Shown here in pieces: positions 1 to 64,000 of a stretch of DNA of 64,000 nt. The DNA comes from an uncultured bacterium (GTDB taxonomy: Bacteria; Actinomycetota; Acidimicrobiia; Spongiisociales; UBA5794). Every line of letters begins with the position of its first letter. Within the stretch, counting starts at the first letter, position 1. The notes below the pieces were generated by a model. That model was not told where the DNA came from. It saw only the letters and a list, made by a program, of their open reading frames with translations, and did no database searches. A program made the translations under genes and the position numbers. The stretch is taken from NCBI GenBank assembly GCA_963801165.1, contig CAWDDT010000009.1, positions 416,001 through 480,000 on the forward strand. The letters are read 5' to 3'.

Positions 1-20
1 GATTCCTCATTATTTCTAGC

Positions 21-115
21 CGGGTAGTGCATGGACCCCTCGTCCGGCGGGAGCCCGGCCTCGTATGGCAGCAGCCGTCGGTCGTGACGTTGGTCGACTA
101 TCGCAGTGGTGTCAT
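21..115 (-). pseudogene. Degraded 5' fragment of a dihydrofolate reductase/RibD-C-terminal family gene
   Basis: After GGAGGAG, the minus strand reads MTPLR*STNVTTDGCCH then, shifted by 1 nt, EAGLPPDEGSMHY. This resembles the family N-terminus (..LRYSINVTLDGCC..) commonly found after ArsR-SRPBCC pairs. Confidence 0.55.
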
Positions 116-149
116 CGAGATCTCCTCCTGGATGCGGCGGTCCAGCTGC

Positions 150-620
150 TCACGCCACCACCCTTTTCGCCAGGAGCGCGTCGAGTTTGGCGAAGCTCTC
201 TTGCCAGCCCGCCTCGGTGGCTCGGGTCACGTGCGCCGGTAGCCATTGCCGGACCTCGAGGCGGGTGCGCCCGTCGGGCTCGTCGTAGAACTCGAACCGG
301 AACCGTGTCTCGAACGGTTCGAAGCCCCCGGGCAGGTGGCCACCCACGCGCATCACACCGTCGAGCACCTTGCCGTCGGCTACGTCGGTGAGGTCGATGT
401 GCACCTCCGCCCGGATGGACGGGTCGTCGGGGAACACCTCGACAAAGCGTTGGGAGCCGCCGGGTCGGACGTCGAAGTGCATCTCGTCGAGCGGCCGCAC
501 GCTACCGGTCGGCCCCCACCAGGCCGCCAGCTGCTCCGGGTCGGTGAAGGCCAGGTAGACGAGAGCCCGTGGCGCATCGAACACGCGTGTGATGGAGAGG
601 TCGGGTGGTTCGGTGGTCAT
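150..620 (-). CDS. SRPBCC/AHSA1-like domain protein
   Basis: LSITRVFDAPRALVYLAFTDPEQLAAWWGP, FDVRPGG and terminal GWQESFAKLDALL; start re-placed at ATG 620, coupled to the ArsR stop. Confidence 0.9.
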   Translation of the reverse strand: MTTEPPDLSITRVFDAPRALVYLAFTDPEQLAAWWGPTGSVRPLDEMHFDVRPGGSQRFVEVFPDDPSIRAEVHIDLTDVADGKVLDGVMRVGGHLPGGFEPFETRFRFEFYDEPDGRTRLEVRQWLPAHVTRATEAGWQESFAKLDALLAKRVVA

Positions 621-967
621 CAGTTCTCCTTTTCCTGTTGCAGAGTGGCAAGGTGGGCGTCGAGGCGGTCGAACGACGAGTCCCAGAACCCTCGGAATCG
701 CTCGATCCAGCCGGCCGCCTCCCGGAGCGGCGCCGCCTCCAGGTGGCTCCGCTGCCACTTCCCCTCGCGCGAGCGGGAGATCAGAGCGGCGGCCTCGAGC
801 ACCTTGAGGTGCCGTGACACCGCCGGCATCGAGATCGGCAGCGGCGCTGTGAGTTCGGTCACAGTGGCGTCGCTGCGGGTGAGCTCGGCCAGGATCGCTC
901 TGCGGCTCGGGTCGGCCAGCGCTGCGAACACGACGCTGAGTTGGTCATTGGCGGCCATGCCCATCAT
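620..967 (-). CDS. ArsR/SmtB family transcriptional regulator
   Basis: VFAALADPSRRAIL...MPAVSRHLKVLEAAALISR winged HTH; typical pairing with SRPBCC. Confidence 0.92.
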   Translation of the reverse strand: MMGMAANDQLSVVFAALADPSRRAILAELTRSDATVTELTAPLPISMPAVSRHLKVLEAAALISRSREGKWQRSHLEAAPLREAAGWIERFRGFWDSSFDRLDAHLATLQQEKEN

Positions 968-1252
968 TTAACCACCTTGTGAAGTGTTCTGTCAAGGAAA
1001 GGTCGGCCCTTCTCGGAAGAGCGCGACGGCTGGGGCGAGTCTGGAGGCGGCAATCACTCGTTCGGGCGGGAGCATCGTGGCTCAGCCACTTGGCGGGACG
1101 ACAACGAGAGAAGCCAGGATCTGTTCAACTTCCTCTGCCTCGAGAGAATGGAAGTCTGCGGTGAGTGAACCGCATGCGGGGTCAAGGCCATCCAGATCGA
1201 TAAGGGAAACGCAGTTGGACTGTCGGTGTGCGGCCTGCCGCGTTGAGTCGCT

Positions 1253-3790
1253 TTAGCCAGCAGCCAGGGGGTAGTGAGCTTCCGGGATTGCGTCAGTGAT
1301 GACGAACGATAAGGCGGGGTTGTCGGCCTTGTACATCGTGACGTCGCGGCTCCCGATCACGGCGATCCATTGTCCGTCTGCTGACCAGGTTGCCAGTGGG
1401 TAGCCGTTCTCGTATGTCGCGATCTGGCGGGTAGAGCCCTTCGCTAGGTCGATCGTGTACAGGCTGGCACTGGCGGGGGTGCCGTTGAGGTCGGGGTCTT
1501 CGCCGTAGCCGATGAGCAGTTTCGTACCGTCCGGCGAGATGGCTGGTAGAGGCATCGTCTCACTCGGGATCGACGGCCCGCCCACTGGCCGCCAGGTGCC
1601 GTCGCCGGGACGTACTACGGCGCCGCTGGAGCCGCCGATCCATAGGTCGCAGCTGTATTGATTCTCGATGGCGCACACCCGGCGTACGATGGTGTCAGCT
1701 GCGGTGGCGATGGCGCGACCCGGCCCAACCTCAGTGACGGTGCCCGTGGCGTCGACGAGGATGACCTGTTCGGAGCCGGGCTCGGTTGCCCAACCGTCAC
1801 CGGTGTCGACGAGACGTTGGGTGTTGAGCACGAGCCCGGCGTCGGTGGCGCCTGCGGGAAAGGCGTTCGGCTCCACGTCAAAGGCAGCGAGCCGGCGACC
1901 AGTTGGCAGTTCGAAGAGCTCTACCCGGGTAGGAACGTTGACGGTTCCGTAGGCGGCTCCGGGTTGGACAACCCAAAGCGCATCGCCGTCTGGAGTGGGT
2001 ATGACCCGCAGGGCAGGAGCGAAGCTGGAGGCAGGATTCGACTCGGGACGGATCTCCAGTTCGGGATCGGTGAGGTCACTGGTGAACACGTACACAGCCG
2101 GCTCACTTGTCCAAACGGCGAGTTGACGGTTCGGAGTCAGAACAGCGCCTTGGGGTTGCGATCTCCACGCTGCTGTGTCGCCGCTGAGGACGGTTGTCGT
2201 CGCTGCGGCTAGATCGACCACCGCCGCGTCGGCGGTGGTTCCCTCAGCCGTGAATATGGTTAGCGGGACGGATTGCTCGACCTGAAGTGGTGTGACTGAG
2301 GGCAATGCTTCGGGTTCGTTGATCACCTCGCCGGTGTCGATGCTGAGCCGTACCTCCTTGGAGCCCTGAAGGAGCACAACCGTGTTGTTTTCGATGGCGG
2401 CGATCCGGGAGAAGGGAAGGTCGGTTGCCCATCGCACCTCCCCGGACGCCGGATCTATGGATACGATGTAGCCGGTCGGTGTCGCGGCCACGAGCAAACC
2501 GCGGCCCGGGTCGGAGGCGAGCAGGCCATGAGAAAAGCTCTCGTCGCTGTTGACATCTACGACCCAGCGCCGTTGCCCGGTTGCCGGGTCGAATCCGATT
2601 ACATGCCCGGTATCGGCTACGCCGACCTGATCGACGTAGCGGGGCACGTCGAGGATCGCTACTGCATCGTCGAACACCACAGGGTCTGCCCATTGCAGCG
2701 ACGTCGCCTCATCGCCGTCGGCTTCCCACAAGACCGTCCCGTCGTCGCCGTCGACGGCGAGCAGACGGGGAGCGGCGGTTTCGCCCTCACTTTCCGCGTC
2801 GACGCTTAGGTACCAGACCTCCTGCGTCGAATCACTTGCTGCGCCGACGATTGTGAAACGCTCCGGCAGAGGTGTTTCCCAAAGCCGCTCGCCTGTTGTG
2901 ACGTCGAGCGCTGTCACCGGCCCTCCTGCCGATGTTGCGAGGACCCGTTTGCCGTCCGTCCCCAACAGAATGCTTGTGTTCCCTAGCGAAACATCCCAGC
3001 GCGGCACCAGCACGTCGCGGCTCCACGCCGTCACCCGACCCGATGACCAACCGTTGGCGGTGACGACAACATCCCCGATCGTGAGCGGTCCGAAGTCTCC
3101 GGCATAGCCAATCCATGGCGTGTCGGCGATCGCCGCATAGCCATCGCCGATGGCGATCGGCACGATGTCGAACCCGTCGACAGCATCAGGGTCGATCTCG
3201 GTAACACCGGTGATGTCGAGGACGAGGAACTCATCTGGCCTGCAGACGAGGATCGAGGATTCGGTGGCAGCGACAAGCGCACCCTTCTCATTGACAGCTC
3301 CATGGTTCTGGGAATCGCCCGGGCAGGTTTCCAACGTCAGTGTGGCGTCGAAGCTGTCGGCGCTGAGGTGAGCCGACGTGCGATCAGTGGTGATCTTCAC
3401 CGGGGACTGCACCATTCCAGTCGGTACGAGCACGGCAAACCTGCTTCCGTCATCGAGCCCGATATCAAACACATCCGATCCGCCATTGATGGTGCGAGGA
3501 ATCACCAACACCCCGTCAGGTGTGGAGGTTGTCGTTGACGGGATGGTCGTGGATGACGATGGGGCGGTGGATGTAGGCGGCAGGGTGGTGGGAACAACAC
3601 CGGCTTGGTCCTCACCGGGTCCTCGACCTACCCAGGCAGCGACAAGAATGGCGATGCCAACAAGCAGAGCGGATGCGACACCTATTAGCGGCCCGCGGTG
3701 ACGTGGCGGAACGAACTCGGGCACATCGACGTGATCGAACACGCCGGCAGCTTCATCCGCAGTCTGTTGGATCCGATCGTCGAGGTTCAT
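1253..3790 (-). CDS. Membrane-anchored putative anti-sigma factor with PQQ-like beta-propeller and a second TolB-like propeller
   Basis: ATG 3790 (MNLDDRIQQ) overlaps the sigma stop (ATGA); short cytoplasmic N-terminus, TM helix, Thr/Ser/Pro linker, repeated ALD.TTGE.LW / AVD...G.VLW / DP.TG..RW units, C-terminal ISPDG/WSADG repeats. Confidence 0.75.
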   Translation of the reverse strand: MNLDDRIQQTADEAAGVFDHVDVPEFVPPRHRGPLIGVASALLVGIAILVAAWVGRGPGEDQAGVVPTTLPPTSTAPSSSTTIPSTTTSTPDGVLVIPRTINGGSDVFDIGLDDGSRFAVLVPTGMVQSPVKITTDRTSAHLSADSFDATLTLETCPGDSQNHGAVNEKGALVAATESSILVCRPDEFLVLDITGVTEIDPDAVDGFDIVPIAIGDGYAAIADTPWIGYAGDFGPLTIGDVVVTANGWSSGRVTAWSRDVLVPRWDVSLGNTSILLGTDGKRVLATSAGGPVTALDVTTGERLWETPLPERFTIVGAASDSTQEVWYLSVDAESEGETAAPRLLAVDGDDGTVLWEADGDEATSLQWADPVVFDDAVAILDVPRYVDQVGVADTGHVIGFDPATGQRRWVVDVNSDESFSHGLLASDPGRGLLVAATPTGYIVSIDPASGEVRWATDLPFSRIAAIENNTVVLLQGSKEVRLSIDTGEVINEPEALPSVTPLQVEQSVPLTIFTAEGTTADAAVVDLAAATTTVLSGDTAAWRSQPQGAVLTPNRQLAVWTSEPAVYVFTSDLTDPELEIRPESNPASSFAPALRVIPTPDGDALWVVQPGAAYGTVNVPTRVELFELPTGRRLAAFDVEPNAFPAGATDAGLVLNTQRLVDTGDGWATEPGSEQVILVDATGTVTEVGPGRAIATAADTIVRRVCAIENQYSCDLWIGGSSGAVVRPGDGTWRPVGGPSIPSETMPLPAISPDGTKLLIGYGEDPDLNGTPASASLYTIDLAKGSTRQIATYENGYPLATWSADGQWIAVIGSRDVTMYKADNPALSFVITDAIPEAHYPLAAG

Positions 3791-4305
3791 ACTTCGTCTC
3801 CCAGCCAGCCGGCGAGACGCCGCTTTGCTCGCTTGAGGTGTGTGCGCACCGTCTCCACGCCACATCCGAGAACCTGGGCCGCCTCGTCGTGAGACAACGC
3901 CGCGAAATAGACAAGCACCACCACCTCGGCCTGGCGCACCGTCAAACGACGGATCGCGTCTCGCACCGCGATCGCGTCGGCACTGATTGGCGGTGCGTCG
4001 TCGTTCCGTCCCATCCGAACCAGAGCCCTGCCCTCGGCGGCGAGCCTGCGGAAACGAGACACGGAGCGGTTGGCGACAACCTTCCGCACCCAACCCTCGG
4101 GGCTGTCCATTTGCGACACCTCGCCCCATCGCCTGAACGCTGCAGTGAACGCCTCCTGGGTGAGTTCCTCGGCGGTCGTCCGGCTGCGGCACAACACATA
4201 GGCGAGCCCGAGTACCTCCCGGTACTCGCGCCGATAGAACTCACCAAACGCCGGGACAGCCCGGACGACAGGATGCTCGCTCACAACTTGCAGGACAGTC
4301 GACAC
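3787..4305 (-). CDS. ECF RNA polymerase sigma-70 factor (copy 1)
   Basis: Region 2 AEELTQEAF...W, region 4 RQAEVVVLVYF...ETVRTHLKRAKRRL; probable leaderless GTG at 4305. Confidence 0.9.
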   Translation of the reverse strand: MSTVLQVVSEHPVVRAVPAFGEFYRREYREVLGLAYVLCRSRTTAEELTQEAFTAAFRRWGEVSQMDSPEGWVRKVVANRSVSRFRRLAAEGRALVRMGRNDDAPPISADAIAVRDAIRRLTVRQAEVVVLVYFAALSHDEAAQVLGCGVETVRTHLKRAKRRLAGWLGDEV

Positions 4306-4309
4306 ACAA

Positions 4310-4343
4310 AGTACATCGCACCAACCACCACTAAATGGGGACA
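4310..4343 (-). promoter_or_regulatory. Predicted autoregulatory ECF promoter TGTCCCC-N15-GTGCGATGTACT
   Basis: Same motif and identical spacing recur upstream of the paralogous sigma at 13585-13618. Confidence 0.6.
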
Positions 4344-4490
4344 ACCGATCGAGACGATAGGAGCCTGTGGGCAGCTCACCCAACGAGCCTGGAACCTGAT
4401 TTGGTCCGATCGACCGCCAGTTCAACCAGAAGGAACACCCCGGCGACGGCAAGCCACAACCGGGACAACATCAACGAGGGCAAAACCACC

Positions 4491-4570
4491 GGCCGCCAAC
4501 GGGCAGAACCGTTGACCATCAGCCGGCAGTCACATGGCCGCCAACGGGCAGAATCTCATGGCCGCCGAGA
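4491..4570. mobile_element. Isolated IS21-family-like terminal repeat array (relic end)
   Basis: ~23-bp periodic units; GGCCGCCAACGGGCAGAA exact at 4491 and 4536, ending TGGCCGCCGAGA; no istA/istB nearby. Confidence 0.6.
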
Positions 4571-4907
4571 TCATTGGTTGAGTCACATCAGCGAGTTTGA
4601 CGAGCAGCGTCCCGGCACGGATTACTGAGCCGGCGTTTGAGACTCCGCTGAGGCTGAGCGCAACATCGACCCCAAGTCGCTGGGCATCCGAAGCGGACCA
4701 TCAGTTCGAAGTCACGCTCAGAGAGGTCATCGACAATCGCCATTTGTTGGTGCCCGCTCGGGGTGCCACACCACCAAGTGGGGAATCTCGTCTACTGCCG
4801 GAAGTCCCTCCGTCCGGAGGCGGGCGTCCCGGACGAGATTCTGTCCGGCCGGACCGCGGAGCGTCCTTGTTGCCCGCAGTCGGCGGGCATACGGTTCCAG
4901 GAAGCAG

Positions 4908-6212
4908 ATGTGGAGCGACAGAAGGAAGAGGCTGATGGCAAGAGCCACGACACCAGTTGAGCCTGCCGACGGCAAGGTAGTCGGAAGAAGTGCGATCCTC
5001 ATCTTGATTGCCCTCGCGGTGCTCTTCACCGCGATTACTGCGTCCGCGGCGTCCGCTCAATCCCCGGGGCTCGTCGCACGCGGCACGGTTGTAGACAGCG
5101 ATGGAACCCCGCTGCCCGACATAAGAGTGATCGCGTACTTCGTGAACAGCCTCAGCGATGGTGAAGAGGAGTGGATACCGTTTGCAGAGACGACCACACG
5201 CGCACGAGGTCAATTCAATATCCTCCTCGACAAGGGTGACGTCGCAGTAATGGACGATCTGGATGGGTTGACCAAGATCGGGTTCACTGCCGCCAGCGCG
5301 GACGGGGCCGGTTCCGCCATTTATGCGACCTACTTCGATAGTGATGATCTCCGCAACGGCGATTGGACGCTGGGCACCGCCGATCCAGAGCCCGACGCTT
5401 CCACCGCGGCTCATCTGAACCGAACCACGGCTTTGCCCGGCCGGGGCCAGGGCGCCGAGCTGGAGCTCGTCGTGACACCAGATTCCTCGAGTAGCTCGGT
5501 ATCAGCCGACGGTCTCGTTGCGACTGCAAGCATCCCAGACGGGTCGTACTGCTGGAACCTCTACGGCTGGGGCCTCGCGGACTGGTCGCTCCTCTGGAGG
5601 AATGCGACTGCCACCGTGACGAAGGCAGACGTTCGTTCTGGCTATGCGAAGACCACGCAGGGAACAGGGGTGTGGACGGTCTCGAATCAGACATCTACGA
5701 AAATGGAGATCGGCTACAAGTACGGAAGCTCGTACGGCGGGTCGATGGGATTCAGCTCACAATCGACCAACTCGAGCTCGGAATCGATCACGATCGGTTC
5801 CAGCAAGAACGTCTACATTAACCAGGAGATGGATTACCGCTTCCAGGTTCTCTACTGCCAGCGAAAGATGAGTGGTGGTGTGGTGGTCGAGGAGCACCCG
5901 ACGGCATACTCGCGTATGTATCCGACGCGGTGGACCGGGGGTACCAGCTTGACAGCGACGTCGCGTGGCAACTTCGCAAGCCAGTACGAGACCAAGCATG
6001 CTGGCGATGTCACTGTGACCAGGAACGAGGTGACGACGTGGTCAGGGGGCATTAGCATCGCCGGCCTCAGCCTGCGCAGTCAGCAGACTTTCAACACAAC
6101 GCACTCCATGGTCTACCGGAAGAACTCGGGATACACCAGACAAGTTCTCAGAGGAAGCAACGACTACGCCATCTACGCAAACGAGGCACAGCAGATCGGT
6201 CATTCCTCCTGA
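4908..6212 (+). CDS. Secreted protein with Ser/Thr-rich beta-strand C-terminal domain
   Basis: Signal peptide ending ASA-SA, GTVVDSDGTPL carboxypeptidase-regulatory-like motif, alternating S/T-hydrophobic strands; paralog at 7493-8368. Start uncertain. Confidence 0.7.
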   Translation: MWSDRRKRLMARATTPVEPADGKVVGRSAILILIALAVLFTAITASAASAQSPGLVARGTVVDSDGTPLPDIRVIAYFVNSLSDGEEEWIPFAETTTRARGQFNILLDKGDVAVMDDLDGLTKIGFTAASADGAGSAIYATYFDSDDLRNGDWTLGTADPEPDASTAAHLNRTTALPGRGQGAELELVVTPDSSSSSVSADGLVATASIPDGSYCWNLYGWGLADWSLLWRNATATVTKADVRSGYAKTTQGTGVWTVSNQTSTKMEIGYKYGSSYGGSMGFSSQSTNSSSESITIGSSKNVYINQEMDYRFQVLYCQRKMSGGVVVEEHPTAYSRMYPTRWTGGTSLTATSRGNFASQYETKHAGDVTVTRNEVTTWSGGISIAGLSLRSQQTFNTTHSMVYRKNSGYTRQVLRGSNDYAIYANEAQQIGHSS

Positions 6213-6287
6213 CTTTGGAAAGAGATGGCGACATCGGCCCCCCAGCAGTTACCGGCTGTGGGGCCGCCCGCCGAGAAGGTGTCAACC

Positions 6288-6884
6288 ATGACCGAGAGTG
6301 CATTGCGCAGCTCCAGGGCTAGAGCGCTGACGATCTCGATAGCGCTTGTGATTGCAGCGGCGCTGTTCTGGGGTATGTCGGCGATGTTCGGCTCACCCTA
6401 TTCAGATGGACCGCTGTCAGGTATGGAGGGCATCCGGGAGGCCGTGGCGGATAACACAGGTGAACCGCTCCCCGCAGGTCAGTTGTTGACATTTGGCTGC
6501 CAGGTACTCGAGAACGAGTCACCCGACCGGCTGGTCGTCGAGGACGTCGCGCTTGTCTTTGGGTCCGCCGGACTCGAACAGGTGGAGGGTCCGCTGTATT
6601 GGTACGCGGACGGATCGCCTCTCACCTGCACCGACTTCGGCCTGCCCTCGGCGATCTTGCCAGATCTCGAGCCGCCACGACCCGATGGGATGCCGATCGA
6701 CCCTGGCGACATGTTGGCGGTGTTCTTCGGCCTTCGCTATGACGGCACCGACATCGCCGAGGTAATCGGACACGATGTGACCTATCGACAGGGGGAAACA
6801 GAGTATCGGGAACGGTTCTTATCGGGAGTCAGCGTGTGCCCGGTCGTCGACCCATGCCCGTTCCCTCCAGCCGAGTGGCCATGA
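6288..6884 (+). CDS. Membrane-anchored hypothetical protein, partner of the upstream secreted protein
   Basis: N-terminal TM, DGPL motif, L.NES, I.PG, V.Y..G.TEYR shared with 8388-8972. Confidence 0.7.
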   Translation: MTESALRSSRARALTISIALVIAAALFWGMSAMFGSPYSDGPLSGMEGIREAVADNTGEPLPAGQLLTFGCQVLENESPDRLVVEDVALVFGSAGLEQVEGPLYWYADGSPLTCTDFGLPSAILPDLEPPRPDGMPIDPGDMLAVFFGLRYDGTDIAEVIGHDVTYRQGETEYRERFLSGVSVCPVVDPCPFPPAEWP

Positions 6885-6915
6885 ACACACCGGAAAAGAG
6901 GCCGGCACAAGGTGA

Positions 6916-7500
6916 TCAGGGAGGTCCGAGTTCGGTTTCGAATGCAGCGATTGCTTCGTGGCGATCGCTGGTGCCGGCCTTGGTGAGGGCACTCTGGAGG
7001 AGCCTTCTCACATGCCGGTCGCTGTAGAAGGTGTGTTCTGCCGTCTCGCCGATCGATCGACCAGACCGGAGGTGCCACAAGACGGACCGCTCTCCGTCGG
7101 TGAGCGAAGGGCTAGTTCTGGACAGGCATGCAGCAAGTATCCCTGCGGGTACCACTATCTCACCTCGTGCCGTTGCTGCGATGACATCCACGATCGATGC
7201 CAACGACGAGTCAACGTGAGCGACGCTGGCGCCCAACAAATAGAGACGACGATACGTAGCGATTTCGTAGACGTCGGTTAGAACAGTGACGCCAATGCGT
7301 TCCCCTGCTGGCGCATCGACCCGGTCCCAAGCCTTGCGGTTTGGGCCGAGAAGGCCGATGAGGTCGACATGGGGCTGGTCGGTGCCCGCCACCGCGACCA
7401 AGCCGCGCTTGTCCAGCTCCGCGGCGAGACCCTCTCCGAGTGCGGCGGGAATGCCCGAGAGGACGACGGGCGTGGGCACAAACAACTCCTCCATGGACAT
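6916..7500 (-). CDS. LuxR-type HTH regulator with degenerate receiver-like domain
   Basis: C-terminal LTDGERSVLWHLRSGRSIGETAEHTFYSDRHVRR; no clear phospho-acceptor motif. The ORF-track extension to 7965 is antisense to another gene. Confidence 0.75.
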   Translation of the reverse strand: MSMEELFVPTPVVLSGIPAALGEGLAAELDKRGLVAVAGTDQPHVDLIGLLGPNRKAWDRVDAPAGERIGVTVLTDVYEIATYRRLYLLGASVAHVDSSLASIVDVIAATARGEIVVPAGILAACLSRTSPSLTDGERSVLWHLRSGRSIGETAEHTFYSDRHVRRLLQSALTKAGTSDRHEAIAAFETELGPP

Positions 7501-8368
7501 GGCAGCTTCAGGCAGGCAAGCGTACCACTTCGTTCCAGTAGCGGGTGTTCCGCCCGCGCAAACGGAGGATTCGACGGCGACGGACGCCACGAACCAGCTC
7601 AGTTCGCCGCTCTTCGAGGGAATCGACGCTGGCGGGGTCGGGGAGCCGGTCGTGATCCAGGTCGGAGGCGGAGCTATCGATGCCGCCAAAACAGATGGCG
7701 TGGCCGCAGGGGAGGTTCCCGGATCAATGGTGGTCAGCGAGACCGCGGCTGTGGCTAGCCGGTCGTTGTCCTGCCGATCGATACCGGGTTCTATCGAGTC
7801 CCCTGGCTGGGCGTATGTGGGCGAGGTATCCGCTGTTCCCGGCGGACGTGGCGACTTCCAGTATTCGAACGGCGCGTCCTCGTCACTAGGGGTCGGCTTC
7901 AAATGGTTGCTGGGGGGTTCCTGGTCGCAAGGGGGAACCTCGTCCAAGAGCTCGACGGTGACCATTGACTATGCCTCCACGACTGGTAGCCGTCTGTTCA
8001 AGACACAGTTCCAGTATCGGTTTTGGGACATTGAGTGTGACGACTGGTTCAGTCCGGGCATATACGAATGGGACCACTCTGAGCTCCGACCTCACGCATT
8101 CGTTGGTGGTGCGGCCAGTTCGTCGCTATATCCAACGACGTTGACTTAATGCACACCCTATGAGGCAGGCTCGACGTTCACCCGGAAGAGCAGCTCGGCC
8201 ACAACGTACAGCGCTGGCATCAGCGTCGCCGGGGTGTCTCTGACTGCGAAGACCGGGTTCACGACTACCGCTAAGGTGATTTACACGTTCACCGAGGATC
8301 GGAACCTCTACGGGTCCAACACTTGGCCCACGACCTCCAAGCGGCTTGGTTCTCGCTATAGGGTCTAG
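7493..8368 (+). pseudogene. 5'-truncated paralog of the 4908-6212 secreted protein with an internal TAA
   Basis: TAA at 8147-8149, then 72 further in-frame codons (TTYSAGISVAGVSLTAKTGF...LYGSN) aligning with TTWSGGISIAGLSLRSQQTF...LRGSN of the paralog; no signal peptide. Confidence 0.75.
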
Positions 8369-8387
8369 GAGTTGAACGGTCCGAGCT

Positions 8388-8972
8388 ATGGAGTCAAGAC
8401 GTGAGCGGTCGCGCAGTATGAGTTGTTGCCGCTTCGAACGTCCGGTTGTAGGCCGTCGGGGTCAATGGTTCTGGCCCCGACGGCTGGCTCTTCTAGTGAC
8501 GTTGATTGTGCCCGTCATAACGGGGTGTGGCGGCGCCGGCCCTCATGCCGACGGTGACGGCCCCTTGACGTTTGCTCCAGGCGAGACGATCACGGTGGAG
8601 TTTGACAGCTTCGGTGAGGACGCCCTGGTTGTCGGGTCGTTCCTGCTGACGAACGGCGCGTCTGAACTCGTTCGGATTTCTGAGATTACTCAGGCGGTTG
8701 AATCCGACTGTGTCCCGACTGTGTCGACGTGGCGGGAACCGATTGATCATGTGACCGGCACGGCGCGGGCGCGGGTAGAGGAGATGCAGGTGGCGCCGCT
8801 GCAGGGAGCCGCCGCAGCGGTTCAGCCGGGGGAGACGGCACCGATTCTGTTTGCTTTCGGCCGGAATGACTGTCAGAAGCAGCAGACAACTCACTACGGT
8901 CCGGTGACCGTGGATTACTCCGTCGGCGGCACAGAGTATCGCGGCGTTTATGAGTTCTTCATCGATCTTTGA
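8388..8972 (+). CDS. Putative lipoprotein, partner paralog of 6288-6884
   Basis: Lipobox-like VITGC; stop codon supplied by the IS end, native tail (HW*) at 10196-10204. Confidence 0.7.
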   Translation: MESRRERSRSMSCCRFERPVVGRRGQWFWPRRLALLVTLIVPVITGCGGAGPHADGDGPLTFAPGETITVEFDSFGEDALVVGSFLLTNGASELVRISEITQAVESDCVPTVSTWREPIDHVTGTARARVEEMQVAPLQGAAAAVQPGETAPILFAFGRNDCQKQQTTHYGPVTVDYSVGGTEYRGVYEFFIDL

Positions 8973-9039
8973 CGTGAGCCCCGGATAGTGGTCCACCTGC
9001 TGTGGGAGTCCCTTACCCTTGATTGGGAGGATGAACACA

Positions 9040-9318
9040 GTGAAGCGACATCGACACACACCTGAGCAGGCGGTGCGTAAGCTCCGTGAGGGCGAGCGCC
9101 TGTTGAATGAGGGCAAAGACCTGGCCGAGATGTTGCGGCATCTCGAGATCGCCGAGTCGACTTGGAACCGGTGGCGGAGCCAGTACGGCGGGATGAGTAC
9201 CAACCAGGCGAAACGGCTCAAAGAGCTCGAGTCGGAGAATGCCCGGTTGAAGAAACTGCTGGCTGAAGCGGAGTTGGACAAGGCGATGTTGAAGGAGTTG
9301 GCCGAGGGAAAATGGTGA
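9040..9318 (+). CDS. IS3 transposase OrfA
   Basis: [16 protein letters not shown] and leucine zipper [18 protein letters not shown]; slippery GGGAAAA near 9306-9312. Confidence 0.88.
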
Positions 9319-10162
9319 CCCCGGATCGTCGCCGCAGAGCGGTCGTCGTTCTGCAGGAACGGTCGGGGTATCTGAGCGTAGGGCGTGTCGGGTGGTGGGT
9401 CAGCATCGCTCCACGCAGCGGCGCCCGGCACGGACCGAACCGGAGCCTGATCTGAAGTTGCGGCGCCGGTTGTGTCGTTTTGGCCGTGCCCATCCCCGTT
9501 TGGGATGGCGGAAAGCCCACGACGTGGTACGCCGCGAGGGCTGGGCGGTGAACCACAAGAAACTACGCAGGTTGTGGCGGGAAGAAGGGCTGAGACGGCC
9601 ACCACAGCGCAAAGCGAAGAAACGCCGGCCCGACAGCTCGGATGGGACGCTGCTGAGGGCCGAGTACCCGAATCATGTCTGGGCCCTCGACTTCCAGTTC
9701 GACGAAACCTGCGATCTGCGCCGTATCAAGCTGCTCAACATCGTTGACGAGCACACCAGAGAAGCCCTCGCTACCGATGTGGCCCGCTCCATCACCGCAG
9801 ACGACGTGGTCGCCACGATGGAACGTCTCGTCACCACACGGGGAGCCCCCAGGTTCATCAGGATGGACAACGGCCCCGAACTGATCGCCTGGGCACTACG
9901 GGACTGGTGCCGCCTGACGGGACTCGGCACCCTCTACATCGAACCCGGCTCCCCCTGGGAGAACCCGTGGATCGAATCGTTCAACGGCCGGATGCGAGAC
10001 GAGCTGCTCAACATCACCGAGTTCGGCTCCCTCACCGAAGCCCGGATCGTCATCGAAGACTGGAGACACGAATACAACACCTGGAGACCACACTCAAGCC
10101 TCGGAGGACTCACTCCCGCCGAGTACGCTAAACAATGCACCCACCAGCCGGACCACCCATAG
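9312..10162 (+). pseudogene. IS3 transposase OrfB (DDE) with a 1-nt deletion near 9363
   Basis: [25 protein letters not shown] present; [17 protein letters not shown] is out of frame with [16 protein letters not shown] by one base. Confidence 0.8.
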
Positions 10163-10414
10163 CGGCCGGACCATTCAACGGGGCCCTCTCATCTTCACTG
10201 GTGACCACTCGGCAATGTGTCGCGTTGCACCGTCGGTGGTGCTAGCTCTACTTGTCCTCCTATTCGGGTGTCGCGGTGGCAACAGTTCGGAGCCGCCTCC
10301 AGCCCGCGACGCGCCCCAGGTACCCGAGCACCGGCTACGCAAAGCCGTGCTAGGGGTACTCAACAGGTTCCGAGCTGAGTGCCGCGACCGCGAGGCGCAA
10401 GGCTGACGACGGGC

Positions 10415-10564
10415 CACCTTCGACCGTGATGGACACCTGCTTCCCGAGATCTCGAGGTCCTCGCCGCCCCGAATCGACGCGGCAAGAGACAATCAGTCGT
10501 TCGGACCAAACGCGGACCGGGGGTTGTGGAGCTGTCTGCCGAGAGGGCGGAAACGGCGCTCTGA
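10415..10564 (+). pseudogene. Relic 3' end of a tyrosine integrase closely related to 27589-28740
   Basis: Aligns with 28581-28740; last 56 bp before the att repeat differ at 7 positions; catalytic DRYGHL reads DRDGHL, with indels. Confidence 0.85.
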
Positions 10565-10626
10565 CAAGGGATTTGAGAGGTGGGCCCGGTGGGAATCGAA
10601 CCCACGACCTTCGGATTAAAAGTCCG
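10559..10626. repeat. att direct repeat (68 bp, includes the 3' 46 nt of tRNA-Lys)
   Basis: Identical to 28735-28802. Confidence 0.95.
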
Positions 10627-10724
10627 TCCGGAGGGTTTTCATTGGTTTGCATTATTGTGGAAAAACATGCTCTGAGCGGGGCGTTTGTGCTCATTGCCGC
10701 TTATCGTCTTTCATCGTCTTGCGC

Positions 10725-10750
10725 CAGCCGCGCGGACCACACGCGGACCG
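10725..10750 (+). promoter_or_regulatory. Putative integrase arm-type binding sites (CGCGGACC x2, 11-bp period)
   Basis: CAGCCGCGCGGACCACACGCGGACCG, matching the triple array at 28659-28695. Confidence 0.65.
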
Positions 10751-10879
10751 TGGGTGCCGCGTGATGGAGCGGTGTGGCGGTTCGCTGCATGCCTCGGGCT
10801 TGTCGAATTCGCTGCTTGTGACACCGGCGGGTGGTACGTTGATTGCGTCCGGAGGTTCTGTTCTTCGATGTCGCCGACG

Positions 10880-11537
10880 ATGACCGCAGGTTCCCTACTC
10901 GCTGCGTTGGAAGGCTGCTATGAAGCGCCTCGGGCGGCCGCGCTCTCGGGTGTTCCGGTGTCCACCGTGTACTACTGGGCGAGGACAGGGCTCATCAACG
11001 CAACTGTGTCCCAGGGGAGGCCGAAGCGTTGGTCGTACGCAGACCTGATGGGGTTGCGCATCGTGTACTGGCTCCGTCATCCCAGGTGGCCTCAAGGGGG
11101 CGAGTCCAATGAACGAAGTCAGGCGTGCGCTCGATGAACTGGACGAGCTCGGTCTAGATATCTGGAGTCAGGATCTCCCGTCTCCCGGTTCTCCGCTGCG
11201 TGTCGACCGTACCGGCCACATCTTCATCGTCTCGGCTGACCGTGTTGAGACCGCTCACCGGGAAGGGGTGATGGGAGAGACGCTCGATCTCCTCGGGCCG
11301 TTCAACGTAGGAGAAGGGCACGGGCCCGACCTGATCCGTCCTCGGGAACACCTGAGGATCATCCCCGGCAAGGTCTCAGGTGAACCGTACCTGGCCGATT
11401 CGCGTATCACCACTCAAGCGGTGGCGGCACTCTTCGAGCGTTTCGGGGACATTGATCGTGTTGTGGCGCTCTATCCGGATCTCGACAAGGCTGCGATCAA
11501 GGAGGCGATCGATCTCGAGCAGCATTTGGCGGCGTAG
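10880..11537 (+). pseudogene. MerR-like HTH + DUF433 antitoxin-type gene, frameshifted
   Basis: YEAPRAAALSGVP.STVYYWAR...WSYADL, then in another frame ASPMNEVRRAL...IIPGKVSGEPYLADSRI..YPDL; shift between ~11083 and 11100. Confidence 0.75.
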
Positions 11538-11662
11538 CGGATGTCCCGCTTGACTATCGGTTGTCTCAGCAGCCCGTCGCCGGTGGGTGGACCTGTTGCT
11601 TTGTCGTGGCAGTGACGGGATTCGAGGGTCCGCGGCTTGTTTCTGTCTTCCGATAGATACAT

Positions 11663-13057
11663 TTAGTTTCCCTGGAGCACAAAGCTGCTTGAGCCGAAAA
11701 CGATTACCGTGTCGCCCGTCCAGATCAATGTGCCGCCTTGGCCGAGTGGCAGGGGCGGTGCGACATGCCATTCATCCGAGTCTGGTTGATAGGTCAGTAC
11801 CCGTGTTTCGCTGTCCCTTGGTTGGTCATCGAGTGTGCCGACCCAGACGATCATTTCTTCGCCGGTCCATACGGCATCCTGGCCACCAGGCGTCCATTCT
11901 CCCCAATCCACCGCTGGGAGAGGCGGTCCGGCGATCTCGCGCCATGTGTCGGAGATGGGGTCCCACGCGGCACCCCGCTGTTCGCTCTGATTTGCGATCC
12001 CGAGCCCAACGCCCCAGACGATGACCTCGCTACCGGTCCAGACGAGGCTTGGTGTGTCGATTACTTGGACGAACTTGGGGATCTCCAATTGCCGCCAGGT
12101 CCCATCTGCCGGGTCGAATACGACTGGTGAGTGTCCGGGTCTGTCGAAGCGCGGCCAGGCGAATAGCTCAGATCCGGTCCACGTAACAGCAAAGCCCGAG
12201 GGAGACTCGTACGGTGGATCGGGGAGGAGTTCCCACGTATCCGACGAAGGCGTGTATGCAGCGAACTGCGCCAAGCCGGGTAGCCCTCCAACGACATACA
12301 GCTTCGACCCCGTCCATACGGCCCCGGGACCTTGGCTACCGAATCTAGGGGCCGGGGAAGCTGCCCGCCACTCCCCTGTATTCACCGAATAGACTGCCGT
12401 CTCGACGTTCGAACGTTCGCTGGCATTAACGCCACAGCAGACGATGATTTCGGTGCCCGCGGCAGCCACGACGGGACCCTTTTTCGGATCGATGGGCGCC
12501 TGGGGAATGGGCGTCCATTCAGCACTGCCGGGCACCCACTCTGCCGCTGCATCGCCTGGCTGGTCACCAGACGTACCGCCCCACACGACCAATCGATCCG
12601 CGGCCCAAACGGCTACTCCGTTCGATTCGAAACCGGATGGCAACGGAGGTAGCGCTGCCCAGGAATAGTCCAGGTCGGGAGCGTATGTTGACCCAACCCG
12701 CCCCGTCGTCGGAGGTGGGGTAGTCGACGTCGTGGTCGTCGACGCAGGAGTTGTCAGAGTCGTTGGCGTTGACCGCAGAGTCGTTATGGGAGCCAGCGAC
12801 GGGGCCCTCGTGACCGACGACATAGATCCTCCCGGAGGGACCGGGCTGGCGACCGTAGGCTGAGACTCGCCGCGGAGAGCAAGCCCGGCGATTCCCACGG
12901 TTGCGAAGATGCCGACAGCGGCGGCCACGACCACCACCACAGGACGTCGGTACCAGCGAGCAGGCGTGCGCCCCTCCCCCTGGTGCCATTCGTTGGGCAC
13001 TGGGAATGCGTCGCGTAGATCCGCTGCTGTCTTGGAGAGGTGTTCGTCAATGTTCAC
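11663..13057 (-). CDS. Membrane-anchored putative anti-sigma factor with Kelch beta-propeller
   Basis: GTG 13057 overlaps the sigma stop (GTGA); TM, Thr-rich linker, repeated AVWTGSE..VWGG / YDP.SD.W units. Confidence 0.82.
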   Translation of the reverse strand: MNIDEHLSKTAADLRDAFPVPNEWHQGEGRTPARWYRRPVVVVVAAAVGIFATVGIAGLALRGESQPTVASPVPPGGSMSSVTRAPSLAPITTLRSTPTTLTTPASTTTTSTTPPPTTGRVGSTYAPDLDYSWAALPPLPSGFESNGVAVWAADRLVVWGGTSGDQPGDAAAEWVPGSAEWTPIPQAPIDPKKGPVVAAAGTEIIVCCGVNASERSNVETAVYSVNTGEWRAASPAPRFGSQGPGAVWTGSKLYVVGGLPGLAQFAAYTPSSDTWELLPDPPYESPSGFAVTWTGSELFAWPRFDRPGHSPVVFDPADGTWRQLEIPKFVQVIDTPSLVWTGSEVIVWGVGLGIANQSEQRGAAWDPISDTWREIAGPPLPAVDWGEWTPGGQDAVWTGEEMIVWVGTLDDQPRDSETRVLTYQPDSDEWHVAPPLPLGQGGTLIWTGDTVIVFGSSSFVLQGN

Positions 13058-13581
13058 TTCAGCTCCTTCGAAGTAGCGAGACGTTTGCGCGCTCGACGCA
13101 GGTGTGTGCGGACGGTCTCTGGCGCGCAACCGATTGCGAGCGCAATCTCCTCGACCGGCAGATCACCTATGTAGCGGAGTGCGATGGCCTGTGCCTGGCG
13201 CCGCGGTAGGCGACGAACCATATCCCACGCGATCACGATATCGTCAGGGATCCCTTGAGGATTCTGCTGAGGTCGAAGCCGTGCTAGAGCCCTTAGTTCG
13301 GTCTCGATTCGACGTAGCCGTGAGGCTGCCTTGTTGGCGACGACGCGCTTTACCCAGGAATCGGGACGCTCCATCGTGACTACGCGATCCCATTTGACGA
13401 ACGCAGCCAGAAACGCATCCTGAGCGAGCTCCTCGGCGGCTGCTCGGTCCCCCGAGAGGGCGTACGCGATGGCCGCAACCGATTGATAGTTACGTGTGTA
13501 GAAGGAGTCGAAGCCGAAGAGTCGTGTCTCGTGTGTCGAGGTGTCCTCCCTTTGGACGGAGTTCAGGACCGCACCGTACAT
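13054..13581 (-). CDS. ECF sigma-70 factor (copy 2, paralog of copy 1)
   Basis: AEELAQDAF..W, RRLPRRQAQAIALRY, GCAPETVRTHLRRARKRL. Confidence 0.9.
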   Translation of the reverse strand: MYGAVLNSVQREDTSTHETRLFGFDSFYTRNYQSVAAIAYALSGDRAAAEELAQDAFLAAFVKWDRVVTMERPDSWVKRVVANKAASRLRRIETELRALARLRPQQNPQGIPDDIVIAWDMVRRLPRRQAQAIALRYIGDLPVEEIALAIGCAPETVRTHLRRARKRLATSKELK

Positions 13582-13584
13582 GCC

Positions 13585-13618
13585 AGTAAATCGCACGGGA
13601 ACCGCGTATAGGGGTACA
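13585..13618 (-). promoter_or_regulatory. Predicted autoregulatory ECF promoter TGTACCC-N15-GTGCGATTTACT
   Basis: Matches 4310-4343 in motif and spacing; lies just before a leaderless ATG. Confidence 0.6.
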
Positions 13619-13646
13619 AGTATTCCGCCTTGCACTCCAGAGGATT

Positions 13647-14397
13647 GTGTACCTGTTCTGGTCCGCGGCCGCTCCGTTTCTGAAGGACACATCCGATGTC
13701 CATGGTTTCGGTAGTGTTGACCCGCCGATATGGTGGTCGGAGGATGATCGGTACCAGGCGAATGCCCCACGCCATCGCATGTGGCTACAAGACGGGTACG
13801 CGCATTACCTATCACGCTGCATCCTTCGTGGCTCTGATGGCCTGTGGTGGGACTGGGAGAAGAACAAGAAGATGCAGCTTGCCGGCCAGCCGTGCATCGT
13901 GGGTTTCAGAACCCGCGATCGCTTCCACACCATTCATCGACGGCGCGCCGTTCTAGGACACGCGCTTCGTGAAGAGACCAAGACCGCCCCCATCCCGGCC
14001 TGTACGGCCGCGATGGGGCAGCGGTGCTGGAGTCTGCGTGCCGCAACTGGCTCGCGCTGGCCCCGGAGCCCGGCACGCCGCCGGCTGAGCCGGTGTGGGT
14101 GTGGAGCCAGGATTGGGGCTACAAACCGTCAGACGTGCACGTCTCGAGTCCATCGTTTGGCGAGATCGAGCATTGGCTGGACGAGGCTGGCCACGACTGG
14201 GATGGCGCGTGGCTGGTTGACGTCCCGCAACGCATCATCGCCGATGTCGAGCCGAGAACAGAGTTCGCCCGGATTCTCGAGGAAGATCTGTGCGAAATCG
14301 ATGGAGTGCGACGAGCCGAATGGGTAGAGAAGGTCGCATATCTCGTCGACGCGGCCCGGGTACCCGAGCACCGGCTACGCAAAGCCGTGCTAGGGGT
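13647..14397 (+). pseudogene. Fragmented hypothetical gene (Trp-rich), frameshifted and 3'-deleted
   Basis: Two overlapping ORFs (13647.., 14024..) with protein-like composition; the missing C-terminus (LNRFRAECRDREAQG*) survives in the copy at 10319-10406. Confidence 0.5.
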
Positions 14398-14483
14398 TCG
14401 ACGCGGCAAGAGACAATCATGTCAAGTTCCGGTACCCGTGCTCCGGGCTGGCTTCGGTTGGTGGGCGACGTTTAGTACGCGGG

Positions 14484-15950
14484 CTAGGAGGCGGCGTTGC
14501 GCCGTTGGGGCCGACCACGGGGGGTGGCGAAGGCGCCGTGTTCTTTGTCCCGGTCGTGCCGGATCGGGTGGCTACGCACAACCCGGCCGTCATGGGAGAT
14601 CTCGACGGTGTCGCCGACTACCCGTACCTGAACCGACTTGCCTCGATACTTGTTACCTGCCCGATAGGAGGCAGCTGCGAAGCTGATACTCCCCGACTGG
14701 TCGACCTTGCGGGTCACCGGCACCCCAGTGGTTTCTGGTCGGACCGGGCGGCCACGCCGCTGTCGTTGCCATGCGGCTGGTTCGTCCTCGACCGCATGCT
14801 GTCGGGCATGTGAGGTGATGAGTACTTCCCGATGCCATACCTCAACCAAACCACCGTTGATAGCCACCGTGACGGTCTCGCCGGCCAGCCAACGCCCCAC
14901 ATGGTATTTGTGACCGGCCAGGCTGATCCGGCCGCCTTGTCCCACCTTGCGGGTCACCCGCCGGACCCCATCTGCTGGTGGTGGCGGATCCGGTGGCAGC
15001 TGTGGCGCATCGTCGATCACGACCTCGAGCGGCACGCTCTTGGCTAGTTCGAAGCGACGGATCGGGGGCACCATCCCGATCCCCTGATGAGGCCGGGCAG
15101 TGTTGTAATGCTCCACCCACAAATCGAACTCTTGTTGGGCTTCCTCAATAGAGGCGAATACCCGGCCTTTCAGGAATTCGCTACGGATGGTCTTGTGGAA
15201 CCGTTCCACCTTCCCAGTCGTGGTCGGCGACCTCGGTGCCGTCAACAGATGATCTATCCCGTTTTCCCGACAGATCCGGTCAAACAACACCTCCCCAGAA
15301 CCCGGCCCGAACCGGCCAGTAAACACCTTCCCGTTATCAGTCAATACCTGATCAGGGACTCCATGGCGTCGCATCGCCAACGCCAACGCCTCACACACCG
15401 GCCTAGCCGTCGCCCTCCTCACTACCAGCGCCGAGACACAGAACCTCGAGTGGTCATCAACCCCGGTCACCACCTTCGCCTCCGAACCATCACCAAGTCG
15501 AACGCCACCCATCACATCCATCTGCCACAACTCCATCGACCGCGACCGCTCCCACCTTCGATACGACGACCTCGGCCTACGACGACGCCTCCTCTGCACC
15601 AAACCGTGACGCAGCAACGCCCGATAAATCCCCGACCTCGACGGCACCGGCACAATCCCCTCCTGCTCCAAGTGATACCGAATCGTGCGAGGTCCCCAAT
15701 CCGGATGAGCCCACCGCATCTCCACCACCCGCGCCTCAACCCGAGGCGGCATCTGATGCGGACACGAATGCGGCTTCGACGACCCATCCACCAAACCCTG
15801 CACCCCCGCATCCGCATAACACCTCAACCAGCGATGCACCGTCTGCCGGGCCACCCCATAACGACGAGCCACATCCGTCACCGCAGCTCCGCCCAAAACC
15901 TCCAACACCGCCTGGAATCGCTGCTCCACAACACCCAACTCCACCAACAC
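14484..15950 (-). CDS. IS481-family transposase
   Basis: MLVELGVVEQRFQAV, LWQMD, VDDHSRF, TDNG, GKVERFH; duplicated C-terminal VTRKV..G.IS module. Confidence 0.93.
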   Translation of the reverse strand: MLVELGVVEQRFQAVLEVLGGAAVTDVARRYGVARQTVHRWLRCYADAGVQGLVDGSSKPHSCPHQMPPRVEARVVEMRWAHPDWGPRTIRYHLEQEGIVPVPSRSGIYRALLRHGLVQRRRRRRPRSSYRRWERSRSMELWQMDVMGGVRLGDGSEAKVVTGVDDHSRFCVSALVVRRATARPVCEALALAMRRHGVPDQVLTDNGKVFTGRFGPGSGEVLFDRICRENGIDHLLTAPRSPTTTGKVERFHKTIRSEFLKGRVFASIEEAQQEFDLWVEHYNTARPHQGIGMVPPIRRFELAKSVPLEVVIDDAPQLPPDPPPPADGVRRVTRKVGQGGRISLAGHKYHVGRWLAGETVTVAINGGLVEVWHREVLITSHARQHAVEDEPAAWQRQRRGRPVRPETTGVPVTRKVDQSGSISFAAASYRAGNKYRGKSVQVRVVGDTVEISHDGRVVRSHPIRHDRDKEHGAFATPRGRPQRRNAAS

Positions 15951-15999
15951 AACAACCTCCTCCGATACCTCTCAGAGGAGCATGAACTGAAGCGCCCTG

Positions 16000-16245
16000 G
16001 GTTTGATGGAGACCGTTTTGTTTGGTCTTCTTTGTTGGCTGTGGTGGCTAGTTGAGCGTAGTGGTTCTCCTCGTGTTCGTCGGGTGGGATGTCGCCGCAG
16101 TGGCTGTGGAGCCGCTGGCTGTTGTACCAGTGCACCCAGGACAAGGTGGCGAGTTCGACCTCCTCGACCGTTCTCCAGGGTCCTTGATCGGGTCCAAGAT
16201 GAGCTCGGTCTTGTAGAGCCCGTTGATTGTCTCGGCCAGAGCATT
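16000..16245 (-). pseudogene. 3' part of the IS3 OrfB separated by IS110
   Basis: NALAETINGLYKTELI, then 1-nt shift, GPWRTVEEVELATLSWVHWYNSQRLHS. Confidence 0.85.
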
Positions 16246-16271
16246 GATGCTCCTATAGATCGCAAGTCGAC

Positions 16272-17354
16272 TCAGGCTGCTGGTCGAAGCTCGGTTGAGG
16301 TGCTTGGTTCGGGGAGTAGGTGGTAGAGCTCGCGGGCGACGAATCGTTTCAGGCAGCGGATGATGTCCTTTTTGGAGAGACCTTCGGCGGTGCGTCGTTT
16401 CACGTATGCGATGGTGGGTGGGTGCCATCGCATACGGACGATGATGACGCGGTAGAGCGCGGCGTTGGCTTGGCGGTTGCCGCCCCGGTTGAGACGATGA
16501 CGGCCGCTGGTTTTGCCCGACCCGGCGGGGATGGGGCAGGCGCCACAGAGTTTGGCGAAGGCGGCCTCGGAGCGGACTCGATCGGTGTTGTCACCGGCGG
16601 TGATGAGCATCTCAGCGGCGGTGTCGAACCCGACGCCGCATCGTTCCAGCATCTGAGGGGCGGCGGCTTTGGTGAGTTGTTTGAGGTGTGCAGTGTGGGC
16701 TTTGATCTCTTCGTGAAGGTTCAGGTAGCGGCGGGCGAGCGATGCCAGGCTGTGCCGGATCGCCACCTCGGGGTCGCTGATGTCGCCGTCGGTGTCGAGC
16801 TCGGCGCATGTCATGATCAGCTGGTGGTCGGTGAGCGGTTCGAGTGTTCCTCGTAGGTCGTCGGGAGCGGTGACCACCACCGTCTTGAGTGTGATCATGG
16901 TTGTGGTGTGCGCCTTCACGGCGGTGTCACGGGCGATCTTGATCAAACGGATCGCCTCGATCTGGCCGTCGGCGAGTTTCGGTGTGGCCGTGCCTTGGCC
17001 GGACAACACCGTCCGTGCCGCATGCTCGGCATCGATCGAGTCGCTCTTGCCTGACGTGCGACGTTCCCCACGTCGAGGCGGCCGTGCCACCTCGCGCACC
17101 GTCTGGTCGTGTCGACGAAGAAACCTCGCCAGTCCCGACCCATACGAGCCGCAGCCTTCGACACCAAAGGCGTGAACCGTCCCCAGGGTATGTGCCCAGT
17201 CGAGGAGCTCGGCGTAGCCGGCCGGGTTCGCTGCCACCAATAGTGGCTCGTCAACGAGGCCGCCGAGGCCGTCGATCGCCACTGCGACGTGTTGATCTTT
17301 GTGGGTGTCGACACCGATGATGACATCGGAACGTTCGAGTGCGATGCTGGTCAT
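16272..17354 (-). CDS. IS110 DEDD recombinase
   Basis: IGVDTHK, GVEGCGSYG, KSDSIDA, and Tnp domain AFAKLCGACPIPAGSG...RLNRGGNRQANAAL with catalytic Ser. Confidence 0.95.
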   Translation of the reverse strand: MTSIALERSDVIIGVDTHKDQHVAVAIDGLGGLVDEPLLVAANPAGYAELLDWAHTLGTVHAFGVEGCGSYGSGLARFLRRHDQTVREVARPPRRGERRTSGKSDSIDAEHAARTVLSGQGTATPKLADGQIEAIRLIKIARDTAVKAHTTTMITLKTVVVTAPDDLRGTLEPLTDHQLIMTCAELDTDGDISDPEVAIRHSLASLARRYLNLHEEIKAHTAHLKQLTKAAAPQMLERCGVGFDTAAEMLITAGDNTDRVRSEAAFAKLCGACPIPAGSGKTSGRHRLNRGGNRQANAALYRVIIVRMRWHPPTIAYVKRRTAEGLSKKDIIRCLKRFVARELYHLLPEPSTSTELRPAA

Positions 17355-17384
17355 GACTGTTGATCCTTCCGGTCGATGGTCTCC

Positions 17385-17590
17385 GTGCTCGCTTGGTCGG
17401 GCGGGAAGGACAGGACTGCGATGAGACCTGGGTCGATCAGGCTCCTATTAGGTCACTACCCGCTCGGCCGGCGAGACAACACACCGCGTCTCGGGTGACC
17501 GACACGTCAACGCAAGGACACAAGGTCGGTCATAACAAGGGTCAGGCCACCCGAGACAACAGCACCGAGAAGCATCTCATCTCGGCAACA
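17385..17590 (-). ncRNA. Predicted IS110 bridge RNA (5' hairpin, target-binding loop, donor-binding loop)
   Basis: Hairpin 17565-17585; 13-bp stem 17488-17500/17545-17557 enclosing guides matching the target; stem ~17388-17405/17459-17475 enclosing guides matching the circle junction. Ends approximate. Confidence 0.8.
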
Positions 17591-17601
17591 GGATCCTCGC
17601 A

Positions 17602-18273
17602 GTCATACGAGTCGCCGACCGACCCGATCGATGGGACAGCACCGAGTTCGGCGAGTCGTTCTCCGTAGCGGATCGACGTAAATTGCGACCCGGCATCGGA
17701 ATGAGTCACTAACCCTTCCAGGTTCGTGCCTCGGGACCAGCGGGCCATCTCGAGGGCGTCGAGCACAATCTCGGCACGCATATTGGCGGCGACCCGCCAG
17801 GCGACGATCTTGCGTGAGAACGCGTCGGTGATAAAACACACATACCCAAACCCGGACCAGGTGGCCACATAGGTCAGATCAACCACCCACAGCCGATTAG
17901 GCCGCTCTGCGGTGAACTGACGGTTGACCAGATCAGGCGGCCTCACAGCAGAAGGATCCGGTTTGGTGGTACGAACCCGCCGTCCCCTCGTCACACCCTT
18001 GATTTCGAGGCGTTTCATCAACCTGGCGGTCTGATCCCGGCCAATATCGATGCCATCACGAAGCGCCGCCTTCCACAGCTTCCGAGCGCCATAGACCTTC
18101 CGGTTCGCCATCCACAGCGTCAACAACAGCGGCATCAGGATCTGGTCCCGAAGCTCCCGAACCGACGGTGGCCGGCTCTTAGCGGCGTAATAGGTAGAAG
18201 GGGCCAACTGCAACTGGGTGCAGATGGGCTCGACCCCGAACTCGTCACGATTCTCATCAACGAACTTCACCAT
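17602..18273 (-). pseudogene. 5' part of IS3 OrfB (DDE), interrupted
   Basis: FGVEPIC, VYGARK, LWVVDLTYV, HSDAGSQF, SIGSVGDSYD then the IS110 junction. Confidence 0.9.
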
Positions 18274-18605
18274 TACTTCTGTGGGCGGTCGAGCTCCGCA
18301 GCGAAAAAAGCCGAAGCCCGCTTCAAGATCTCATTCGCTCGACGCAACTCACGATTCTCCTGCCGCAGCTGCCTCAACTCCGTCTGATCCTCACTAGTCG
18401 TCCCCGAACGCTCACCGCTATCGATCTCGTCCTGTCGCACCCACGACCGCAAAGACTCGACCCCGCAGCCCAACTGGTCAGCAACCCGCTTGATCCCGCC
18501 AGTCCTCTGCCCCGTCTCGGCACGCAGCTGACGCACCATCCGTACCCCACGCTCTTTAAACTCCGCCGAATACCGCCGTCTCGTTCCATCACCCTGATAA
18601 TCCAT
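18273..18605 (-). CDS. IS3 transposase OrfA
   Basis: RRYSAEFKERGVRMV, ENRELRRANEILKRASAFFAAELDRP; slippery TTTTTTC near 18303-18309. Confidence 0.9.
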   Translation of the reverse strand: MDYQGDGTRRRYSAEFKERGVRMVRQLRAETGQRTGGIKRVADQLGCGVESLRSWVRQDEIDSGERSGTTSEDQTELRQLRQENRELRRANEILKRASAFFAAELDRPQK

Positions 18606-18928
18606 AGACTCCATCCTCACTTCAAAACTCAGGAGTCTCCACTATTCCCAGGGCGATTCAATGTCCATCATGAACCGAAACAGGACATCCACAGGGTCCA
18701 GCACCGCCGCGACGTCTACCGACCACGGTGATCAACCTCCCGTCAACGTGACCGATCGCCCGGATACAGTGGGTAGTCGCCCTGCCGAGCAGCGAAGTGC
18801 CGATCTCGGACACCCGGCGACGTGCTCATTATCGGGCGAGAATTGTTGATCTAGGACGGGACCGAGGGTGTTCCATGCGAAGGTCCGGTCCTGTGTTTCT
18901 TCGGAGGTAATGCCTTCGGCGGTGTTGA

Positions 18929-18958
18929 ATGAACTGTGGATGGGGTTCGGGCAAGTAG
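18929..18958 (+). promoter_or_regulatory. Possible ECF promoter TGAACT-N16-CAAGTA
   Basis: AAC-type -35 placed for a leaderless GTG at ~18965. Confidence 0.4.
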
Positions 18959-19564
18959 GTGGTAGTGGATCCACTAGATCTTTCAGATTCGGAGATCGTC
19001 GAGGTTGCGCTGTCGGAACCGGGGCGCTTTGGCGACCTGTTCGATCGGCACATGTCGACCGTGTTCGAATATCTCGCACGTCGGGTCGGTTCCGATAGCG
19101 CAGAGGAGTTGACGGCTGACGTCTTTGTCGTGGCGTTCCGTCGCCTGGACAGCTTTGACTTGACCCGATCGTCGGCGCTGCCGTGGCTTTACGGGATTGC
19201 GCACAATATGCTGCGAAGACACCGGCGCTCAGAATATCGGCGACTGCGTGCGATTGGCCGACTACCGGGTCAGCTCCGTCTCGTGATTGATGATGACCCC
19301 GCGTTGACCGCGGTAGCGGCAGCGGACTTGTTGGAGCGGGTAACCGCCGCGTTGTCCGAACTCCCGGTTCGGGACCGTGAACCGCTCCTGCTTCATGTGT
19401 GGGAATCCATGTCATACGAGGAGATCGCACAGGCCTTGGGAATCCCAGTCGGTACGGTCCGGTCCCGGATCAACCGGTCACGGCGTCGGCTTCGTGAACT
19501 CGTCGGTCTCAGAGGGCAAGAACCAGACACAGAACCAACCTCGGAAAGGAGTAGCCATGGATGA
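18959..19564 (+). CDS. ECF sigma-70 factor (copy 3)
   Basis: FGDLFDRH, AEELTADVF, ALPWLYGIAHN, SYEEIAQALGIPVGTVRSRINRSRRRL. Confidence 0.93.
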   Translation: MVVDPLDLSDSEIVEVALSEPGRFGDLFDRHMSTVFEYLARRVGSDSAEELTADVFVVAFRRLDSFDLTRSSALPWLYGIAHNMLRRHRRSEYRRLRAIGRLPGQLRLVIDDDPALTAVAAADLLERVTAALSELPVRDREPLLLHVWESMSYEEIAQALGIPVGTVRSRINRSRRRLRELVGLRGQEPDTEPTSERSSHG

Positions 19565-20582
19565 CCTCGACGTGGTGCGAATGGTTCGCCCCGAGGTAGA
19601 CCAACCCAGCAACGATATGGCGGCTGCGATACGGCGAGATGTCCTCGAACGAGTCACCAGCCCCACCCGAGAGATTCAACGACGAAGGAGCGCCGGGGCT
19701 GGTTGGCCTCGCTGGGCTGTGTCGGTGCCGCTGCTCGCTGGACTCGTGGCAGTTGTTGTTGCTGTTGGTTTGGTCGTTCCGGTAAATACCCCGTCTGCGG
19801 CAGCTGAAATGTTGCTCGCCACTGCGGACCGTGCCGAGAACCCGGCGACCGCGGCAACGACAACGATCCCTGTTGACGGAGCCCCTACCGACATGGCAGG
19901 CATCCGCTACATGCGTTGGGAAAACGCCTCATTGGTCATGGTCGGCGCCGGGGATGGTGCTGTCTACGCGGCGCAGGTTCAGCTCACCCGAGACATGTGG
20001 GTAGCCCCCGACGGGTCAGGCCGAATCGCCGAAACACTCGAAAGCATCGACTACCTCAGCGAACAAGACCGGATCAGCTTCGAAGCCATGGGGGACGACA
20101 GCTTCGAACCGATCAACCAGGACTTCGGGCCGGGCGGACTGTCCTATGTCGACTACTCGACGCTGCCAACAGACCCAGACAAGCTCGAAGCGGTACTCGC
20201 TGAAATCCCCCACGGTGACTGGCCCGACAACGTAGGGTTGCTCTGGTCAATCCAGGATCTCCTCCGCGACGGTGGAACCCCACCCGCCCTCCGAGCCGGC
20301 CTATACCGAGTAGCGGCAGGCATCGACGGGATCGAACTCATCGGCGACGTCACCGACCGAGCCGGACGACCCGGCGTCGGTGTGTCCCTCACCTACCCCG
20401 GAAACGGGCTCGAATACCGCGACACAATGATCTTCGACCCCGATACCACCGCACTACTCGGAGAAGAAACCCAGATCCTCACCGCATCACCAGAACTCCG
20501 GACTGAACCACCAATCACAATGTCCTGGTTCGTCTATCTCGACAGCGAAGTCGTCGACGATATACCTGAACAGTCGTCGTGA
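19557..20582 (+). CDS. Actinobacterial ECF-associated anti-sigma-like protein (CU044_5270-like)
   Basis: MDDLDVVR, TM, SAAAEMLLATAD, LPTDPDKL, PPALRAGLYRV, VTDRAGRPG, IFDPDT..LLGE. Confidence 0.85.
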   Translation: MDDLDVVRMVRPEVDQPSNDMAAAIRRDVLERVTSPTREIQRRRSAGAGWPRWAVSVPLLAGLVAVVVAVGLVVPVNTPSAAAEMLLATADRAENPATAATTTIPVDGAPTDMAGIRYMRWENASLVMVGAGDGAVYAAQVQLTRDMWVAPDGSGRIAETLESIDYLSEQDRISFEAMGDDSFEPINQDFGPGGLSYVDYSTLPTDPDKLEAVLAEIPHGDWPDNVGLLWSIQDLLRDGGTPPALRAGLYRVAAGIDGIELIGDVTDRAGRPGVGVSLTYPGNGLEYRDTMIFDPDTTALLGEETQILTASPELRTEPPITMSWFVYLDSEVVDDIPEQSS

Positions 20583-20624
20583 GCGCCGCACCGATCAAGC
20601 AGTGACGGGGCTGGGGAGAGCGCA

Positions 20625-21617
20625 ATGTCAACCACCCCGGCCATACCATGGCGGCGAAGCCGTCGAAGGCTCCTTCTGTGCGGTCTCGCTGCTGTCGTCA
20701 CACTGAACTCGGCATGCGGGAACCCAGCTGAAGATCAGGTCGTCGATGATTCACGCTCACCGATTGAGGTCGCCCTCAACGCGACCGCAAACGGCGACAA
20801 CAAAGCAGCTTCGATTCGAACCGAGATGATGCAACGGGCGGACCTGATCGCAGAATGTATGCGACGAGAAGGCTTTGAATACATGCCATGGGTCCCTCCC
20901 GACGCCGGCGCAAGCGACGCTGGCGGGGGTTTGCCGACGGGCGAATACATCGACCTGTACGGCTATGGGATCTCCACCGATCCCGACACCTATCGCCAAA
21001 CCATCTTGGCGCAACAAGACCCCAATATGGTCATCGCCCAGGCACTCTCACACGAGGCCTTAGCCGAGTACGAACGCGCCCTTACCGGCATCGATCCCGC
21101 CGCCATCGGCGACGAACCGACAGTCATCGAGGACGGGGGTTGCATGAAAGAGGCCTCGGACGCGTTGATACCGAACGACGCTATCCCAACAGAACTGATC
21201 GACGAGTACTACACGCTCAAGAACCAGCTCGAAACCCAAATCGTCGAAGACCCGAGAATGCGGCAAGCGCTCGCCAACTGGCGGGAATGCATGGCCGACC
21301 ACAACTACAGCTTCCAAGATCCCGGCGAGACACGCGACAGCGTCTACGCCAAATGGGCGGAACTCGTCCCCGATCCCGCACCAGAGATCGCCACCCCCCA
21401 AGACGCCAGCAACCTCGAACGGACAGAACTCGCCAAGTTCGTTGACCCCGACCTGTTGGACCAACTCATAGCCTACGAACTCGACCTTGCCCGCATCGAC
21501 TACGAATGTCAGACGGAATACCGTCAAGTCGAAACCGACGTACGACTAGAACTAGAAACCAGATTCATCGAAAACAACGCCGACCTCATCCAACGGATTA
21601 GCCACGCCATCAGGTAG
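20625..21617 (+). CDS. Putative lipoprotein with duplicated CM..GF module
   Basis: Lipobox-like NSAC; IAECMRREGFEY and DPRM..A..NWRECM; paralog at 21706-22572. Confidence 0.75.
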   Translation: MSTTPAIPWRRSRRRLLLCGLAAVVTLNSACGNPAEDQVVDDSRSPIEVALNATANGDNKAASIRTEMMQRADLIAECMRREGFEYMPWVPPDAGASDAGGGLPTGEYIDLYGYGISTDPDTYRQTILAQQDPNMVIAQALSHEALAEYERALTGIDPAAIGDEPTVIEDGGCMKEASDALIPNDAIPTELIDEYYTLKNQLETQIVEDPRMRQALANWRECMADHNYSFQDPGETRDSVYAKWAELVPDPAPEIATPQDASNLERTELAKFVDPDLLDQLIAYELDLARIDYECQTEYRQVETDVRLELETRFIENNADLIQRISHAIR

Positions 21618-21705
21618 CAAAACCCACCGCCGCGCGCCTGTGAGCGAGAGACAGTCGGCAGCTCAGAGGCCAAGAAACCACAGCCGGCAACGGAGCAGCC
21701 AGCAT

Positions 21706-22572
21706 TCACGAGTCGCTGCCGGCGTAGGTTGTGAGGAGTTCGCGTTGGACCGTTGCCAGTATTTCGTTTCGTTTCTGGTTGCATGGGAGTGTTGCCAGCG
21801 CCGCCTCGATCTCTTTCGCCTCGAATGCTGCCACTGCCGGGGAGTCCAAAACGGTCTGGCCAGACCCGACGACTGCGGCTTCGGGTCCGACGATGGCTAG
21901 GAACTCCTGGTGAAACTCCGCGGTGAGCTCCAGGAGGTTTGCTGCGTCGGTATCGAATCCTGTTGCACGAACGCAGGCGACCCATTCCTGTTCAGCGTCC
22001 ACCATCCGAGGGTCAGCCAAGACCTCGTTGTAGAAATCGGAATCAACGGCTGCGACCAGGCTGGCGATACCGAGAGACTCCCGGGCGTCGCGTTCGGCTG
22101 TCCCCCAACAGCCGTCATCAGGCACCTCGGGGTCGCCGTCGATGGCCTCGCCGTAGGCTTGCCGCGCGGCAGGGTCGAGTGCCATTAGGTAATCATCGTT
22201 TCGGTTCGGCGGGGGCGATTCCGCTAGCTCTCGGTAGCTAGCAACGATGCCGAACCCGTGGCTTCTGGCTTCTTCCTCGTTGTCGAAACTGAACGCGGTG
22301 CCGTACACCGAACCTATGTCGGCACCCGGGTAGTAGTCGAAGCCCTCCGCTTTCATGCACACCACAATGCGGTTTTGTATCTCGTTGAACAGCGTCTCTT
22401 CAAGTTCCATGGCATCCTCACCACCAACCGAGCCGAGGAAGTAGTCCAGGTAGCGTTCCGCATATGTGCCTCGGCCAGATTCGCCACCCAACTCCTCGGG
22501 CGAACCTGAACTGCAAGCCGCAACTAGCACGGGCGTGAGCACCAACACCAAGATGGAGAATCGTTGCCGCAT
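21706..22572 (-). CDS. Putative lipoprotein, paralog of 20625-21617
   Basis: Lipobox VAAC; IVVCMKAEGFDY, DGC, DPRM..A..EWVACV, E...A...L.C. Confidence 0.78.
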   Translation of the reverse strand: MRQRFSILVLVLTPVLVAACSSGSPEELGGESGRGTYAERYLDYFLGSVGGEDAMELEETLFNEIQNRIVVCMKAEGFDYYPGADIGSVYGTAFSFDNEEEARSHGFGIVASYRELAESPPPNRNDDYLMALDPAARQAYGEAIDGDPEVPDDGCWGTAERDARESLGIASLVAAVDSDFYNEVLADPRMVDAEQEWVACVRATGFDTDAANLLELTAEFHQEFLAIVGPEAAVVGSGQTVLDSPAVAAFEAKEIEAALATLPCNQKRNEILATVQRELLTTYAGSDS

Positions 22573-22610
22573 ACCCGACCACCCTTTCACGTAGCCTGAC
22601 CGACTTGTTG

Positions 22611-23438
22611 CTACCTGTCTGATGCGGGAATGGCGTGGTCGGGGGTCGCAACTTCAATGACGTTCCCGTCAGTGTCGATTGCAGCCAGGCTTGCCCCGTC
22701 CAGCGTCCTGCCGTCAGTCAAATTGAAGAAGACAGTGCCCGCCGTGGGTTGCTGCCAGTAGTTCGATCCGTCGTCGAGCTCCAGTTGAACGGCTGCTGTT
22801 GCTTCGGGCAGTTGAGGCCATACGAGCCAACCGCCGAGTGGCGGATCGGCCATTGTGCCTGCTCGCGGTCCGTCGATGATGTAGCAGTCGCCACCGCTGG
22901 GGATCAGTTTGTGGTCGCCGATGTAGACGCACAATATGCCATCGCTGGTGCTCGGCGGAAGTGGGCCACCGTCGGTGACTTGCAATGCGATCTGGGCACC
23001 GTTGATGTCACCGAGATAGACCATCGTGGCGGCATCAAACACATCTGGGACCGTGAACTCGGACACTGGTAGTCGTTCCAGCGAGACTTCCGTCCCGAGT
23101 GATTCCGTGTCGAACGCCGGCTCAGGTCCTGACAAACCCACATACACAATGACACCATCGGACTCCACCGAAGCGGACTCGACATCAACTGCAAAGCCGC
23201 CCGGCAGTTCCAGCACCGTCACGTCAGCGCCCCTGGCCACAGGCGGATCCACAGGGCGTAGCCAACCAGCAACGCCGACAACCAATGCGGCGACTGCGGC
23301 TACCGTCGCTGCCGCGCTGATCCGGTAGGCGAGGCGACGCCGTCGGCCCCGAACCAAAACAGACTCGATGTTCCCAACCCTATGTGGTGTGTTCTCAATG
23401 ATCGTTTGGACATAGTCTCTGGTCGCATCGTCGATCAT
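22611..23438 (-). CDS. Membrane-anchored putative anti-sigma factor
   Basis: ATG overlaps the sigma stop (ATGA); V.VRGRRRR followed by a TM helix and an acidic extracytoplasmic domain. Confidence 0.75.
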   Translation of the reverse strand: MIDDATRDYVQTIIENTPHRVGNIESVLVRGRRRRLAYRISAAATVAAVAALVVGVAGWLRPVDPPVARGADVTVLELPGGFAVDVESASVESDGVIVYVGLSGPEPAFDTESLGTEVSLERLPVSEFTVPDVFDAATMVYLGDINGAQIALQVTDGGPLPPSTSDGILCVYIGDHKLIPSGGDCYIIDGPRAGTMADPPLGGWLVWPQLPEATAAVQLELDDGSNYWQQPTAGTVFFNLTDGRTLDGASLAAIDTDGNVIEVATPDHAIPASDR

Positions 23439-23935
23439 GCACCCATCTCCTTCCGTAGTCTGGCTAGACCGCGATGCAGGCGGCTCTTGACCGTGCCTGG
23501 CCGGATCGACAGTGCATCTGCAATCTCGGTCTCGGACCACTCGAAAGCCGATGCCAGGACGACAACGGCGCGCTGCTCGATCGGCAGCAGCGCCAGAGCC
23601 GCTTCGAGACCGGGCTCGACCAGATACTCCTCGTCGTAGGTTCCCGATCCGAGTCGCGGTAACAACACCCGCAAACGCCCACGTCGACGCAGCCTGTCCA
23701 CAGCCCACCGGTAGGCGACCCGGTACACCCAGCCCTCCGGGTTACCCAAACGGCGGACCGTATCCCAACGGGCAAACGCCCGAGACATCGCCTCGTCCAC
23801 CGACTCGGCAGCGAGGTCAGCGTCACCCAACGTCGCCGCCAGCGGGCGATAAACCAACCCCCAGGACACCCGATAGAAGGCCTCAAAGCCATCAGGCCGA
23901 AGCTGCCCGACAGTGTGCTCGAGCGCCGTATCCAT
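23435..23935 (-). CDS. ECF sigma-70 factor (copy 4)
   Basis: FEAFY, LAAESVDEAM.RAF.RW, QRAVVVL, EIADALSIRPGTVKSRLHRGL. Confidence 0.92.
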   Translation of the reverse strand: MDTALEHTVGQLRPDGFEAFYRVSWGLVYRPLAATLGDADLAAESVDEAMSRAFARWDTVRRLGNPEGWVYRVAYRWAVDRLRRRGRLRVLLPRLGSGTYDEEYLVEPGLEAALALLPIEQRAVVVLASAFEWSETEIADALSIRPGTVKSRLHRGLARLRKEMGA

Positions 23936-23942
23936 ATTCGAA

Positions 23943-23969
23943 GGACGAACGAACCCGTCATCTAGTTCC
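23943..23969 (-). promoter_or_regulatory. Possible ECF promoter GGAACT-N16-CGTC
   Basis: Canonical AAC/CGT ECF geometry a few nt before the leaderless ATG at 23935. Confidence 0.5.
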
Positions 23970-24232
23970 AAAGAAACACCACGACCGAATCGTACGACAC
24001 TGGACCCGATGTCATCTCGGCCTTCTGGTCGAGGCTGCATCAGGCGATCGCAGAGTCCGCACTGGCAACTCGCACCCCAACGTCTGCGCGCTTCCAGCCG
24101 CAGAGCCGGGTACTTGACGGCCAACACCCCTCACCGCCCATAACACCCACTTCCCTGCACGTTATCGAGCGACCTCGAACCGGCAGTCGGCGCTATCTCC
24201 CATTATCTGGAGACCACGTTGAGTGGTCGTGT

Positions 24233-26908
24233 TCAACGATGAACGGCGAGGCCGATCTCTCGTGCTGGTTCTTGGTCGATGGCTGCGGTCTGAGCCTTGC
24301 TGCGGGCGATCATTGCGGAAGCGATATCAGTTCCGGCGTGTCGTGTCTGGTGGGTGAGGTGGGTGCAATCCTCATCGCCCGCCTCGGGAGAGGCGAGGTA
24401 GAGGGTGTTGGCGTTGCGGCCTCGGCTGAGGGCGACGTAGGCCCACTCCCTTTCTGTGGCTCCGGTGATGACAGTGAAGGTGCGATCGGTCGTGATGCCT
24501 TGGGCTTTGTGGGCGGTGAGGGCATATCCGTACCCGACGTTGCCTTCGGCGAGATACCAGCTTGGTAGTTGCCGGGCTTCGGGGTCACGGTCGAGACGGA
24601 CCGTGACGGTTCCCGCGTCTTGATCGACGACGGTGATTGTGCCGAGGTCGCCGTTGAGGACATCGAGCCCATGTTGGTTTCGGCGGCAGAGGATCCGGTC
24701 GCCGGCTTGGAGCACCATGCCTGGTCCGTCGAGTGTGGGTCCGTGTACCTGCCCGGAGGCGGCGAGGTGTTGTCGTGCTTGTTGGTTGAGTTCGGTGACG
24801 GTGTCGTTGTCGTGGGCAAGTAGCAGCGCCGAACTGACATCACCGGTCGATTGGACGTACCGGTACCAGTCGCTGCTTGATTTGGCGATCGTGTCGGTGC
24901 GGTTGCGTCCGAGGACGAGACGCCGATGCTCAACATAGGCTTGCATTGCTTGTTGTACGGATCCGTTGCGTAGCTCGCCGAGTGCTTGCCGTTCCCAGGC
25001 GGCCTGTTGGCGGACGTTGTCGGTGAGCTGGATGGCTGGTAGCCGGTTGGCGAGGGCACGGAACAGACCACCGGCGTCGATTTCGGGGAGTTGCTTGTCG
25101 TCACCGACCAGGATCAGCTTGCCTTCTGCTTGTTCGACTAGGTCGACGACGGCGGCGAGTTGACGGGTGCCGACCATGCCGGCTTCGTCGACGACCACCA
25201 CCGCACCAGGGGCAAGGCTGGTTCCGTGTTGGGCCTGGTTGAGGAGCCGGGCGAGGGTGGTGGAGGGGACGCCGGTGGTGGCCTGGAGGCCGGAGGCGGT
25301 GCGGGCGGCGAGGGCGGCTCCGATGATGGGTCGTCTGGTGAGTGTTGCGAGTTGGTTGATGACGGCGATGACTGCGGTTTTGCCGCTGCCGGCCGAGCCG
25401 ATACCAATGTCGACGGCGTTGCCGGAGGTTGCGAAGCTGCGCACCATTTGGCGTTGCCCTTCGGTGAGTTCCGGTCGGTGGCGAAGCCAGGTTTCAACGA
25501 GACGCCGGGGTGCCTGCCAGCGACCCTGACCGATACCGGCGTTTGCGTATTCGAGGATCCGCTGTTCGGTGGCCAGCAGTTCGGCGGTGGTGTATTCGGG
25601 CAGGGTCGGTGCGGGGAAGGGTTCGCCTTGTTGGGTTCGCATCGGAGGCACCGTTCTCTCCTCGATGGACACTCCAAGGTTTGGTTCGACATGCGAATCC
25701 GCCTCGGCAGGTCCGGCGGGTTCGAGTACCGGGCTGGACAGGAGCGGCACGATGTCGCTGCCGACAAGGAACGAGTCGGCGAGGGCCTCGATCTCGGCCC
25801 GGGTGCCACCTTCGGGCAGCGCCGCGGCGACCTGTTGGATCACGTCGGGTGCGGCGAATGTCGACTTGTGTGCGGTCAGACCGTCTGGTGACGCCAGGTC
25901 CGCAAACAACGCCTCGACATCCGGTGCCGTGACCTGTCTGCTTCGATCGACAATCCGCCGGATCCTGTCCCGGGTGAGGCCCACCTCTTCGGCTCGTTGC
26001 TGCCAGACGGCTTCCAGCTCGTCGAGGGTGCGGTTGGTTTTGGCGGTGCGGGTGGCGATCACCGCTACCTGCCGCGCCGCCGCTGTGTCTGGGAGGTCGT
26101 TGGCTTCACGCCAGGTATCAAGTTGTCGGCGCCGCTGGGAGAAGGCTTCGATCTGGTTGCGGGTGAACCCGGCAATGTCGGCCATGCCGTGGTGTACCGG
26201 CTGCCACCGCACCCCCAACCTCTGGGTCAGCTCACTGCGTAGAACCGCCTCATGCAGATAGCCGGCGGCGAGCTGATACCGATACAGCAATCTGCCGTCG
26301 ATGGTGCGCCACACCCCATCTACGCCTTTGACCTTGTTGGCAACGACCACATGGGTGTGTAGCTGGGGGTCGTCGGCCCGTGACGTGTACTCGGTGAATG
26401 CGGCGGCGACATACCCCGACGTTGCGATCGGCCACGTCTCTATCTGATACCTCGGCCGCCCGTTCGGGCCACAAACCGGGTTGCCGTTCTTGTCTACGGC
26501 GGGTGTCTTCGCAGCGCCGCGAGTGTCGGATGCCACCGACTCCAGATAGCCCAATGCCTGTGACGTTGCCTCCTCGAACGCCTCGACAACTTCTTTGCGG
26601 GTCAGTTCGTCACCCAACGCCCACAGCAGCGACACCGACTTGTCTGCTGAGAAGGTGACATCCCACGCCGACACCCCATCTTTGCGGAGCCGGCGACCCA
26701 GCTGCTCGCCGGTGCCGGGATGCTCCCCATCGAACAGGCGCACCAGCCCCTCCGCCGACACGGCACCCACCAAACCGAGTTCGGCGGCTCCGGATCCGCA
26801 CCAACGACCGGTAGCCGTACCGCCCTGCAGGTAGTAGTCCTCCCGCGGTGAGATCTCACCCAGCTTCTGCAGGTAATAGTCCTTGGCCGCCTTCGCCAAA
26901 CTCAACAC
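24233..26908 (-). CDS. MOBF (TrwC/TraI-like) relaxase-helicase
   Basis: Two DYY motifs, D.TFSADKSVS, TSRADDPQLHTH, FSQRR, Walker A GSAGSGKT, DEAGMV, GDDKQL, YALTAHKAQG, YVALSR; start re-placed at GTG 26908. Confidence 0.93.
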   Translation of the reverse strand: MLSLAKAAKDYYLQKLGEISPREDYYLQGGTATGRWCGSGAAELGLVGAVSAEGLVRLFDGEHPGTGEQLGRRLRKDGVSAWDVTFSADKSVSLLWALGDELTRKEVVEAFEEATSQALGYLESVASDTRGAAKTPAVDKNGNPVCGPNGRPRYQIETWPIATSGYVAAAFTEYTSRADDPQLHTHVVVANKVKGVDGVWRTIDGRLLYRYQLAAGYLHEAVLRSELTQRLGVRWQPVHHGMADIAGFTRNQIEAFSQRRRQLDTWREANDLPDTAAARQVAVIATRTAKTNRTLDELEAVWQQRAEEVGLTRDRIRRIVDRSRQVTAPDVEALFADLASPDGLTAHKSTFAAPDVIQQVAAALPEGGTRAEIEALADSFLVGSDIVPLLSSPVLEPAGPAEADSHVEPNLGVSIEERTVPPMRTQQGEPFPAPTLPEYTTAELLATEQRILEYANAGIGQGRWQAPRRLVETWLRHRPELTEGQRQMVRSFATSGNAVDIGIGSAGSGKTAVIAVINQLATLTRRPIIGAALAARTASGLQATTGVPSTTLARLLNQAQHGTSLAPGAVVVVDEAGMVGTRQLAAVVDLVEQAEGKLILVGDDKQLPEIDAGGLFRALANRLPAIQLTDNVRQQAAWERQALGELRNGSVQQAMQAYVEHRRLVLGRNRTDTIAKSSSDWYRYVQSTGDVSSALLLAHDNDTVTELNQQARQHLAASGQVHGPTLDGPGMVLQAGDRILCRRNQHGLDVLNGDLGTITVVDQDAGTVTVRLDRDPEARQLPSWYLAEGNVGYGYALTAHKAQGITTDRTFTVITGATEREWAYVALSRGRNANTLYLASPEAGDEDCTHLTHQTRHAGTDIASAMIARSKAQTAAIDQEPAREIGLAVHR

Positions 26909-27282
26909 GAGACACCGTCCCGTGCAACTGGTTGCAGATGCGTGTGTCGAGCATCTCGTCGTGACAGTCGAAGCCGTGAAGGTGTCCTGGCGTCGGGTGA
27001 GGTCGTGCCTGCTCGAGGATTGGCGAGGAGGGATCTTCGGTACTGGTTCGGGTCTGTCGGGGGTCTCATAACTCCGACTAGACACCCTGACCCTCTCATC
27101 AGACTCTCATAGACCCTGTTATTTGGTTGTCATTTACCCTGTTATCCGGTCCCGGGCGGCCCCGACGACGAAAAAGCCCGCCCGTCGAAATCGTCCGCAA
27201 AATCAGCGTTTCCGACGCAATAACAGGTCCAAGTGCAACGAAATGAGACTCTGATGAGAGGGTTGGCGGGCACGATTTCGGC
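26909..27282. promoter_or_regulatory. Candidate oriT / divergent promoter region
   Basis: Hairpin TGCAAC-TG-GTTGCA 26923-26936; 21-bp IR (20/21) 27090-27110 vs 27243-27263; ACCCTGTTAT at 27113 and 27136 with an inverted partial copy at 27219-27227. Confidence 0.55.
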
Positions 27283-27522
27283 ATGGAACAGGTTGAAGAG
27301 CTAATCACGCCGCAACAGCTGAGCACGTACCTGGGTATTCCCGTCGCCACGCTTTACGCCTGGCGTCAGCGAGGGCGAGGGCCGGCAAGTTTCCGGGTGG
27401 GCAAACACCTCCGGTACCGCCGCAGGGACATTGTCCGCTGGGTCGGGCAGCAGCTCGAACTCGAGACCGTCTCCGGGAGTTCGTCAGTGATCGCCCGGCG
27501 CGTTGGCCATGCGGGTGAGTAA
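27283..27522 (+). CDS. Excisionase-like HTH protein
   Basis: LITPQQLSTYLGIPVATLYAWRQRGRGP.SFRVGKHLRY, directly upstream of the integrase. Confidence 0.88.
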   Translation: MEQVEELITPQQLSTYLGIPVATLYAWRQRGRGPASFRVGKHLRYRRRDIVRWVGQQLELETVSGSSSVIARRVGHAGE

Positions 27523-27588
27523 GGTCGAACTCCGGCCGTCGCGTGGCAGGACTCATCGACAGCTGTAGAACGAACAGGAGGGATCACG

Positions 27589-28740
27589 ATGTCGCTTCGA
27601 CACCGCCCGGGACGACCGAGACCGTGGCAGGCGCGTTTCCGAGGTCCAGACGGGCGGGAGCGAACCGCAAGCTTTCGCCTGAAGAAGGACGCCGAACGGT
27701 GGATCCGGGAACAAGGCGCCACCTTGGATCGTGGCGTTTGGGTCGACCCGGTCCTCGGTCGGGTCACCGTTGCTGAATGGGCGGACCGGTGGTTGGCGAC
27801 GACCGTGCATCTGAAACCAAAGACGGCCGAGGGCTACGAGTCGCTGCTTCGGGTTCACGTGCTGCCAGTGTTCGGACACCTGGAGCTTGCTTCGGTCGAT
27901 CGGGTCGCAGTGCGACGCTGGGTCGCCGAACTGGAGTCCTCGGGTCTCTCTCCTTCTCGGATACGCCAGGCTCGTCAGGTGTTCGGGGCGGTGCTGGGCG
28001 CCGCCGTCGACGCTGGATATCTCGGTCGTAACCCGGCGAAAGGGGTGAAGGTGCCCCGTGATCGTCGCCGTGAGATGCTGTTCCTCAACGCCGGCCAGGT
28101 CGAGGATCTCGCCGCAGCAGCCGGCGAATGGTCAACCCTCATCTACCTGCTGGCATACGGCGGTCCTCGCTGGGGAGAGGCGGTGGCGCTGCGCCGCTCT
28201 CGATGCGATCTGCTGCGGTCCCGCCTTCACATCACCGAGTCGGCCTCCGAGGCAGGCGGTCGCCTTGTCTTCGGACCGACGAAGACCTACGACGACCGCA
28301 CCATCATCATCCCCGGGTTCCTGAGGAGCCTCCTCGCCGAGCACCTCGCCACCCAGACCGGACCCCAGGAGTCGGCGTTGGTGTTCACCGCACCCGAGGG
28401 CGGTCCGCTCCGACACGCCAACTTCTACAAGCGGGTGTGGCGCCCGGCGAAACAAGCAGCAGGTGTGCCGGAGGATCTGAGGATTCATGATCTTCGCCAT
28501 ACCTGCGCCGCTCTGCTGATCGCCCAGGGTGCGTCCCCCAAAGCGATCCAGGCGCACCTCGGCCATTCATCGATTCAGGTCACTTTCGACCGCTACGGGC
28601 ACCTGTTTCCCGAGGATCTCGAGGACCTCGCCGCCCGACTCGACGCGGCACGTGAAATCAGCCGCGCGGACCATACGCGGACCAAACGCGGACCGGAGGT
28701 TTTGGAGCTGCCTGCTGAGAGGCCGGAAACCGCTCTCTGA
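27589..28740 (+). CDS. Tyrosine integrase
   Basis: GPRWGE (R), PTK, HDLRHT, LGHSS, DRYGH catalytic set; N-terminal arm-binding domain. Confidence 0.96.
   Translation: MSLRHRPGRPRPWQARFRGPDGRERTASFRLKKDAERWIREQGATLDRGVWVDPVLGRVTVAEWADRWLATTVHLKPKTAEGYESLLRVHVLPVFGHLELASVDRVAVRRWVAELESSGLSPSRIRQARQVFGAVLGAAVDAGYLGRNPAKGVKVPRDRRREMLFLNAGQVEDLAAAAGEWSTLIYLLAYGGPRWGEAVALRRSRCDLLRSRLHITESASEAGGRLVFGPTKTYDDRTIIIPGFLRSLLAEHLATQTGPQESALVFTAPEGGPLRHANFYKRVWRPAKQAAGVPEDLRIHDLRHTCAALLIAQGASPKAIQAHLGHSSIQVTFDRYGHLFPEDLEDLAARLDAAREISRADHTRTKRGPEVLELPAERPETAL
28659..28695 (+). promoter_or_regulatory. Putative arm-type sites (CGCGGACC x3, 11-bp period) inside the integrase 3' end
   Basis: CGCGGACCATA CGCGGACCAAA CGCGGACCG. 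Confidence 0.65.
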
Positions 28741-28802
28741 CAAGGGATTTGAGAGGTGGGCCCGGTGGGAATCGAACCCACGACCTTCGGATTAAAAGTC
28801 CG
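28735..28802. repeat. att direct repeat (68 bp)
   Basis: Identical to 10559-10626. Confidence 0.95.
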
Positions 28803-28829
28803 CTGCTCTGCCTATTGAGCTACAGGCCC
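28757..28829 (-). tRNA. tRNA-Lys (anticodon TTT)
   Basis: GGGCCTGTAGCTCAATAGGCAGAGCAGCGGACTTTTAATCCGAAGGTCGTGGGTTCGATTCCCACCGGGCCCA cloverleaf; CCA not fully encoded. Confidence 0.97.
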
Positions 28830-28893
28830 GCAGAGACGTTACCAGCGTTGTGGCGGCTGCCCACAGCCGGGGGCGGGGCGTCTTGTCGTGACG

Positions 28894-29592
28894 CTACAAG
28901 CGATGTACCGGCAGAACGTCCGCCGGGATCTCTCCGAACACGTCTTGAAGCACCCGGGGCGGCGCGGTCTCCTTGGTCAGTCGGGCGTCCTGAATCCGGT
29001 CGAGTCGGAACACGCGCCCGTCTTTGCGTAGACGACACCAAGCAAACACGAGCCAGCGGTCACGATCACGGCCCATCGCCATTGGCTCGATGGCCCTCCG
29101 TGTCAGCTCTCCCTGCCCGTCCACGTAGTCGATGTTAACTACCCTGCCCGTCCGGACCGCATCTCCCATGACCTGCATCGCCCGTGTCGAAGGCTCGACT
29201 TGAACGTCCCGCACGTACACGCGATCGGCTTCTTCCTCGAATCGCCGACGTGTGCTCTCGTCCATGGTCGCCAGGATCTTGTTGAGCGCGGTACGCCCCT
29301 GTGGCTCGAACGGCAGCCCGCCTCCTACCGCAAGCGCCACTGCAAGGGCGAGCACCTCGCCCGTCGTGAAGGCGATCGGCGGTAGCGTCGCGGTGCTATT
29401 CAGCACGTATCCCCCGCCCGGCCCGATGGACGTCCAGATCGGCAGGCCGGCCTGCTGGAGCGCCGACACGTCCCTCTTGATCGTACGTTCCGACACCTCG
29501 AACCTGCCGGCGAGACGTGTCGAGGAGAGGGGTCGCTCACCTGCTGCCCGGAGCTCCTCGACTATGGCGTAGAGGCGGTCGGTGCGATTCAT
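28894..29592 (-). CDS. YafY/PafB-like HTH-WYL transcriptional regulator
   Basis: MNRTDRLYAIVEELR, FEVSERTIKRD, GPGGGY, WLVFAWCRLR..RVFRLDRI. Confidence 0.92.
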   Translation of the reverse strand: MNRTDRLYAIVEELRAAGERPLSSTRLAGRFEVSERTIKRDVSALQQAGLPIWTSIGPGGGYVLNSTATLPPIAFTTGEVLALAVALAVGGGLPFEPQGRTALNKILATMDESTRRRFEEEADRVYVRDVQVEPSTRAMQVMGDAVRTGRVVNIDYVDGQGELTRRAIEPMAMGRDRDRWLVFAWCRLRKDGRVFRLDRIQDARLTKETAPPRVLQDVFGEIPADVLPVHRL

Positions 29593-29648
29593 CAGAATCT
29601 CCAAAAGGGTGACATAACGGTGGCAGCGTGTCATCGCACAATAGAGCC

Positions 29649-30509
29649 ATGGAACAGACAACACACCATCTCATCAAACGATCTGACGGCGGCGATCTGT
29701 CGATCTGGACCATCGGTCCCGACAGTGGCACGCCGCTGGTCCTCTGTCATCCCGCCCCGGGATCGGGTCTGTTCGACCCCGATCCGGTGGCCACCGCGGA
29801 GGCAGGGATCCGAATCATCGCCCCGGATCGTCAGGGCTACGGTGCATCGAGCCGCTCGGCCTCGCCGGCAACGATTGCGGAGGCCGGTCGTGACGTCATG
29901 GCTGCGCTCGACCACTTCGACGTGTCCCGAGCCGCCGTCGCCGGATGGTCTGCGGGCGGTCGGGTGGCGATGTGGGTCGCCGCACATCACCCGGACCGCA
30001 TCCACTCGCTTGCGATTGTGGCAACGCCGGCCCCACACGAGGACGTGCCGTGGATCCCGGCGGAACAGGTTGCGCTGATCGATGCAATGCGGGCCGACCC
30101 GGCTACCGCGATCGATCAGATGGTGGCGATGTTCGCGCCCATGGTGACCGATCCATCGGTCCGCAGGAGCTTTCTCGCGCCGAGCCCGGCCGACACCCTG
30201 GCAGTAGAGGCCGACCCGGGTCTCCGTGCTCGCGTCGAGGCCATGCTGGACGAAGCATTCCGGCAAGGGGCATTGGGGATGGCAGCAGACATCGCCTCGT
30301 ACACGATGGCCGGATGGGGGTTCGATCCATCCAAGATCGCAGCCCCGACGGTCGCATACAGCGGATCCGAAGACGTGGTCGTCCCGCCGGCGCACGGCGA
30401 GTGGTACACAGAAAGAATCCCACGGGCGCGGCACGTTGTGGAGACAGGGGCCGGGCACCTCGTGATTGCCCGGGTCTGGCCGAGAATCGTCGAGCACCTC
30501 CCAGGCTGA
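29649..30509 (+). CDS. Alpha/beta hydrolase
   Basis: DRQGYGAS, nucleophile elbow GWSAGG, GSEDVVVP, GAGH; divergent from the WYL gene with TGACA..TGTCA between them. Confidence 0.9.
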   Translation: MEQTTHHLIKRSDGGDLSIWTIGPDSGTPLVLCHPAPGSGLFDPDPVATAEAGIRIIAPDRQGYGASSRSASPATIAEAGRDVMAALDHFDVSRAAVAGWSAGGRVAMWVAAHHPDRIHSLAIVATPAPHEDVPWIPAEQVALIDAMRADPATAIDQMVAMFAPMVTDPSVRRSFLAPSPADTLAVEADPGLRARVEAMLDEAFRQGALGMAADIASYTMAGWGFDPSKIAAPTVAYSGSEDVVVPPAHGEWYTERIPRARHVVETGAGHLVIARVWPRIVEHLPG

Positions 30510-30635
30510 GCTCACGATCTGCACAGCCTGACCCACGTCACGTCATCCCGCATTGTACGGTGCGTAGCAGTGCCTTACGATGGCACAGTGAGCATGTACC
30601 CACCCCATAACGACCCGGCGCCTTGCTCCGGTACG

Positions 30636-31070
30636 GTGTCACGTCTTCGCTCTCAGGCAGGGTCCGTCACCATCTGGGGGATCGGGCTGACGCTGGTGAT
30701 CGCCGCCTTTGCCGGAATCGTCATCGACACGTGGCGGGTGTTCGCCGTGCGTCAGGATCTCTCGGGGATGGCCGACGCAGCCGCCATCGCCGGGGCGACG
30801 GCCATCGACATCGATTATCTCAACGAGACGGGCGAGGTCATCCTCGACGGCCCTGAGGCGGAGGCCCGGGCGCTCGAGTATCTGCAGCGTCAGGACGGAT
30901 GGTCAGCCGAGATCACCTACGCCATCGTCGCCGCCGGCGACGGGTCCGAGCTCACGGTGACGCTCGACGAGGACGTGGATTTCACCCTCGTTGGGGCGCT
31001 GCTCCCCGGCGAGGAGCCGTTCCATATCGCGGTGACATCACTTGCCTCTCCCAACGTGGTAGGGCCGTAG
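30636..31070 (+). CDS. TadG/TadE-like minor pilin
   Basis: QAGSVT prepilin-type site, TM, then L...ADAAAIAGA. Confidence 0.75.
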   Translation: MSRLRSQAGSVTIWGIGLTLVIAAFAGIVIDTWRVFAVRQDLSGMADAAAIAGATAIDIDYLNETGEVILDGPEAEARALEYLQRQDGWSAEITYAIVAAGDGSELTVTLDEDVDFTLVGALLPGEEPFHIAVTSLASPNVVGP

Positions 31071-31112
31071 GCCCGTCCCGTGCCCGGGCGACAAGCGATA
31101 GCCTTGCTTTCC

Positions 31113-32927
31113 ATGATTCGGTTTGGGATCTCGCGCATGCCACCCGAGGGCGTCGAGCACGGAGATTGGCTCGACTCACTGCTTGCTCGCGGGCACAACG
31201 CCGTCGAGCTGCCCTTTGTCACCGGATTCCCCTGGAAGGAGAAACAGTGCGCCCGGTTCGGGGAGCTGGCCGCCGACCGCGGGATCGCCGTGTCGGTGCA
31301 CGCCCCATACTTTGCCGTCCTCACAGTCGATGACCCCGAGAAGCGGGGCAAGACACTATCCGCGCTGGAGCACACGATGAAGCTGGGCCGGGAGCTGGGC
31401 GCCCACACCATCGTGGCGCACACCGGCCACGTCAAGGACCGCAGCCCCGAGGAGCTGCATGCGCTGGTCGCCGACGGGCTGAGCACCATCGAGCCCAAGG
31501 TGCGGCACCTCGGCGTCGCCCTCGGGTTGGAGACAGCAGGCAGCGACCGTGCCTTCGGCTCGCTCGGCGACATCGCCCTCATCGCCAAGGAGTTCTCTTT
31601 CGTGCGTCCGGTCATCGACTGGGCACACGTCCACGCCAAGTCCGGTGGCGGTCTCACCAGCCGAGACGCCTTTCTGTCCGTGATCGCGTTCCTTCGTAGT
31701 GAGTTCCCCGGCTGGGCAATAGACCCGCTCCACACCCAGTTCACCGACAACGAGTTCGGAGTGCACGGGGAGATCCGACATCTCCCGTACGGTGAGGGGT
31801 CGCTACGGGCCAACCTTCTCGGCGAAGCCGCCGCAGCCGCAGGACTGCGCATGATCGTCATCTCCGAGGCCCGGGAGGAAGCGAGTCACGATCTGATCCA
31901 GAAGGATCTGTTCGCCGGCGTGGCCGCTGTCCGGCCGACCGCCGCCGAGGACGGCGAGCCGCTCGCCGATGCCGACATCGAGTTCCCAGACCCGATTCGG
32001 ATCACTCCCGATCGAGACGGGTACCGGGCGGTCGGTCTCGACCGAGAGGTCCGCATCTCCAACCCGCACAAGCCCTTCTTCGGTGACGAGTACACCAAGG
32101 GAGACCTGATCCAGTACTACGCATCGATCGCACCCGTGCTCCTGCCGCACCTAGAGGGCCGGGCGCTGTCGATGAGCCGCTACCCGGACGGTACGCACGG
32201 CGGCTCGTTCTACGAGAAGCAGTGCCCGTCGCACGCACCCGACTGGCTGGTGCGGGCGCCGATCCACTCGGGCCATCGCGGCGAGGAGATCGAGTTCTGC
32301 ACCGCCCCCGACATCGAATCGCTGGTGTGGCTGGCCAACATGGCATGTATCGAGATGCACCCCTGGCTGAGCCGGGCCGAGCGTCACGAGTACCCCGACT
32401 TCGCAGTGTTCGACCTCGATCCTCAGGAGGGCGCCACTTGGAGCCAGGTGACATACACAGCCAACCTCATCAAGGTGATCCTCGACAAGCTCGGCCTCGC
32501 CGCCTACCCCAAGACGAGCGGAGCCACGGGCATCCATATCTACGTCCCCCTCGACCCGCTCTACGAGTACAGCCGGGTCCGGAAGTTCGTCGAGACCGTT
32601 GGCCAGTTGATCGTCGCCGCCGACCCGGACACCGTCACGATGATCTGGGACAAGCCGAAGCGCGGGCCCAAGGTGTTCATCGACCACAACCAGAACGTGG
32701 GCGGGAAGACAATCGCCTCTGTCTATTCGGTGCGACCCCACCCAGGTGCGCCGGTTTCCACCCCGTTTCTGTGGGACGAGCTCGAGACGGTGCAACCAGA
32801 CGACTTCACCATGGCCACCATCTGGCCGAGGCTGCGCCAATACGGCGATCTCTTCGCCCCGGTGTTGAGTGGTGGGCAGACCCTGGAGCGGGCGGAGGTG
32901 GCGTTACACCTCGCCCCTGAGGACTAG
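31113..32927 (+). CDS. Fusion: endonuclease IV-like TIM barrel + LigD-type primase-polymerase domain
   Basis: N-half SVHAPY, AHTG, LETAG..FGSL, IDWAH.HA, LHTQF, GEIRH, ISE; C-half SNPHK, TKGDL..YY, RYPDG, FYEK, EMHPW, FDLDP, KTSG..GIH, IDHNQN, YSVRP; one continuous frame. Confidence 0.9.
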   Translation: MIRFGISRMPPEGVEHGDWLDSLLARGHNAVELPFVTGFPWKEKQCARFGELAADRGIAVSVHAPYFAVLTVDDPEKRGKTLSALEHTMKLGRELGAHTIVAHTGHVKDRSPEELHALVADGLSTIEPKVRHLGVALGLETAGSDRAFGSLGDIALIAKEFSFVRPVIDWAHVHAKSGGGLTSRDAFLSVIAFLRSEFPGWAIDPLHTQFTDNEFGVHGEIRHLPYGEGSLRANLLGEAAAAAGLRMIVISEAREEASHDLIQKDLFAGVAAVRPTAAEDGEPLADADIEFPDPIRITPDRDGYRAVGLDREVRISNPHKPFFGDEYTKGDLIQYYASIAPVLLPHLEGRALSMSRYPDGTHGGSFYEKQCPSHAPDWLVRAPIHSGHRGEEIEFCTAPDIESLVWLANMACIEMHPWLSRAERHEYPDFAVFDLDPQEGATWSQVTYTANLIKVILDKLGLAAYPKTSGATGIHIYVPLDPLYEYSRVRKFVETVGQLIVAADPDTVTMIWDKPKRGPKVFIDHNQNVGGKTIASVYSVRPHPGAPVSTPFLWDELETVQPDDFTMATIWPRLRQYGDLFAPVLSGGQTLERAEVALHLAPED

Positions 32928-33500
32928 ATCGACGGCGGCGACGATCAGGTTGTGCTCCACCTCGTGGATGCGCTTCTCGAGATCGTCCAAGGACTCTCCC
33001 GGGAAGATCGGGACCCGCTCCAATGTCACCACAGGCCCCGCATCGACCTCAGGAATCACCCGATGCACCATGACGCCCGTCTGGGTGATCTCACCTTGTT
33101 GGAACGCGGTGTAGGCCCTCTCGATGGCGTGTGTCCCGGGAAAAGTCCCCGGCAACGCGGGATGCAGGTTGATCACCTTGCCGGGAAAGTGCTCGAGGAA
33201 CGCCTCGCTCAGCACGAGCATCCAGCCGGCCAGCACCACCAGGTCCGGCCGGTATCCGGCGACGAGCCCCGCCAGCTCGACATCGAAGGCGAGCCGGTTG
33301 CCCCCGTCGGCGAGCACGTTCCCCAGGTCCATGATCTCGGTGGGTATTCCGGCGCGCTTTGCCCGGGTCAACCCGAACGCATCGGGATCGCTCGAGACTA
33401 CCGCTGCGATTTCGGTGTCGAGATCACCCGCCGCGACGCTGTCGATCAGCGTCTGGAGGTTGGAGCCGTTACCCGAGATGAGAACGACGATCCTGCTCAC
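32904..33500 (-). CDS. purN: Phosphoribosylglycinamide formyltransferase
   Basis: VLISGNGSNLQ, VLAGWM, INLHPALP, GVMVH...VDAGP. Confidence 0.96.
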   Translation of the reverse strand: MSRIVVLISGNGSNLQTLIDSVAAGDLDTEIAAVVSSDPDAFGLTRAKRAGIPTEIMDLGNVLADGGNRLAFDVELAGLVAGYRPDLVVLAGWMLVLSEAFLEHFPGKVINLHPALPGTFPGTHAIERAYTAFQQGEITQTGVMVHRVIPEVDAGPVVTLERVPIFPGESLDDLEKRIHEVEHNLIVAAVDLVLRGEV

Positions 33501-35822
33501 GTCAGCTCAACCGGCTTGCCCGTGCGGGGCACGATCTCGCCAATGCGCCACGCATCGGGGCCGATGATCTCCATGGCGCCGGCGGCGTCGTCGGCGGCGA
33601 CGACAACCAACATGCCCGCCCCCATGTTGAAGGTTCGGAACATCTCTTCGTCGGGGACGTTGCCTTGCGAGCGGATCATGGCAAACAGCGGCGCCGGCGA
33701 CCACGTCGATGTGTCTATGCGCATTGCCATGTCGTCGGCGAGAACGCGGGCAGGGTTCTCGATGAGACCACCCCCCGTCACGTGAACGAGCGAATGGATG
33801 GAGATGCCCGCTTCCCGGATGCTCATCACCTCGCTCAGATAGCTGCGGTGCACGGCCAGCAGCGCAGCGCCGAGCGACGACCCGAGTGCGGCGACCCGAT
33901 CGTCGAGATTCCAATGTTCGAACACCCGGCGGGCCAGCGAATAACCGTTGGTGTGTAGCCCGGTGGACTTGATGGCGATCACGGCATCGCCGATCTCGAT
34001 GCCGCTGTGGTCGATCGCTTCCGCCCGGTCCACCACCCCCACGATCGTACCGACGACGTCGAGCTCACCCGTCCTGTAGACGCCCGGAAGCTCGGCGGTC
34101 TCACCACCGAGCAGAGCGCAGCCCGCCACCCGGCAGGCTTTCGCCATACCCCCAACCACGGTGGCGGCGATGGCGGGATCGAGTTGGCTGGTGGCGAAAT
34201 AGTCGAGAAAGAACAGAGGCCGGGCCCCCTGGACGAGAACGTCGTTGATGCAGTGGTTGACGATGTCCTGGCCGATGGTGTCGTAGCGCTGCATCGTGGT
34301 CGCGATGGTGGTTTTGGTCCCGACCGAGTCCGTCGACGCCACCAGCACCGCGGTCGGCGCCGAGCCCGGATGCGTCATACATGCCGCCGAACGCCCCGAT
34401 GCCGCTGATCACCTCGGGCCCATAGGTGGAAACGACGGCGCGTTTCATCATGGCGACCGCCCGCGTTCCGGCGTCGATGTCGACCCCGGCGTCGGCATAG
34501 GTGGTCGACCTGGGCAGCGGGCTCTGCCCGGAGTCTTCGATCGTCCCGGAGATCCTTCCGCCGATGTCGTTGCGGTATTGCATGCCGGCGAAGTCGATGT
34601 GCTCGATGCCGTGATAGGCGCAGGCCAGAGCCATCGGCAGAGTTGGTTGCACCCCGGTGACGGCCAGGACTCTTCCACCAGCGGTGACGACATCGTCGGC
34701 AAGTGCGGTTCCGGCGTGGAATACCGTGACGCCGGGCACGCTGTTGGCTTCGCCGATGCCCGTGATGGGAATCCCCCTCTCGTACTCGCCGGGATACCCC
34801 GCCGAGGCGGCCACGACGGTCGCCGCCACTGCGTCCTCCCATTCGACGATGAGCTCATCGAGGGTTCCCGCCACGCAGGCCGACAGGATCTCGTAGAGGT
34901 CGCTGTGCAACAGAGGCAGCACCACTTGCGCCTCCGGGTCGCCGAACCGGCAGTTGAACTCGAGCACCTTGGGCCCGTCGTCGGTGAGCATCAACCCCGC
35001 ATACAGCACCCCCACATAGGGGTGTCCTTCCCGCGCCAGCTCATCGAGCACCGGTCGCATCACCCTCTCCACGACCTGAAGCTCCAGGGCCGCATCGACC
35101 AGCGGGGTCGGAGCGTATGCCCCCATGCCACCGGTATTGGGTCCCTTGTCGCCGTCGAGCAGCGGCTTGTGGTCCTGGGCGGCCGGCATCAGCGCGATGG
35201 TGGCACCGTCGCAGAAGGCGAGGACGGTGGCTTCCTGGCCCGTCAGGTATTTCTCGATGAGGACTTCGTCTCCCGATGCGCCGAACTCGCGGTCGACCAT
35301 GATCCGGTGCAGGGCGTGGTTGGACTCGGCGAGGGAGCCCGGGACGATGACCCCTTTCCCGGCGGCGAGGCCGGAGGCCTTGATAACGACCGGGTACGCG
35401 GCCGACCTGACGTACGTGACAGCTTCGTTGTAGTCGGTGAAAGCGCGGTACCCGGCGGTGGGAACCCCGGTCTTCTCCATCAACTCTTTGGAGTAACGCT
35501 TCGATCCTTCCAACCGCGCCGCAGCGGCATCAGGTCCGAAACAACGGAGTCCTGCGCTCTGGAACCTGTCGACGATTCCCACGGTCAGTGGCGCTTCCGG
35601 GCCGATCACGGTCAGGGCAATGTCGTTTGTTGTGGCGAATTCGATGAGCTCGTCGATCTCGTTCTCGCTGATCGGGACGTTCTCGATCTTGCCACCGGCG
35701 CCTGCCGTGCCACCGTTGCCCGGGGCGACGAAGACCTTGCGCACTTTCTCCGACTGTGCCAGTTTCCATGCGAGGGCATGCTCCCGTCCGCCACCTCCGA
35801 CAACGAGCACCATGTCGGTCAT
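33497..35822 (-). CDS. purD: PurD-PurM fusion (GAR synthetase + AIR synthetase) with a 1-nt frameshift near 34350
   Basis: GGGGREHAL, NTGGMGAY, EFNCRFGDPE run in frame into the PurM start YADAGVDIDAG..GAFGGMY; the rest of PurM (STDSVGTK, GGETAELP, GLHTNGYSL, HVTGGG, RTFNMG) is in the next frame. Confidence 0.85.
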
Positions 35823-37297
35823 CTGTTCTCTCCTTCGCCGGACCACGCACCCTGGAAGGCCATCTTGTCCCGGCTCTCCCAGTAGGAGTCGAGCTTGATC
35901 GGGTACTCGCCCGAGAAGCAGGCGTTGCAGTGGCCGGCGCCCGGAGGTGCCGCCGACTCGACCGCCTGCATCATCCCTTCCTCAGACAGGTAGGCGAGCG
36001 ATTCGGCCCCGATGTGCTTCCGGATCTCCTCGGTGGTCTTGATGAATCCGATGAGCTGCTCGCTGTCGGCCATGTCGATTCCCATGAAACAGGGATGCCG
36101 CACCGGCGGTGACGACACGCGGACGTGAACCTCGGCAGCGCCTCCTTCCCGCAGCAGCGAGACGAGCGGGCCGGCCGTTGTGCCGCGGACGATCGAGTCG
36201 TCGACCAGAACGACCCGCTTACCCTCGAGGTTCGATCCGAGCGGGTTGTACTTGAGATGCACTCCGGAGCGGCGCAGCTGCTCACTCGGTTGGATGAAGG
36301 TACGGCCGATGTAACGATTCTTGGTGAGACCCTCCGTATACGGGATGCCGGAGGCGGCGGCGTAGCCGATAGCCGCAGGGGTAGCCGAGTCCGGGACGCC
36401 GACGACGACGTCTGCCTCGGCGGGTGCTTCCCGTGCTAGAGCCTCGCCGAGCTTCTGGCGCACCTTGTGGATCGATTGGCCCTCGAACACCGAGTCGGGA
36501 CGGGCGAAGTACACGTACTCGAAGACGCACAACGAGGTCCGGGTCGGGGTCATGCCGATCGTGCTGTGATAGCCGTCTTTGTCGAGACGGATGATCTCGC
36601 CGGGGGCTACCTCGCGGACGAACCGGGCACCAACGGTGCCGAGGGCGCACGACTCGGAGGCGACCACGTATCCGCCACCTTCCAGCTCGCCGACGCACAG
36701 CGGGCGGAACCCCTGCGGATCCCTGACCCCGAAGACGGCATCACGGGTCAGCACGACGAGTGTGTAGGCGCCCTCCGCCTCCCGCATGAAACCGGCGATT
36801 CTGGCTTCCCAGTCGGGACCGTTGTTGGTGCCCGTCGGGGCGGCGAGCATCTGGGTGATCACCTCGCTGTCGGTGGAGGAGGTGAGCCCGACCCCCCGTT
36901 CCAGCAGCTTGTTGCGGAGTTGGGGGGCGTTGGTGAGGTTGCCGTTGTGGCCGACCCCGAGCGGCCCGTGCATTGTCTCGAGCAGGTACGGCTGGGCGTT
37001 GCGGAGATGCGACGAACCTGTCGTCGAGTAGCGAGTCTGCCCGATGGCGAGGTGGCCGGTCAGCCGGGAGAGATTGCTCTCGTTGAAGACCTGGGAGACA
37101 AGACCCATGTCCTTGTGTACCGCCGCCGAGATGCCGTCGCTGGTGGCGATGCCGGCGCTCTCCTGGCCACGATGTTGGAGCGCATAGAGGGCGAAGAAGC
37201 TGATTCGGGCGACGTCGGTGTCGGGTGCGTAGATGCCGAAGACGCCACACTCCTCGTGCGGCCGGTCCAGCTCGTCGTCTCGCAGAAACCAGTCCAT
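35819..37297 (-). CDS. purF: Amidophosphoribosyltransferase
   Basis: EECGVFG, LQHRGQE, HNGNL, CVFEYVYFARPDS, VDDSIVRGTT. Confidence 0.97.
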   Translation of the reverse strand: MDWFLRDDELDRPHEECGVFGIYAPDTDVARISFFALYALQHRGQESAGIATSDGISAAVHKDMGLVSQVFNESNLSRLTGHLAIGQTRYSTTGSSHLRNAQPYLLETMHGPLGVGHNGNLTNAPQLRNKLLERGVGLTSSTDSEVITQMLAAPTGTNNGPDWEARIAGFMREAEGAYTLVVLTRDAVFGVRDPQGFRPLCVGELEGGGYVVASESCALGTVGARFVREVAPGEIIRLDKDGYHSTIGMTPTRTSLCVFEYVYFARPDSVFEGQSIHKVRQKLGEALAREAPAEADVVVGVPDSATPAAIGYAAASGIPYTEGLTKNRYIGRTFIQPSEQLRRSGVHLKYNPLGSNLEGKRVVLVDDSIVRGTTAGPLVSLLREGGAAEVHVRVSSPPVRHPCFMGIDMADSEQLIGFIKTTEEIRKHIGAESLAYLSEEGMMQAVESAAPPGAGHCNACFSGEYPIKLDSYWESRDKMAFQGAWSGEGENR

Positions 37298-37335
37298 GGA
37301 TCCTTACTTCCGGGGGGAGGCTAGTGGCCAGGGCA

Positions 37336-37812
37336 TTACTGAATCTCCTTGTCATCCCCGACGATCGTTTCCGTCGACGTCTGCTGGACGAGCCGCACCG
37401 TCTCCCGGATCGCATCATCTCCGACACCGAGGATCTTTGCGGCGGCCAGCGCTGCCCCACCGGGATCGAGGACCACCATAGGCGCGATGCCGGACGGCAT
37501 CCGGAGCGACGAGAAGAGATCGGCGCCGCCGAACCGGTCCGAATACGGTGGGCAGGCGATGACCGGTGCCGCGACGTTGCCGTCGACGAGACCGCTCAAC
37601 GCATTGGAGCGACCCGCGATCGTGACGTAGACCTTTGGTCTGGCATCGGCCTCGTACCCGGTCAGAATCCCGAGCAGATGGGCGGCCGCCTTGTGGGCGG
37701 AGGCGACCCGGATCTCGCTGGCGATGCCGAAGACGCTGAGCGCGTCTGCAACCGCCTTGCCGTGCTCCAGGTCCGATCTGGAGCCCATGATGATCGGAAC
37801 GAGAGGGCTCAT
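37336..37812 (-). CDS. purE: AIR carboxylase, class II-type PurE
   Basis: IIMGSRSD, SAHK, AGRSNALSG, SSLRMPSG. Confidence 0.92.
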   Translation of the reverse strand: MSPLVPIIMGSRSDLEHGKAVADALSVFGIASEIRVASAHKAAAHLLGILTGYEADARPKVYVTIAGRSNALSGLVDGNVAAPVIACPPYSDRFGGADLFSSLRMPSGIAPMVVLDPGGAALAAAKILGVGDDAIRETVRLVQQTSTETIVGDDKEIQ

Positions 37813-38750
37813 GACAATGCCCTTCTGATGCGATCGGCTGCCGGCTGCTCACCGGGTTCGAACGTCTTGCCGGTGAGACGCTCGTAGGTGTCGATGTACC
37901 TGGCGGCGACGGCGGCAACGAATTCGTCGGGCATCGTTGGAGCCGTTCCCTCGCCGCGGTAGCCCTGCTCGACGAACCAGAGGCGCAGGAACTCCTTGTC
38001 GTAGTTCTCCGGTTCGCCGAGCCCGTAGCTGTCGGCGACCCAGTAGCGGCTCGAGTCGGGGGTGTGCACCTCGTCGATGAGGGCGAGCTTCCCGTCGATC
38101 AGGCCGAACTCGTACTTCGTGTCGACCAGGATGAGGCCGGCCTCCGCTGCCACCCGCTGACCGTGTAGGAACACTGCCAGCGCTGCTTCTTGCACTTCGT
38201 CCCAGAGAGCCGGGTCAACCAGCCCTCTGGACACCACCTCGGACCCTGTCAGCCGCTCGTCGTGGGCGCCACCTACCGCTTTGGTGGTGGGGGTGATCAC
38301 CGGGTCCGGAAGCGGGTCGTTCTTGTGCAGGCCCGGCGGCAGGTCGAGACCGTAGGGGCGTTCGACACCCTGTTCGTACAGGGTCCACAGCGACGTCGAA
38401 GTGACCCCGGTGATGAAGCCGCGCACGATGACCTCGACCGGCAACGCTTCGGCTTCCGCACCGATAGTGACGTTTGGGTCGGGGACCGAGATAACGTGGC
38501 TGGCGACCATATCGGCGACCTCGCGGAACCACCAGGCGCTGAGCTGGTTGAGCACCTGGCCCTTGAACGGGATGACCCCGAGCACCCGGTCGAACGCTGA
38601 TACCCGGTCGGTCGTGATCAAGACCCGGCGGTCGCCCTGGAGATAGATGTCTCTGACTTTGCCCTCGATCCTCTCGCCGAGCTCGGGGTAATCGGTCCTG
38701 AGCAGCGCGCCCGGTATCGCGGCGCGGATGGTCGATTTGTTGATCGTCAC
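37809..38750 (-). CDS. purC: SAICAR synthetase
   Basis: GKVRDIY, TDRVSAFD, LVDTKYEFG, DEVHTPDSSRYW, DKEFLR. Confidence 0.96.
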   Translation of the reverse strand: MTINKSTIRAAIPGALLRTDYPELGERIEGKVRDIYLQGDRRVLITTDRVSAFDRVLGVIPFKGQVLNQLSAWWFREVADMVASHVISVPDPNVTIGAEAEALPVEVIVRGFITGVTSTSLWTLYEQGVERPYGLDLPPGLHKNDPLPDPVITPTTKAVGGAHDERLTGSEVVSRGLVDPALWDEVQEAALAVFLHGQRVAAEAGLILVDTKYEFGLIDGKLALIDEVHTPDSSRYWVADSYGLGEPENYDKEFLRLWFVEQGYRGEGTAPTMPDEFVAAVAARYIDTYERLTGKTFEPGEQPAADRIRRALS

Positions 38751-38772
38751 GGCTCCTCCTCGTGATCCACCA

Positions 38773-39549
38773 CTAGACGCGGGCCGCATGGCCCACTCCG
38801 TTCTCGAATAACGCCAACCCCAAGCCCTTCTGGTGGCCGTGGTGGCGGCGCGGGTGCTGCTCCGGAGCAATGTGGTTCTCCGGGTGTGGCATCAACCCGA
38901 GGACGTTGCCGGCGGGGTTGCTGATCCCGGCGATGTTGTTCATCGAACCGTTGGGGTTGGCGGGGTAATCACCCGACGAATAGCGAACGGCGACGAGGCC
39001 CGCATCCTCGAGCGCGGTGAGAGTCCCGTCGCTGGTGAGGAACCTGCCTTCACCGTGGGCAACGGGACAGTAGATGTGTTCCTCCAGGTTGCGGGTCCAG
39101 ATGTTGTCGCCTTCCGGGACGAGCTCGACCCAGCGGCACTCGAACCGCCCCGACTCGTTGCGGGTGAGGGTGGCTTGCTGGGCCCATTGTTGCCTTGTCC
39201 CCACGGCTACGTGGTTGTCTAGAGCAGGCAGTAACCCTGACTTGACCAGGGCTTGGAAGCCGTTACAGATGCCGATGACGGGGCGGCCCGCGTCGACGAA
39301 CTCATCGAGATCGTCACCGAGCCGGGAGCGCAGAGCGATGGCCCACAGCTTGCCGGCGCCGAGGTCGTCCCCGTAGGAGAATCCACCCGGCAACACCATC
39401 ATCTGATAGTCGAGCAGACGTGCGGTCGCGTCACGGAGCGCATTGATGTGCACGATCTCGGGAACGCCACCTGCGAGGTCGAGTGCCCTGGCCACGTCGT
39501 GATCGCGGTTGGTGCCGGTGGCGTGGACGATGAGCGCCCGGGGCTTCAT
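38773..39549 (-). CDS. purQ: FGAM synthase glutaminase subunit
   Basis: PGGFSYGD, GICNGFQ, AHGEG, GLMPHPE. Confidence 0.96.
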   Translation of the reverse strand: MKPRALIVHATGTNRDHDVARALDLAGGVPEIVHINALRDATARLLDYQMMVLPGGFSYGDDLGAGKLWAIALRSRLGDDLDEFVDAGRPVIGICNGFQALVKSGLLPALDNHVAVGTRQQWAQQATLTRNESGRFECRWVELVPEGDNIWTRNLEEHIYCPVAHGEGRFLTSDGTLTALEDAGLVAVRYSSGDYPANPNGSMNNIAGISNPAGNVLGLMPHPENHIAPEQHPRRHHGHQKGLGLALFENGVGHAARV

Positions 39550-42434
39550 GCGTTGTCTCCCCGCCAGGCTGCGGTGAGGGCGGCGATTGTCATGCCCAGG
39601 TCGAAGTCCACCGCCCTGATAGTGACCTTCTCGGAGGCCGTCGTCTCTCCGATTCGTGCGGTCGGGTAGTTGCCCATCATCTGTTCGAACTGTGCGGCCA
39701 TCTCCGCGGGGACCTCGACGAGCAAGCGGCCGAGCGACTCGGAGAACGCGGTGGTGATCCCGCTGAGATCTCCCTCGATCGGCGCTCTGGCGAGGTCGAT
39801 GCTGGCACCAACGCCTCCGGCGATCGCCATCTCGGCAATGGCAACGGCGATACCGCCTTCGGAGACGTCGTGGCAGCTACGCACGAGCCCGTCGGCGATG
39901 GCCCGGTGCAGGGATCGGTAGCCGTCCGGAGCGTTGGGTACCGGTGCCGGAGCTTCGCCTCCGGCATTGCCCGCCCAGCCGGCGAGCGCCGAGCCGCCGA
40001 GGTGGTCTCCCGTCGCACCGATGATGTAGATCGGATTCCCCGCCTCCTTGAAGGCGCTGGTGACCGTCCTGGCGACGTCCGGCACGATGCCAACGCTGGA
40101 GATGACGAGCGTACCGGGGATTGTGTGCTTGTCCCCGTCGATGCCTGTGTACTCGTTGTTGAGGCTGTCCTTGCCCGAGATGAAAGGGGTTCCGTAGGCG
40201 ACCGCGGCGTCGTAGCAACCCTGGGTGCACCGGACAAGCGAGCCGAGCCGGTCGGGGATGTGCGGGTTTCCCCAGGAGAAGTTGTCGAGGATGGAGATCC
40301 GGTCGGGGTCGGCGCCCACGGCCACCACGTTGCGCACCGCCTCGTCGATGTTCGCCCACGCCATCCGGTAGGGGTCGACCGATCCGTAGGCGGGGTTGGT
40401 CCCGACTGCCAGAGCCGCTCCCGGTGTACCCGGGCCAATCTCGAGCGGCGTGACGACCGCGGCGTCACCGGGCCCGTATTCGCCGTTCCCGACGAGGGGC
40501 TTGACCACCGTGCCGCCCTGTACCTCGTGGTCGTAGCGGCGGAGGATGTCCTCCTTCGAATTGATGTTCGGGTGGGCGAGCAACGAGAGCAACGCCAGCA
40601 CGGGGTTGACGTCCTCGAGGCGTTCTCCGTCGACCACGGGCGGGCTCCAGGTTGCGTTAAGCCGCTGTCGGGGAATGCCGCCGTGCAAGAAACCGCAATC
40701 GAGCTCACCAACGGTGGAGCCATCGTTGAGGATGCTCAGGACACCATCTCCCGTGAACTCACCGAGCACGGTCATCTCGACATCGTGGGCCGCTGCCATG
40801 TCGGCCACCCGCGCCAGCTTGTCCTCGGGAACGGCGATCACCATCCGCTCCTGAGCCTCGCTCAGCCAGATTTCCCACGGCGCAAGACCGGGATACTTGA
40901 GCGGCACCCGGTCGAGATGGACCACGGCACCGAGCTTCTCGGCCATCTCCCCGACCGCAGATGACAGCCCGCCCGCACCGCAGTCGGTGATGGCGTTGTA
41001 GAGCCCTTCGTCGCGGGCGTCGATGAGCACGTCGAGCGTCTGCTTCTCGTGGATGGGATGGCCGATCTGCACCGCGCTCCCCGATACGTCACTCGTGGTG
41101 TGGTCGGACTCCATCGAGGAAAAGGTCGCTCCCCGCAGACCGTCGCGACCGGTGCGGCCACCGAGGACGACGATGCGGTCACCGTGCTGTGCGGCCGTCG
41201 GGTGCGAGCCTCTTGGCAGCGCGCCGAGACACCCGCAGAAGACGAGCGGGTTGGCTGTATATCCCGGGTCGTAGTAGACCGCCCCGCTCACCGTGGGAAT
41301 GCCCATCTTGTTGCCGTAATCCTCGATACCGGCGATGACCCCGGCCGCGATCCGTTTCGGGTGCAGCACCCCCGTGGGGAGTTCGTCGAACCGGGTATCG
41401 GCCGGTCCGAAGAACAGGACGTCGGTGTTGGCTATCGGCTTGGCACTGACCCCCATGACATCTCGAACCACACCGCCCACGCCGGTATTGGCGCCACCGA
41501 ACGGCTCGAGAGCCGATGGGTGATTGTGGGTCTCGACCTTGAATGCGATGTCGGTGGTGTCGTCGAGGGCGACGATCCCGGCGTCGTCAACGAAGGCCGA
41601 GTGCACCCAGGGGCGGGCCAATTCCTCGGTGGCCGCCCGGATGTGCTGGTTCAGGATCCCGTCGATGGTGACCGTCTCGATCGGCCCGGTCGCTCCCGGC
41701 GGTGGACCGGTATATGTGACCAGGGCGCGGAACGTCTTGTGGACGCAATGCTCGGACCAGGTCTGTGCGATCGTCTCCAACTCGAGGTCGGTCGCCTTCC
41801 GGTCGCCGAAGTGGGCTTGGATCGCCTCCATTTCGTCACCGTCGAGACTGAGCCGTCGCTCGTGGCTCAGGGCGATCAGCTCGTCACGGTCGAGCCCGGC
41901 GAGCGAGATGAGCTCCACGGCCGCGGGCGCGGCGACGGCGGCGCTGAAGGGTGGTGGTGCGGGAGCGTCGATGTGGTAGGTCTGGATGACCCCGTTTGCC
42001 AGTAGCGACGTGGCAATCCGCTCGACCGTGTCCCTGGTGAGCGCCTCACCGGTGATGACGTAACGCGTACCGGTGGCCGCCTGGTCGACACCGGCAAACC
42101 CGAGTTCGGCGACGCCTGCCATCAGGCTCTCGGCGGGAGAGTCAGTCACCCCTGGATGGAGCACCACCTCGACCGTGTAGGCCCCATCGCCGTACTCGAC
42201 GGTATCGAGCTCCAGGGGAAATCCGCGAGCGTCCTCGTTGATTACGTCGTGAAGCAGGGTTGCTGTCAAATCCGAGATGAGCTCGGGAGAGAGCTCACCG
42301 CTCAGGTAGTACCGGTCCCTGACCTCGACCCGCTCGACTCCCGATATGCCGAGCAGGTCGATTTGGGTCTCGAGGTTCTCGGCGCGTATGTCCCGAAAAC
42401 CCGGCTTGCTGGCAACTTCGACGCAGTAGTTCAT
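39546..42434 (-). CDS. purL: FGAM synthase subunit PurL with PurS-like N-terminal extension
   Basis: QTWSEHC.HK, KVETHNHPSA, DCGAGG, LSEAQERM, SGKDSL, HDVSEGG; ~190-aa N-terminal part with EV..KPG..D and EV..HPGVTD repeats. Confidence 0.95.
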   Translation of the reverse strand: MNYCVEVASKPGFRDIRAENLETQIDLLGISGVERVEVRDRYYLSGELSPELISDLTATLLHDVINEDARGFPLELDTVEYGDGAYTVEVVLHPGVTDSPAESLMAGVAELGFAGVDQAATGTRYVITGEALTRDTVERIATSLLANGVIQTYHIDAPAPPPFSAAVAAPAAVELISLAGLDRDELIALSHERRLSLDGDEMEAIQAHFGDRKATDLELETIAQTWSEHCVHKTFRALVTYTGPPPGATGPIETVTIDGILNQHIRAATEELARPWVHSAFVDDAGIVALDDTTDIAFKVETHNHPSALEPFGGANTGVGGVVRDVMGVSAKPIANTDVLFFGPADTRFDELPTGVLHPKRIAAGVIAGIEDYGNKMGIPTVSGAVYYDPGYTANPLVFCGCLGALPRGSHPTAAQHGDRIVVLGGRTGRDGLRGATFSSMESDHTTSDVSGSAVQIGHPIHEKQTLDVLIDARDEGLYNAITDCGAGGLSSAVGEMAEKLGAVVHLDRVPLKYPGLAPWEIWLSEAQERMVIAVPEDKLARVADMAAAHDVEMTVLGEFTGDGVLSILNDGSTVGELDCGFLHGGIPRQRLNATWSPPVVDGERLEDVNPVLALLSLLAHPNINSKEDILRRYDHEVQGGTVVKPLVGNGEYGPGDAAVVTPLEIGPGTPGAALAVGTNPAYGSVDPYRMAWANIDEAVRNVVAVGADPDRISILDNFSWGNPHIPDRLGSLVRCTQGCYDAAVAYGTPFISGKDSLNNEYTGIDGDKHTIPGTLVISSVGIVPDVARTVTSAFKEAGNPIYIIGATGDHLGGSALAGWAGNAGGEAPAPVPNAPDGYRSLHRAIADGLVRSCHDVSEGGIAVAIAEMAIAGGVGASIDLARAPIEGDLSGITTAFSESLGRLLVEVPAEMAAQFEQMMGNYPTARIGETTASEKVTIRAVDFDLGMTIAALTAAWRGDNA

Positions 42435-42602
42435 GCCCCGGTCTCTGCGGAAGATCGCAGTTTGGCAGCGGCCCGGTGCTGTGTCTCGCACTACGTCGTG
42501 GTTTCCCCTAAGCCGCGAAATCTTTTCTTAGATTGCCACCTACAGTGCTCGACCGACCACTATATTGATTTGTGTCGACGTTGTCGATGCCATACTCGGA
42601 AG

Positions 42603-42724
42603 GGCTCCCAGCTCTTTCCGGGGGACACGACCTTACGGTCGGGAATACGGTGGTTTTCGGGGGAAAACGTGTTCCAGGAAGTAGGGCGGCTCATCCTGGT
42701 AGGGGGAGATAGCCGCCCTACTTC
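42603..42724 (+). ncRNA. Candidate small RNA with repeated GGGGGA hairpins
   Basis: Extended -10 TGCCATACT at 42588-42596; GGGGGA at 42620, 42659, 42702; several hairpins. Strand uncertain. Confidence 0.4.
42678..42724. terminator. Strong hairpin, possible terminator
   Basis: Perfect 14-bp IR GAAGTAGGGCGGCT / AGCCGCCCTACTTC just past the sulfurtransferase stop. Confidence 0.6.
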
Positions 42725-42739
42725 TACGTCCGGGGCCTC

Positions 42740-43552
42740 TCAGGGTGCGACTTCACCACCCGAGGTGCACCAATCGCTCCACGACCCCGGGTAGAGGAGA
42801 ACCCCGGCCCGGCCGGCGATCTCCATCGCCAGGATGTTGCTGCAGGCCGTCACCCCGCTTCCGCAGTAGCACACGATCGGGTTCCGGCTGGTCAAAGCCG
42901 CAAACCGCTCCGTCAGGTCGCCGACCGGGAGAAACCGCCCGGTTTCGTCCGTGTTCCCCTGATACGGGATGTTGACCGATCCGGGGATATGGCCCGCCAC
43001 CGGGTCAATAGGCTCGACCTCGCCCCGGTGGCGAGCCGCCGCACGTGAGTCGAGGAGGAGCAGGTGGTCACGACCTGCGACGATCGCTTCGCGATCAATG
43101 GTGCCCGACCACGTGCCGCCGATCGCGGTCTCTGCCGGCGGCCACGGCAGCACCTCAGCTGTGATCGAGCGACGTTCCCGTTCCCAGGCCGCCCATCCGC
43201 CGTCGAGAACGAAGGCGTCACGATGACCGAGCGAGCGCAGCATCCACCACATCCTCGCGGCCATGGAGCTGTCGCCCTGGTCGTACACGACGACGGTGTG
43301 CTCAATTCCGATGCCCACCCGTCGCATGTCTTCGGCGAACGCCGCCGCCCCGGGGAGCGGATGGCGTCCCGCACCGGGGGTCGCGGTCAGGTCCCGGTCC
43401 AGCGAGAAGTACAGGGCGCCCGGGATGTGACCGGCGCGGTACTCGTCTTCGCCTCGGGCGGATTCGGCGAGATAGAAGCGGCAGTCCGCGACCCGCAGGC
43501 TCTCGGAATGCAACCTGGTGCCCAGCCACTCGGTCGATACGAGCGGTCCCAA
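42740..43552 (-). CDS. Two-domain sulfurtransferase (SseA-like rhodanese)
   Basis: GHIPGA, VLDGG, AGHIPG, CGSGVTAC, YPGSWSDW. Confidence 0.93.
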   Translation of the reverse strand: MGPLVSTEWLGTRLHSESLRVADCRFYLAESARGEDEYRAGHIPGALYFSLDRDLTATPGAGRHPLPGAAAFAEDMRRVGIGIEHTVVVYDQGDSSMAARMWWMLRSLGHRDAFVLDGGWAAWERERRSITAEVLPWPPAETAIGGTWSGTIDREAIVAGRDHLLLLDSRAAARHRGEVEPIDPVAGHIPGSVNIPYQGNTDETGRFLPVGDLTERFAALTSRNPIVCYCGSGVTACSNILAMEIAGRAGVLLYPGSWSDWCTSGGEVAP

Positions 43553-43558
43553 CGCGCC

Positions 43559-45040
43559 CTACCGTCTCCAGCCGAACATGACCCGGGCCAGCCTGGTCCA
43601 GTACCGGGGGCGTGGGCCGCGGGGGAGCCATGCCCCGAGCAGCCTCGTGGTCGGTTTGAACCGGGCGGAGGTGATCGTCCGCGGGATCGCAAACGCCTTG
43701 ATGCCCTCTGATCCCATCTGGCCACCGTTTCCTGAGTCGCCTATCCCGCCGAGGATGAGGCTGGGGAAGAAGAAGTTGATCACGTGGTCGTTGACGGCCA
43801 CCGATCCGGTCTTCATACGAGCCGCCACCGCGGCTCCGTGTCTGCGGTTTCCGGTCCACACCGAGCCGTGGAGCCCGTAGCGCGAGTCGTTGGCCTTCTC
43901 CAGCCCCTCCGCCTCGTCGGCGACACGCATGACCGGCACGATCGGGCCGAATGTTTCTTCGGTCATCAGCTTCATGGAATGGGTGACGTCGGTCATCAGG
44001 GTTGGTTGAAAGTAGATGCCGTGTTCAGTCTCTACCCGGGAACCGCCGCAGAGGATCGTGGCGCCCTGATTGACCGCGTCTGCGACATGGTCCTCGATGA
44101 TGTCGATTTGCGCCGGGTTGATGAGTGGTCCGATGTCGGTGCGGTCACCGGTGGCCACCGTGAGCTTGCGGATCGCCTTCTCCGCCTCGGTCATGAACTC
44201 GTCGTAGATTTCGGAGACGACGTAGACCCGTTCGATACCAACACACATCTGCCCGGCGTTGAACACGCCGAAGCTGACGGCGCCCCTGGCGGCTTGTTTG
44301 ATGTTGGCGTCCGCCAGCACGATCTGGGCGTCTTTGCCCCCGAGCTCCAATATCACCGGCTTCAGCCTGGCTGCGGCCGCAGCGCCGATCTTCTTGCCGA
44401 CGGCGGTTGATCCGGTGAAGGCGATGATGTCGGTCTCGGCGTCCACCAGGGCAGCTCCGGTGGCGCCGTCGCCGTGGATGACCTGGACGACGTTGTCGGG
44501 GATGCCGGCCTCTGCGGCGAGATCCTGGATCAGCTGACCGGTCAGCGGGGTGATCTCGGAAGGCTTGATGACCGCAGTGCACCCGGCCGCCAGAGCCTCG
44601 ATGACCGAGAGAAGGGGAAGAAAGAACGGGTAGTTCCACGGGGAGATGATCCCGGCCACCCCCCGCGGGTGATATTCGGTCCAGCCTTCGGTGGTGAGAA
44701 ACGGCCATAGCGCCCCCCGCTTAGGACGGAGCAGACGGGCCGCGTTGTGGGCGTAGAAGTCGAGAACTGTGAGCGCCGCCAGCACTTCGGCGTGGACATC
44801 GCTGCGGTGCTTCCCGGTCTCGGAGATCATCACATCCGCGATGCGATCCATCGATCGAAGCACGTGCTTGGCGAAGCCGCGGAGGTAGGGAGCACGCTCG
44901 GCATGACTCATCGCTCCCCACGTGGTGAATGCCGTCCGGGACCGCGCCACCGCGTCGGCTACGCCATCGGGCTCGGTGATCGGTACCGATCCCGCCTGGT
45001 CGCCGGTGAGCGGGCTGTGGGGGGTCAGCCAGCGGGTCAT
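43559..45040 (-). CDS. Aldehyde dehydrogenase
   Basis: PWNYP, KPSE, FTGS, LELGGK, NAGQMC, EETFGP. Confidence 0.95.
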   Translation of the reverse strand: MTRWLTPHSPLTGDQAGSVPITEPDGVADAVARSRTAFTTWGAMSHAERAPYLRGFAKHVLRSMDRIADVMISETGKHRSDVHAEVLAALTVLDFYAHNAARLLRPKRGALWPFLTTEGWTEYHPRGVAGIISPWNYPFFLPLLSVIEALAAGCTAVIKPSEITPLTGQLIQDLAAEAGIPDNVVQVIHGDGATGAALVDAETDIIAFTGSTAVGKKIGAAAAARLKPVILELGGKDAQIVLADANIKQAARGAVSFGVFNAGQMCVGIERVYVVSEIYDEFMTEAEKAIRKLTVATGDRTDIGPLINPAQIDIIEDHVADAVNQGATILCGGSRVETEHGIYFQPTLMTDVTHSMKLMTEETFGPIVPVMRVADEAEGLEKANDSRYGLHGSVWTGNRRHGAAVAARMKTGSVAVNDHVINFFFPSLILGGIGDSGNGGQMGSEGIKAFAIPRTITSARFKPTTRLLGAWLPRGPRPRYWTRLARVMFGWRR

Positions 45041-45561
45041 GTCGGTTGTGCCATCGGGTTGGCGGCGATGAGTGTCGCCGGCGCCGCGGCGGCCTCCCAG
45101 GGTCGAGCGACCGAGTGCCAGGCGAGCGCCACCACCAATATCGGGATTCCGAGCGGGGCGTCTATGTCGACCTTGTTGTAGGAGACGAGCGAGCCGGTGA
45201 TTCTGGCCACCGGGGTGCCACCCACCGTTATGTGCCAGCGCCGGGGGCGGGGATCGCTGACCAGCTGATATACCCATCGTTGCGAGGTGATCTCCCAGCG
45301 TCTCCCGAACCACGAGGTTCGGGTGATCCTGGCTAACTCGGTTCCTTTCGCATCGAGAGCGACAACCACGGAGTGCTCGTGTGGTGCGAGCACCGCCTCC
45401 TCTCCGTCGGGCATGTAGATCCGGGAGATATGAAGACGGCCGATACGGCGCATGGTGGCGACCTCGCTGCCGTTGTGAAGGAGTCGCCAGCGGCTGGACA
45501 TGAACGGGCTGCGCAGCTCGGCTGCGCCGTAGACCGTCCCGAACAAGCCTCGATCTGCCAT
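45037..45561 (-). CDS. Hypothetical protein (possibly tubby-C/LURP-like)
   Basis: Coupled to the ALDH start; beta-strand repeats with a hydrophobic C-terminal helix. Confidence 0.6.
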   Translation of the reverse strand: MADRGLFGTVYGAAELRSPFMSSRWRLLHNGSEVATMRRIGRLHISRIYMPDGEEAVLAPHEHSVVVALDAKGTELARITRTSWFGRRWEITSQRWVYQLVSDPRPRRWHITVGGTPVARITGSLVSYNKVDIDAPLGIPILVVALAWHSVARPWEAAAAPATLIAANPMAQPT

Positions 45562-45616
45562 GACCTGAACGGTAGTACGTCCACCGACACGGTGGCGGGC
45601 GGTATCGTCGGGGTCC

Positions 45617-46486
45617 ATGAAGCTGCATCTGATGGACGGGACCTACGAGCTGTTCCGTTCGCATTTCGGGTCGCCGACCCGCACCAGCCCGTCCGGCCAG
45701 GAGGTCGGCGGCGTCTACGGGATCGTCGCCTCGACCCTGTCTCTTCTGAGCGAGTCCGGCGTGACACATCTGGCCGCCGCCTTCGACACCGTCATCGAGT
45801 CGTTCCGCAACGAGGTGTATGACGGCTACAAGACGGGCGCCGGTGTCGAGGAAGTCCTTCTGGCCCAGTTTCCTCTTGCCGAGCGAGCCCTAGAGGCGAT
45901 CGGCGTGAAGGTGTGGCCGATGGTCGAGTTCGAGGCGGACGATGCGCTGGCAACTGCCGCCTGGCGCTGGGTGAGCGCGGTCGACCAGGTGGTGGTGCTG
46001 ACCCCGGACAAGGACCTCGCCCAGTGTTACGGGAACCCCAAGATCGTCGGCTACGACCGGCGCAGGCAGGCCTTCATCGACCATGACGCGGTTGTGGCTA
46101 AGTTCGGCGTTTACCCGGACTCGATACCCGACTATCTGTCACTGGTCGGGGACTCGGCCGACGGCTTTCCCGGTCTGCCGGGGTGGGGCGCCAAGTCGGC
46201 CGGCACGGTGCTGCAGCGCTACGTGCACCTGGAGAACATCCCGCTCGAGGCATCACGATGGGACGTCACGGTGCGAAGCGCCGACAAGCTCGCCACCACC
46301 CTGCGCACCCGGATGGGCGACGCTCTGTTGTTCCGGTTCCTGGCCCAGCTCCGCCCCGATGTTCCTCTCAGCGACGAGCTGGAGGATCTCGAGTGGCGCG
46401 GCGCCCACCGTGAGGCATTCACCGAGCTGTGCGACGAGCTTGGTTTCGGTGGGCTCCGCAACCGCCCGGAGAAGTGGCAGGACTAA
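45617..46486 (+). CDS. Stand-alone 5'-3' exonuclease / flap endonuclease
   Basis: LMDG, SFRN..Y..YK, FEADD, PDKD, LVGDSADG.PG.PG.G.K (H3TH). Confidence 0.93.
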   Translation: MKLHLMDGTYELFRSHFGSPTRTSPSGQEVGGVYGIVASTLSLLSESGVTHLAAAFDTVIESFRNEVYDGYKTGAGVEEVLLAQFPLAERALEAIGVKVWPMVEFEADDALATAAWRWVSAVDQVVVLTPDKDLAQCYGNPKIVGYDRRRQAFIDHDAVVAKFGVYPDSIPDYLSLVGDSADGFPGLPGWGAKSAGTVLQRYVHLENIPLEASRWDVTVRSADKLATTLRTRMGDALLFRFLAQLRPDVPLSDELEDLEWRGAHREAFTELCDELGFGGLRNRPEKWQD

Positions 46487-46589
46487 CGCTTCTAGCGTCC
46501 AATCTGGCGAGATATTGCCTCTGCAGACGCCCAGAAGACTCTGCCAACTGCTACTCAAAGTGCTCGTGTTCTTGCCGATACAGGTGAGC

Positions 46590-49139
46590 ATGATCCATCT
46601 CGCTGTGCGTCGTGTGGGGGGCGCAGCCCTCTTTGCGCTCGTGGTCGGGCTGTGGTGGGGGCAGGCCGCCGCGGCGGCCGTTGCCGGGGAGCAAGCTGAC
46701 GATCAGGTGCAAGTTCAGCCCGTCGTCGTCGACGGCGGTGTCGACTGCGGGAGCACCGATGCCGTCGATCAGCTCCAGTGTCATGATCCCGCCTCACCGC
46801 ACTACGACATCGTCATCACCGAGATCATGCAGAATCCATCGATGGTGTGGGATTCGGTCGGGGAGTGGTTCGAGGTATACAACGCCGGCTCGTCTTCGGT
46901 TGACCTCTCCGGCTGGACCATAACGGACGAGCTAAACAACAAGCACGTCATCTCCGGCCCGCTCATCATCGAGCCGGGTGCCTACCTCGTCTTCGGGCGC
47001 AACACCAACAGTTCGGTCAACGGCGGGGTTGCCGTGGACTACGGGACCGGCACGGACATCTTCCTGTTCAACAGCTCGGACCGGCTGGTGCTTCTCGATG
47101 CCGCAGGCAACGAGGTGGACCGAGTCGCCTGGGACGATGGAGCCACCTTCCCCGACCCCAACGGTGCCTCGATGTCGCTCGCCGCCACGGGCAACGACAA
47201 CTCCGTGGGAGCCAACTGGTGCACGTCGACCACCGTCTTCGGCGACGGTGACCTCGGCACGCCCGGCGGGCCCAACACGTGCGCTACCGGCACAAAAGTT
47301 GTCATCACCGAGATCATGCAGAACCCCAACGCCGTTCCCGACTCCCGCGGCGACTGGTTCGAGATCTACAACCCAAACGACTCTGCCGTGGACCTCTCCG
47401 GCTGGACCATCAAAGACGACGATATCGACAGGCACACCATCACCGGCCCGTTGGTCGTCGCCCCACACGAATATGCGGTGATCGGCCGCAACGGTGACCC
47501 GGGCGCCAACGGGGGAGTCCCGGTCGATTACGTGACAGGCTCCGACATCCTGTTCCACAACAACTTCGACGAGCTGAACCTCATCGACCCGGCCGGGGTG
47601 CGGGTCGATCGGGTGGTCTGGGACGATGGGCGTACTTTCCCCGACCCGACCGGGGCCTCGATGTCCCTCATGGATGCCGGTGCCGACAACAACATCGGAT
47701 CCAACTGGTGCCGGTCGACGACCCCGTTCGGGGACGGCGATCTCGGAACTCCGGGAGCGGCCAACACCTGTACCGAGCCGGCCCCGCAGCCGCCTATGGC
47801 TCGTCTGGAGATCACCGAGATCATGGCCGATCCGGCCGCGGTCATCGACAACGACGGCGAGTGGTTCGAGATCTACAACCACGAGGCGCACGACGTCGAT
47901 ATCAACGGGTGGACGATCCGCGACTTCGACACCAACGTGCACGTCATCGAGAACGGGGGCCCGCTCGTGATCCCGGCGTACCGCTACCTCGTCCTCGGTC
48001 GCAACGCCGACATGGCGACCAACGGTGGCGTTCCCGTCGACTACGCATACGGGACCGCGATGGTGCTGTACAACGCCGCCGACGAGGTGGTCATCGTCGA
48101 TCCCAACGGGGCCATCGTCGATCAGGTTGCCTACGACGACGGCAAGACCTTCCCGGACCCGGAGGGGGCGGCGATCGCGGTCGAGAACCTGGCTCTGCGC
48201 AACGACGTCGGGCAGCATTGGTGTGTGGCCAACACCCCGTATGGTGCCGGTGACGCCGGTACGCCGGGAGCACCCAACTCGTGCGGGCCGGGCACCCCGA
48301 TCGCACCGCTGGTGATCAACGAGATCATGCAGAACCCGGCGACCGTCCCCGACTCGGTTGGCGAGTGGTTCGAGCTCTACAACCCGACCGAGGATGCGGT
48401 CGACATCGATGGGTGGATCATCCGCGACGACGACTACAACCGTCACGTCATCAACAACGGCGGCCCGTTGCTCATCGGACCTCACGGCTACCTGGCGATG
48501 GGGCGCCAGGGATCGATCTGGGCCAACGGAGGCGTGTCGCTCGACTACGCATACGGCACGGGGATGGTGCTGTACAACGGATCGGACGAGATCGTTCTGG
48601 TCGACTCCAACTACATCGAGGTGGATCGGGTCGAGTGGGACGACGGGGCCACGTTCCCCGATCCGGTCGGCGCATCGATGAGCCTGATCGACCCAACTGC
48701 GGACAACTCCGCCGGCGGAAACTGGTGTGTTTCCGGTGGCGGCTATGGCTCGGGAGAGCGGGGAACACCGGGGGAGCCCAACCGGTGTGCACCGACGTGC
48801 TATCCCGGCGGGCTGTCCGTCACCGTGACCGCTACCCCGGACACGTTGTGGCCGCCAAACGGCAAGCTGGTCGGGGTGACGACGAACGTCGTGATCGCCG
48901 ATGAGGAGCCGGGCACGCTCGTGCGGCTCGTCGACGTGGTCTCCAGCGAGGACGACCCGTATTCGAACCGCTACCCCGACATAGTCATCATCGACGACTA
49001 CACCTTCGAGCTGCGCGCCGAGCGCTACGGGTACGGTGAGGGCCGGGTGTACACGATCACCTACGAGGTGATCACCCCATGTGGTGAGAGCGAGCAGTTC
49101 TCGACAACGGTGTCCGTCGCCCACGATCAAGGCGGTTAG
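46590..49139 (+). CDS. Secreted protein with four tandem lamin-tail domains
   Basis: Signal peptide; four I.EIM.NP...GEWFE.YN...D..GW.I...FPDP.GA...WC...GTPG..N.C repeats; C-terminal LWPPN..ELRAER..GRVYTITY module. Confidence 0.88.
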   Translation: MIHLAVRRVGGAALFALVVGLWWGQAAAAAVAGEQADDQVQVQPVVVDGGVDCGSTDAVDQLQCHDPASPHYDIVITEIMQNPSMVWDSVGEWFEVYNAGSSSVDLSGWTITDELNNKHVISGPLIIEPGAYLVFGRNTNSSVNGGVAVDYGTGTDIFLFNSSDRLVLLDAAGNEVDRVAWDDGATFPDPNGASMSLAATGNDNSVGANWCTSTTVFGDGDLGTPGGPNTCATGTKVVITEIMQNPNAVPDSRGDWFEIYNPNDSAVDLSGWTIKDDDIDRHTITGPLVVAPHEYAVIGRNGDPGANGGVPVDYVTGSDILFHNNFDELNLIDPAGVRVDRVVWDDGRTFPDPTGASMSLMDAGADNNIGSNWCRSTTPFGDGDLGTPGAANTCTEPAPQPPMARLEITEIMADPAAVIDNDGEWFEIYNHEAHDVDINGWTIRDFDTNVHVIENGGPLVIPAYRYLVLGRNADMATNGGVPVDYAYGTAMVLYNAADEVVIVDPNGAIVDQVAYDDGKTFPDPEGAAIAVENLALRNDVGQHWCVANTPYGAGDAGTPGAPNSCGPGTPIAPLVINEIMQNPATVPDSVGEWFELYNPTEDAVDIDGWIIRDDDYNRHVINNGGPLLIGPHGYLAMGRQGSIWANGGVSLDYAYGTGMVLYNGSDEIVLVDSNYIEVDRVEWDDGATFPDPVGASMSLIDPTADNSAGGNWCVSGGGYGSGERGTPGEPNRCAPTCYPGGLSVTVTATPDTLWPPNGKLVGVTTNVVIADEEPGTLVRLVDVVSSEDDPYSNRYPDIVIIDDYTFELRAERYGYGEGRVYTITYEVITPCGESEQFSTTVSVAHDQGG

Positions 49140-49181
49140 CCGGCCGTTCCGGTGCGTTTCGGGTCGACTATGTAGGCAACG

Positions 49182-49198
49182 ATACATCTGATATGTAT
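49182..49198. promoter_or_regulatory. Palindromic operator of vapBC
   Basis: ATACAT-N5-ATGTAT immediately upstream of the antitoxin start. Confidence 0.5.
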
Positions 49199-49207
49199 GA
49201 TTGTTCT

Positions 49208-49438
49208 GTGAAGACGATCACCATCACAATTCCCGATGAGCTCGACGCCGAGGCCGCTGCTGAAGCGAGGCGGCGCGGCATCTCCAAGTCAGAGCTCATT
49301 CGCCGCGGGTTAGCTGCTGTTCTCCCCGATCAGGACATCGGAGCGGAGGAGGATCCTTGGCGTCGACTGGCAGGCTTTGCGTCGCCAAACGCGTCGGTTG
49401 ACCAAGGTGAGATCGACCGGGTCGTGTACGACTCGTGA
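49208..49438 (+). CDS. vapB: CopG/RHH antitoxin
   Basis: KTITITIPDEL...ARRRGISKSELIRR; GTGA overlap with the PIN gene. Confidence 0.85.
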   Translation: MKTITITIPDELDAEAAAEARRRGISKSELIRRGLAAVLPDQDIGAEEDPWRRLAGFASPNASVDQGEIDRVVYDS

Positions 49439-49845
49439 AATTCGCCGCCACCAGCTGGTGGGTTGCCTGGGCGCTGCCGGGAGATGGGCGACATGGTGAC
49501 GCGGTGGCGTTGCTGGATCATCTCGGACCCAACGAGCAGGTACTCACCACCAATCTGATAGTCGGCGAAACCTGGACCTTCTTGCGCCGCAAGGACGGAC
49601 ACGCCACGGCGGTCGGGTTCATCGACCGGGTCGGCGCGCTCGACCGGCAAGCCAAACTCACCGTCCATGGTGTCACCTCCGAGCAAGAGGACAAGGCGTG
49701 GGATTGGCTGCGCAGGCACGACGAACGCGCCTACTCGTTCGTCGATGCCACCAGCTTTCAGGTGATGCGCGACCGCCGCCTCCGGGAAGCTCTGGCATTT
49801 GACCAGGACTTCGCCGCCGCGGGCTTTGTCGAACTGCGCCCGTAA
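49435..49845 (+). CDS. vapC: PIN-domain toxin (first catalytic Asp replaced: FAATS)
   Basis: GETWT, YSFVDATSF, AFDQDF. Confidence 0.85.
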   Translation: MKFAATSWWVAWALPGDGRHGDAVALLDHLGPNEQVLTTNLIVGETWTFLRRKDGHATAVGFIDRVGALDRQAKLTVHGVTSEQEDKAWDWLRRHDERAYSFVDATSFQVMRDRRLREALAFDQDFAAAGFVELRP

Positions 49846-49925
49846 CCCCAGGACATGCGCCCGCGAACCGCCATTCTTGCCGCCGGAAGGCGCCGGTTGG
49901 TTGCCCGTCTTGGACGCCAGAAGCG

Positions 49926-51068
49926 CTACAGACCCAGGCCGCGGCCGATGAGCTCTTTCATGATCTCGGTGGTTCCGCCGTAGATCGTCTGGGCGCGGCT
50001 GTCCGTGAACAATCGGGCAATCGGGTATTCGCTCATGTATCCGTAGCCGCCGTGGAGCTGGAGCCCACGGTCGACGACCTTGAGCTGGAGCTCGGTGCAC
50101 CACCACTTGGCCATGGCGGCGACGTCGGCTGTGAGCCGGCCTTCGACCAGCTCCAGCGTGCAGTGGTCGATGAACACCCTGGCGATCTCGAGCTCGGTCG
50201 CCAGCTCCGCCATGGTGAAACGGCTGTTCTGGAACCTGCCCACGGGTCGCCCGAACGCCTGGCGCTGCTTGATGTAGTCCATCGTCACAGCAAACGCCTT
50301 CTCGGCGGTGGCGACGGCGCTGACGGCGATGGTCATCCGCTCTCGTTCCAGCCCGGCCATCAGGTAGAAAAAGCCCATCCCTTCCTCGCCGATCCGGTTC
50401 TCGATCGGCACCTGCACATCGGTGAAGAACAGCTCCGAGGTGTCCTGAGCCTTGAGACCGATCTTCTCCAGGTTCTTGCCGCGTTCGAAGCCGGCCATGG
50501 ATGTCTCGACCGCCAGCAGGGTCAAGCCCCGATGCGGATCGTCCGAGGTTCGGGCAACCACGATGATCAGATCCGCGAGCTGTCCATTGGAGATGAACGT
50601 CTTGGCTCCGTTCACCGTGTACCCGTCACCATCGAGTCTCGCCGACGTCCTTATCCCGGCGAGGTCGCTGCCGGTGCCCGGCTCGGTCATGGCGATGGCG
50701 GTGATCAGCGATCCGTCGACGCAGCCCGGTAGCCAGCGGCGCTTCTGCTCCTCGGATCCGTACTCCTGGATGTAGGGAACCGCCATCTCCGAGTGAATGA
50801 GAAACCCGGGCCCGCTCACAAGCGCATCGGCCAGCTCCTCGATCATGACGACCGGGTAGCGGAAGTCGGCCACACCGGCGCCCCCGTACTGTTCGGCAAC
50901 CGAGTGGCACAGGTGACCCGCCGCGCCTGCGGCGAGCCAGCAATCCCGGCTGACCACCCCGTCCTTTTCCCATTGCTCGTGGAAGGGCACTAGCTCCTTG
51001 TCGATGAACTCCCTGGCCGCACGCCGGTAGAGCTTGTGATCAACGGTGTAGATGTCGCGTCTTGCCAT
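49926..51068 (-). CDS. Acyl-CoA dehydrogenase (long-chain type)
   Basis: AIAMTEPGTGSD, NGAKTFISNG, QDTSELFF, QLHGGYGYM, IYGGTTEIMK. Confidence 0.95.
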   Translation of the reverse strand: MARRDIYTVDHKLYRRAAREFIDKELVPFHEQWEKDGVVSRDCWLAAGAAGHLCHSVAEQYGGAGVADFRYPVVMIEELADALVSGPGFLIHSEMAVPYIQEYGSEEQKRRWLPGCVDGSLITAIAMTEPGTGSDLAGIRTSARLDGDGYTVNGAKTFISNGQLADLIIVVARTSDDPHRGLTLLAVETSMAGFERGKNLEKIGLKAQDTSELFFTDVQVPIENRIGEEGMGFFYLMAGLERERMTIAVSAVATAEKAFAVTMDYIKQRQAFGRPVGRFQNSRFTMAELATELEIARVFIDHCTLELVEGRLTADVAAMAKWWCTELQLKVVDRGLQLHGGYGYMSEYPIARLFTDSRAQTIYGGTTEIMKELIGRGLGL

Positions 51069-51089
51069 CTGCCCATTATGCCGTAGCTC

Positions 51090-52223
51090 TCAGAGGGCGC
51101 GGGCAGGAGCCTCGGTGTCGGCGCATACGTGGAGCGACCAGACCCATCCGGTCCAGACGAGGGCAATATTGCGGGCCACGATGACAGCCCACCACCAGAG
51201 ATACCCGCTGAACCAGAATGTGACGAACACGCCGGTGAGGATGGCACTGGCTGTGGCTCCGACCCGAACCTTCTTGGAAGACGTCAGCGCGGCAAAAGGA
51301 GTGATCCAGAAGACGAACTGTGCGGACAGTAGCGGGCTGAGCAGCATGACCGCGATGGCAAGCGTGCCGATCAGATCGGTGGCGCGCCTCCAGTCAAAAG
51401 AGGTACGCAACGCTCGGAGCGCGCTCAAACCGATAGCGAGGCCGATAGCGGCATTGACGACCACGGCCCATGTCCCGACCGCGACGTAGGACGCGCCGGC
51501 GGTGGTCGCCACCTGCGGGTCGGTTCCCAGCCAGAGGCGGGCTAGACCTGTGATGGCCCCGGTGACCGTCTCAATGTGGACACCGAAGAACTCCCGTCCG
51601 GATCGGAACAGGGGCAGCGTGGTCAATACCAGTGCACCCGCGGCGGTAGCGATGACGGTGGTGATCGCTCGTCGGTAGCGATGCCGCCACCAGTCAACGG
51701 CGGCCATGACGATTGGCCAACCCTTGGCAGCGATCGCGGCTCCCAGGGCCCATCCCGATCGAGCGTCTTCGCCCTCGATGGTGAGGACCAGGGCGAGCAG
51801 CGCGAGCAGAACTGACACCGCGTCCAGCCTGAAAGCGATCAGCGGCAAGATCGCCCACGAGATCTTCAACCACCTGATGGCGGCGCCGTCGACCCCGAGC
51901 CGCCGGCCGAGTCGGTTGACCGTGAGCCCGATCCCGAACAGCACTACTCCCATGACTGCCCAGAGGACGACGGCGTAGCTGACGCCGACGATCCTCTCGA
52001 TTGCCCCGATCACGAGCATAGGGACAACGGCTAGGGGCAGGTGTTCGAACTCAAAATCCAGGTAGGGCACGTCGCCGTTGAACATGTGGTGGGTGCGCGA
52101 GGCATACGCGGCTGCGTCGTTGTCGAGAGCCGCAGAAGTGAGGTTCGAGGCGATCGCGAGACCGGCGATCAGTATCGCTGCGAGGAACAGCATCCACCGC
52201 AGTTGCTCCAGCCTCGGTTTCAC
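51090..52223 (-). CDS. Polytopic GT-C/GT87-like glycosyltransferase
   Basis: G.VPYLDF.FEH.PLA, RLD, K.WP, LSAQF..W and many TM helices. Confidence 0.75.
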   Translation of the reverse strand: MKPRLEQLRWMLFLAAILIAGLAIASNLTSAALDNDAAAYASRTHHMFNGDVPYLDFEFEHLPLAVVPMLVIGAIERIVGVSYAVVLWAVMGVVLFGIGLTVNRLGRRLGVDGAAIRWLKISWAILPLIAFRLDAVSVLLALLALVLTIEGEDARSGWALGAAIAAKGWPIVMAAVDWWRHRYRRAITTVIATAAGALVLTTLPLFRSGREFFGVHIETVTGAITGLARLWLGTDPQVATTAGASYVAVGTWAVVVNAAIGLAIGLSALRALRTSFDWRRATDLIGTLAIAVMLLSPLLSAQFVFWITPFAALTSSKKVRVGATASAILTGVFVTFWFSGYLWWWAVIVARNIALVWTGWVWSLHVCADTEAPARAL

Positions 52224-52224
52224 G

Positions 52225-53049
52225 TCAACCGTCTCCGCCGAAGCCGAGCAGGCTCTCCCGGTTCAACGCCCGTGACCCCGAGACCAGCCCGAGTATGGCG
52301 AGGATCCAGGCGACCGCCCCTATAACCAGCGCCGCGATGACGGGGTCGATCAGTAGACCGCTGGACACTCCGTATGCGGCCATGATCACCGGGAGCGACA
52401 CCAGGGTCGCCGCCTGCTGGGCGGCGGCGGTGCTGCGCACCTTCGATGACACCCACAGGATGACCGACAGTGCCAGGGCGATAAACGGGGGAACGACCCA
52501 GAAGATCAGGATCCACCAGCCGGCAGTAGGGAAGAACCAGCCCCCGACCAGCGGTCCCACCTTGGCGTTGACGAGCAGCGAGTAGACGAAGAAACCCATG
52601 CCCGTGGCGATGAACCCCGGTACGACACTGGCGAGCATCTTGCCGAAAAAGATCTCGCGGATGGTGAGCGGCGAATGCGCCAGGAACTCACCGGTGCCGC
52701 GTTCCCGTTCCCCGACGATGGCATGGGCCCCTACGGCCGACGAGATCGTCAGCGGCACGACGATGGCGATTGGTGCCAGCAAGTAGACGGCCAGCATGTA
52801 AGCCCCCTGCGCCTGCGGCGTCGCCCCGACCACGTTCTGCTGGATCGGGCCGGGCAGGGTCTGCAGCACCTCACCGATCTTGTTGATCAGATCGCTGCTG
52901 TTGGTCGAGGTCACGACGGTGAGCAGACCGAGTGGGATGAACACGAAGAACACCGCAGCCAGGAACCCCATCGGGACCCAGTAGTCCTTCGACTTGAAGA
53001 GAACGCGCAAGTCGATGCGAGCAACCGTCATGACCTTGCCCCACCTCAT
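52225..53049 (-). CDS. ABC-2 type transporter permease
   Basis: GERERGTGEFL..SP...GK motif, about six TM helices. Confidence 0.9.
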   Translation of the reverse strand: MRWGKVMTVARIDLRVLFKSKDYWVPMGFLAAVFFVFIPLGLLTVVTSTNSSDLINKIGEVLQTLPGPIQQNVVGATPQAQGAYMLAVYLLAPIAIVVPLTISSAVGAHAIVGERERGTGEFLAHSPLTIREIFFGKMLASVVPGFIATGMGFFVYSLLVNAKVGPLVGGWFFPTAGWWILIFWVVPPFIALALSVILWVSSKVRSTAAAQQAATLVSLPVIMAAYGVSSGLLIDPVIAALVIGAVAWILAILGLVSGSRALNRESLLGFGGDG

Positions 53050-53963
53050 GGCTGCCTCCGTAGCGACCGCTGCATCTCGAAATACAGGGTCTCGAGTGTC
53101 GGGTTGTCGGGCTGGACCCGGGTGAGCCGAACCCCGCGGGCGACCAGGTCGGCTACCAGGTCCGGGAGACGATCCAGGTGGGTGAGCCGAACGTGTACCG
53201 ATCCGTTCCATTCGGCCGAGACGACGTGCTCGTGGCCCTCGATTCCGGCGAGAGCGCTGCGGTCCTCGGCATCGAGGATCACCGACGGGTTGGTGACGTA
53301 CTGGTCGGCGAGCTGCGACTGGCTGCCTGCGATCTGAGCCCTCCCCGCACCCATCAGGACTACCTGGTCGGCGACACCTTCGGCCTCGTGAAGGAGGTGG
53401 GTGCACAGCACGATGGTCCGGCCCCTTCCGGCGAGCTCACGGATGAGGTTGAGCACCGCGCGGGCAGATTCGGGGTCGAGACCGGCAGTCGGCTCGTCGA
53501 GGAGAAGGATCTGCGGGTCGTGCAGCACCGACCGGGCCAGAGCGAGCCTGGTACGCATCCCCGTGGAATAGCCCCCGACATTCAGATCCAGGGCATGATC
53601 GATCCCAAAGCGCCGGGCCGCGGGAAGGATCGCGGAGTTGTCTGCGTCGAATATGGCGGCGGTGTACTCGAGGTTCTCTTGTCCCGTGAGACGGTCATAC
53701 AGCGCCGGTTTCGGCGGTACTACCGCGGTCCTGGCGCGGACCCAGTCACCATCCTTTGCCGGGTCCTTGCCCAGCACCCGGATCTCGCCGCCATCAGAGC
53801 GGAGGGCGCCGGTGGTGAGGCGAACGGTCGTCGTTTTCCCGGCGCCGTTCGGTCCGAGCAGAACCGTGATGGACCCCTCGGGGACCGTCATGTTCAGGTC
53901 GTCGACTGCAGTGATACTCCCGAAGCGTCTGGTGACGTGTGAGAACTCGATGGCTGTAGGCAT
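53046..53963 (-). CDS. ABC transporter ATP-binding protein
   Basis: GPNGAGKTT, YSTGM, LLLDEPT, H-loop. Confidence 0.95.
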   Translation of the reverse strand: MPTAIEFSHVTRRFGSITAVDDLNMTVPEGSITVLLGPNGAGKTTTVRLTTGALRSDGGEIRVLGKDPAKDGDWVRARTAVVPPKPALYDRLTGQENLEYTAAIFDADNSAILPAARRFGIDHALDLNVGGYSTGMRTRLALARSVLHDPQILLLDEPTAGLDPESARAVLNLIRELAGRGRTIVLCTHLLHEAEGVADQVVLMGAGRAQIAGSQSQLADQYVTNPSVILDAEDRSALAGIEGHEHVVSAEWNGSVHVRLTHLDRLPDLVADLVARGVRLTRVQPDNPTLETLYFEMQRSLRRQP

Positions 53964-54011
53964 GGGTTCGATTATCGGTCCCGATCGTCCTCAACTGAAC
54001 CGCACGTTGTG

Positions 54012-55874
54012 TCACCCGGGAGTCAAGAACAGACCGGCGAGCGGCGGCACGGTAATCGACAGAGATTGCGCAAAGCCGTGGTTCTCCCGGTCCGTGGTCA
54101 CCAGGGGGCTTTCGTTGCGGACGCCGCTGCCGCCGTAGCGCGCGTCGTCGCTGTTGAGTATCTCGACCCATTCTCCGGCGACGGGGACACCGATCCGGTA
54201 GTCGTGACGAACCACAGGAGTGAAGTTGCCCACCCAGAGCAGCGGGTTGTCGTCGTGGTCGAGTCTCACGAAGGCGAAAATGCTGTTGTCGGCGTCATCC
54301 CCGATGATCCATCGGAAGCCTCGCTCGTCGAAGTCGCGCTCGTGTAGCGAAGGCTGGGCGCGGAGCAGCTCGTTGAGGTCGGCCACCCAGCGCTTCACCC
54401 CGGCGTGGTCCTCGAACTCGAGGGCACCCCAGTTCAGCTCGGTGGTGTGTGCCCACTCCTCATCCGCGCCGAACTCGCTCCCCATGAAGAGCAGCTTCTT
54501 GCCCGGCTGTGCGTATTGATAGGCGAGCAACAGCCGTAGCCCGGCGAACTTCTGCCAGCGGTCGCCGGGCTGTTTGGCAAGCAGCGAGCCCTTGCCGTGA
54601 ACGACCTCGTCGTGTGACAGCGGCAGGGTGAAGTTCTCGTTGAAGGCGTACACCATCCGGAAGCTCAACTCGTGGTGGTGAAAACGGCGATGGACGGGGT
54701 CGAGGGCGAAGTACTCGAGCGTGTCGTTCATCCAGCCCATGTCCCACTTTTGGCCGAATCCGAGCCCGCCGTGCTCGATGGGTCGGGTCACCGCAGGGAA
54801 CGCGGTGGATTCCTCTGCGTACATCTGGATGTCGGGGAACCGGCCGTAGGCGAACTTGTTTATCTGTTGGAGCAACGAGATGGCGCCGAGGTTCTCCCTC
54901 CCTCCGAACTCGTTTGGGATCCACTCGCCTTCCTTGCGGGAGTAGTCGCGGTAGAGCATCGACGCCACCGCGTCGACCCGGATCCCGTCGGCGTGGTACT
55001 TCTCGAGCCAGAACATGGCGCTCGACAGCAGGAAGCTGCGCACCTCGTACCGGTCGTAGTTGAAGATGAGGCTGTCCCAGTCGGGGTGGTAGCCCTCTTT
55101 CGGATCCTGGTGCTCGTATAGATGTGAGCCGTCGAACAGCGCCAGCCCGTGGGCGTCCCTGGGAAAATGCGATGGGACCCAGTCCAGGATCACACCGATC
55201 CCGTTCTGGTGGAGATAGTCGACGAGGTACATCAGGTCCTGGGGAGTGCCGTAGCGCGAGGTCGCCGCGTAGTAGCCGGTCAGCTGGTAGCCCCACGAGC
55301 CGTAGAAGGGGTGCTCCATGACCGGAAGCAGCTCGACGTGGGTGAATCCGGTCTCCTTGACGTAATCGGTTAGCTGGTGGGCGATCTCGCGGTAGCCGCC
55401 CGGCTCGTAGCGCCACGACCCGAGGTGCATCTCGTAGATGGAGATGGGGGCGTCGAAGGCGTTGGCGGCTCCGCGGGTGGCCATCCACTCGTCGTCGCTC
55501 CACTCGTATGCGAGATCCCAAACCACCGAGCCGGTGCGCGGTGGTTCTTCGGCCCTGAACGCAACCGGGTCGGCCTTCTCGACCGGGAGCCCTCCGTGGT
55601 CGGGGACGATGCTGTACTTGTACACGTCGCCCTGACCGACTCCCGGAACGTGTCCGTGCCAGATGCCGGATGGGTCTGCGTTGAGCGCCCAGCCGTCGCT
55701 CCAGCCGTTGAAGTCGCCGACGACCTCAACGCGCTTTGCCGATGGAGCCCAGACGCGGAATGTTGTTCCGTCCGGTCCGAGGTGTGAGCCAAGCACGTCG
55801 TACAGCGAGGTGTGGGTGCCGCCATTGAATGACCAGCGGTCGTCGTCGGTGAGGTCACGGGGTATGTCCGTCAT
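54012..55874 (-). CDS. glgB: 1,4-alpha-glucan branching enzyme
   Basis: [41 protein letters not shown]. Confidence 0.97.
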
Positions 55875-55979
55875 GGGCCCAAGTTAACACCGGCAGCTTG
55901 TTCCCATCGTGGAAAAGCGGACCCGGCCTCGCCGGGACGTCGCGCGGATGTGGTCGCGCGAATGTGGCAGTATGTCCAC

Positions 55980-57230
55980 ATGAGTATGCGTGCTTCTGCT
56001 CCCAGTGTCCTCGCGATGGTGCTTGCGGGCGGCCAAGGGACGCGTCTTCTTCCCTTGACCCAGGTGCGGGCTAAACCGGCGGTTCCCTACGGTGGCCAGT
56101 ACCGACTCATCGACTTTGCGCTCTCCAATCTGGCCAACGGCGGGTACCGCAAAATCGTCGTGCTCACCCAGTACAAGAGCCACAGTCTCGACGTCCATCT
56201 TTCCCGCACGTGGCGGATGTCGACCTTTCTCGGCAACTACGTCACGTCGGTTCCCGCCCAGATGCGCCGCGGCCCGTGGTGGTTTGCGGGCTCCGCTGAC
56301 GCCATCTTCCAGAACCTCAATCTGATCGACGACGAGCAGCCCGAGTACATCTTCGTATTCGGAGCCGACCACATCTACCGGATGGACCCCGGCCAGATGC
56401 TCGAGCACCATATCGCAAGCGGAGCCGGCGTCACCGTCGCCGGGATCCGGGTGCCTCACGCCGAAGCCAAGGCCTTCGGCGTGATCCAGCGCAATCCGCA
56501 CTCGGCGCTCATCGACGCCTTTCTCGAGAAACCCGAGGACCCGCCCGGGCTTTCCGATAACCCCGATGAGGTGCTCGCCTCCATGGGCAACTACGTATTC
56601 ACCACTGAGGTCCTCGTCGACGTGCTCAACGCCAACGCCGAGGACCAGGAATCGGGTAGCGACATCGGCGGCGACGTGATCCCGGCCCTGGTCGCTTCCG
56701 GTCAGGCGTACGTATACGACTTCACCACCAACACGGTTCCGGGGGAGACGCCCCGCGACCGGCACTACTGGCGTGACGTCGGGACGCTCGACTCCTACTA
56801 CGAGGCCAACATGGATCTGGTGGCGCCTCTACCGGTGTTCAACCTCTACAACGATGAGTGGCCGGTGTTCACCTCGTTCCGCACTCTGCCTCCCGCCAAG
56901 GTCGTTGCGCACGGGGAGCTCGGTTCTGGTGAAATCGCCAACTCGATGCTGTCACAGGGGTGCATCATCACGGGAGCCACGGTACGTAACTCGGTGCTCT
57001 CGCCCAATGTGCGCATCGAGCCCGGGGCGGTCGTGGAAGGATCCATCCTTTTCGACGACGTCCTCGTCGGCGCCGGTGCGATGGTGCGCAACGCCATCGT
57101 CGACAAGCACGTCGTCATCCCGCGCGGCCGGCAGATCGGGGTCGATAGTGATCGCGACGCCAACGACTTCACCATTTCCCCGAACGGTGTCGTGGCCATC
57201 GGCAAGGGGCACAAGGTCACCTACGCCTGA
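55980..57230 (+). CDS. glgC: Glucose-1-phosphate adenylyltransferase
   Basis: [39 protein letters not shown]. Confidence 0.97.
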
Positions 57231-57314
57231 GCCCGACGCCCGTCCAGGTGGGCCGACGGTTAGCGTTCGGTGGGATTGAGTCGGCACGAGGGAGCCACGT
57301 GCTCGGTGACTCAC

Positions 57315-58742
57315 TTATGGCTTCGCGGGTAGCCCGGCAATCTCCGAGTACAGCTCGATGTGGCGTCGGGCGGGCTTCGTCCACGACCAGTCCTTGCGCA
57401 TCCCTCGCCGCTGGATCGCTTGCCGTCGCTGCTTGTGCCGCCAAGCACGTACCGCCCGGTGGAGCGCATCTACAACACCTGCCACATCGATTGTGGCTGC
57501 ATGGAAACCGGTGCCGTTGGCCCGGTCGGCGTCGGCATCGATGACCGTGTCGTGCAGACCGCCGACATCTGTGACGACGGGGATCGTTCCGTAGGCCATT
57601 GCCTGCATCTGAGCCAAGCCACAGGGCTCGAACCGGCTTGGCATCAGCAGCAGATCTGACCCGGCCAATATTTTGTGGGAGAGCGCCTGGTTGTAGCCGT
57701 CGGCGAAGTAGACGTGGTTCGGCCACGTGCTCGCTGCCCGCCGGGCCCAGTCGGCCAGCTCCCGATCTCCCGAGCCGAGCATCACCAGCCGGAAGGGGAC
57801 GCTCGGAGCGAAACGCACCGCCTCCAACGCCAGATCGACACCCTTCTGGTCGACCAGGCGCGTGACGATGCCGACGATCGGAGCTCCGTCCTCATTCCAG
57901 CCGGCCGTGGCAAGCAGCTCGTGACGGCAATCGTCCTTGCCATCGAGCTTGTCCGAGGTGAAGTTGGTCGCGATCATCGGATCCGTTGCCGCGTTCCATA
58001 TGTCGGTGTCGATCCCGTTCCTGATGCCGACGAGCCGGTCGCCGAGATCACTCAGGATGTGTGCCAGCCCCATTCCCGACTCGGGCCGGCGGATCTCGTC
58101 GGCGTAGTTAGGGCTCACGGCGATCACCCGGTCGGCCACCTGGATGGCACCGGCAAGCGGGTTGACTTCGCCGAAGCACTCGAACGCCGATTGGTGATGC
58201 GGGATACGCGGCAGCCATTGCCCCCCGGCCCATCCCTGATAACCGAGCGTGTGGATGGTGAAGACAGCGGGAGGGCGCCGCCACGCCATCCCCAGGGCTG
58301 CTGCCGTGTGCCAGTCGTTGAGATGCACCACATCGGCGTCGGTCTCCTCGATCATCCCGGCGACGGCAGCCGAGAAGGCGAAGAAGCGGTAGTCGTTGTC
58401 CGGCCATCCGTGCCCGTACTCGTCGATGTAGGGGTGCGGGCGCTCGATCCCGGGCACCTTGACGAGGGTCACCTCTCCAATACCCTCGACCACGCCACGC
58501 CGGGCGGAAGCCGGCTCGGCCCAGTCCGGTACCGAAACGGGTAGTGGTTGCTCATCTGCAAGCACCACCCCTGAATAGTCAGGGAGTGCCAGGTCCACCG
58601 TCACTCCAGCCTTGCGCAGCGCCGCAACCAGGCCGGAGGCGGCTTCGGCGAGACCGCCCACCCTGGCGAGGGGGCTGAGCTCGGCCGAGGCAAACAGGAT
58701 CTTCAGACCGGCTCGATCTGTTGGAGCAGAACCACCGACCAT
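57315..58742 (-). CDS. glgA: Glycogen synthase (GT5)
   Basis: RVGGLA, HLNDWH, NGID, RLVDQKG, PSRFEPCGL; start uncertain (conserved part begins LKILFASAE at ~58706). Confidence 0.93.
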   Translation of the reverse strand: MVGGSAPTDRAGLKILFASAELSPLARVGGLAEAASGLVAALRKAGVTVDLALPDYSGVVLADEQPLPVSVPDWAEPASARRGVVEGIGEVTLVKVPGIERPHPYIDEYGHGWPDNDYRFFAFSAAVAGMIEETDADVVHLNDWHTAAALGMAWRRPPAVFTIHTLGYQGWAGGQWLPRIPHHQSAFECFGEVNPLAGAIQVADRVIAVSPNYADEIRRPESGMGLAHILSDLGDRLVGIRNGIDTDIWNAATDPMIATNFTSDKLDGKDDCRHELLATAGWNEDGAPIVGIVTRLVDQKGVDLALEAVRFAPSVPFRLVMLGSGDRELADWARRAASTWPNHVYFADGYNQALSHKILAGSDLLLMPSRFEPCGLAQMQAMAYGTIPVVTDVGGLHDTVIDADADRANGTGFHAATIDVAGVVDALHRAVRAWRHKQRRQAIQRRGMRKDWSWTKPARRHIELYSEIAGLPAKP

Positions 58743-60811
58743 CCGTCAACCTCCCATGCGTCGCCTGCTTTGAGGAGATCCGTGCACGTCACTTCACGTG
58801 ATGTATCCAGAACGACCTGCCACTCGAAGCTACTGAGATCATCCGGTACCGAGAAGGTTACCGGCTTGGTATGGGCGTTGAAGAGGAGAACGAAACTGTC
58901 GTCCTCCACCTTCTCTCCGCGCGGGCCCGGTGTCGGGATCAGTTTGCCGTTGAGAAAGACGGCAAGTGACCTGGCGTAACCGATGTTCCAGTCCTCGTCC
59001 GACATCGGCGCACCGTCGGTGTTGTACCAGCCGATGTCGTTGACCCACGCGCCGTGGGTCCTTCGCCCTTCGAACCACCGCCGCCTCCTGAAGACCGGGT
59101 GTTGGTTGCGGAGACCGATGAGCCGTTTGGTGAAACCAAGCAGGAACCGGTCGGTGCTGTCCCAGTCGTACCAGGAGATCGCATTGTCCTGGCAGTAGGC
59201 GTTGTTGTTGCCCTGCTGGGTGCGTCCCATCTCGTCGCCACCGACAAGCATCGGCACTCCTTGCGAGAGCAGCAACGTCATCAGGATCGACCGCTGCCGC
59301 CGCTTCCTGGTCTCGATGATGTCGGGGTCGTCGGTGTCGCCCTCAACACCCGAGTTCCAGGATCGGTTGTGCGATTCACCGTCACGGTTCTCTTCGCCGT
59401 TGGCGAGGTTGTGCTTGTCGCCGTAGGAGACGAGATCGCGGAGGGTGAAGCCGTCGTGGGCGGTGACGAAGTTGATGCTCGCGTGGGGTCGCCGACCCGA
59501 GAAGCCATACAGGTCCGACGACCCGGTGAATCGAGAGGCGAAGTTGGCCAGCGACCAGTCGGTGCCGCGCCAATAGTCACGGACACCGTCGCGGTACTTG
59601 GCGTTCCACTCGGACCACAATGGTGGGAAGTTGCCGACCTGGTAGCCGCCGTCGCCCACATCCCACGGCTCGGCGATGAGCTTCACCCTGTTGACCACCG
59701 GGTCCTGCTGGATGAGGTCGAAGAAGGAAGAGAGCCGATCGACCGAGTGCAGCTCACGAGCCAGCGCAGCCGCCAGATCGAACCGGAACCCGTCGACGTG
59801 CATCTCGGTGACCCAGTAGCGCAGGCTGTCCATTATCAGCTTGAGCACCGCCGGGTGACGCACATTGAGGCTGTTGCCGGTACCGGTGTAGTCGACATAG
59901 CGGCTCGGATCGTCGGGGTCTGTGCGGTAGTAGGTCTGATTGTCGATCCCGCGGAAGCTGAACGCCGGGCCGAGAGTGCCCCCCTCACAGGTGTGGTTGT
60001 AGACGACGTCGAGGATCACCTCGATCCCGGCGCGGTGGAACGCCTTCACCATCTCCTTGAACTCGACGACCTGTTGGCCACGGTCGCCCGCCGCGGAGTA
60101 CGCACCGTGCGGTGCCAGGTAACCGATCGTCGCGTAGCCCCAGTAGTTGACCAGGTCCTTGGTCACCAGGCTGTGCTCGGAGATGAAATGATGCACGGGC
60201 ATCAACTCGACGGCCGAGATGCCCAGCGCCGATAGGTGATTGATGATCGGCTCGCTGGCCATTCCGGCGAACGTGCCCCGCAGCTCCTCGGGTACGTCGG
60301 GGTGTCGCATCGTCATCCCGCGCACGTGGGTCTCGTAAATGACGGACTTGTGCAGCGGGATGCCGGGCGGCGCGTCGTCCCCCCAGTCGAAATGGCTGTC
60401 GACGACGACCGATCGCGGCACATACGCCGCATTGTCGGTCTCGCTGATCCGGTCCGGATGGTGCCATTGATATGCGAAAACCGCCTTCGACCATCTGACT
60501 TCGCCCTCGATTGCCTTGCTATAAGGGTCGAGCATCAGCTTGGCCGGGTTGAACAGCAGACCCTCAGCCGGGCTCCACGGTCCGTGGACCCGGAACCCGT
60601 AGCGTCGTCCCGGAGCGACACCGGGCACGTAGCCGTGATGCGTGAAGGCCGTTATCTCGGCGAGCCTGAGCCTGATCTCGTTGTTCTCGTCGTCGAACAG
60701 ACACAACTCGACACGGTCGGCGTTCTCGGCAAAGATCGCAAAGTTGGTGCCCTCGCCGTCGTAAGTTGCGCCGAGCGGGTAGGGAGAGCCGGGCCAGACC
60801 GAGGCGCTCAA
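58703..60811 (-). CDS. glgX: Glycogen debranching enzyme
   Basis: PLGAT, NYWGY, DVVYNHT, DGFRFDLA, AEPWD, HDGFTL, GNNNAYCQDN; TTG start overlapping the glgP stop. Confidence 0.96.
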   Translation of the reverse strand: MSASVWPGSPYPLGATYDGEGTNFAIFAENADRVELCLFDDENNEIRLRLAEITAFTHHGYVPGVAPGRRYGFRVHGPWSPAEGLLFNPAKLMLDPYSKAIEGEVRWSKAVFAYQWHHPDRISETDNAAYVPRSVVVDSHFDWGDDAPPGIPLHKSVIYETHVRGMTMRHPDVPEELRGTFAGMASEPIINHLSALGISAVELMPVHHFISEHSLVTKDLVNYWGYATIGYLAPHGAYSAAGDRGQQVVEFKEMVKAFHRAGIEVILDVVYNHTCEGGTLGPAFSFRGIDNQTYYRTDPDDPSRYVDYTGTGNSLNVRHPAVLKLIMDSLRYWVTEMHVDGFRFDLAAALARELHSVDRLSSFFDLIQQDPVVNRVKLIAEPWDVGDGGYQVGNFPPLWSEWNAKYRDGVRDYWRGTDWSLANFASRFTGSSDLYGFSGRRPHASINFVTAHDGFTLRDLVSYGDKHNLANGEENRDGESHNRSWNSGVEGDTDDPDIIETRKRRQRSILMTLLLSQGVPMLVGGDEMGRTQQGNNNAYCQDNAISWYDWDSTDRFLLGFTKRLIGLRNQHPVFRRRRWFEGRRTHGAWVNDIGWYNTDGAPMSDEDWNIGYARSLAVFLNGKLIPTPGPRGEKVEDDSFVLLFNAHTKPVTFSVPDDLSSFEWQVVLDTSREVTCTDLLKAGDAWEVDGWSVVLLQQIEPV

Positions 60812-62808
60812 ACCGGCACGGAGACCCGGTACACGCGGCTGGCGTACTCCTGGAGCATGCGCGATGCCGTGACGAAGGGACCCAGCGTTCGCCAGTTGTG
60901 ACGTACCTTGGCAAGCCACGCGCTGCTCGGGGCGAGACCGCCGTCCGCGTAGTACAGCGGGATTACCTCGTTGGCAAGGACGTCGTAGAGGCTGTTCGCC
61001 TCTTCCATGTCCCTCTGCTCGTGATCCTCGGCCGCCGACGACTCGATGGCCCACCCGTTCTCTCCGTCGAAGCACTCGTCCCACCAGCCGTCGAGGATCG
61101 AGCAGTTGAGTACGCCATTGAGAGCGGCCTTCTGGCCGCTGGTGCCGCTGGCCTCCCGCGGGCGGATCGGGTTGTTCAACCAGACGTCGCAGCCGGCATA
61201 AAGGGCGCGGGACACGGCCATGTCGTAGCCGGGCACAAAGACGAAACGGCCCCGGCTCTCGGGGCTCTCGGCGAAGGCGGCAACTCTGGCGAGGATGGCC
61301 TTGCCCGGTTCGTCCGCGGGGTGTGCCTTGCCGGCGAATACGAACTGGACCGGTCGATCCGGATCGTTGATGAGACTGAGGAGACGCTCCCGGTCACGCA
61401 GCAGAAGATCGGCGCGCTTATAGGTGGCGAAACGACGAGCGAAACCGATCGTGAGAATGCCCGGCTCGAGTCGCGTCGGCCTACCGATGTGACGGTCGGC
61501 CATCTCGATCATCCGGTTGCGACCCACGGCGAATGCGGTCTTGATCTCATCGTCGGTGATGCGGTCGACACGATCCCACACCGTCTTGTCCGGGAGATGC
61601 CACTCGGTGGTGCCGAGCTTGTCGTCAAAGAGATTCTGCAGCTGCGGGGTGACCCAGGTGCGGGCGTGTACCCCGTTGGTCACCGAGCCGATCTCCGATC
61701 CGCCGGGCACGTCGGCGAACATGTGCCGGCTCACCTGTCCGTGCAGCTTCGAGACCCCGTTGCAGCGACCGGCGACGCGGACGCAGAACGCCGCCATGTT
61801 GAAGTGGTTGTCGCTGCCGGGGAGGATGCCGAGCTCGAGGAGCCGGTCCATTTCGATGTCGTTGCGTTCCGCCCAACCACCGAGGTACTTACGCATCAGC
61901 TCGGGGGAGAACCGATCGATGCCGGCCGGGACCGGGGTGTGGGTGGTGAACACGATCCGGTTCCTGACCTCGGCAACCGCCTGGTCGAGCGTATGCCCCT
62001 TGGCGACCTCGTCGGCGAGAAGCTCAAACGCGAGAAAGCCGGCGTGTCCTTCGTTCAGGTGGAACTTCGCCGGCTCGTATCCAAGTTGGCGGATGGCGCG
62101 TACGCCGCCGATGCCCATCAGCAGCTCCTGGCGCATGCGGTGCTCACGATCGCCGGCGTAGAGACGATCCGACACCCGGCGGCCGACCTCGTCGTTGACC
62201 TCGAGGTCCGTGTCGAGCAGGAAGAGACGGGTGGTGCCGACGTTCGCCTGCCAGACGCGGGAGGTGACCATACGTTCTGCCACCTCGAGCTCGACGCGCG
62301 CCGGCGTCGCGGTCAGGGCGAGGAAACGAGGGTTGTTCGTCTCGTATCGTTCCCTCTGGTGGCCGTTCTCGAGCGCCTGACGGAAGAACCCGTCGCGATA
62401 GAAGAGCCCCACGCCGAGCAAGGGCATCCGCAGGTCGCTCGCCGCCTTGAGGTGGTCGCCGGCGAGGACTCCGAGACCACCCGAATACTGTGGCAGCATC
62501 TCGGAGATCCCGAACTCGGGCGAGAAGTATGCGACGGTCTCGTCGTCGTTCAGATGCAGCGGTTTCGGGATCCGGCTGTGTGCGAGCCTGGCGAGCTCGG
62601 TGAACTCAGGATCGGCCAGCAGGCCCGCCCAGTCATCCTCGTTCAGCAGCTTGACCCGCTCGGTGGGATGAAGCGCAGAGTCGCCGTTCATAGCCGGGAT
62701 ACGGCGGAACAGCTCGCGGGCGCTGATATCCCAGGTCCACGAGTAGTTGCTTGCTATCTGGAGCAGCGTACTCTCCAGTTCATAGCGTGATGTTGTGTCG
62801 TCTTGCAC
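60808..62808 (-). CDS. glgP: Alpha-glucan phosphorylase
   Basis: YFSPEFG, YSGGLGVLAGD, HLNEGH, ARRFATYKR, EASGTSGQK. Confidence 0.95.
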   Translation of the reverse strand: MQDDTTSRYELESTLLQIASNYSWTWDISARELFRRIPAMNGDSALHPTERVKLLNEDDWAGLLADPEFTELARLAHSRIPKPLHLNDDETVAYFSPEFGISEMLPQYSGGLGVLAGDHLKAASDLRMPLLGVGLFYRDGFFRQALENGHQRERYETNNPRFLALTATPARVELEVAERMVTSRVWQANVGTTRLFLLDTDLEVNDEVGRRVSDRLYAGDREHRMRQELLMGIGGVRAIRQLGYEPAKFHLNEGHAGFLAFELLADEVAKGHTLDQAVAEVRNRIVFTTHTPVPAGIDRFSPELMRKYLGGWAERNDIEMDRLLELGILPGSDNHFNMAAFCVRVAGRCNGVSKLHGQVSRHMFADVPGGSEIGSVTNGVHARTWVTPQLQNLFDDKLGTTEWHLPDKTVWDRVDRITDDEIKTAFAVGRNRMIEMADRHIGRPTRLEPGILTIGFARRFATYKRADLLLRDRERLLSLINDPDRPVQFVFAGKAHPADEPGKAILARVAAFAESPESRGRFVFVPGYDMAVSRALYAGCDVWLNNPIRPREASGTSGQKAALNGVLNCSILDGWWDECFDGENGWAIESSAAEDHEQRDMEEANSLYDVLANEVIPLYYADGGLAPSSAWLAKVRHNWRTLGPFVTASRMLQEYASRVYRVSVPV

Positions 62809-62874
62809 GCTTTTGTCCTTGGGCGTAAGCCGCGATCATATAGTCTCGCGTCGTACCGGGCATCTCAGGGGTTC

Positions 62875-64000
62875 CTATTCCGACTCGTCGTGAGCTGGGT
62901 CACGTATCTCGTGGAGATGCTCGAGTCGCGACAGAATGCCCGTGTCGGTCGTCAGCTGTTCAACCGTCATGGCATGACGGGCTCGCCAATTCGGGCGCTC
63001 CGTGTCGGTTCCGGGAACGTTTTGGCGACGCTCCTCCCCCCACAGATCGTCGACGTTGACGATCGCCACGCTTGCGTCGGAGCGGGCCATCCATTCGAGG
63101 ATCGCGTTGCGGGTGTCATCGAGACCGTCGGTCTGGAGCAGATCCTGCAGGTAATCGAGCGTGTCATCCCGGTCGCGACGAGCCTGATCTCCGCGTCCGT
63201 CGGTGTAGACGCCGAGGTCCTCCCCGTCGTCGATGTCCTGCTTCTCCCACCATGCCGCAAACGGTGGCGTGTCGTGGGTGGCCAGGGCGATCAGCTCCTG
63301 GTCGGTCGGGTCACTCAGACTGTCGACGGCGACCTTCATCCCGAGCAGCCGGTGTCGCTCGAGGGCGACGGTCACCGCCTCGGGGACGGTGCCCAGGTTC
63401 TCGCCACAAACGGCCGCGCCCGCCCGATGGGCTTCGAGACAGAGGATGGCGAACATCTCCTCGGTCGGCTGTAGGACGTACGCCCCGTCCGTTGCGGAGA
63501 GACCGTGCGGCACCCACCAGGCTCGGTGAAGACCCATGACGTGGTCTACCCGGAGTAGACCGGCCACCGAGAGCTGGTGCCGGACCGCCTTTATGAACCC
63601 CACGTGGTGCGCCTCCCTGGCACGTGCCGGGATGGTGGCGGGGAGACCCCATTCCTGGCCGCCGAGGAACAGCGAGTCGGGCGGGGCGCCGACGCTGGCC
63701 GGGGCGAACAGATGTTGCTGGTCCCAGATGTCGTACCCGTCGGGATGGCAGCCGATCGGCAGGTCGAGGTACAGGTATTGGCCCCGGGACGACAGGCGGT
63801 TGCTCAGGTCTCGGAGCTGCTCGGTCGCCAGCCATTGTCCGACGAGGTGATACGCCTCCCGATCGGGATGACCCGTGGCGTCGGCGGGCCAGGCACGCCA
63901 GTTGCGACCATGGCGATCGCACGTAGCGCGGAAGCGGGCGTAGGGGGCGGCGTCGTCGTTGGCGGCGGCAAATTCGTCGATCCGGGTTCGCAAATGTGGC
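62875..64000 (-). CDS. malQ: 4-alpha-glucanotransferase (5' end outside window)
   Basis: YLDLPIG, GAPPD..GQEWG, RVDHVMG, GENLG, THD, QNVPGT..PNW. Confidence 0.93.
   Translation of the reverse strand, partial: PHLRTRIDEFAAANDDAAPYARFRATCDRHGRNWRAWPADATGHPDREAYHLVGQWLATEQLRDLSNRLSSRGQYLYLDLPIGCHPDGYDIWDQQHLFAPASVGAPPDSLFLGGQEWGLPATIPARAREAHHVGFIKAVRHQLSVAGLLRVDHVMGLHRAWWVPHGLSATDGAYVLQPTEEMFAILCLEAHRAGAAVCGENLGTVPEAVTVALERHRLLGMKVAVDSLSDPTDQELIALATHDTPPFAAWWEKQDIDDGEDLGVYTDGRGDQARRDRDDTLDYLQDLLQTDGLDDTRNAILEWMARSDASVAIVNVDDLWGEERRQNVPGTDTERPNWRARHAMTVEQLTTDTGILSRLEHLHEIRDPAHDESE

What the first reader, a model, noticed from the sequence alone, without database searches (positions are those of the whole stretch)
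16246..17601. IS110 bridge RNA apparently programmed against the conserved YDNA codons of IS3 transposases
Seen (minus strand): reconstructed target TCGTATGAC-AATGC and donor junction ATAGGAGCATC-TGCGA. The 247-nt leader has a 13-bp stem enclosing TATGAC (17529-17534, equals left target) and GCGTTG (17508-17513, pairs with CAATGC via one G-T wobble), and a second stem enclosing ATAGGAGC (17441-17448, left donor) and TCGCAG (17416-17421, pairs with CTGCGA). This matches the established IS621 bridge RNA layout. Target and donor share only one core base (CA vs CT). Inference: an RNA-guided hyperparasite that targets the motif just before the catalytic Glu of IS3-family transposases, gaining multicopy safe sites while disabling them.
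Basis: partly seen in the sequence, partly recalled or inferred. Interest (0 to 1): 0.75.

Follow-up and report, generated by a model that had tools for sequence, protein, structure and literature searches.

The report
IS110 element aimed at IS3 transposase
A small RNA-guided jumping gene sits inside another jumping gene's transposase, and its guide RNA and about thirty relatives show that this lineage regularly aims at the same four conserved codons, a habit already published for one related element at a different IS3 site.

Summary
Window 16246-17601 (minus strand) is a 1356-bp IS110-family element. It has an intact 360-aa recombinase and a 247-nt leader, and it splits an IS3 orfB exactly between codons ..GDSYD and NALAE...

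Relatives show this is not chance. Of 45 close-clade insertions, 33 lie at the same D|N junction of IS3-type transposases that are only 30-70% identical to each other. Seven lie in other DNA and 5 are undetermined. Across 22 distinct left and 17 distinct right target guides, loop sequence follows flank sequence (0 of 20000 shuffles each). The target-loop stem has compensatory changes in 12 of 16 pairs.

It is a bridge/seekRNA-guided IS110 whose natural target is the YD|NA codons of IS3. The idea is not new. ISEc21 is 44% identical and has the same target-loop scaffold. It was shown experimentally to target the codons around the second catalytic D of IS3 (Siddiquee 2024).

What is new:
- the target site;
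- the breadth of the clade;
- G/U guide bases at synonymous positions;
- a core in which only one C is shared.

The parts
16246..17601 (-). Whole IS110-family element, 1356 bp, single copy in the own genome
   Evidence: The junctions are read. The same ends (TGYGA... / ...ATAGGAGCWTC) occur in relatives. It is the only copy in G000. No terminal inverted repeat appears among the 25 longest inverted pairs shown.
16272..17354 (-). Recombinase gene, 360 aa, intact
   Evidence: Pfam DEDD_Tnp_IS110 plus Transposase_20. NCBIfam NF033542 scores 159.3 bits against a cut-off of 140. D16, E66, D105 and D108 are invariant and S279 is nearly invariant. A profile search aligns them to IS621 8WT6 (E 6.8e-16).
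17593..17601 (-). Left end: right-donor bases TGCGAG and the -10-like hexamer GAGGAT (17598-17593)
   Evidence: The family consensus of the left end is TGCGAtgAT. The window's hexamer matches TATAAT at 3 of 6 positions (my reading).
17564..17586 (-). 5' hairpin of the leader
   Evidence: Minimum-free-energy fold. It is absent in some relatives (alignment).
17488..17557 (-). Target-binding loop module: 13-bp outer stem, internal loop, small distal hairpin
   Evidence: Consensus fold. In the outer helix, 12 of 16 pairs have changes on both sides and 92.8% of cells are paired. Covariance model R1 scores 80.6 bits here.
17529..17537 (-). Left target guide UGUUAUGAC (equals the top strand of the left target, positions 1-9)
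   Evidence: 120 of 154 guide-flank positions are identical over 22 distinct guides, against a shuffle mean of 56.2, with 0 of 20000 shuffles as high.
17507..17513 (-). Right target guide GCGUUG, which pairs with the top strand CAAYGC, plus an A at 17507 that faces core position 8
   Evidence: 71 of 102 positions identical over 17 distinct guides, 0 of 20000 shuffles as high. The A is present in 47 of 47 distinct rows.
17408..17461 (-). Donor-binding loop module
   Evidence: Conserved in the alignment. Stem pairs are kept (92.8% paired) but none is compensatory, so the exact pairing is open.
17441..17448 (-). Left donor guide AUAGGAGC (equals right-end bases 16256-16249)
   Evidence: For 5 distinct guides, 39 of 40 positions are identical, and 324 of 20000 shuffles are as high. 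G-to-A and C-to-A changes occur together in guide and right end in L014, L040, L045/L050 and L047/L048.
17414..17423 (-). Right donor guide CAUCGCAG, which pairs with C+TGCGA of the left end, followed by UC facing positions 8 and 7
   Evidence: All 4 loci with TGTGA at the left end (L009, L010, L020, L021) have CACAG in the guide. U faces position 8 in 47 of 47 rows. The next base is complementary to target position 7 in 43 of 47 rows.
16246..16265 (-). Right end: -35-like TTGCGA (16265-16260) and left donor ATAGGAGCATC (16256-16246)
   Evidence: The family consensus is cTtgacATcTATAGGAGCaTC over 51 distinct right ends. The window copy lacks one base of the TTGAC box (my reading).
17602..17610 (-). 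Left target TCGTATGAC (codons S-Y-D of IS3 orfB)
16241..16245 (-). Right target AATGC (codons N-A of IS3 orfB)
17602..18273 (-). IS3 orfB, N-terminal 224 codons (rve domain)
   Evidence: Pfam rve plus HTH_21. NCBIfam transpos_IS3 scores 237.6 bits.
16040..16245 (-). IS3 orfB C-terminal part (NALAET...), with a further frame change near 16190-16200. The low-coordinate end is approximate.
   Evidence: Three-frame translation, compared with the sister copy.
18199..18620 (-). IS3 orfA (18273-18620) and the ALIL frameshift pseudoknot (18199-18312)
   Evidence: Pfam HTH_Tnp_1. Rfam RF01497 scores 83.6 bits, E 3.9e-21.

Best explanation
Window 16246-17601 is an IS110-type insertion sequence. It chooses its insertion site with a bridge (seek) RNA encoded in its 247-nt leader.

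**Target recognition.** One internal loop carries two guides.
- UGUUAUGAC is identical to the top strand of the left target, so it pairs with the bottom strand.

Together they read TGY-TAY-GAC|AAY-GC, the C/S-Y-D|N-A codons of IS3-family transposases.

**Donor recognition.** A second loop carries AUAGGAGC and CAUCGCAG. These read the element's own joined ends.

**Strand exchange.** By analogy with IS621, the DEDD/Ser recombinase exchanges the top strands after the shared C (position 9). Position 8 is A in targets and T in donors. The guide bases that face it on the top strand are complementary to the incoming partner, not to the resident one. This is the published 'handshake' logic reaching into the core.

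**Consequence.** Insertion is co-oriented with orfB and separates the two catalytic Asp from the NAxxE block, so the host IS3 copy loses its transposase.

**Shown versus inferred.**
- Shown: anatomy, insertion sites, covariation, homology to ISEc21 and IS621.
- Inferred: expression of the RNA, the chemistry, and the benefit of using IS3 as a landing site.
For: **Protein.** Both IS110 domains are present. The NCBIfam 'IS110 family RNA-guided transposase' model is passed above its cut-off. D16/E66/D105/D108/S279 align to IS621 D11/E60/D102/D105/S241 (the chain numbering is offset by 2).

**Sites.** 24 of 80 fetched loci give tblastn matches to the window's orfB halves that stop or start exactly at the junction. 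In the close clade, 31 of 45 insertions meet a motif test for an IS3-type D|N(A/P)xxE context. Two more (L006, L015) are IS3 remnants. Seven are in other DNA and 5 are undetermined. The host orfBs are 30-70% identical to the window's. L005 and L006 are 100% identical elements in two different IS3 types of one contig, with flanks 57% and 62% identical. A cultured example is Rhodococcus rhodochrous plasmid NZ_CP083975.1, GDSYD|NAMAE.

**Guides.** The left and right target guides follow their flanks, including in a sister clade with quite different targets. Natural retargeting is seen: L031 and L038 have GGAUUG/GGGUUG guides and AATCC right flanks.

**Structure.** The target-loop stem covaries.

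**Homology to a tested system.** ISEc21 is 43.5% identical over residues 11-347 (E 3e-79). Model R1, built without it, hits its leader at 39.7 bits (E 1e-8). That leader region was shown to be required and reprogrammable (PMC11187229, section 12).

**Junction promoter.** TTGAC(A) in the right end and GATGAT in the left end are conserved, as described for IS621 (passages).
Against:
- Rfam has no model that hits the leader.
- The donor-loop stem has no compensatory pairs.
- The left donor guide match ends 3 bases before the crossover, unlike IS621, where it reaches position 8.
- The right donor guide test over 7 positions is no better than shuffles (9283 of 20000). Only the C/T position covaries.
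- The base after the right target guide is complementary to donor position 7 in only 11 of 39 rows.
- The 11-mer is not specific to IS3: 10 copies in the own genome, 1 of them in an IS3.
- Seven of 45 relatives sit outside IS3.
- The window copy is single, has a weakened -35/-10 pair, and shows no sigma-70-like promoter inside.
- A perfect empty site in the same genome is unused.
Confidence: 0.9

Rival explanations
1. The guide-directed aim is real, but IS3 is not an evolved niche. The element inserts wherever the ~14-nt word occurs. Copies in host genes are lost by selection, so survivors pile up in IS3 copies, which are dispensable and multicopy.
For: The own genome has 10 TAYGACAAYGC sites, 9 of them in ordinary reading frames. 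Seven of 45 relatives are in non-IS3 look-alike sites.
Against: The clade has kept this target through 24 tree rows with 100/100 support, in records labelled as six or more phyla. U sits at the Tyr third-base position in 24 of 32 guides, and G faces the Asn third base in 22 of 28. These are the bases that pair with either synonymous variant, which suggests tuning to a coding target. The two readings are not exclusive.
Confidence: 0.3
2. The window copy is an inactive relic. It arrived once, perhaps with its IS3 carrier, and no longer moves.
For: It is the only copy in G000. An unoccupied, fully matching site, TCGTATGAC|AACGC, exists in the sister IS3 on contig C6. The -35 box lacks a base relative to the family consensus and the -10 box is GAGGAT. 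The host IS3 has a second frame change.
Against: The 360-aa frame is open with all five catalytic residues. All four guides are intact and match their targets.
Confidence: 0.35
3. One ancient insertion into an ancestral IS3 was inherited as a composite, so the shared site reflects descent rather than targeting.
For: L011 and L012 carry the same IS3::IS110 composite at 99.8% identity over 2653 bp, with different DNA beyond the IS3 end on the right. So composites do get copied, or identical IS3 copies get hit twice.
Against: Identical elements lie in unrelated IS3 types (L005/L006). Insertions occur in non-IS3 DNA. An empty site exists. Host orfBs are far more diverged (30-70% aa) than the elements (64-80% aa) yet mostly still read open across 224 codons. 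Guides change together with changed flanks.
Confidence: 0.03
4. The recombinase protein alone recognises the site, and the loop matches are coincidence.
For: None specific. Only the window's own four short matches could be coincidence if taken alone.
Against: Covariation of both target guides exceeds all of 20000 shuffles. ISEc21 needs its leader RNA and can be reprogrammed.
Confidence: 0.02

Closest known systems
ISEc21 (IS110 type; seekRNA; Siddiquee et al. 2024, PMC11187229)
   Same: - The non-coding region lies upstream of the recombinase.
- The recombinase is 43.5% identical over residues 11-347.
- The target-loop scaffold is the same, CUGAC...CGAC..GUC...CUGUCGG (R1 hit 39.7 bits).
- The natural target is a conserved codon block of IS3-family orfB, and insertion makes no duplication (section 12).
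- In the copy I read (L118), the right-target side of the loop is complementary to donor positions 7-9 plus the right target: 11 nt, against 8 for the intact target.
   Different: - ISEc21 sits at FHSD|QGSHY, the second D of DDE. The window's clade sits about 35 codons downstream, at YD|NA.
- The donor ends differ (AGTAATAAT... / ...AGAAGGGCGTC).
- In the tree it lies outside the YD|NA clade, with lineages of other targets in between. This carries a long-branch caveat.
IS621 bridge RNA system (Durrant et al. 2024, PMC11208160; Hiraizumi et al. 2024, PMC11208158)
   Same: - The leader holds a 5' hairpin, a target loop and a donor loop, in the order LTG, RTG, LDG, RDG.
- Left guides equal the top strand and right guides pair with it.
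- The LTG is 9 nt and reaches the crossover.
- The catalytic set is DEDD plus Ser.
- The right end carries a -35 box and the left end a -10 box.
- Handshake-type complementarity to the non-cognate partner is present at position 7 (43 of 47 rows on the donor-loop side).
   Different: - IS621 and its near relatives have a CT core shared by target and donor, with T9 almost invariant. Here position 9 is C (47 of 47 targets, 39 of 39 donors) and position 8 is A in targets (44 of 47) but T in donors (39 of 39).
- The LDG match stops 3 bases short of the crossover.
- The proteins are too distant for a single-sequence search, and are linked only by profile.
- IS621 targets REP sequences.
Other IS110/IS1111 elements that land in other mobile elements (IS1383 in the inverted repeats of IS1384; IS4321/IS5075 in Tn21-type inverted repeats; IS1111-attC group)
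   Same: They are site-specific IS110-superfamily elements that use conserved parts of other mobile elements as landing sites.
   Different: Those targets are terminal repeats or attC sites, not coding codons. IS1383/IS1384 I saw only as a title in a reference list. IS4321/IS5075 is recalled. The attC group is named in passages.

Membership tests
IS110 family (DEDD recombinase insertion sequences) | N-terminal RuvC-like DEDD domain plus C-terminal Tnp domain | tested here: met
   PF01548 (E 4.8e-16) and PF02371 (E 3.8e-16). NF033542 scores 159.3 bits against a cut-off of 140.
IS110 family (DEDD recombinase insertion sequences) | Catalytic D, E, D, D and Ser present | tested here: met
   D16, E66, D105, D108 and S279 are conserved in 12 aligned relatives. 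They align to the IS621 catalytic residues in 8WT6.
IS110 family (DEDD recombinase insertion sequences) | No terminal inverted repeats and no target duplication | tested here: met
   No inverted pair joins the two termini among the 25 longest of 38 pairs. The flanks rejoin to an uninterrupted SYDNA reading frame with no duplicated bases.
Bridge RNA / seekRNA of IS110-type elements | Long non-coding leader upstream of the recombinase, with two structured modules | tested here: met
   247-nt leader. The target module has a covarying stem. The donor module is conserved but has no compensatory pairs.
Bridge RNA / seekRNA of IS110-type elements | Loop segments covary with target flanks: left guide equals the top strand, right guide is complementary to the top strand | tested here: met
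   0 of 20000 shuffles reach the observed match for either guide.
Bridge RNA / seekRNA of IS110-type elements | Loop segments match the element's own joined ends | tested here: met
   LDG: 39 of 40 positions identical over 5 distinct variants (324 of 20000 shuffles as high). RDG: the C/T covariation holds in 4 of 4 loci, but the 7-nt test is not significant.
Bridge RNA / seekRNA of IS110-type elements | [quoted passage not shown] | not testable with these tools
   Only the conserved -35 and -10 boxes are seen.
IS621-like subgroup with a shared CT core | The same CT dinucleotide at positions 8-9 of target and donor | tested here: not met
   The core is AC in the target and TC in the donor, and only C9 is shared. 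The element works like IS621 but should not be filed in the CT-core subgroup.
ISEc21-like subgroup | Recombinase and target-loop RNA homologous to ISEc21 | tested here: met
   43.5% identity, E 3e-79. R1 hit on the ISEc21 leader at 39.7 bits.
ISEc21-like subgroup | Target is the codons around the second D of the IS3 DDE motif | tested here: not met
   The target here is YD|NA, not HSD|QG.
Rfam families | A match of the leader to any curated RNA family | tested here: not met
   An E-value scan of 15500-18800 gave only ALIL in the IS3 and three chance-level hits.

The most novel reading that the evidence does not exclude
IS3-family elements are a recurrent niche for RNA-guided IS110 elements.

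**Separate lineages, separate sites.** Different lineages have each programmed their target loop against a different conserved feature of IS3:
- the HSD codons (ISEc21);
- the YD|NA codons (this clade, found in records labelled as many phyla);
- possibly the frameshift/ALIL stem (the second element in this same genome).

**Adaptation to a coding target.** The YD|NA clade places U and G at the synonymous third-base positions, so that one guide reads all codon variants.

**Handshake in the core.** A first core position that differs between target and donor is read by handshake bases, which biases the reaction toward insertion.
Probability: 0.4. Interest if true: 0.65.

Novelty: new member of a known kind. 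Interest (0 to 1): 0.5.

Why it matters
It adds a second, well-populated natural case of an RNA-guided transposon that parasitises another transposon family by reading conserved codons. The clade has many natural guide/target pairs, so it can serve as a ready-made data set for three questions:
- the rules of bridge-RNA targeting, including wobble tolerance at degenerate positions;
- handshake pairing;
- tolerance of a non-identical first core base.

For genome annotation, it explains a common pattern: IS3 orfB pseudogenes split at YD|NA by an IS110 gene. For IS ecology, it suggests that IS110 elements may limit IS3 activity while riding on its copy number and mobility.

Tried and rejected
**Searches that gave nothing**
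- Rfam scan of the region: no bridge-RNA family, only ALIL.
- Single-sequence PDB search: no hit. A profile was needed.
- Sigma-70 scan of the integrated element: 0 promoter-like sites.

**Donor-loop structure**
- RNAalifold's donor-loop pairing (AGGA with UCCU) and my IS621-like alternative could not be told apart. Both have the same 3 broken rows by my reading, and the alternative has no compensatory pairs.
- I looked for a looped-out continuation of the left donor guide (GGAGC..AUC). It is not consistent across relatives (my reading), so I rejected it.

**Second IS110 element**
- I checked whether the second IS110 (contig C6) belongs to a lineage that habitually targets the IS3 frameshift stem. 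Among 29 related loci from 23 other genomes, none is flanked by IS3 orfA and orfB on both sides; L110 merely lies beside an IS3. This is not supported with this sample.

**Literature**
- Five full-text searches and one preprint check found only ISEc21 as an IS3-targeting IS110. They found no mention of the YD|NA site.
Durrant's Supplementary Data 2 (target motifs by guide bin) and Siddiquee's Supplementary Figs 11-12 may bear on novelty, and I did not see them.

**What I saw of each paper**
- PMC11208160: passages and section 7.
- PMC11187229: passages and section 12.
- PMC11208158: passages and section 8.
- PMC13626964: passages.
- 10.64898/2026.08.31.748434: abstract and outline only.
- 10.64898/2026.10.21.760802: passages.
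- All other titles: search listings only.

**Rows dropped**
- The tree used 54 distinct rows. These came from 60 sources with a single full-length match without stops, out of 83 sources (the window, 80 loci, L117, L118).
- L058 was left out of the RDG test and because of an insertion in its donor loop.
- The guide tests used one row per distinct guide.
- L064 was dropped from the protein alignment.
Full report
**What is there.**
Read on the minus strand, the window holds an IS3-family element. It has orfA at 18273-18620, the ALIL frameshift pseudoknot at 18199-18312 (83.6 bits), and an orfB with an rve domain. After 224 codons, orfB stops being IS3 at ...GGC GAC TCG TAT GAC. It resumes 1356 bp later at AAT GCT CTG GCC GAG.

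The intervening 16246-17601 has a 247-nt non-coding leader and a 360-aa gene. The gene carries DEDD_Tnp_IS110 and Transposase_20 domains. It passes NCBI's 'IS110 family RNA-guided transposase' model at 159.3 bits against a cut-off of 140.

A profile of 12 relatives matches the solved IS621 recombinase (E 6.8e-16). It lines up D16, E66, D105, D108 and S279 with the IS621 catalytic residues. The insertion duplicates nothing. No terminal inverted repeat is among the inverted pairs listed. The element is the only copy in its genome.

Every motif is at the stated coordinates:
- the 13-bp stem (17545-17557 with 17488-17500);
- UAUGAC at 17534-17529;
- GCGUUG at 17513-17508;
- AUAGGAGC at 17448-17441;
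- UCGCAG at 17421-17416.

On the window alone these are four short matches. The test is in relatives.

**Relatives.**
A scan of one genome per species found 104 stretches that encode a relative. The best 80 were kept. I searched these loci with the two halves of the window's orfB as separate queries. This gave 24 loci in which an IS3 orfB match ends at residue 224 or restarts at the next residue. The junctions read TAYGAC|TGYGA... and ...ATAGGAGCWTC|AAYGC.

The close clade is the window plus 44 loci, all 58% or more identical in protein. A motif test gave this tally:

| Context of the insertion | Count of 45 |
|---|---|
| IS3-type D\|N(A/P)xxE context | 31 |
| Decayed IS3 contexts (L006, L015) | 2 |
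| Other DNA that resembles the target word (e.g. ATATGAC\|AAAGC, CTGAC\|AATGC) | 7 |
| Cannot be judged | 5 |

The host transposases range from 70% down to about 30% identity with the window's orfB. They include the GDSYD|NALAE, GDCYD|NAPMESFW and GVCWD|NAATESFW types.

These are separate insertion events. L005 and L006 are 100% identical elements in two different IS3 types on one contig. The own genome holds a sister IS3 with the site still empty, GATTCGTATGAC|AACGCACTC. A cultured, named example is Rhodococcus rhodochrous plasmid NZ_CP083975.1.

**The RNA.**
Aligned leaders share a scaffold. In order it has:
- an outer stem;
- CUGAC;
- a variable 5' loop segment;
- a small hairpin;
- a variable 3' loop segment;
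- CUGUCGG and the returning stem.

The outer stem has changes on both sides in 12 of 16 pairs, and 92.8% of cells are paired. For the whole structure, no shuffle of 500 reaches the observed covariation, and slid registers drop to 34-46% paired.

The 5' variable segment equals the nine bases left of the insertion. The 3' segment is the reverse complement of the shared C plus the five to seven bases to the right. This also holds in a sister clade (about 53% identical, Dehalococcoidia records) whose targets are quite different, for example GGGTAAC or GATGCAAC on the left.

Guide tests with one row per distinct guide:

| Guide | Distinct guides | Positions identical | Shuffle result |
|---|---|---|---|
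| Left target guide | 22 | 120 of 154 | mean 56.2; 0 of 20000 as high |
| Right target guide | 17 | 71 of 102 | mean 35.5; 0 of 20000 as high |
| Left donor guide | 5 | 39 of 40 | 324 of 20000 as high |
| Right donor guide (7 nt) | 6 | 36 of 42 | 9283 of 20000 as high |

Two close-clade members (L031, L038) have right guides GGAUUG/GGGUUG and right flanks AATCC instead of AAYGC. L038 sits at ND|NPYSE of another integrase-type gene. This is natural retargeting.

In the donor loop, AUAGGAGC follows changes in the right end (GAAGC, AAGAGC, GGAGA variants). All 4 loci with TGTGA at the left end have CACAG in the guide. The 7-nt right donor test is not significant, and the donor stem shows no compensatory change.

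**Core and handshake.**
In the IS621 numbering, position 9 is the last base before the top-strand cut (passages read). Here it is C in 47 of 47 targets and 39 of 39 donors. Position 8 is A in 44 of 47 targets (G in 3) but T in 39 of 39 donors.

The base after the right target guide is A in 47 of 47 rows. It is complementary to the donor's T8, not to the target's A8. The base after the right donor guide is U in 47 of 47 rows, complementary to the target's A8. The next base is complementary to target position 7 in 43 of 47 rows. On the target-loop side, the matching figure for donor position 7 is only 11 of 39.

This is the pattern that Hiraizumi et al. call handshake guides. These are bases that pair with the incoming top strand after exchange and favour insertion (passages). 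In this clade the pattern also covers the first core position. That step is my inference. These columns are invariant, so it cannot be tested by covariation.

**Wobble at synonymous sites.**
Among 32 distinct close-clade insertions, the left guide has U opposite the third base of the Tyr codon in 24. Of these, 9 are on TAT, 14 on TAC and 1 on G. Among the 28 insertions with a readable right flank, the right guide has G opposite the third base of the Asn codon in 22: 16 on AAC and 6 on AAT. U and G are the two bases that can pair with either synonymous variant. This fits a guide tuned to a coding target, but it is suggestive only.

**Junction promoter.**
Right ends share cTTGAC(A) 14-15 bases from the end, and left ends share TGCGATGAT. 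Joined in a circle, these would give a -35 and a -10 box, as reported for IS621 and ISEc21.

The window copy has TTGCGA and GAGGAT, a weaker pair. The integrated element has no sigma-70-like site. Together with the single copy and the unused empty site, this leaves open whether this copy still moves.

**Comparison with what is known.**
Siddiquee et al. showed that ISEc21 is an IS110-type element with an upstream non-coding region. [quoted passage not shown] It needs the RNA and can be reprogrammed (section 12).

ISEc21 is 43.5% identical to the window's recombinase. A covariance model of the target loop, built without ISEc21, finds its leader at 39.7 bits. In the copy I read, it sits at FHSD|QGSHY. 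Its left guide matches 9 of 9 bases. Its right side matches 11 bases of donor positions 7-9 plus the right target.

In a tree of 54 rows, the YD|NA elements form one clade of 24 rows (100/100). The retargeted and look-alike insertions are nested inside it. ISEc21 lies elsewhere, with lineages of other targets in between. This reading depends on a midpoint root and a long ISEc21 branch, so the placement is tentative.

The window element therefore works like IS621 and ISEc21 and belongs to the ISEc21-like part of the family. It does not meet the shared-CT-core feature of the IS621 subgroup, and its site differs from that of ISEc21.

**Is IS3 the aim or the survivor?**
The 11-mer TAYGACAAYGC occurs 10 times in the own genome (the reversed control occurs 5 times). 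Only one of these is in an IS3. Yet most related insertions are in IS3-type genes. Either insertions elsewhere are purged, or IS3 sites are preferred. The data cannot separate these two readings. The long retention of the target and the wobble bases lean toward an evolved niche.

**Verdict.**
The finding is a new, widespread member of a known kind, at a new IS3 site. It is not a new principle.

There is therefore no expression evidence, and no earlier notes were used.

Noticed in passing
L084 47-1502 (G000 contig C6, about 520689-522144); sister IS3 in L083/L084: A second IS3 copy in the same genome (75% nt identity to the window's) keeps an empty YD|NA site. It is split in its frameshift/ALIL stem (GGTCGAGCT|CCGCCGC) by a different 1456-bp IS110-family element, in the opposite orientation, with CT at both junctions. 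That element's transposase is broken into two ORFs. Its leader holds, in order, GGUCGAG, GGCGGAG, GGUGGGAUG and GCCAUUAG, which match the left target, CT plus right target, left donor, and CT plus right donor. None of 29 relatives in 23 other genomes is flanked by IS3 on both sides.
   Followed up: partly
window 16190-16200: The C-terminal part of the interrupted IS3 orfB changes frame between ...KTELI and GPDQGPWRTVEEVE, relative to the sister copy. The host IS3 is therefore decayed beyond the IS110 insertion.
   Followed up: partly
window 14484-15950 (minus strand): An IS481-family transposase gene (488 aa, NF033577 299 bits) lies directly next to the IS3's right part, so this stretch is a cluster of three insertion sequences.
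   Followed up: no
L024 (1271 and 2594): The left flank is a GSKGDSYD-type IS3 and the right flank is a NAPVESFWGSMQ-type IS3. The two flanks come from different IS3 subgroups. This could be recombination between two element copies or an assembly chimera.
   Followed up: no
L055 239-316 and 614-692; L002 4-81; L022 30-105: The target-loop model finds two tandem loop modules upstream of one recombinase gene in L055. In L002 and L022 it finds a module about 1.4 kb upstream of the gene, which suggests extra DNA inside those leaders.
   Followed up: no
L011 211-2862 and L012 3-2655: The same IS3::IS110 composite occurs twice in one metagenome-assembled genome, at 99.8% identity. The similarity ends at the IS3's right end. 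Either the composite was copied as a unit or twin IS3 copies were each hit.
   Followed up: partly
L040-L057 (Dehalococcoidia records): The sister clade's right flanks often contain TTGAGGCA-like words (e.g. GTTTTTGTTGAGGCA). Its left flanks recur as GGTAAC or GCAAC, which look like repeated intergenic elements. I did not examine what these targets are.
   Followed up: no
plasmid collection: ISEc21-like recombinase genes (about 44% identical to the window's) occur in many Enterobacterales plasmids. By first word of the organism name, the matching records include 709 Klebsiella, 149 Salmonella and 134 Escherichia. I checked the insertion context in one record only (L118).
   Followed up: partly

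What the first reader, a model, noticed from the sequence alone, without database searches (positions are those of the whole stretch)
31113..32927. Endonuclease IV fused to a LigD-type primase-polymerase: candidate one-protein nick-and-fill repair enzyme
Seen: one uninterrupted ORF (~604 aa from ATG 31113). The N-terminal TIM barrel keeps the metal-ligand pattern of Nfo in its archaeal-type form (HAPY, H, E, D..H, H, GE.RH, ISE). After a ~60-aa linker comes a full AEP domain with DxD, SG..G.H, D..QN and the N/K/K 5'-phosphate pocket (SNPHK..TK). No Ku, ligase or phosphoesterase domain is in the window. Established: EndoIV cuts abasic sites and cleans 3' ends to give 3'-OH; LigD-POL/Prim-PolC fill short gaps, preferring ribonucleotides, and mycobacterial Prim-PolC works with excision-repair enzymes. 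Inference: a Rosetta-stone fusion coupling AP incision to gap filling in Ku-independent base excision repair, with EndoIV taking the end-healing role of the LigD PE domain. I do not know of a characterised protein with this architecture.
Basis: partly seen in the sequence, partly recalled or inferred. Interest (0 to 1): 0.85.

Follow-up and report, generated by a model that had tools for sequence, protein, structure and literature searches.

The report
Endonuclease IV-like nuclease fused to LigD polymerase
One gene joins a likely DNA-end-cleaning nuclease to a break-repair polymerase; the fusion is kept across a whole order of uncultured Acidimicrobiia and appears to be an undescribed way of building the bacterial end-joining repair kit.

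Summary
Window 31113-32927 (+) is one 604-aa ORF with an AP_endonuc_2 TIM barrel (res 25-256) and a LigD Prim-Pol domain (res 328-581).

It is not an assembly artefact. The full-length fusion occurs in 55 of 77 genomes of the same order, in 69 named loci (nearly all Acidimicrobiia MAGs), and in all 120 listed protein clusters. Independent metagenome contigs cross the linker without indels.

The barrel keeps all nine endonuclease IV metal-ligand positions, one as D->E. Its closest relatives are archaeal-type EndoIV (MJ1311) and bona fide EndoIVs, far above sugar epimerases. It fails the curated nfo cut-offs, and the genome has a separate canonical nfo.

The polymerase is LigD-POL type, not Prim-PolC:
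- It alone passes TIGR02778.
- It lacks Loop 3.
- Two better Prim-PolC-like paralogs exist elsewhere in the genome.

The fusion tracks Ku (52 of 55 fusion genomes, against 8 of 22 without the fusion). It is missing where a classical PE-Lig-Pol LigD sits beside Ku.

Best reading: a 3'-end-cleaning/AP-incising nuclease hard-wired to the NHEJ polymerase of a split LigD, probably also used on gaps. Activity is untested.

The parts
31113..32927 (+). Whole gene: EndoIV-like TIM barrel fused to a LigD-type primase-polymerase, 604 aa plus stop
   Evidence: ORF and translation. Two Pfam domains. Full-length AlphaFold2 model with mean pLDDT 92.0 and pTM 0.85.
31113..31928 (+). N-terminal TIM barrel (res 1-272), archaeal-type endonuclease IV-like. 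Putative trinuclear-metal ligands: H63, H103, E140, D169, H172, H207, E220, H223, E252. Y66 sits in the HAPY motif.
   Evidence: Conservation in 89 homologues. Domain model pLDDT 95.3. VIA-align top four are EndoIVs, Z 26.2-24.9. Family profile against PDB: MJ1311 77 bits, EndoIVs 73-42 bits, sugar epimerases 31 bits or less. hhalign to the genome's own canonical EndoIV gives probability 97.4%.
31929..32039 (+). Inter-domain segment (res 273-309): a short low-confidence stretch (271-280), then a beta-hairpin (296-307) leading into the polymerase
   Evidence: pLDDT by block, DSSP. The sequence is variable but the frame is kept in 49 fusions. Contigs of other runs cross it without indels.
32040..32924 (+). 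C-terminal LigD-type primase-polymerase (res 310-604). DxD at D434/D436, third acidic residue D524, SGxxGxH at 469-475, N317/K320/K329 at the N-terminal edge. No Loop 3 tail.
   Evidence: Pfam. TIGR02778 238.5 bits against a cut-off of 214.7. PDB matches: Prim-PolC 200 bits, Methanocella NHEJ Pol 182, Mtb PolDom 142. Invariant residues. Tail of 0-13 residues after the domain, against 31-35 in the Prim-PolC-like paralogs. Tree.
45617..46486 (+). Stand-alone 5'-3' exonuclease / flap endonuclease gene, 12.7 kb downstream on the same strand. It is the orthologue of the gene that follows the fusion in related genomes.
   Evidence: tblastn 65% identity to the L044 neighbour. Pfam 5_3_exonuc_N + 5_3_exonuc on the neighbours. 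NCBIfam hits to PolI N-terminus, 5'-3' exonuclease and Xni, all below cut-off. Present downstream on the same strand in 25 of 70 loci, and within 31 nt or less in 5 of them.

Best explanation
The gene encodes a two-activity DNA repair enzyme.

Proposed mechanism:
1. The N-terminal barrel is a metal-dependent, endonuclease IV-type phosphodiesterase.
2. It cuts at abasic sites and removes 3'-blocking groups (3'-phosphate, 3'-phosphoglycolate, perhaps 3'-ribonucleotides), leaving a 3'-OH.
3. The C-terminal LigD-type primase-polymerase holds the downstream 5'-phosphate and extends that 3'-OH across a short gap or a synapsed break.
4. A separate ligase seals the nick.

Context: in this organism the enzyme is the trans-acting polymerase-plus-nuclease module of a split LigD end-joining system. 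Ku and a ligase-only LigD are encoded together on another contig, and the genome has no PE domain. The same enzyme probably also works on single-strand gaps, possibly with the often-neighbouring flap endonuclease.

Shown: the architecture, its conservation, the ligand set, the polymerase subtype, and the co-occurrence patterns.

Inferred: every catalytic activity, the substrates, the Ku dependence, and any hand-over of DNA between the two active sites.
For: Architecture and conservation:
- One ORF, two domains.
- Full-length fusion in 55 of 77 genomes of the same order. Every match with E below 1e-100 lies in that order; genomes of the other orders in the 301-genome class sample gave only polymerase-level matches. 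The count includes unpublished G254.
- 69 loci in named genomes, nearly all labelled Acidimicrobiia.
- All 120 listed clusters carry PF01261 + PF21686.
- Active-site residues of both domains are invariant in 49 fusions of 43-93% identity to the window's protein.
- A reverse-order form (Pol then barrel) exists in 4 clusters: P0134, P0274, P0275, P0276.

Barrel is EndoIV-like:
- All nine ligand positions are kept.
- The family profile hits MJ1311 (77 bits). Kiyonari et al. list MJ1311 as the M. jannaschii EndoIV homologue alongside the characterised P. furiosus AP endonuclease PF0258 (PMC2770678, passages).
- EndoIVs score 73-42 bits, UVDE 42, epimerases 31 or less.
- hhalign to the genome's own EndoIV gives 97.4%.
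- The top four structural matches are EndoIVs.

Polymerase is LigD-POL type:
- It is the only Prim-Pol of three in the genome to pass TIGR02778.
- It has no Loop 3.
- It groups with LigD polymerase domains against P0122/P0123, with split support 100/100.

System context:
- Ku lies next to a ligase that passes NHEJ_ligase_lig.
- No PE domain in the own genome.
- Ku is present in 52 of 55 fusion genomes, against 8 of 22 genomes without the fusion.
- 6 of those 8 also carry a PE domain. In G273 it sits in a PE-Lig-Pol LigD beside Ku (domains scanned). G110, G202, G142 and G294 have 848-869-aa open frames next to Ku whose C-termini match the polymerase profile.
- Two fusion genomes examined have PE-Lig proteins without a polymerase.

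Integration of the two domains: full-length pTM 0.85.

Biochemical precedent: EndoIV was the best gap-end processor for a Prim-Pol/ligase repair reaction in vitro (PMC5663958, passages).
Against: - No activity has been measured.
- The barrel scores only 31 bits on TIGR00587 (cut-off 129.65) and 29 on NF002198 (cut-off 244).
- Fold searches place sugar epimerases within one Z unit of the EndoIVs. Foldseek ranks a psicose epimerase first by E-value.
- An archaeal Nfo-like protein, PF1383, had no AP-endonuclease or DNA-binding activity. It lacks some of the critical residues (PMC2770678).
- The genome already has a canonical EndoIV, NF002198 at 381 bits, so the barrel's role may be narrower or different.
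- The fusion is never within 8 kb of Ku or a ligase (0 of 69 loci).
- 3 fusion genomes (G028, G078, G126; 98, 100 and 95% complete) have no Ku. 18 of 55 also have a PE domain.
- Co-occurrence counts are not corrected for relatedness.
- The tree has 24 rows, no named reference sequences, and only a midpoint root.
Confidence: 0.6

Rival explanations
1. One reading: a dedicated, Ku-independent base-excision 'nick-and-fill' enzyme. The barrel incises abasic sites, the polymerase fills in (with strand displacement), a flap endonuclease removes the 5'-dRP flap, and LigC or LigA seals.
For: - Three fusion genomes have neither Ku nor LigC, yet keep intact ORFs.
- A stand-alone 5'-3' exonuclease/flap endonuclease lies downstream on the same strand in 25 of 70 loci, within 31 nt or less in 5. 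It lies 12.7 kb downstream in the window.
- The best solved-structure match of the polymerase is Prim-PolC, at 200 bits.
- Mycobacterial Prim-PolC, LigC and EndoIV reconstitute BER in vitro (PMC5663958).
- LigC is present in 47 of 55 fusion genomes.
- No xth was found in the own genome with TIGR00633.
Against: - The polymerase lacks Loop 3, which the Prim-PolC papers describe as needed for its short-gap mode (PMC7442782, passages).
- The genome has two closer Prim-PolC-like paralogs, at 325 and 258 bits, one carrying the C-terminal extension.
- The association with Ku is stronger than with LigC: 52/55 against 8/22 for Ku, 47/55 against 14/22 for LigC.
- A canonical EndoIV is already present.
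- A flap endonuclease is equally useful in end joining.
Confidence: 0.25
2. The barrel is not a DNA nuclease. It could be a small-molecule phosphodiesterase or isomerase of the xylose-isomerase-like superfamily, or a catalytically silent DNA-binding or scaffold domain. On this reading the fusion says little about end-healing.
For: - Curated nfo cut-offs are failed.
- Weak secondary hits to the cobamide phosphodiesterase CbiR occur throughout the family, E 1e-3 to 7e-9.
- Sugar epimerases are near-ties in the fold searches.
- The closest solved structure, MJ1311, is deposited as 'uncharacterized' / 'D-tagatose 3-epimerase-like'.
- PF1383 is a precedent for an inactive Nfo-like protein.
Against: - All nine EndoIV ligand positions plus the HAPY tyrosine are kept across 89 homologues. 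From recall, sugar isomerases and epimerases of this fold use four ligands.
- The family profile scores EndoIVs 42-73 bits and epimerases 31 bits or less.
- The barrel is fused in both domain orders to a DNA polymerase.
- Barrel residues are as conserved as the polymerase residues in 49 fusions.
Confidence: 0.12
3. Artefact: two adjacent genes joined by an assembly or sequencing error in this genome.
For: The same assembly does show a likely frameshift in the nearby purD-purM gene.
Against: - The fusion is found in 55 of 77 related genomes. 53 have no internal stop; 2 (G186, G214) have one TGA.
- 69 loci from many assemblies and 120 protein clusters carry it.
- Contigs from other studies cross the junction without indels, and their substitutions fall mainly on third codon positions.
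Confidence: 0.01

Closest known systems
Bacterial DNA ligase D (PE-LIG-POL) with Ku; specifically its POL (Prim-PolD/PolDom) and 3'-phosphoesterase (PE) modules
   Same: - The polymerase domain passes the ligD_pol equivalog-domain model and groups with LigD polymerase domains.
- It co-occurs with Ku.
- An end-healing nuclease is tethered to the polymerase, as PE is in LigD. The LigD review describes PE as the domain that generates the 3'-OH (PMC8656161, passages).
   Different: - No ligase in the polypeptide, and not next to Ku.
- The nuclease is an unrelated fold: a TIM barrel with nine ligand positions, rather than the PE fold, which the review's figure legend shows with a manganese ion in the active site.
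- PE can co-exist with it, in 18 of 55 fusion genomes.
- If it behaves like EndoIV it would also cut at internal abasic sites. I know of no such activity for PE (recalled).
Endonuclease IV (Nfo/Apn1 family), archaeal-type members such as P. furiosus PF0258 (PfuAPE) and the M. jannaschii homologue MJ1311 (PDB 3wqo)
   Same: TIM barrel fold. All nine metal-ligand positions and the HAPY tyrosine are kept. These are the best sequence-profile and structure matches.
   Different: - Fails the curated nfo models.
- One ligand is Glu instead of Asp (E220).
- Fused to a polymerase.
- A separate canonical EndoIV is present in the same genome.
- Activity is untested.
Mycobacterial Prim-PolC (PDB 5op0, 6sa0) with LigC and EndoIV in BER
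   Same: Best solved-structure match of the polymerase domain, 200 bits. The biochemical logic is the same: EndoIV cleans the 3' end, the Prim-Pol fills the gap, a ligase seals (PMC5663958).
   Different: - Lacks Loop 3 (residues 313-333 of Prim-PolC), which that enzyme needs for its gap mode (PMC7442782).
- Not next to LigC.
- The genome has closer Prim-PolC-like paralogs, P0123 and P0122.
Bacterial/archaeal family X polymerase with a C-terminal PHP domain (e.g. B. subtilis PolX)
   Same: Works alike. One polypeptide joins a gap-filling polymerase to a nuclease whose active site is formed by nine residues. That nuclease has AP-endonuclease, 3'-phosphodiesterase, 3'-phosphatase and 3'-5' exonuclease activities (PMC6616362, abstract in the search listing). 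The 'one-protein incise-and-fill' idea is therefore already known.
   Different: Neither domain was detected here as related to the PolX or PHP families: no PolX or PHP match in Pfam, NCBIfam or PDB searches. This is an AEP polymerase with a TIM barrel, where PolX has a Pol-beta-like polymerase with a PHP domain. This is convergence, not membership.

Membership tests
Endonuclease IV (Nfo) family | TIM-barrel fold of the xylose-isomerase-like superfamily | tested here: met
   AlphaFold2 model with pLDDT 95.3. VIA-align: T. maritima EndoIV Z 26.2 (rmsd 2.9, 267 aligned), E. coli Z 25.9 (rmsd 2.8, 264 aligned). The fold alone does not separate it from sugar epimerases (Z 24.8).
Endonuclease IV (Nfo) family | Nine residues that bind the three metal ions. 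E. coli numbering H69, H109, E145, D179, H182, H216, D229, H231, E261 is recalled; the 'nine residues' and E261 are mentioned in PMC2770678. | tested here: met
   H63, H103, E140, D169, H172, H207, E220, H223 and E252 are invariant or at least 90% conserved in 89 homologues. They align with the corresponding motifs of M. tuberculosis EndoIV and of the genome's own EndoIV. One position is Glu where those two EndoIVs have Asp. Geometry in the model could not be inspected.
Endonuclease IV (Nfo) family | Score above the curated family cut-offs (TIGR00587, NF002196-9) | tested here: not met
   TIGR00587 31.4 bits against 129.65. NF002198 29.4 against 244. Other family members score 18-66 bits. The genome's canonical nfo scores 381 on NF002198.
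Endonuclease IV (Nfo) family | AP-endonuclease / 3'-diesterase activity on DNA | not testable with these tools
Precedents exist for both an active (PF0258) and an inactive (PF1383) archaeal Nfo-like protein (PMC2770678).
LigD polymerase domain (Prim-PolD / PolDom) | Score above the curated ligD_pol equivalog-domain cut-off | tested here: met
   TIGR02778 238.5 bits against 214.7. The genome's other two Prim-Pols fail, at 196.3 and 175.7.
LigD polymerase domain (Prim-PolD / PolDom) | AEP catalytic acidic residues (DxD plus a third Asp), SGxxGxH, and the N/K/K residues. Assignment of N/K/K to the 5'-phosphate pocket is recalled. | tested here: met
   D434, D436, D524, S469, G470, G473, N317, K320 and K329 are invariant, and H475 is at least 90% conserved, in 49 fusions. 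They align with the corresponding motifs of 5op0.
LigD polymerase domain (Prim-PolD / PolDom) | Part of a Ku-linked system (same polypeptide as the ligase, or same gene neighbourhood as Ku) | tested here: inconclusive
   Not fused to a ligase. No Ku or ligase lies within 8 kb in 0 of 69 loci. However, Ku is present in 52 of 55 fusion genomes against 8 of 22 without the fusion, and the fusion is absent from the six Ku-positive genomes that carry a PE domain. One of those (G273) was shown to have a PE-Lig-Pol LigD beside Ku.
Prim-PolC (LigC-associated Prim-Pol) | C-terminal Loop 3 extension (residues 313-333 in M. smegmatis; PMC7442782) | tested here: not met
   The alignment to 5op0 ends at chain residue 292. 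Only 2 residues follow the polymerase envelope in P0001, against 31-35 in P0122/P0123. P0123 aligns to chain residue 343 of 6sa0.
Prim-PolC (LigC-associated Prim-Pol) | Gene next to LigC | tested here: not met
   LigC lies on contig C13 and the fusion on C9. No ligase lies within 8 kb in 69 loci.
PolX-PHP polymerases | Pol-beta-like polymerase core plus PHP domain | tested here: not met
   Pfam, NCBIfam and PDB sequence searches give only AEP and AP_endonuc_2 matches. This is a functional analogue only.

The most novel reading that the evidence does not exclude
The two domains form one rigid machine. The EndoIV-like site creates a 3'-OH at an abasic site or a dirty break end and passes it, without release, to the LigD-type polymerase site. 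On this reading the enzyme is a previously unrecognised end-healing module of bacterial end joining. It would give Ku-dependent repair an AP-endonuclease and 3'-diesterase activity that the PE domain is not known to me to provide (recalled), it arose within one order of Acidimicrobiia, and selection kept the pairing through a domain-order swap.
Probability: 0.3. Interest if true: 0.7.

Novelty: new variant of a known kind. Interest (0 to 1): 0.6.

Why it matters
From the review passages I read, bacterial end joining is described as Ku plus LigD, with up to three LigD activities: polymerase, PE nuclease and ligase (PMC8656161).

Here a widespread, uncultured actinobacterial order has rebuilt that toolkit. 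The ligase stays beside Ku. The polymerase has moved to another locus and is welded to a different nuclease, one whose relatives cut abasic sites and clean oxidised 3' ends.

If the activities are as inferred, three things follow:
- It links abasic-site and 3'-block processing directly to break or gap filling.
- It gives a natural, compact 'clean-and-fill' enzyme, convergent with PolX-PHP.
- It shows that the boundary between base excision repair and end joining in bacteria is set by which modules are fused.

It also corrects database names. Public records call this protein 'non-homologous end-joining DNA ligase', 'bifunctional LigD' or 'TIM barrel protein', although it has no ligase domain.

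Tried and rejected
- Synteny with the window: only 1-8 of 69 loci share the window's immediate neighbours, so the pur genes, the Tad-like ORF and the WYL regulator are not part of the system.
- First neighbour clustering was swamped by spurious high-GC ORFs. I repeated it with a GC3 filter.
- Promoter and terminator scan around the gene gave nothing usable.
- ESM Atlas look-up of the barrel gave only generic 'xylose isomerase-like TIM barrel' and 'Endonuclease IV (fragment)' clusters.
- Foldseek alone could not separate EndoIV from sugar epimerases.
- RNA evidence: no RNA holder is listed for this stretch, so nothing can be said on expression.
- Complex prediction of barrel (1-272) against polymerase (285-604) gave 'weak support'. 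Median ipSAE 0.56 (runs 0.65, 0.46, 0.56), best of 3 controls 0.03. The mark was reached by 58 of 80 solved complexes and 2 of 110 mismatched pairs, but at 0.60 or under by only 7 of those 80 and by both mismatches. The runs agree in at least 85% of contacts and the partner pLDDT is at least 92. My own alignment was used. I treat this only as consistent with the pTM of 0.85.
- No named PolDom, Prim-PolC or PolD2 reference sequences could be placed in the tree. Subtype assignment therefore rests on curated HMM cut-offs, PDB bit scores, presence or absence of Loop 3, and LigD polymerase domains from unnamed sister genomes.
- Supplementary files of papers are closed. Supplementary Fig. 1 of PMC5663958 (classes of Prim-Pols and ligases in Gram-positive bacteria) and Supplementary Table/Fig. 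8 of PMC7442782 could bear on whether this architecture was noticed before. I did not see them.
- 'Not in print' rests on searches and on the find in PMC8656161. Subscription journals are not covered.
Full report
**Observation.** Window 31113-32927 (+) is a single open frame of 604 codons. Pfam finds AP_endonuc_2 at residues 25-256 (E 1.6e-25) and LigD_Prim-Pol at 328-581 (E 8.6e-89). An in-frame GTG lies at 31080, but homologues begin at MIRFGIS, so ATG 31113 is the likely start. The window is contig C9 (416001-480000) of a 4.55-Mb, 13-contig, 64% G+C genome that is 98% complete.

**Is the fusion real?** Yes.
- All 120 listed hits of a protein search (68-100% identity) carry both Pfam domains.
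- A scan of species-representative genomes gave 69 loci of 50-82% identity. Nearly all are labelled Acidimicrobiia or Acidimicrobiaceae MAGs.
- In a sample of 301 genomes of the class, full-length matches (query about 1-600 in one frame) occur in 55 of the 77 genomes of the window's own order: 4 of 17 in its own family including the window's genome, and 51 of 60 in the seven other families. Two of these have one internal TGA.
- Every match with E below 1e-100 lies in that order. Genomes of other orders gave only polymerase-level matches of about 40% identity. G254, an unpublished genome, is among the 55.
- Contigs of public metagenome runs from other studies cover the gene. One 2919-nt contig crosses 30900-32120 (barrel, linker, start of the polymerase) with 26 substitutions and no gap. 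No indels were listed in any of the four runs. Of the 23 listed substitutions between 31881 and 32088, 18 are on third codon positions of this frame.

**The N-terminal domain.**

Sequence conservation:
- A search of 1.8 billion representatives with residues 1-290 found 719 relatives at E up to 0.001. Most are stand-alone proteins of 250-300 aa.
- In an alignment of 89 of them, H63, E220 and H223 are invariant. Y66, H103, E140, D169, H172, H207 and E252 are at least 90% conserved.
- These are the nine positions that bind the three metal ions of endonuclease IV, plus the tyrosine of the HAPY motif. The E. coli numbering is recalled. One Asp is replaced by Glu.
- The correspondence is seen in the HMMER alignment to M. 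tuberculosis EndoIV and in an hhalign match (probability 97.4%, E 1.3e-11, 193 columns) to the genome's own canonical EndoIV.

Profile and structure matches:
- A profile of the family searched against PDB sequences ranks MJ1311 first (77 bits). Then come EndoIVs of S. aureus, Babesia, T. maritima, B. anthracis, Geobacillus, M. tuberculosis, E. coli and T. thermophilus (73-42 bits), UV damage endonuclease (42), TTHB071 (34), and only then sugar epimerases (31 or less).
- Kiyonari et al. list MJ1311 as the M. jannaschii EndoIV homologue. They showed that the similarly divergent P. furiosus PF0258 is an active AP endonuclease, while PF1383, which lacks some of the critical residues, is inactive (PMC2770678, passages).
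- The AlphaFold2 model of the domain (pLDDT 95.3) matches EndoIVs best in an all-against-representatives structural search: Z 26.2, 25.9, 25.0, 24.9. A tagatose-epimerase-like protein (which is MJ1311) and other isomerases follow within one Z unit. Foldseek mixes the two groups.
- So the fold does not decide between them. The ligand set and the profile scores do.

Against membership:
- The domain fails the curated nfo models (31 bits against 129.65; 29 against 244).
- The genome encodes a canonical short EndoIV on contig C5 (NF002198, 381 bits).
- No xth was found with TIGR00633.

**The C-terminal domain.**
- It has the invariant DxD (D434, D436), D524, S469/G470/G473 (H475 at least 90% conserved) and N317/K320/K329 in 49 fusions.
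- Its best solved relatives are M. smegmatis Prim-PolC (200 bits), the Methanocella NHEJ polymerase (182), M. tuberculosis PolDom (142) and Pseudomonas LigD-Pol (121).
- The genome has two further, stand-alone Prim-Pols that are much closer to Prim-PolC: P0123 at 325 bits, aligned to chain residue 343, and P0122 at 258 bits.
- Prim-PolC is defined by a C-terminal Loop 3 (residues 313-333) that locks the upstream duplex and is needed on longer gaps (PMC7442782, passages).
- The fusion's alignment stops at chain residue 292, and only 2 residues follow its polymerase envelope. P0122 and P0123 have 31 and 35.
- Only the fusion passes NCBIfam's ligD_pol equivalog-domain cut-off: 238.5 against 214.7, while P0122 scores 196.3 and P0123 175.7.
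- In a 24-row maximum-likelihood tree the fusion polymerases, the reverse-order fusions and the polymerase domains of classical LigDs from sister genera form one side of a 100/100 split. P0122/P0123 are on the other. That tree has a midpoint root only and no named references.

**System context in the genome.**
- Ku (C7) lies next to a 326-aa ligase that passes NHEJ_ligase_lig (240.2 against 227.75).
- A LigC-type ligase is on C13 (472 against 296) and a LigB-type on C4.
- No PE domain was found.
- The end-joining kit here is therefore Ku plus a ligase-only LigD, with the LigD-type polymerase encoded elsewhere and joined to the EndoIV-like barrel.

**Phyletic pattern** (77 genomes of the order; tabulated).

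| Feature | In fusion genomes (n=55) | In genomes without the fusion (n=22) |
|---|---|---|
| Ku | 52 | 8 |
| LigC | 47 | 14 |
| PE domain | 18 | 7 |

- Six of the eight Ku-positive genomes without the fusion carry a PE domain.
- In G273 that PE domain lies in a PE-ligase-polymerase frame divergent from Ku. G110, G202, G142 and G294 have 848-869-aa open frames next to Ku whose C-termini match the polymerase profile. In G038 the PE frame is 313 aa and also lies next to Ku.
- In two fusion genomes examined, the PE domain sits in a PE-ligase protein without a polymerase. A third showed PE only.
- The fusion therefore appears where LigD lacks its own polymerase.
- Three fusion genomes (G028, G078, G126; 98, 100 and 95% complete) have neither Ku nor LigC.
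- These counts are not corrected for relatedness. The Fisher odds ratios (30 for Ku, 3.4 for LigC) overstate significance.

**Neighbourhood.**
- No Ku, ligase, nfo or other Prim-Pol lies within 8 kb of the fusion in any of the 69 loci.
- The one recurrent, function-related neighbour is a stand-alone 5'-3' exonuclease/flap endonuclease (PF02739 + PF01367).
- It is found in 25 of 70 loci (57 of which have at least 1 kb of downstream flank). It is always downstream and always on the same strand. It is within 31 nt or less in five loci and 0.9-5.6 kb away in the rest.
- In the window its orthologue is at 45617-46486, 12.7 kb downstream.

**Architecture variants.**
- Four protein clusters have the reverse order, polymerase then barrel: P0134 and three at 47-51% identity, one labelled Actinomycetota.
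- One genome (G086) has a polymerase-only gene that nests inside the fusion clade.
- Stand-alone barrels at 60% and 42% identity exist.

**Structure of the whole protein.**
- The full-length model has mean pLDDT 92.0 and pTM 0.85. Only residues 271-280 are weak, and a hairpin at 296-307 precedes the polymerase.
- This is more a packed two-domain body than beads on a string.
- A two-chain prediction of the domains gave weak support only (details under Tried and rejected).

**Mechanism proposed.**
1. The barrel, as an EndoIV-type three-metal phosphodiesterase, would cut 5' of abasic sites and remove 3'-phosphate, 3'-phosphoglycolate or 3'-unsaturated aldehyde, and possibly 3'-terminal nucleotides. 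This yields a 3'-OH.
2. The LigD-type polymerase would anchor on the downstream 5'-phosphate and extend that end.
3. A flap endonuclease could remove a displaced 5'-dRP flap.
4. The Ku-adjacent ligase (or LigC/LigA) would seal.

The biochemical logic has precedent. EndoIV was the most effective end processor for Prim-PolC/LigC repair in vitro because it lacks strong exonuclease activity (PMC5663958). LigD itself processes abasic sites near ends (PMC4770248 and PMC6547435, abstracts in the listing). PolX-PHP enzymes already combine a gap-filling polymerase with a nine-residue nuclease site that has AP-endonuclease and 3'-cleaning activities (PMC6616362, abstract in the listing). All activities of the present protein are inferred.

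**Comparison and novelty.**
- It works like LigD's POL+PE pair and like PolX-PHP.
- It is a member of the LigD-POL family by curated score and motifs.
- It is an EndoIV-like protein that keeps the catalytic set but fails the curated family thresholds.
- It is not a Prim-PolC.
- I found no description of this architecture in searches, nor in a 2021 LigD review (0 occurrences of 'endonuclease IV'). Supplements were closed and subscription journals are not covered.
- Public records name it 'non-homologous end-joining DNA ligase', 'bifunctional LigD' or 'TIM barrel protein'.

**Verdict.** A real, conserved, uncharacterised domain fusion. I rate it a new variant of a known kind of repair system, with interest 0.6.

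Noticed in passing
window 33497-35846 (-): purD and purM appear to form one fused gene, as in a relative where an intact 800-aa PurD-PurM frame exists (L013). In the window the match switches from frame -3 (35840-34269) to frame -1 (34351-33503). That points to a frameshift near 34270-34350, which is either an assembly error or a broken gene.
   Followed up: partly
window 28755-28829 (-) and upstream of the fusion in L017, L019, L021, L036, L049, L054, L056: A tRNA-Lys (anticodon ttt) lies 2.3 kb upstream of the fusion. In seven related loci a tyrosine-integrase-like ORF lies upstream of the fusion. The stretch between the tRNA and the fusion (WYL regulator, alpha/beta-hydrolase-like ORF, Tad-like ORF) is shared with almost no other locus. 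This looks like a variable, possibly integrative, spot.
   Followed up: partly
window 28894-29664 (-): An HTH_11 + WYL-domain regulator with a weak PafC-HTH match lies 1.4 kb upstream on the opposite strand. From recall, WYL/PafBC-type regulators control DNA-damage genes in Actinobacteria. This neighbour matched only 1 of the 69 related loci.
   Followed up: partly
P0134, P0274, P0275, P0276 (proteins): Reverse-order fusions: LigD Prim-Pol at the N-terminus and the same EndoIV-like barrel at the C-terminus, 600-641 aa. One is labelled Actinomycetota. Their genomes and neighbourhoods were not examined.
   Followed up: partly
L088 (G086:C32) 2763-3770 (-): A polymerase-only gene (336 aa) nests within the fusion clade in the tree. 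It is preceded by an 893-aa cadherin/Ig-repeat protein and followed by a His_biosynth gene. This is either apparent secondary loss of the barrel or a rearrangement.
   Followed up: partly
L050, L051, L054, L057, L062, L064, L067, L068, L075 downstream of the fusion: In the more distant fusion loci (50-57% identity) a His_biosynth (HisA/HisF-like) + glyoxalase-domain gene recurs downstream on the same strand, sometimes with lgt between them. No link to repair is evident.
   Followed up: no
G000 contigs C4 (3490-4491, -) and C6 (622634-623605, +): Two stand-alone Prim-PolC/PolD2-like polymerases carry C-terminal extensions. Neither is next to the LigC gene on C13.
   Followed up: partly
whole genome G000: No exonuclease III (xth, TIGR00633) was found in the 98%-complete genome. 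If truly absent, AP-site incision would rest on the canonical EndoIV and possibly on the fusion.
   Followed up: no
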